A stretch of DNA of 12,600 nucleotides, from the NCBI GenBank assembly GCA_043739185.1, contig JAYUEN010000345.1, positions 1-12,600 on the forward strand. Direction: 5' to 3'. The position numbers and the translations under genes were made by a program. Below the pieces are notes generated by a model that did no database searches, was not told the origin of the DNA, and saw only the letters and a program-made list of their open reading frames with translations. Below, piece after piece: positions 1-12,600 of the stretch (position 1 is the first letter of the stretch; every line of letters begins with the position of its first letter). This DNA is from Bdellovibrionales bacterium (lineage in GTDB: Bacteria > Bdellovibrionota > Bdellovibrionia > Bdellovibrionales > JAMPXM01).

Positions 1-372
1 CGGAGCACCGGCTGGCTAAGCGCCGTAGAAAATAATACTGGCAACTGTAGACTCACAGAATCTGAATTCAACCGAATCGTAGAACTGCTCGATGGCACCC
101 AACATCGTCCCATGTTCAAAACCTGGGTCTCCGTCTACAAAAAAGAGCGGGCTAGCAAGACATTTGATGGTGCAATCTTAAAATATTTTCGGATAAAGAA
201 AGAACTGAGTCTTGTTGAGCTAAGTGAGCTTTCAAAACTTTCTGTCAGTTATCTTTCAGAGCTAGAAACGGGGAAAAAATCCGTAACTTTAGAGTTAAGA
301 AATCAAATTATGCTCGTAGCGGTAAAGTTATCAATTCTTGAATTGCTTAATGATTTAACCCAAGCCAATTGA
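1..372 (+). CDS. XRE-family transcriptional regulator with two tandem HTH domains (5'-partial, runs off window start)
   Basis: Frame of ORF 112..372 is open from base 1: RSTGWLSAVENNTGNCRLTESEFNRIVELL.. is the recognition-helix half of a first XRE HTH. LKYFRIKKELSLVELSELSKLSVSYLSELETGKKSVT is a complete second XRE HTH. The 3' end overlaps the SCO gene convergently by 26 bp. Confidence 0.8.
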   Translation, partial: RSTGWLSAVENNTGNCRLTESEFNRIVELLDGTQHRPMFKTWVSVYKKERASKTFDGAILKYFRIKKELSLVELSELSKLSVSYLSELETGKKSVTLELRNQIMLVAVKLSILELLNDLTQAN

Positions 373-1054
373 CTAGCGAATTAAGCCAATCTCGATTGGG
401 TGCAATACTTAAGCAGCGTTTTAGGAATTGATTTAAGTAAGAGTTGGTTTTGCCCTGACTTGCTTCTGCCATGGCCTGATGAAACCCGCGAACTGTTATT
501 TTTGCGTCTGGTATAGTCTGCGTTATTATCCCATTGGCGCTGAGGATAAATGCAACTGAAGGATGATCGAAGCCAGTTCCATTTATGCTCTTCTCAAATT
601 TGAATCCGAGCTCTTCGGACAATTCTGCAATTTGAAATTTTTCACCTGTTAGAAAGTGAATGCCAGAACTTTTACTCTCGAGACTAAAGGTTTTCATATA
701 GCTCGATTTCTTTTCAATTGCGAGCTTTGCATTTTCATCGGGATCAATACTGACGATGATCACTTCAAAAGCTTTGCCTGGGATCATCTGACTGTTTTTA
801 ATCACTGTAAATAGATTATTGAGCACTAGGCTGCAAACACCAGGGCAACGATAGTAAGCCAAGGCTAAAATAACAGGAGCCTTTGAATGAAAATATTGTG
901 AGAGACTCTGGACTTTACTCTGCTCATCCGAAAATTGAAATTTTTGGATTTGAATTCTTTGGCCATGACGATCGTCGAGTCCAACCTCTGCACGTGCAGA
1001 ACCCAACAGAATCAGATGAGTTGTTGAAAGCAAAATGAGAAAAACTTTGTTCAT
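347..1054 (-). CDS. SCO1/SenC-family copper chaperone, exported
   Basis: N-terminal signal peptide, YYRCPGVC (CxxxC) motif, VSIDP, conserved distal His (FDHPS), FLTG motif: all SCO hallmarks. Confidence 0.9.
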   Translation of the reverse strand: MNKVFLILLSTTHLILLGSARAEVGLDDRHGQRIQIQKFQFSDEQSKVQSLSQYFHSKAPVILALAYYRCPGVCSLVLNNLFTVIKNSQMIPGKAFEVIIVSIDPDENAKLAIEKKSSYMKTFSLESKSSGIHFLTGEKFQIAELSEELGFKFEKSINGTGFDHPSVAFILSANGIITQTIPDAKITVRGFHQAMAEASQGKTNSYLNQFLKRCLSIAPNRDWLNSLVNWLGLNH

Positions 1055-1146
1055 CTATTCGCATTATGACGTTTTCAGGCTCAAGTAGCAATGCTTGTTG
1101 CAAAACTTGAGGAGATGTCTTTTTTTTCATGAAATTCCTGTTACGC

Positions 1147-1152
1147 TATAAT
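1147..1152 (+). promoter_or_regulatory. Possible sigma70 -10 box for the multicopper oxidase
   Basis: Perfect TATAAT 43 bp before the ATG at 1196. Only a weak -35 (TTTTCA, 1124-1129). GGAG RBS precedes the start. Confidence 0.3.
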
Positions 1153-1195
1153 AGATAGTTCATCTGATCGTGAGTTTAGCCAAATTGGAGCAGCA

Positions 1196-2881
1196 ATGGG
1201 TTGTAAAAGCATTTTATTTTTGACTTTATTTCTCATTTGTTTAAATGCAATTGCCAAAGTTCCAAAACGAAGTGTGGCTTCAGATTCTCCAAAGCAAGTG
1301 AGAGGTGGCTCTCAGCCATGCAAGAGAAATGCAGTCGGAAGTGTTGTGGCCGGGCCAAAAGATCTGTTTAGTAAGAGGGGTAAACTCGAGCTTACTCTAA
1401 GCTATGATTCGAATGTCGATGAAGATGGCAATACTCAATATTGCTATCTGACCGAAAATAATGAACGTTCTCCGACCTTACATTTAAAACCCGGCGATGA
1501 TCTTATCTTGACGATCAGAAATAATACTGTCGCCCAGTCAAGTGATGCGATTGTACAAATGCAAAAAGATATGGAGCCAAGGCCCGGAGAAAAATCTCAA
1601 GCCTGCGGACCGGCGACAAAGATGGATTCTTCAACAACAAACGTACATTTTCATGGCACGAATGTTTCTCCCAAATGCGGGGAAGACGAAGCGATCTATA
1701 CAATGATTAATCATGGAGACTCATTCACCTATAGAGTTCATTTTCCAAAAGATGAACCTCCTGGCCTTTACTGGTATCATCCGCATGTACACGGAGTTGC
1801 TGAGCCAGCTCTTCTGGGCGGCGCATCGGGTGCGATCATTGTAGAGGGGATTCAACACATTCAGCGAAAAACGGCCGCTCTTCGAGAACGTGTTTTAGTT
1901 TTAAGAGACAATCTTGTACCGGGTAATCCAAAGCCAGGTGGACTTATACCTTCTTGGGATTTGTCTCTAAACTATGTCCCAGTTCCTTATCCGAAATATT
2001 CTCCAGCTATTATTAAGATGCGGCCCAATCAGCGGGAGCTTTGGAGAGTTTTAAATGCCTCAGCGGATACGATTATCGACCTGCAGCTCACTTACGATGG
2101 TGTGGTGCAAAGTTTACGCGTCGTAGGATTAGATGGAGTGCCAACGGGATCTCAAGATGACAATCACCTTGGAACAGAAATACTTAAAAATCATATTTTT
2201 CTGCCACCTGCTGCGCGTGCAGAGTTTATTATTGACGGCCCAAGCAAAGGAATTAAGACGGCGCAGCTTTCAACTCTCGCTATTGATACTGGCCCGGCTG
2301 GAGATAATGATCCAGCTAGAACAATTGCTTCGATTCAAACAGATGCGAAGGCATCACTCCCGCCCGTTAAAATTCCGCATGAATTTCATTTGCCCTTCGA
2401 ACAGCGCTTTGAGGGTGTCACAAATACAAAGGTGAGTATTAAAAGAAAACTCTACTTTTCTGAGGTCATTTCAAATCCAGCAGATCCGGCAAGTCCTACA
2501 GATTTTTTCATTACTGTTGACGGAGCCAAGTCCGAGAAATTTAGTACTCAAGCGGAGCCAGCTATTACCACAACTGAAGGCACAGTTGAAGAGTGGACGA
2601 TTGAAAATCGATCAACTGAGAATCATGAGTTTCACATACATCAAATTCACTTTTTACTGACCGGACGGAATGGACAGACAGTGCTAAAGGACGATCAGCA
2701 GTTTTTAGATATGGTCGACATACCTTATTGGTCAGGAGATAAAAAGGACCCTTATCCAAGCGTAACTTTGCAGATGGATTTTCGTGGCAATATCGCAGGA
2801 GATTTTGTTTATCACTGTCACATCCTCGGACATGAGGACAATGGTATGATGGCAAAAATTAGAGTATTACCTAGAAAGTAG
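1196..2881 (+). CDS. Three-domain multicopper oxidase (laccase/CueO-like), secreted
   Basis: All four Cu-ligand motifs intact: HFHG, WYHPH, HEFHIH, HCHILGHEDNGM. Sec-type signal peptide (..CLNAIA). Confidence 0.96.
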   Translation: MGCKSILFLTLFLICLNAIAKVPKRSVASDSPKQVRGGSQPCKRNAVGSVVAGPKDLFSKRGKLELTLSYDSNVDEDGNTQYCYLTENNERSPTLHLKPGDDLILTIRNNTVAQSSDAIVQMQKDMEPRPGEKSQACGPATKMDSSTTNVHFHGTNVSPKCGEDEAIYTMINHGDSFTYRVHFPKDEPPGLYWYHPHVHGVAEPALLGGASGAIIVEGIQHIQRKTAALRERVLVLRDNLVPGNPKPGGLIPSWDLSLNYVPVPYPKYSPAIIKMRPNQRELWRVLNASADTIIDLQLTYDGVVQSLRVVGLDGVPTGSQDDNHLGTEILKNHIFLPPAARAEFIIDGPSKGIKTAQLSTLAIDTGPAGDNDPARTIASIQTDAKASLPPVKIPHEFHLPFEQRFEGVTNTKVSIKRKLYFSEVISNPADPASPTDFFITVDGAKSEKFSTQAEPAITTTEGTVEEWTIENRSTENHEFHIHQIHFLLTGRNGQTVLKDDQQFLDMVDIPYWSGDKKDPYPSVTLQMDFRGNIAGDFVYHCHILGHEDNGMMAKIRVLPRK

Positions 2882-2927
2882 ATGTCTGCCGTTCTAACAT
2901 TTAGTGTAAGATAAACCTAAATCGGTA

Positions 2928-3386
2928 TTACTGAACTTTCTCTATACGCAATACGAATGACTGGCAAAAAGGATAAAAAATCCAGCCTTGATCCCAATAG
3001 GTTCTAATTCCAAATGTGTCAGTATTATTTAGCGCCGCCTCACCATCATTTACGCAGCCCACATTACGATTAACGCCATAACGTTCAGTCGTGTCATCCA
3101 CGATAAATCCAAATTCTGATCTATTTGATATGAGTTCTGCAAAACAAATGTGGTGACCTTTTCTTTCTGAAGCCTTGTTTATTGCGTAAGAAAAACTGCC
3201 CAAAGGCAAAGCTTCTCTTTTTTCAAAGGCTTCAATTCTGGATTGAAGGTTTGTTCGCACGAGTTCACAATTATTTTGAGTATCTGGACGTTCAAAATTA
3301 AAAATTACTTTTCGAGAAGGATTATTTGCCAGAGATATTGAGGGACCCAAAAGTACTGTCAAAAAAATCCTAACGAGTATATTCAT
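2928..3386 (-). CDS. Secreted hypothetical protein with 4 Cys, paralogue A (WDQGWIFxPFCQSF family)
   Basis: ATG at 3386 preferred over 3434 because AAGGGG RBS precedes it and it yields a signal peptide (MNILVRIFLTVLLGPSISLA). Homologous to 6701..7153. Confidence 0.85.
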   Translation of the reverse strand: MNILVRIFLTVLLGPSISLANNPSRKVIFNFERPDTQNNCELVRTNLQSRIEAFEKREALPLGSFSYAINKASERKGHHICFAELISNRSEFGFIVDDTTERYGVNRNVGCVNDGEAALNNTDTFGIRTYWDQGWIFYPFCQSFVLRIEKVQ

Positions 3387-3434
3387 TTCTGAAGCCCCTT
3401 TATGAAATCCTTTAATAATTAATTTCATAGGCAT

Positions 3435-3452
3435 TAATAGTGGACACTATTA
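3435..3452. promoter_or_regulatory. Perfect palindrome TAATAGTG-GA-CACTATTA, candidate operator
   Basis: 8-bp arms, 2-bp spacer, about 50 bp upstream of paralogue A. Overlaps a minus-strand TATAAT (3454..3449). Confidence 0.5.
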
Positions 3453-3511
3453 TAATGTTGAAAGTCATGTACAAGCATTTTTTCAAACTATGCGGGAATC
3501 GAGTAGAAATT

Positions 3512-4783
3512 TCATAATTTAAAGTCTTTATGGGACTGAGTTTCGCTTGGTAAGCTACTCTTAGATTCTATGCGGAATATCTTCTGAATTTGAAATACCC
3601 CAATTGATGGATTAGAGCTACCATGAAAACCGCATGTAAAATTAAACTCCCCCTTTTTGCTAGCTAAAAATATTTGGTGAGTTGAATGCTTTGGTTCAGC
3701 CATCAAATCTAGATTTAAGTTCTTTGAACTTAATCGAAACATTTTATCGCTAGCTGTTAAAATAAGTTCAATAATTTTTCCCGCTTCGATTTTAACTTTC
3801 AGCGGCGTACAAGTTCCATCCGATTTACCTGCAATCGAAATTGTCAAATCGGGTATTTTCAACAATTCAATTACCTCGTTTCGTTCCCAATGAACGGCCA
3901 AATCGTAGGCGGTTAGGCCGTCGGTATTTTTAACTCTGCGATCTGGGGCGCCCAACAAAAGATCGGCGACGATTGAGGGATTGCCACCAAGAGCAGCGTA
4001 CATCAGGGCTGTATTGCCGAGACTGTCTTTGGCATCCATATCCACCTCGCTGACTATAAAAGAATCGTAAACATCTTGGACGTTATTCTTTACAGCTTTA
4101 ATGAGCGGAGTTTCTCCGTTCTTATCAGTAACATTCACGTACGCACCGCTATTAATGAGTAAATCGACGATGTCCTTTGTTTTACTAAAAGCTCCCCCTC
4201 CGGCCCCGTGAACGGGAGTATTGCTGGCGCCGCAACTTGCATCAAATAAAAACATGAGCGGCGTACATCCTTGTCCGTTAGCAAAATTAACATTTGCACC
4301 ACATTCGATTGCCCGCTCAACGTTCTCTACATTATTTGCCTGACGTATAGATTCAATCAAATTTAAGTTCTTATCTTTTGGGCAAGGATCTTGCGCTGGG
4401 ATATCTCCAAATATATCACAATTTAATGGTATTTTTTCATAATCAGCTTTTACATTACTATAGGTAGCCTCGATAATTCTGCTATCTTTCACTTGAGCTT
4501 CTAGACTTGTCGACGGGTCAAAATTATCGACATAAAAAATCTTACCAGCTTTATATTTTCTCTTATTTATCCCTAATGCCTGAGTATAAGTTGACCCATC
4601 AGGTAAAAAGTATTGAATGGTACTTTTTAGTCTTGGTCGACTGAGATCAATATCAATTTGAAAAGTAGTCGTATTGCTCGGAGGCAAAACTCCCTTACAG
4701 GCCAATGATTCTGCATTTAAGATATTTGGTAAAAACAAAAATATCACTGTGGATATTGATTTTATTTTTAAAGTCTTGCTCAT
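3512..4783 (-). CDS. Secreted ankyrin-repeat protein with C-terminal EfeO-type cupredoxin domain
   Basis: Signal peptide. Ankyrin motifs GANVN..GCTPLM, GAYVNVTDKNGETPLIKA, DAKDSLGNTALMYAA, DGLTAYDLA. C-terminal CTPLKVKIEAGKIIELILTA..KKGEFNFTCGFHG fits the Cupredoxin_1 pattern. Confidence 0.85.
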   Translation of the reverse strand: MSKTLKIKSISTVIFLFLPNILNAESLACKGVLPPSNTTTFQIDIDLSRPRLKSTIQYFLPDGSTYTQALGINKRKYKAGKIFYVDNFDPSTSLEAQVKDSRIIEATYSNVKADYEKIPLNCDIFGDIPAQDPCPKDKNLNLIESIRQANNVENVERAIECGANVNFANGQGCTPLMFLFDASCGASNTPVHGAGGGAFSKTKDIVDLLINSGAYVNVTDKNGETPLIKAVKNNVQDVYDSFIVSEVDMDAKDSLGNTALMYAALGGNPSIVADLLLGAPDRRVKNTDGLTAYDLAVHWERNEVIELLKIPDLTISIAGKSDGTCTPLKVKIEAGKIIELILTASDKMFRLSSKNLNLDLMAEPKHSTHQIFLASKKGEFNFTCGFHGSSNPSIGVFQIQKIFRIESKSSLPSETQSHKDFKL

Positions 4784-4811
4784 GATTTATCCTCTTCTAA
4801 TTACTGAAATT

Positions 4812-5486
4812 TTAATTGGCTGCACCTTGAGCAATCCATTCACGAATTGCTTTAATTTGGTCATCCTTAAGCTGAGAATAGCCTTCTTTTGCTGGAGGCA
4901 TTCGCTTTTCATCTTTTCGTTCAAGCGCGATGACAAGTCCTGACTCATCTACATTTCCCGGCAAAACTAATTCACGAGGCGAATTCAAGAGTTCCTCTTT
5001 AGTGAGTAGGACTCTTTTGCCTGAGTTGTCTGCCGAATGGCACTTAACACAAGTCACCTGGAAGATGTTTTTATTAATTGATTCAAAGCTTGGTTGAACG
5101 GGTTCGGGCGTGGGATCGGGGGTGCCCCGCTGAGGCTTCTCAGGAGCTCCCATCTCAATCCATGTCCAAAGAATAGCAAGTTCTTGGCTAGTAAGTGTGC
5201 CTTTTCTTGGCATGGTGTGATCATCAAATACTGCGATCTTAATTTTACTTAAGTGAGCAAGCACATTTGAATAAGTTTCTAGATTTACACTGCCAGCATT
5301 GCCGTGGCACGAGACACAGTTTGAAACAAAAACATTTTGATATATGAAGTTAAAAGAAAGTCGTACTTTCTGCTCTTTGGGCAAATCAAAATTTTGAATT
5401 GCCCCTGATGGATCTTTATATATTTTGTATGCGCATCCAACAAAAATTAAAGAAGCTAAAAAAATAAAACTTGAGAGCTTTTTCAA
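4812..5486 (-). CDS. Di-haem c-type cytochrome lipoprotein (two planctomycete-type cytochrome c-like domains)
   Basis: TTG start, lipobox-like IFVGC, CVSCH and CVKCH, each followed by a distal Met (TMPRKG, RMPPAK) and a WI-x-x-GA ending. Pro-rich linker between domains. Confidence 0.88.
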   Translation of the reverse strand: MKKLSSFIFLASLIFVGCAYKIYKDPSGAIQNFDLPKEQKVRLSFNFIYQNVFVSNCVSCHGNAGSVNLETYSNVLAHLSKIKIAVFDDHTMPRKGTLTSQELAILWTWIEMGAPEKPQRGTPDPTPEPVQPSFESINKNIFQVTCVKCHSADNSGKRVLLTKEELLNSPRELVLPGNVDESGLVIALERKDEKRMPPAKEGYSQLKDDQIKAIREWIAQGAAN

Positions 5487-5500
5487 TATAATGACTTCTA

Positions 5501-6085
5501 CTAACGAACAGCTTCTGCTGAAATTAAAGTGCCATCCATTTTAAGATAGACGTTCAACTTTTTAGAGCCATCCATAGTGGTCATGTGTGCAAGTGCTACC
5601 TCTTGACCATTTAAATTCGTTTTTGACATTTCAACAGAGCCGAGATCATCAAAAAATGGCGCGGCTTTTGAGTCTGTCGGATTGTCTAATAAGTAATGTA
5701 GAGAATTTTCAGTCAATGTTACAGAATCGACACCCGGCCATGCGCTGTCTGGACCAGCGGTTCCACCATCAATAACTTGAAAAGCCAGAGGTTTTCCGTC
5801 CTTGTCGAAAGTCATTGCAACTTGGAGTGCGTTACCTTTCGCAGGTTGAGTTTGTGAAACCATCACTTTGAAGGCTACAGGAGCTTGATTTTCTACGTCC
5901 GCAACCTCAACCTTTGCAGTATTCTTCACGAAAGAAGCATCAATCTTGTTAAGCGTGACAAGTCGATCTATTCTATGGACAGAAAGTTCCGCAATTTTCG
6001 CTGATGTTGTTGCGCCGTCACCATGAGCAAAAGCAAAACTGCAAGTGAACAAAATTGCCGATAAAATAGCTGAAGTCGTCTTCAT
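5501..6085 (-). CDS. Secreted hypothetical protein, mature N-terminal His, two internal repeats
   Basis: AAAGGGGA RBS; signal peptide ending AFA then HGDG. Repeats AELSVH..FDKDGKPLA and TENSLH..LKMDGTLIS. Confidence 0.85.
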   Translation of the reverse strand: MKTTSAILSAILFTCSFAFAHGDGATTSAKIAELSVHRIDRLVTLNKIDASFVKNTAKVEVADVENQAPVAFKVMVSQTQPAKGNALQVAMTFDKDGKPLAFQVIDGGTAGPDSAWPGVDSVTLTENSLHYLLDNPTDSKAAPFFDDLGSVEMSKTNLNGQEVALAHMTTMDGSKKLNVYLKMDGTLISAEAVR

Positions 6086-6153
6086 TTAATCCCCTTTGTT
6101 AAAAAATTCTACAGCAAGCTACATTTTAAAATTTAAAAAACATTCGCTCAAAA

Positions 6154-6465
6154 CTAATAGCCTTGGCCCTTCATTAACAAAACTACCTCTGCCAATTTTG
6201 CGTCTACCATCTTCGGGTCTTTGCTATTCATTGCAGCCTTCACGCAGTGATGCATATGGCCCTCGATGATCGAGCACTCAAGACTTTTCAATGCAGAACG
6301 AATCGCCTTAATTTGGACGATAATCTCAGGACAATATCTTCGATCTAAAATCATTCGCTCAACACCTTCGACTTGACCCTTGATGCGTTTTAGGCGCTTT
6401 AGTTCAGGCGTATGATCATGCGGTGTAACCGCTGGCTTACTTAATTTAATTGGCTTTTTTCTCAT
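6154..6465 (-). CDS. csoR: CsoR-family Cu(I)-sensing transcriptional repressor
   Basis: RLKRIKGQVEGVERM, YC..H(+25)..C(+29) spacing identical to the CsoR Cys36/His61/Cys65 ligands, preceding Tyr and a downstream Glu retained. ATG at 6465 has a GAGG RBS and is preferred over 6492. Confidence 0.92.
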   Translation of the reverse strand: MRKKPIKLSKPAVTPHDHTPELKRLKRIKGQVEGVERMILDRRYCPEIIVQIKAIRSALKSLECSIIEGHMHHCVKAAMNSKDPKMVDAKLAEVVLLMKGQGY

Positions 6466-6504
6466 TTTCCTCGCCGTGTCGCACATTAGCATTGTTAAGA
6501 TTGG

Positions 6505-6532
6505 ATGATACCGTATGGGGGTATCTGGTCAA
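6505..6532 (-). promoter_or_regulatory. sigma70 promoter of the csoR operon (TTGACC-N16-TATCAT)
   Basis: -35 at 6532..6527 and -10 at 6510..6505, each 5/6 consensus. The operator fills the spacer and overlaps the -10. Confidence 0.75.
6507..6525. promoter_or_regulatory. CsoR operator GATACCGTATGGGGGTATC
   Basis: GATACC/GGTATC inverted repeat around a G-tract, the established CsoR/RcnR-family operator architecture. Directly upstream of csoR. Confidence 0.88.
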
Positions 6533-6700
6533 TACAATTAATTATCTGGTATACATTGAAAGTTAAGTTGGCAAATTAGAAATAGAGTTCTTGCCATGAG
6601 TTAAAATTACCAATAGTGTGGCCGAAAAGGGGAAAGATACAAAGTGTTTCTAATTGTATCTTAATTAATAACTAACTTAATTTGAAAAGGATTGGAAAAT

Positions 6701-7153
6701 ATGAAAGCACTTTCGCTAGTTTTACTATTAAGCAGTGTGGTCTCATCTATGGCTTTAGCTATGGAGTTTAACTTTGGCAGACAAGATGCTCAAAACGACT
6801 GCGCAAATGTAGCTACAACACTTGCATCAAGAGTTAAAGCCTTCTCTGAAAATGCAGGAGTGTCTATAGGTGATTTTTCACTTGTCGTTAATAAAGTAGC
6901 AAAGCGAAAGAGTCACAAGAGTTCAATTCATTATTTTTGCGTAGCTCAATTGGAATCAAAAAATGCTCAATATTCATTTGCTACAGCTCAGAGTGAGGAG
7001 AATTATGGCGATGAACGAAATGTTGCCTGTGCGCATGATTCTGAAGTTGCGATGGGTGATTCTAGCGTTGTTGGAGTGAAAACAAATTGGGATCAAGGAT
7101 GGATTTTTAATCCCTTTTGCCAAAGCTTTAGTGTGTTCATAAAACGGAATTAA
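6701..7153 (+). CDS. Secreted hypothetical protein with 4 Cys, paralogue B (WDQGWIFxPFCQSF family)
   Basis: AAAGGA RBS then ATG at 6701; signal peptide ending MALA. Aligns with 2928..3386. Confidence 0.85.
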   Translation: MKALSLVLLLSSVVSSMALAMEFNFGRQDAQNDCANVATTLASRVKAFSENAGVSIGDFSLVVNKVAKRKSHKSSIHYFCVAQLESKNAQYSFATAQSEENYGDERNVACAHDSEVAMGDSSVVGVKTNWDQGWIFNPFCQSFSVFIKRN

Positions 7154-7158
7154 CGATT

Positions 7159-7536
7159 ATGTTTAAAAATGTTTTTTTAAATAAGTTAATTCTAGTTAGC
7201 CTCACATTTGTTTTTGTTGGATTTTTTGGAGAGGTGACTAGAGCTGAGGAGCTTAGTTTTTTTGGAGGAGCAGTTAGGGCTAATTTGACCTGGATGACTC
7301 CGCCATTAGTTTCAAAAGTCGCGAGATTGAAAATTGAATTGTTCGATGATTCAAAGCATATTTACGATATTGACCCATCACTGATTTCTGTTGGGCTCTT
7401 TATGGCTGGAATGGCGACTGACTTTCAAGATGTTGTGGCATTAAACGATGCCCATAACATGGGTTTTGAAACTTTGGGCTTACTTAGACTTGCTATTGAA
7501 TCTTTTTGCTACTTAATCTTAAGGAGTTTACTATGA
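7159..7536 (+). pseudogene. Secreted YtkA/FixH-like Ig-fold protein, probably 3'-truncated
   Basis: Signal peptide, then ANLTWMTPP..RLKIELFD..SVGLFMAGM resembling the first half of YtkA-like domains. The tail becomes atypical and overlaps the copA 3' end by 44 bp. Family call is by eye. Confidence 0.45.
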
Positions 7537-9838
7537 CTGAAACCGAGCTCAAGCTCATCGCAAGAGCTGCGATCATGGGGCTCAGTAGCCAGCCAAAAGC
7601 AGGATACAAGACGCCCGCTGCGACCGGAACTCCAAAAGCGTTGTATACAAAGGCGAAAAATAGGTTTTGCTTAATATTCGCAATTGTCGACTCACTCAAT
7701 TCTCTCGCGCTTATGATACCCTTTAAGTCGCCTTTGACCAATGTTACACCTGCACTTTTCATTGCGATATCGGTACCCGTACCCATTGCAATTCCGACAT
7801 TAGCCTGAGCTAAGGCGGGGGCGTCGTTAATGCCGTCTCCTGCCATCGCAACTATCTTTCCATCTGCTTGAAATCTTTTAACGACTTCAACTTTTTCGTT
7901 CGGGAGAACGTCAGAAATAATCTCATCCACTTTAATTTTTTGAGCAACAGCATTTGCCGTTCTTTTGTTATCACCCGTGACCATAACTACTTTTAAGCCT
8001 AATTTTTGAAGTTTCTGAATGGCCTCGGCACTTGTTTCTTTGATAGGATCTGCGACCCCGATGAGTCCAGCTATACGAGCTTCGACGGCCACAAACATCA
8101 CGGACTGCCCATCGTCGCGAAGTCTATCGGCAGCGATTTGAACCGATGACACATCGACATTCGCGCTTTGCATGAGCTTGAGATTACCAACGCTGATTTT
8201 TTGACCCAAGACTCTTCCTTCAGTGCCCATCCCTGTAATGGATCTAAACTCAGTCGTATCTTGCAGAGAAATTTTTCTTTCTTCCGTAGCTTTGACAATA
8301 GCCGCTGCAAGCGGGTGTTCGCTCTGACGCTCAAGGCTCGCAGTCAATTGCAAAAGCTTTTCTTCTGTGATTTCTCCAAATGGGAGAATTGAAACAAGCT
8401 TTGGTTTACCCATTGTCAGAGTGCCGGTTTTGTCGACGATGAGGACATTCACTTTTCGCAGCAACTCGATGGCTTCAGCATCTTTAAATAAGACACCCAT
8501 TTGGGCCGCCCGACCAGTTGCAACCATAATTGACATGGGTGTAGCTAGCCCCAGAGCACAAGGGCACGCAATGATAAGGACAGCGACTGCATTCACGATT
8601 GCGAATGCTAGTCGAGGTTCTGGCCCCCAAAATCCCCAAATAAAGGCCGTGAAAATAGCCACGCCCACAACTGTCGGAACAAAATAAGCAGAAATTTGAT
8701 CAGCGAGTTTCTGAATGGGAGCTCTTGATCTCTGGGCATCAGCAACCATTTGAACAATCTGCGACAGCAAAGTATCTTTACCAACTTTATGTGCTTGAAC
8801 TAATAGGGACCCCGTACCATTCATTGTCGCTGCTATTACTTTTGAGCCGGAGCTTTTTTCAGTCGGAATAGACTCACCAGTCACCATCGACTCATCAACC
8901 GCACTTGTGCCTGACTCGACAATTCCATCGACTGAAATTTTCTCTCCTGGACGCACTCTAATTTTGTCACCTACGACAATTTGTTCAATTTCGACTTCTT
9001 GTTCAGAGCCATCAGAAGAAACTCTTCGTGCTGTTTTAGGTGCAAGCTGTAAAAGAGCTTTGATCGCAGCACCTGTTTGCCCTCTAGCTTTGAGTTCTAA
9101 GACTTGTCCTAGAAGCACTAAGCTTACGATGACTGCTGCTGGCTCAAAATAAAGATCGAGCTGGCCGGTACCAGTATCCCTGAATGAACTCGGAAAGATA
9201 TTCGGAAAAAAAGTAGCCACGAGACTAAACAAATAAGCGACGCTGACGCCAAGCCCGATGAGCGTAAACATATTTGGACTTTTATTTTTCAATGACTGCC
9301 AAAATCTTTGATAAAAAGGCCAGCCGGCCCAAAGAACGACCGGCGACGCCAGTAATAGTTCAAGGTAATTGAGCAAGACCTGCCTATGAGATTCGTGAAT
9401 GAGATGGCGACCTCCCATTGTAATAAACAACAATGGAATACTAAAGCCCGTTGCGAGCCAGAATCTTTTGCGCATATCGAGATATTCGGATTGATCCTCC
9501 TCACTATGCGCGGTCAGCGTGACGGGCTCAAGGCTCATTCCACAAATCGGACAACTTCCAGGGCCGTTCTTACGGATTTGTGGATGCATAGGGCAGGTAT
9601 ACTCGGCACTATGAGAAGGCTTTGAGACTGGGTTTGGCTCTATGTTTAAAAATGAACTTGGATTGTGGTCAAATTTTGATTTGCATTTTGCACTACAGAA
9701 GAAATAACTCTTTTGCTGATACACTGATGAGCTAATTTTGTTGCTCCTCGGGTCTACTTTCATGCCGCAAACAGGATCAGTTTCTCTTTCGCTAATATCA
9801 AGATGCGAGTTTTTTTGATTTTTATTTTCTTCGATCAC
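7493..9838 (-). CDS. copA: Cu(I)/Ag(I)-exporting P1B-1 ATPase with N-terminal YHS and heavy-metal-binding (YTCPMHP) domains
   Basis: DPVCGM..YFFCSxxC (YHS), [45 protein letters not shown] and MxxSS transmembrane Cu(I) ligands. GTG start with an in-frame stop just upstream. Confidence 0.96.
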
Positions 9839-9860
9839 AATTTATCCATTTCTTCATTTT

Positions 9861-10214
9861 CTAAGGGTGATGCTCAGCATCCATTTTGTCAGATGACATT
9901 TTTCCTTTTTTCATCTTTGCATGCATATTTTTGTGCATCGTTTTCATATCGCTCATCATCGGGCAGTCCATTTTACCCTTCATGTCTTTACATTCGGTCA
10001 TCATCGCATCGTGACATACTACTTCAGTTTTGCCAGACCTTAAACAGTCGGCAGCCTTTTTGTACATTTCAGCCATATGTTCATGCATCTGAATCTTGTC
10101 TTGAGGATCTTCCACCTTTGATTCCTTAGTAGTCATTTCTTCTGCTTGAGAGAGCGGACTGAAGACACCAACAAGTAAGATGGCTAGTAAAAAAGAGCGT
10201 AGAGTTGATTTCAT
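9861..10214 (-). CDS. Small secreted Met/His/Cys-rich protein, candidate periplasmic copper chaperone or store
   Basis: AGGAGA RBS, signal peptide ending SQA. Mature ~93 aa contains 16 Met, 7 His, 4 Cys (hand count). Lies 22 bp upstream of copA. Confidence 0.85.
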   Translation of the reverse strand: MKSTLRSFLLAILLVGVFSPLSQAEEMTTKESKVEDPQDKIQMHEHMAEMYKKAADCLRSGKTEVVCHDAMMTECKDMKGKMDCPMMSDMKTMHKNMHAKMKKGKMSSDKMDAEHHP

Positions 10215-10423
10215 ATTTTTTCTCCTAAGGTTTAAATGTTATCTATCGTTCTGCAATAGAGAGACCATTGTGTTTCTAACTAGAGTGTGAAGCCTTGTGA
10301 TGAGTTCTCATTCACGTTTTCGCCATTAAGAATTAAAAATTATGTCGGTCACAGGTGTTGAGGATTTTTTGAGGTCCAGCTAGAGAGGCTCGGACAATTT
10401 GTCCCAAATCGATGACTAAATGA

Positions 10424-10564
10424 CTCCATAAGCTGATGCATGGGCTCAATTGGACAGAATGCCTTTTCATATTAGTGCTCACACTTGTGCCCACTAGCAT
10501 TCTTGAGATTCGAAAATGGTATCGAAATTCTAATGCAAAAGTATTGGTAAACCAGCACGTTTAA
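10424..10564 (+). pseudogene. Remnant resembling the C-terminus of a type II cation-transporting P-type ATPase
   Basis: Unlisted frame reads LHKLMHGLNWTECLFILVLTLVPTSILEIRKWYRNSNAKVLVNQHV*, resembling the L-x-W..L-L-V-P..E-I-R-K-W last helix of Cation_ATPase_C. In-frame TGA at 10421. Confidence 0.5.
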
Positions 10565-10624
10565 TAAGTTTGACTGCCACATTTTAATTTCACTTGATTG
10601 GCGGGAATTCATCAAGGCAGGGAG

Positions 10625-11116
10625 CTAATTCGAATTAATTTTAGTTTTGCTTTCACCAATCCAAATTAATATTAAATCTTTTTCTTCGTGAGTTAGCCCT
10701 GAGGACGGATGAATGATCCAATAAAGTCGAGTCGGCATTGAACCTCTTATCGTAACATCTTGAATGGCATCTAAATCCTCGTCGGGTTTCCCATGACCAG
10801 CGAACGGAAATCCCTTTGAAATTTCAAGGTGCTTTTTCGCCTCACTCCTATCGCTTTCTATCAACTGATGAACAAACGGAATCGCACTATACCAGGGAGC
10901 AGAATTTGTAGTTGAGTGGCAAGCTGCACATTTTTGATCAAAGATAGGCTTAACTTTTATTTGATAATTTTTATTAATTTCAGCATAAACTAAATCAAGA
11001 TCTGGCTTCGTAGAATCTAACTTTGCAGCTTGAGTATGAACTCCGTGATGATGACCCTCGTGAGCTTTAGAAACAAAGCTATACGTTAGAAAAAATATTA
11101 TAAATATGTACTTCAC
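10625..11116 (-). CDS. Haem-binding domain (Haem_bd-like) monohaem c protein with N-terminal His-rich tail
   Basis: Signal peptide then HEGHHHGVH. KPIFDQKCAACHS..PWYS..EAKKHL..MP..Y..IHP..LT-EEK..WI fits the Haem_bd pattern. GTG start with AGAAGG RBS. Confidence 0.85.
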   Translation of the reverse strand: MKYIFIIFFLTYSFVSKAHEGHHHGVHTQAAKLDSTKPDLDLVYAEINKNYQIKVKPIFDQKCAACHSTTNSAPWYSAIPFVHQLIESDRSEAKKHLEISKGFPFAGHGKPDEDLDAIQDVTIRGSMPTRLYWIIHPSSGLTHEEKDLILIWIGESKTKINSN

Positions 11117-11139
11117 CGAAACCTTCTCTCAGATCAATC

Positions 11140-11676
11140 TTAATACTTAATTGTCTTTAGTTTTAACACAGTTTCAGTAGCAAGAAATCCACCAACGAGC
11201 ATTCCTAAAAACCACAATCCTACAAAACTTAAAGCTAACTCTGCACCAGCGAACCAAAAAACTCCAAGCGATGCCCCAGCCAATGCAAAAACTTGCAAGA
11301 ACTCAGTTCCTCGCATGACTCGTAACTCCTCAATTGTCAGAAAATATCCTGCCGTAAGAATACTAAAACTTATGAAAAATACACCACAAGCAATCATACA
11401 GGCACCATGTCCCCACTGGAGCATAAACCAATCGGCCAGAGAATGTGTGGTACCAAATGGATTCATACCGAATTGATGACAAATGGATAAAGAAAAAAAT
11501 CCAATCGTCATATGAATTCCAAGAAGTTTCGCAAAAACTATCCAAGCACTTGGATGAAGAAGCGCATGAACCTGACTTAGTAAGCCTTGTTCAATATGCG
11601 ATGGAACCTTTAGTTCTTTAACATTCAAGAACTCATTATATTCTGCTAACCACTCTTTTGGGTCATTTGCCTTCAT
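11140..11676 (-). CDS. Putative membrane anti-sigma factor with Cys/His motifs
   Basis: ATGA 4-bp overlap with the sigma gene. Short cytoplasmic N-terminus and about 4 hydrophobic segments. SICHQFG and HGACMIAC motifs. Confidence 0.75.
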   Translation of the reverse strand: MKANDPKEWLAEYNEFLNVKELKVPSHIEQGLLSQVHALLHPSAWIVFAKLLGIHMTIGFFSLSICHQFGMNPFGTTHSLADWFMLQWGHGACMIACGVFFISFSILTAGYFLTIEELRVMRGTEFLQVFALAGASLGVFWFAGAELALSFVGLWFLGMLVGGFLATETVLKLKTIKY

Positions 11677-12209
11677 GGCATCTCTCCCTTTTTTGCTATT
11701 GCTTTTAACTTTGCAACCGCTCGACTCAAAATTTTACGAACATTGCTTGGCGAAGTACTGAGCGTTAAAGCGATCTCCTCAAAAGTTTTTTCGCTCACAT
11801 ATCTCAGATGAAGCACGCTCTGTTGATCGGTCGAAAGTTGATTCATCAAATTTGTGACCTCAGAAAACTTATGCTCATTTGTTGGTGATTCATCGTTGAT
11901 TGAAACCTCGCCATCTCTTTCAAGTTTTCTCTCCATTCTTAAGCCGTCGTTTAACACTGATTTTGTAATCGAGTATATCCAGGGTAGAGCAGGTAAAGTT
12001 TGATTATAGAGATGTCTTGAACGATGCATTTTCAGAAAAACTTCCTGAAGGTATTCACTTGCCCTTTCATCTTTCCAAATGCGACTTTTTAAAAATCCAT
12101 AGATTTTTGCCGAATGCCGATCATAGAGAGCCCTAAAAGCAGCTTCTGCCCCAGATTGATACATCACCATGAGTTCCTCATCTGAAAGATTATCTAGTTT
12201 CATCCGCAC
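11673..12209 (-). CDS. ECF RNA polymerase sigma factor
   Basis: SDEELM..AFRALYDRH, QEVFLKMHRSRHLY..PWIYSI (region 2), LRYVSEKTFEEIALTLSTSPSNVRKILSRA (region 4). True start may be the ATG at 12203. Confidence 0.95.
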   Translation of the reverse strand: MRMKLDNLSDEELMVMYQSGAEAAFRALYDRHSAKIYGFLKSRIWKDERASEYLQEVFLKMHRSRHLYNQTLPALPWIYSITKSVLNDGLRMERKLERDGEVSINDESPTNEHKFSEVTNLMNQLSTDQQSVLHLRYVSEKTFEEIALTLSTSPSNVRKILSRAVAKLKAIAKKGEMP

Positions 12210-12223
12210 CTTTCACACTTAAT

Positions 12224-12253
12224 TATTACGAAGACTGAAGGCTTTTTGTGACA
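12224..12253 (-). promoter_or_regulatory. ECF-type promoter TGTCACA-N16-CGTAATA driving the sigma operon (autoregulation)
   Basis: -35 at 12253..12247, -10 at 12230..12224. Both boxes and the spacing are identical to the plus-strand copy. Confidence 0.8.
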
Positions 12254-12304
12254 TAAAATAAATTTTCACGTGATTTCAGTATTTTATATAATATTTTGAT
12301 ATCT

Positions 12305-12334
12305 TGTCACAAACTATCTGCAATGTACGTAATA
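12305..12334 (+). promoter_or_regulatory. ECF-type promoter TGTCACA-N16-CGTAATA driving the TolC-like gene
   Basis: -35 at 12305-12311, -10 at 12328-12334, ATG at 12341. Confidence 0.8.
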
Positions 12335-12340
12335 CCTAAT

Positions 12341-12600
12341 ATGAAGTACTTGTTAACGCTTATTTTTTATATGAGTTTTACATCGCCCGTTTGGGCGATA
12401 GAAACTCTTAGTCTAGACTCATTTTTAAAGATGGTGAGTGAGCAAAATCTTAGTCTCAAAGCAAACTCAGCTGAAGTAGACGCCGCAAAAGCTAAAGAAG
12501 TAGGAGTCGATATTCCCCCTCCGATGGTGGGACTTACTCAAATGCATGACCAAAGTGGGAGTGCTAATGGTTTTGAAATCAGCCAGTCGATTCCTTTCCC
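12341..12600 (+). CDS. TolC/CusC/CzcC-family outer-membrane efflux protein (3'-partial; absent from the ORF track)
   Basis: MKYLLTLIFYMSFTSPVWAIETLSLDSFLKMVSEQNLSLKANSAEVDAAKAK..PPPMVG..FEISQSIPF: signal peptide, first OEP helix pattern and the SQxIPFP motif of heavy-metal RND outer-membrane factors. Open to window end. Confidence 0.82.
   Translation, partial: MKYLLTLIFYMSFTSPVWAIETLSLDSFLKMVSEQNLSLKANSAEVDAAKAKEVGVDIPPPMVGLTQMHDQSGSANGFEISQSIPF

Follow-up and report, generated by a model that had tools for sequence, protein, structure and literature searches.

A candidate copper redox module of two exported proteins, a PepSY-like subunit and a cytochrome c lipoprotein, in a CsoR operon of Bdellovibrionota

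We analyzed a 12,600-nt stretch of a Bdellovibrionales contig (the window) and found that csoR and the genes for three exported proteins, termed A, B and C, form a real operon with a palindromic operator (Table 1). The conserved core of this system is A together with B rather than the four-gene order, and structure prediction indicates that the two probably form a complex. We propose a CsoR-repressed envelope redox module in which A would present a metal ion to the haem of B, most likely for the oxidation of Cu(I), and we put the probability of this reading at about one in two.

Table 1. Features of the copper locus, in window coordinates
Feature	Position	Strand	Description
Promoter	6505-6532	minus	sigma70-type; -35 TTGACC, -10 TATCAT, spacer 16; 10/12 matches
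Operator	6507-6525	none	CsoR-type palindrome GATACC-N7-GGTATC, in the spacer and overlapping the hexamers
csoR	6154-6492	minus	PF02583; 112-aa ORF, likelier start at 6465
Protein A	5501-6085	minus	secreted, tandem PepSY/DUF6488-like; predicted partner of B
Protein B	4812-5486	minus	di-haem cytochrome c lipoprotein
Protein C	3512-4783	minus	secreted; beta-rich N-domain, ankyrin repeats and cupredoxin domain
copA (context)	7493-9838	minus	P1B ATPase type (YHS, HMBD) by domain matches; 1000 bp upstream of csoR
Multicopper oxidase (context)	1196-2881	plus	convergent with C, 630 bp apart

The minus strand carries all four open reading frames, which are 68, 14 and 28 bp apart, and a search of that strand between them returned no terminator-like site. 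The initial annotation had read these genes as one operon, and we concur; its protein types also stand, with PF02583 matched by CsoR, two CxxCH motifs and the lipobox Cys18 in B, and ankyrin and Cupredoxin_1 domains in C. Its view that the operon occurs 'instead of copZA' has to be given up, because copA is found nearby on the same strand. CsoR scores 87.8 bits against PF02583 (cut-off 22.8, E 6e-25). The likelier start of csoR is the ATG at 6465, which has a GAGG ribosome site in front of it, rather than the start of the ORF. The X-Y-Z ligands Cys-His-Cys, as defined for Cu(I) CsoR in PMC4235346, are present (C54, H79 and C83, with spacings of 25 and 4), and the second-shell positions A and B are Y53 and, as placed by alignment, E102, which follows the last Cys by 19 residues versus 16 in Mycobacterium tuberculosis. 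A second-shell Tyr predicts Cu(I) selectivity in CsoR, according to PMC4235346, and the Tyr-Cys pair is kept in 26 of the 27 CsoR-family proteins of the loci. By its residues CsoR carries the Cu(I)-sensor fingerprint, and a Cu-type repressor appears to control the A-B-C operon.

The operator is the single match of its kind in the window (0.10 expected; one match in 19 of 200 shuffles). Of 25 CsoR-bearing loci, 16 have it ahead of A, compared with a rate of 0.016 per 4.5 kb in the host genome, and its strict form is absent from the other 9. A has an operator in front of it in several different gene orders, and in two loci (L070 and L071) the palindrome lies 80-86 bp before A itself. Promoter-like hexamers occur in the window at chance level (27 found, 27.8 expected); in many related loci a TTGAC lies ahead of the operator by 3-4 nt. 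In the window, no CsoR-operator-like site is present in the intergenic DNA upstream of copA, and the sole HMA-domain match of the genome sits on another contig. Our locus shares the repressor family, the Cu(I) ligands, the second-shell fingerprint and the promoter palindrome with the CsoR-copZA and cso operons of Bacillus subtilis and M. tuberculosis, but here exported redox and metal proteins follow directly downstream, and the intergenic DNA before copA in the window has no such operator. We thus rejected a copZA-type export operon, as the genes under the CsoR operator are A, B and C, not copZ/copA.

Across 44 loci containing A, the gene for B follows immediately in 36 and is within the fetched stretch in 42, whereas the exact four-gene order, whose conservation the initial annotation had named as a check, occurs in only 5. 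Natural A-B fusions account for 10 of 252 A-family matches, and every one of them has only the C-terminal haem domain of B; their database names are uninformative. A metagenome scan with the fusion alignment yielded 6 loci with no fused gene among them. The predicted A-B complex scores 0.76 against 0.02 for the best control, and the mark used, which is roughly applicable here, is reached by 116 of 157 solved pairs and 2 of 215 mismatched ones. Neither haem nor metal was included in the folding runs, which share at least 95% of their contacts and have partner pLDDT values of at least 88. Within A, conservation is higher at the interface than elsewhere (0.68 versus 0.49, permutation p 0.001), and in B the interface residue Pro170 is present in 34 of 36 A-adjacent proteins, in 3/16 from loci without A, and in none of the 3 host-genome paralogues. 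Pairwise identities of A and B correlate (rho 0.45, 36 gene pairs); we set this aside as evidence because kinship alone predicts it.

The fold model of A (pLDDT 89.8) suggests two PepSY-like alpha/beta units. The two repeats of the initial annotation are visible in the model, but BLAST of the two halves of A finds no repeat (E 5.4), so the repeat rests on the fold. The best fold match is the siderophore reductase FoxB (Z 7.0, rmsd 3.7, 122 residues aligned), a score in the range typical of common arrangements, followed by YpeB (Z 5.2) and CD1622 (Z 5.0); a PepSY comparison gives Z 4.0-5.2 to YpeB, CD1622, YpmB and UipA, with an Atlas feature score of 0.78 as a lead. Foldseek returned nothing at E <= 0.001, the PDB searched by profile had no hit under E 0.8 and no sequence match to any chain, and plasmids contained no match to A. 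Against DUF6488 (PF20098), defined as a single domain of about 110 aa scoring >27 bits, A reaches 16.9 bits (E 0.006), below the curated cut-off of 27, and two homologues come just under it (26.9 and 26.8 bits). We do not assign A to this family, as its score is under the cut-off and it is a two-unit protein, with the match in its first repeat.

E33, H37, E126 and H130 of A are almost invariant, with all four intact in 216 of 238 family sequences, and Glu/His swaps are seen at two of them (E33H in 13 and H130E in 3 sequences). Coevolution between the two helices is weak and noisy (top 7 pairs at position sums 159-167, 47% expected) and weakly favors an antiparallel register, the per-diagonal means being noisy. 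From the conservation, the swaps and the weak coevolution we infer a putative 2-Glu/2-His metal site formed by two ExxxH helices. The His1 highlighted initially is not a conserved feature of A (His in 86/238 at that column), and we rejected it as the main site. Against the copper model, sets of Glu and His are also ligands of Fe, Mn or Zn, or may be structural hydrogen-bond pairs. Like UipA, LanP, FoxB and DUF6488, A appears to be built from PepSY-like alpha/beta units, two of them in a small secreted protein; it differs from them in having a discrete 2-Glu/2-His set rather than many carboxylates and in its cytochrome c partner, which is separate or fused to it. A could instead be non-catalytic, acting as a cap or chaperone that would protect or mature the haem site of B under copper stress or as a metal sponge like UipA and LanP, with B serving ordinary envelope electron transfer. 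H37 itself falls in the predicted A-B interface, periplasmic copper targets cytochrome c assembly (PMC4600104), and UipA and LanP, both tandem-PepSY proteins, are metal binders to which the passages of PMC9988556 used here assign no redox role. Permanent A-B fusions, however, are more easily squared with a functional unit than with a chaperone that binds only briefly, and A has four discrete ligands in place of the LanP-type acidic lining; we regard this alternative as rather unlikely.

Protein B carries its two haem motifs at C57/C60/H61 with M92 and at C146/C149/H150 with M196. The His/Met set of the second (C146, C149, H150, M196) is kept in 43/43 B proteins, which contain one haem in 13 cases, two in 28 and five in 2. 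Its C-terminal domain is PSCyt1/FoxE-like, with the motif SP[LR]E..PG..DESG, and the best PDB match of the B profile is FoxE (5mab, E 8.2e-08), the Fe(II)-oxidizing di-haem cytochrome of Rhodobacter ferrooxidans, over profile positions 146-225 only. His/Met haems are described for FoxE (PMC10654088) and are likewise found in B, but B matches in the C-terminal domain only, is a lipoprotein, and has A as partner and CsoR as regulator. A full FoxE/foxEYZ iron oxidase was rejected on the extent of the match; no foxY or foxZ was seen, and no foxY-like cluster occurs among the conserved neighbors.

In the proposed mechanism, cytoplasmic Cu(I) would free the fingerprint-bearing CsoR from its operator and so induce the operon. 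A and B would be exported, and the first helix of A would dock on the C-terminal haem domain of B, a contact suggested by gene adjacency, the fusions and the predicted complex. A may then hold a metal ion in its 2-Glu/2-His site, and the His/Met haem of B may exchange one electron with it. Cu(I) exported by CopA would be converted to the less toxic Cu(II), the electrons leaving via cytochromes and not directly to O2. A copper redox role of the pair in either direction seems to us an even call. As to direction, we consider the oxidation of Cu(I) to Cu(II) the likeliest, with less than even confidence, given that nitrogen and oxygen ligands stabilize Cu(II) and that B is similar to a metal oxidase, FoxE. 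That A-B is a haem-coupled copper oxidoreductase, whose PepSY-fold subunit presents Cu(I) to the FoxE-like cytochrome for onward transfer to the respiratory chain or an outer-membrane haem-porin, is possible but doubtful. If true, copper detoxification would be wired to c-type cytochromes independently of multicopper oxidases and CopG, and a first function would be gained for the DUF6488-like fold and for the phylum-wide cytochrome-porin module of these bacterial predators.

The fold match of A to FoxB, a PepSY-bearing reductase, hints at the opposite direction. As a cupric reductase, A-B would convert Cu(II) to Cu(I) for CusA-type RND export or for uptake, with electrons arriving via B. Cus exports Cu(I), and CusA-type pumps are more common in the A loci (17/44) than oxidases (13) or CopA (13). 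Such a role appears unlikely, since the nearest solved relative of B is an oxidase, the nitrogen and oxygen ligands would stabilize Cu(II), and the window has no CusA gene.

Copper genes (CsoR, CopA, CusA, oxidase or CopC) are present in 31 of the 44 A loci, or 27 if CsoR is not counted. The homologues of A, B and C are linked with one another and, for the most part, with copper genes, as the initial annotation required of its model. By gene content the contig of the window is a copper island, and such islands are patchily distributed in Bdellovibrionota; the A-B-C module sits alongside CopA, Cus and multicopper oxidases and replaces none of them. The 13 A loci without any copper gene, and the breadth of the B family (166 of 401 genomes, compared with 41 for A), which also occurs without copper genes, argue against our copper redox model. 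The copper-free loci would fit a pair serving another metal or substrate such as Fe, as adaptor for a phylum-wide cytochrome-YceI-haem-porin module that was recruited into copper islands. A haem-porin is found near A in 18/44 loci and in 120/201 genomes, and iron is the metal handled by FoxE as well as by FoxB. Among B-only loci, 10/15 have a haem-porin gene alongside B, mostly with YceI too, and none of these ten has a labeled CsoR, CopA, CusA or oxidase gene. We consider this explanation quite unlikely, given that CsoR operators lie ahead of A in several gene orders, that A is co-oriented in one gene run with copA (5 loci) or cusA (3 loci), and that the neighbors scanned in 11 of the 13 copper-free loci include no iron-uptake family. 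Those same neighbors include no metal-homeostasis family of any kind, which counts against our copper model. Several copper-free contigs are short, but six (L044, L048, L055, L058, L072 and L073) span 17-20 kb.

Protein C is found in 12 of the 44 A loci and, without A, in 5 others. To judge by this distribution and its residues, C is an optional accessory of the copper island with a non-blue cupredoxin site. The ligand set of a type-1 cupredoxin is His...Cys-x-His-x-Met; C contains C384-x-x-H387 and lacks a conserved upstream His or axial Met, and a type-1 (blue) site was rejected. Its invariant residues are C325, M348, M361, C384 and H387, and through this Cys2/Met2/His site C may handle Cu(I) as an accessory in its own right. 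Searches by fold with the full-length model retrieve ankyrin proteins only, a match that says nothing on the N-terminal and cupredoxin domains, and part of the latter, used as a sequence query, gave only matches at E >= 1.5. The initial annotation had let the ankyrin protein scaffold A and B and the module feed the nearby multicopper oxidase; we found no evidence for either. A fixed three-protein complex of this kind, replacing copZA or feeding the oxidase, is highly improbable: A-B-C are consecutive in 7/44 loci and A is present in 11 of the 15 genomes that contain C, but C is absent from 32/44 A loci, copA is adjacent, and the window's oxidase clusters with none from the other 43 loci, so we rejected a specific link to it.

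Envelope Cu(I) handling in Gram-negative bacteria without multicopper oxidases or O2 is only partly answered by CopG and CopI. CopG, which has a thioredoxin-like domain with CxCC, is proposed to oxidize Cu(I) (PMC7558416), and CopI is a Cu-induced cupredoxin (PMC4600104). Like A and B, these proteins and CueO/CutO are envelope proteins linked to copA and cus, but Pfam and NCBIfam place neither A nor B in any of these families, and the pair would use a c-type haem as redox centre in place of a copper cluster. CopG identity was rejected, as A, B and C have neither a thioredoxin-like domain nor CxCC. The candidate that our locus adds consists of two proteins, is small and soluble, and offers named ligands, an interface model and fusions that occur naturally as single chains. 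The locus also widens the reach of CsoR to redox proteins that Bdellovibrionota export, and it draws attention to a widespread haem-porin and to two more conserved proteins that lack annotation. The initial annotation had called the set a candidate undescribed system, and we likewise found no description of the system in the literature searched (most subscription papers and supplements lay outside its scope). The same searches returned no relevant paper on copper handling in Bdellovibrionota, DUF6488, a Bdellovibrio Cyc2 or cytochrome-porin, metal binding by PepSY proteins in periplasmic copper resistance, periplasmic ankyrin-cupredoxin proteins, or a Bdellovibrio copper-resistance genomic island with cytochrome c. 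No RNA data set holding the locus sequence was listed. Contigs from three DNA runs of one study do not differ from the window, and those of X1, a possible source, tile its positions 2900-7600.

The operon in the window encodes the regulator CsoR, a secreted tandem PepSY/DUF6488-like protein (A), a di-haem cytochrome c lipoprotein (B) and an ankyrin-cupredoxin protein (C). Its four ORFs and their gaps of 68, 14 and 28 bp agree with the initial annotation, and no minus-strand terminator-like site was found between them. The window is a complete 12.6-kb contig of a 4.85-Mb genome, and comparison with the contigs of three DNA runs revealed zero differences. The first ORF is a PF02583 protein with Y53-C54, H79, C83 and E102. 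Passages of PMC4235346 state that the Cys/His pattern alone is no predictor of the metal of a CsoR, and that a second-shell tyrosine appears predictive of Cu(I) selectivity. Tyr-Cys is present in 26 of 27 CsoR-family proteins of the comparison loci; the other family member of the host genome lies on a different contig. The promoter match by itself is at chance level (27 sites in the window, 27.8 expected). The operator, GATACC-N7-GGTATC, is the sole copy in the window. With at most one mismatch allowed, 18 of the 44 loci (16/25 with CsoR, 2/19 without) have a TACCC-N5-GGGTA site in the 4.5 kb preceding A, against 17 genome-wide matches in the host genome, or 0.016 per 4.5 kb. The proposal that the operon stands in place of copZA does not hold: 1000 bp upstream, in the same orientation, lies the end of a gene for a P1B ATPase that has YHS and HMBD domains. 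The contig further carries a multicopper oxidase, an SCO protein, a haem-binding protein and an ECF sigma factor; the single HMA match is located outside the window. Intergenic DNA upstream of copA in the window contained no operator-like site, and copA may here be controlled by the ECF factor rather than by CsoR.

Features in the window and in loci fetched from related genomes (L numbers)
Feature	Sequence	Coordinates	Strand
csoR	window	6154-6492	-
A	window	5501-6085	-
B	window	4812-5486	-
C	window	3512-4783	-
Operator	window	6507-6525	
Tail of C	window	3512-3580	-
Secreted ~150-aa paralogue	window	2928-3386	-
Secreted ~150-aa paralogue	window	6692-7153	+
ECF sigma factor, membrane partner, haem-binding protein and Met/His/Cys-rich small secreted protein, running into copA	window	9861-12209	-
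Unannotated secreted protein ahead of A (20/44 loci)	L046	8846-9769	+
Unannotated secreted protein ahead of A (18/44 loci)	L041	1691-2308	-
Secreted, His-rich protein of ~255 aa, transcribed divergently from csoR (16/44 loci)	L040	12109-12882	+
B variant with five CxxCH motifs	L051	4953-6581	+
B variant with five CxxCH motifs	L065	7516-9207	-
Unannotated ~370-aa putative haem-porin	L063	2434-3549	-

We compared gene neighbourhoods across the phylum, where the A profile matches 41 of 401 genomes, C 15 and the B family 166. The 44 A loci, from 40 genomes, comprise the window, three other loci and 40 regions drawn from 46 profile matches; of these matches the window's own, a duplicate of L002, a partial one at an already-fetched locus and three weak ones (two fetched later) were omitted. 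The loci include kin, which do not count as independent. B immediately follows A in 36 loci and lies within the fetched stretch in 42. CsoR is present in 25 loci, CusA in 17, CopA and an oxidase in 13 each, and C in 12. Genes found in one co-oriented run with A are csoR (19 loci), copA (5) and cusA (3). The order csoR-A-B-C, checked for conservation, is found exactly in 5 of the 44 and A-B-C in 7. Seven further A loci all have B nearby (CsoR in 4, absent in 3), and an A ORF is present in five of six metagenome loci (two with CsoR), the sixth being fragmentary. C occurs without A in five loci, four of these with CopA or CusA. Among 15 B-only loci, ten contain a haem-porin gene, nine of them also a called YceI; these ten lack labelled CsoR, CopA, CusA or oxidase genes, and two of the 15 lie beside CopA. 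These counts together indicate that A-B is the conserved core, that C is an optional gene of copper islands, and that the wider B family is not copper-specific. Some copper gene is found in 31 A loci and none in 13; a scan of 11 copper-free loci detected no metal-homeostasis family.

The model of A (pLDDT 89.8) contains two helix-plus-sheet units. Its top fold matches are all modest: the siderophore reductase FoxB (Z 7.0, rmsd 3.7, 122 aligned), YpeB (5.2) and CD1622 (5.0); the Atlas features PepSY and DUF6488 are leads only. The two repeats of the initial annotation appear in this model and not by sequence comparison. His1 is found in only about half of the family (AxAH-like motif, 116/238). 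The alignment holds the window and 237 of 252 hits, lengths outside 170-330 aa being excluded. Among these 238 sequences E33 is kept in 223, H37 in 237, E126 in 235 and H130 in 234, placing an ExxxH motif on the helix of each unit; swaps are mostly ligand for ligand (E33H 13 times, H130E three times). Weak coevolution suggests that the helices are antiparallel, with E33 facing H130 and H37 facing E126, and A probably carries a two-Glu/two-His metal site.

B is a lipoprotein cytochrome. All 43 of 43 sequences keep its C-terminal haem domain (C146, C149, H150, M196) unchanged, while they carry between 1 and 5 haems; the five-CxxCH variants could form a longer electron wire. A is fused to exactly this domain in 10 of 252 family hits. 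The predicted A-B complex scored 0.76 (best control 0.02), with at least 95% contact agreement between runs and partner pLDDT of at least 88; the mark for such scores, roughly applicable to the alignments used, is passed by 116/157 solved and 2/215 mismatched pairs. The prediction supports A-B binding through A residues 34-45, 93-99 and 133 and B residues 158, 170-172 and 180-194. Interface residues of A are more conserved than the remainder (0.68 versus 0.49, p 0.001). B Pro170 is found in 34/36 proteins next to A, 3/16 in loci without A and 0/3 host-genome paralogues, a contrast that partly reflects shared ancestry.

C consists of a beta-rich N-terminal domain, ankyrin repeats and a cupredoxin domain. 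C325, M348, M361, C384 and H387 are invariant (48/48); they do not make up a type-1 blue set and would fit Cu(I) binding or transfer. None of the analyses ties C physically to A-B. C extends 23 residues past the end point of all 12 homologues in the loci, suggesting a stop codon lost at a rearranged junction.

Alongside the observed anatomy, regulator fingerprint, operator, linkage and fusions, and the predicted A-B interface, we propose that copper would induce the operon, that A would hold the metal at its site and that electrons would pass between A and B. We favour Cu(I) oxidation as the direction, because nitrogen and oxygen ligands stabilize Cu(II) and B is oxidase-like, its nearest solved relative being the Fe(II) oxidase FoxE. 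Cu(I) is also brought into the periplasm by CopA, according to PMC4600104, which argues for the same direction. Alternatively, A-B may reduce copper ahead of Cus export, play a protective or sponge role (PMC9988556), or act on a substrate other than copper. The module would work like CopG, CopI and CueO, periplasmic helpers that PMC7558416 links to copA and cus, but is a member of none of these. Targeted literature searches, covering few subscription journals and main texts only, returned no description of the system. The module is real and seems to be an undescribed form of copper defence in the envelope, and its core of two proteins can be tested.

The ~150-aa paralogues (43% identical) sit either side of the operon, each oriented outwards; one relative occurs in L001, and a database search returned only the protein itself. 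A 307-aa secreted protein preceding A has many invariant His/Met/Cys motifs, had no match in Pfam, NCBIfam or the PDB, and largely alternates with C (both in 3 loci, C only in 9, the 307-aa protein only in 17). The His-rich protein, without a Pfam match, leads cusA-tolC runs in many loci, and its loci usually have two operators ~100 bp apart. The L063 protein has a CxxCH in its N-terminal part and a Met that is invariant, and the rest of it is porin-like; it had no match in Pfam, NCBIfam or the PDB and may resemble Cyc2-type haem-porin fusions. It has relatives in G000 (C105, C354, C84/C104), and its type occurs in 120 of 201 genomes, often in the order cytochrome-YceI-porin.
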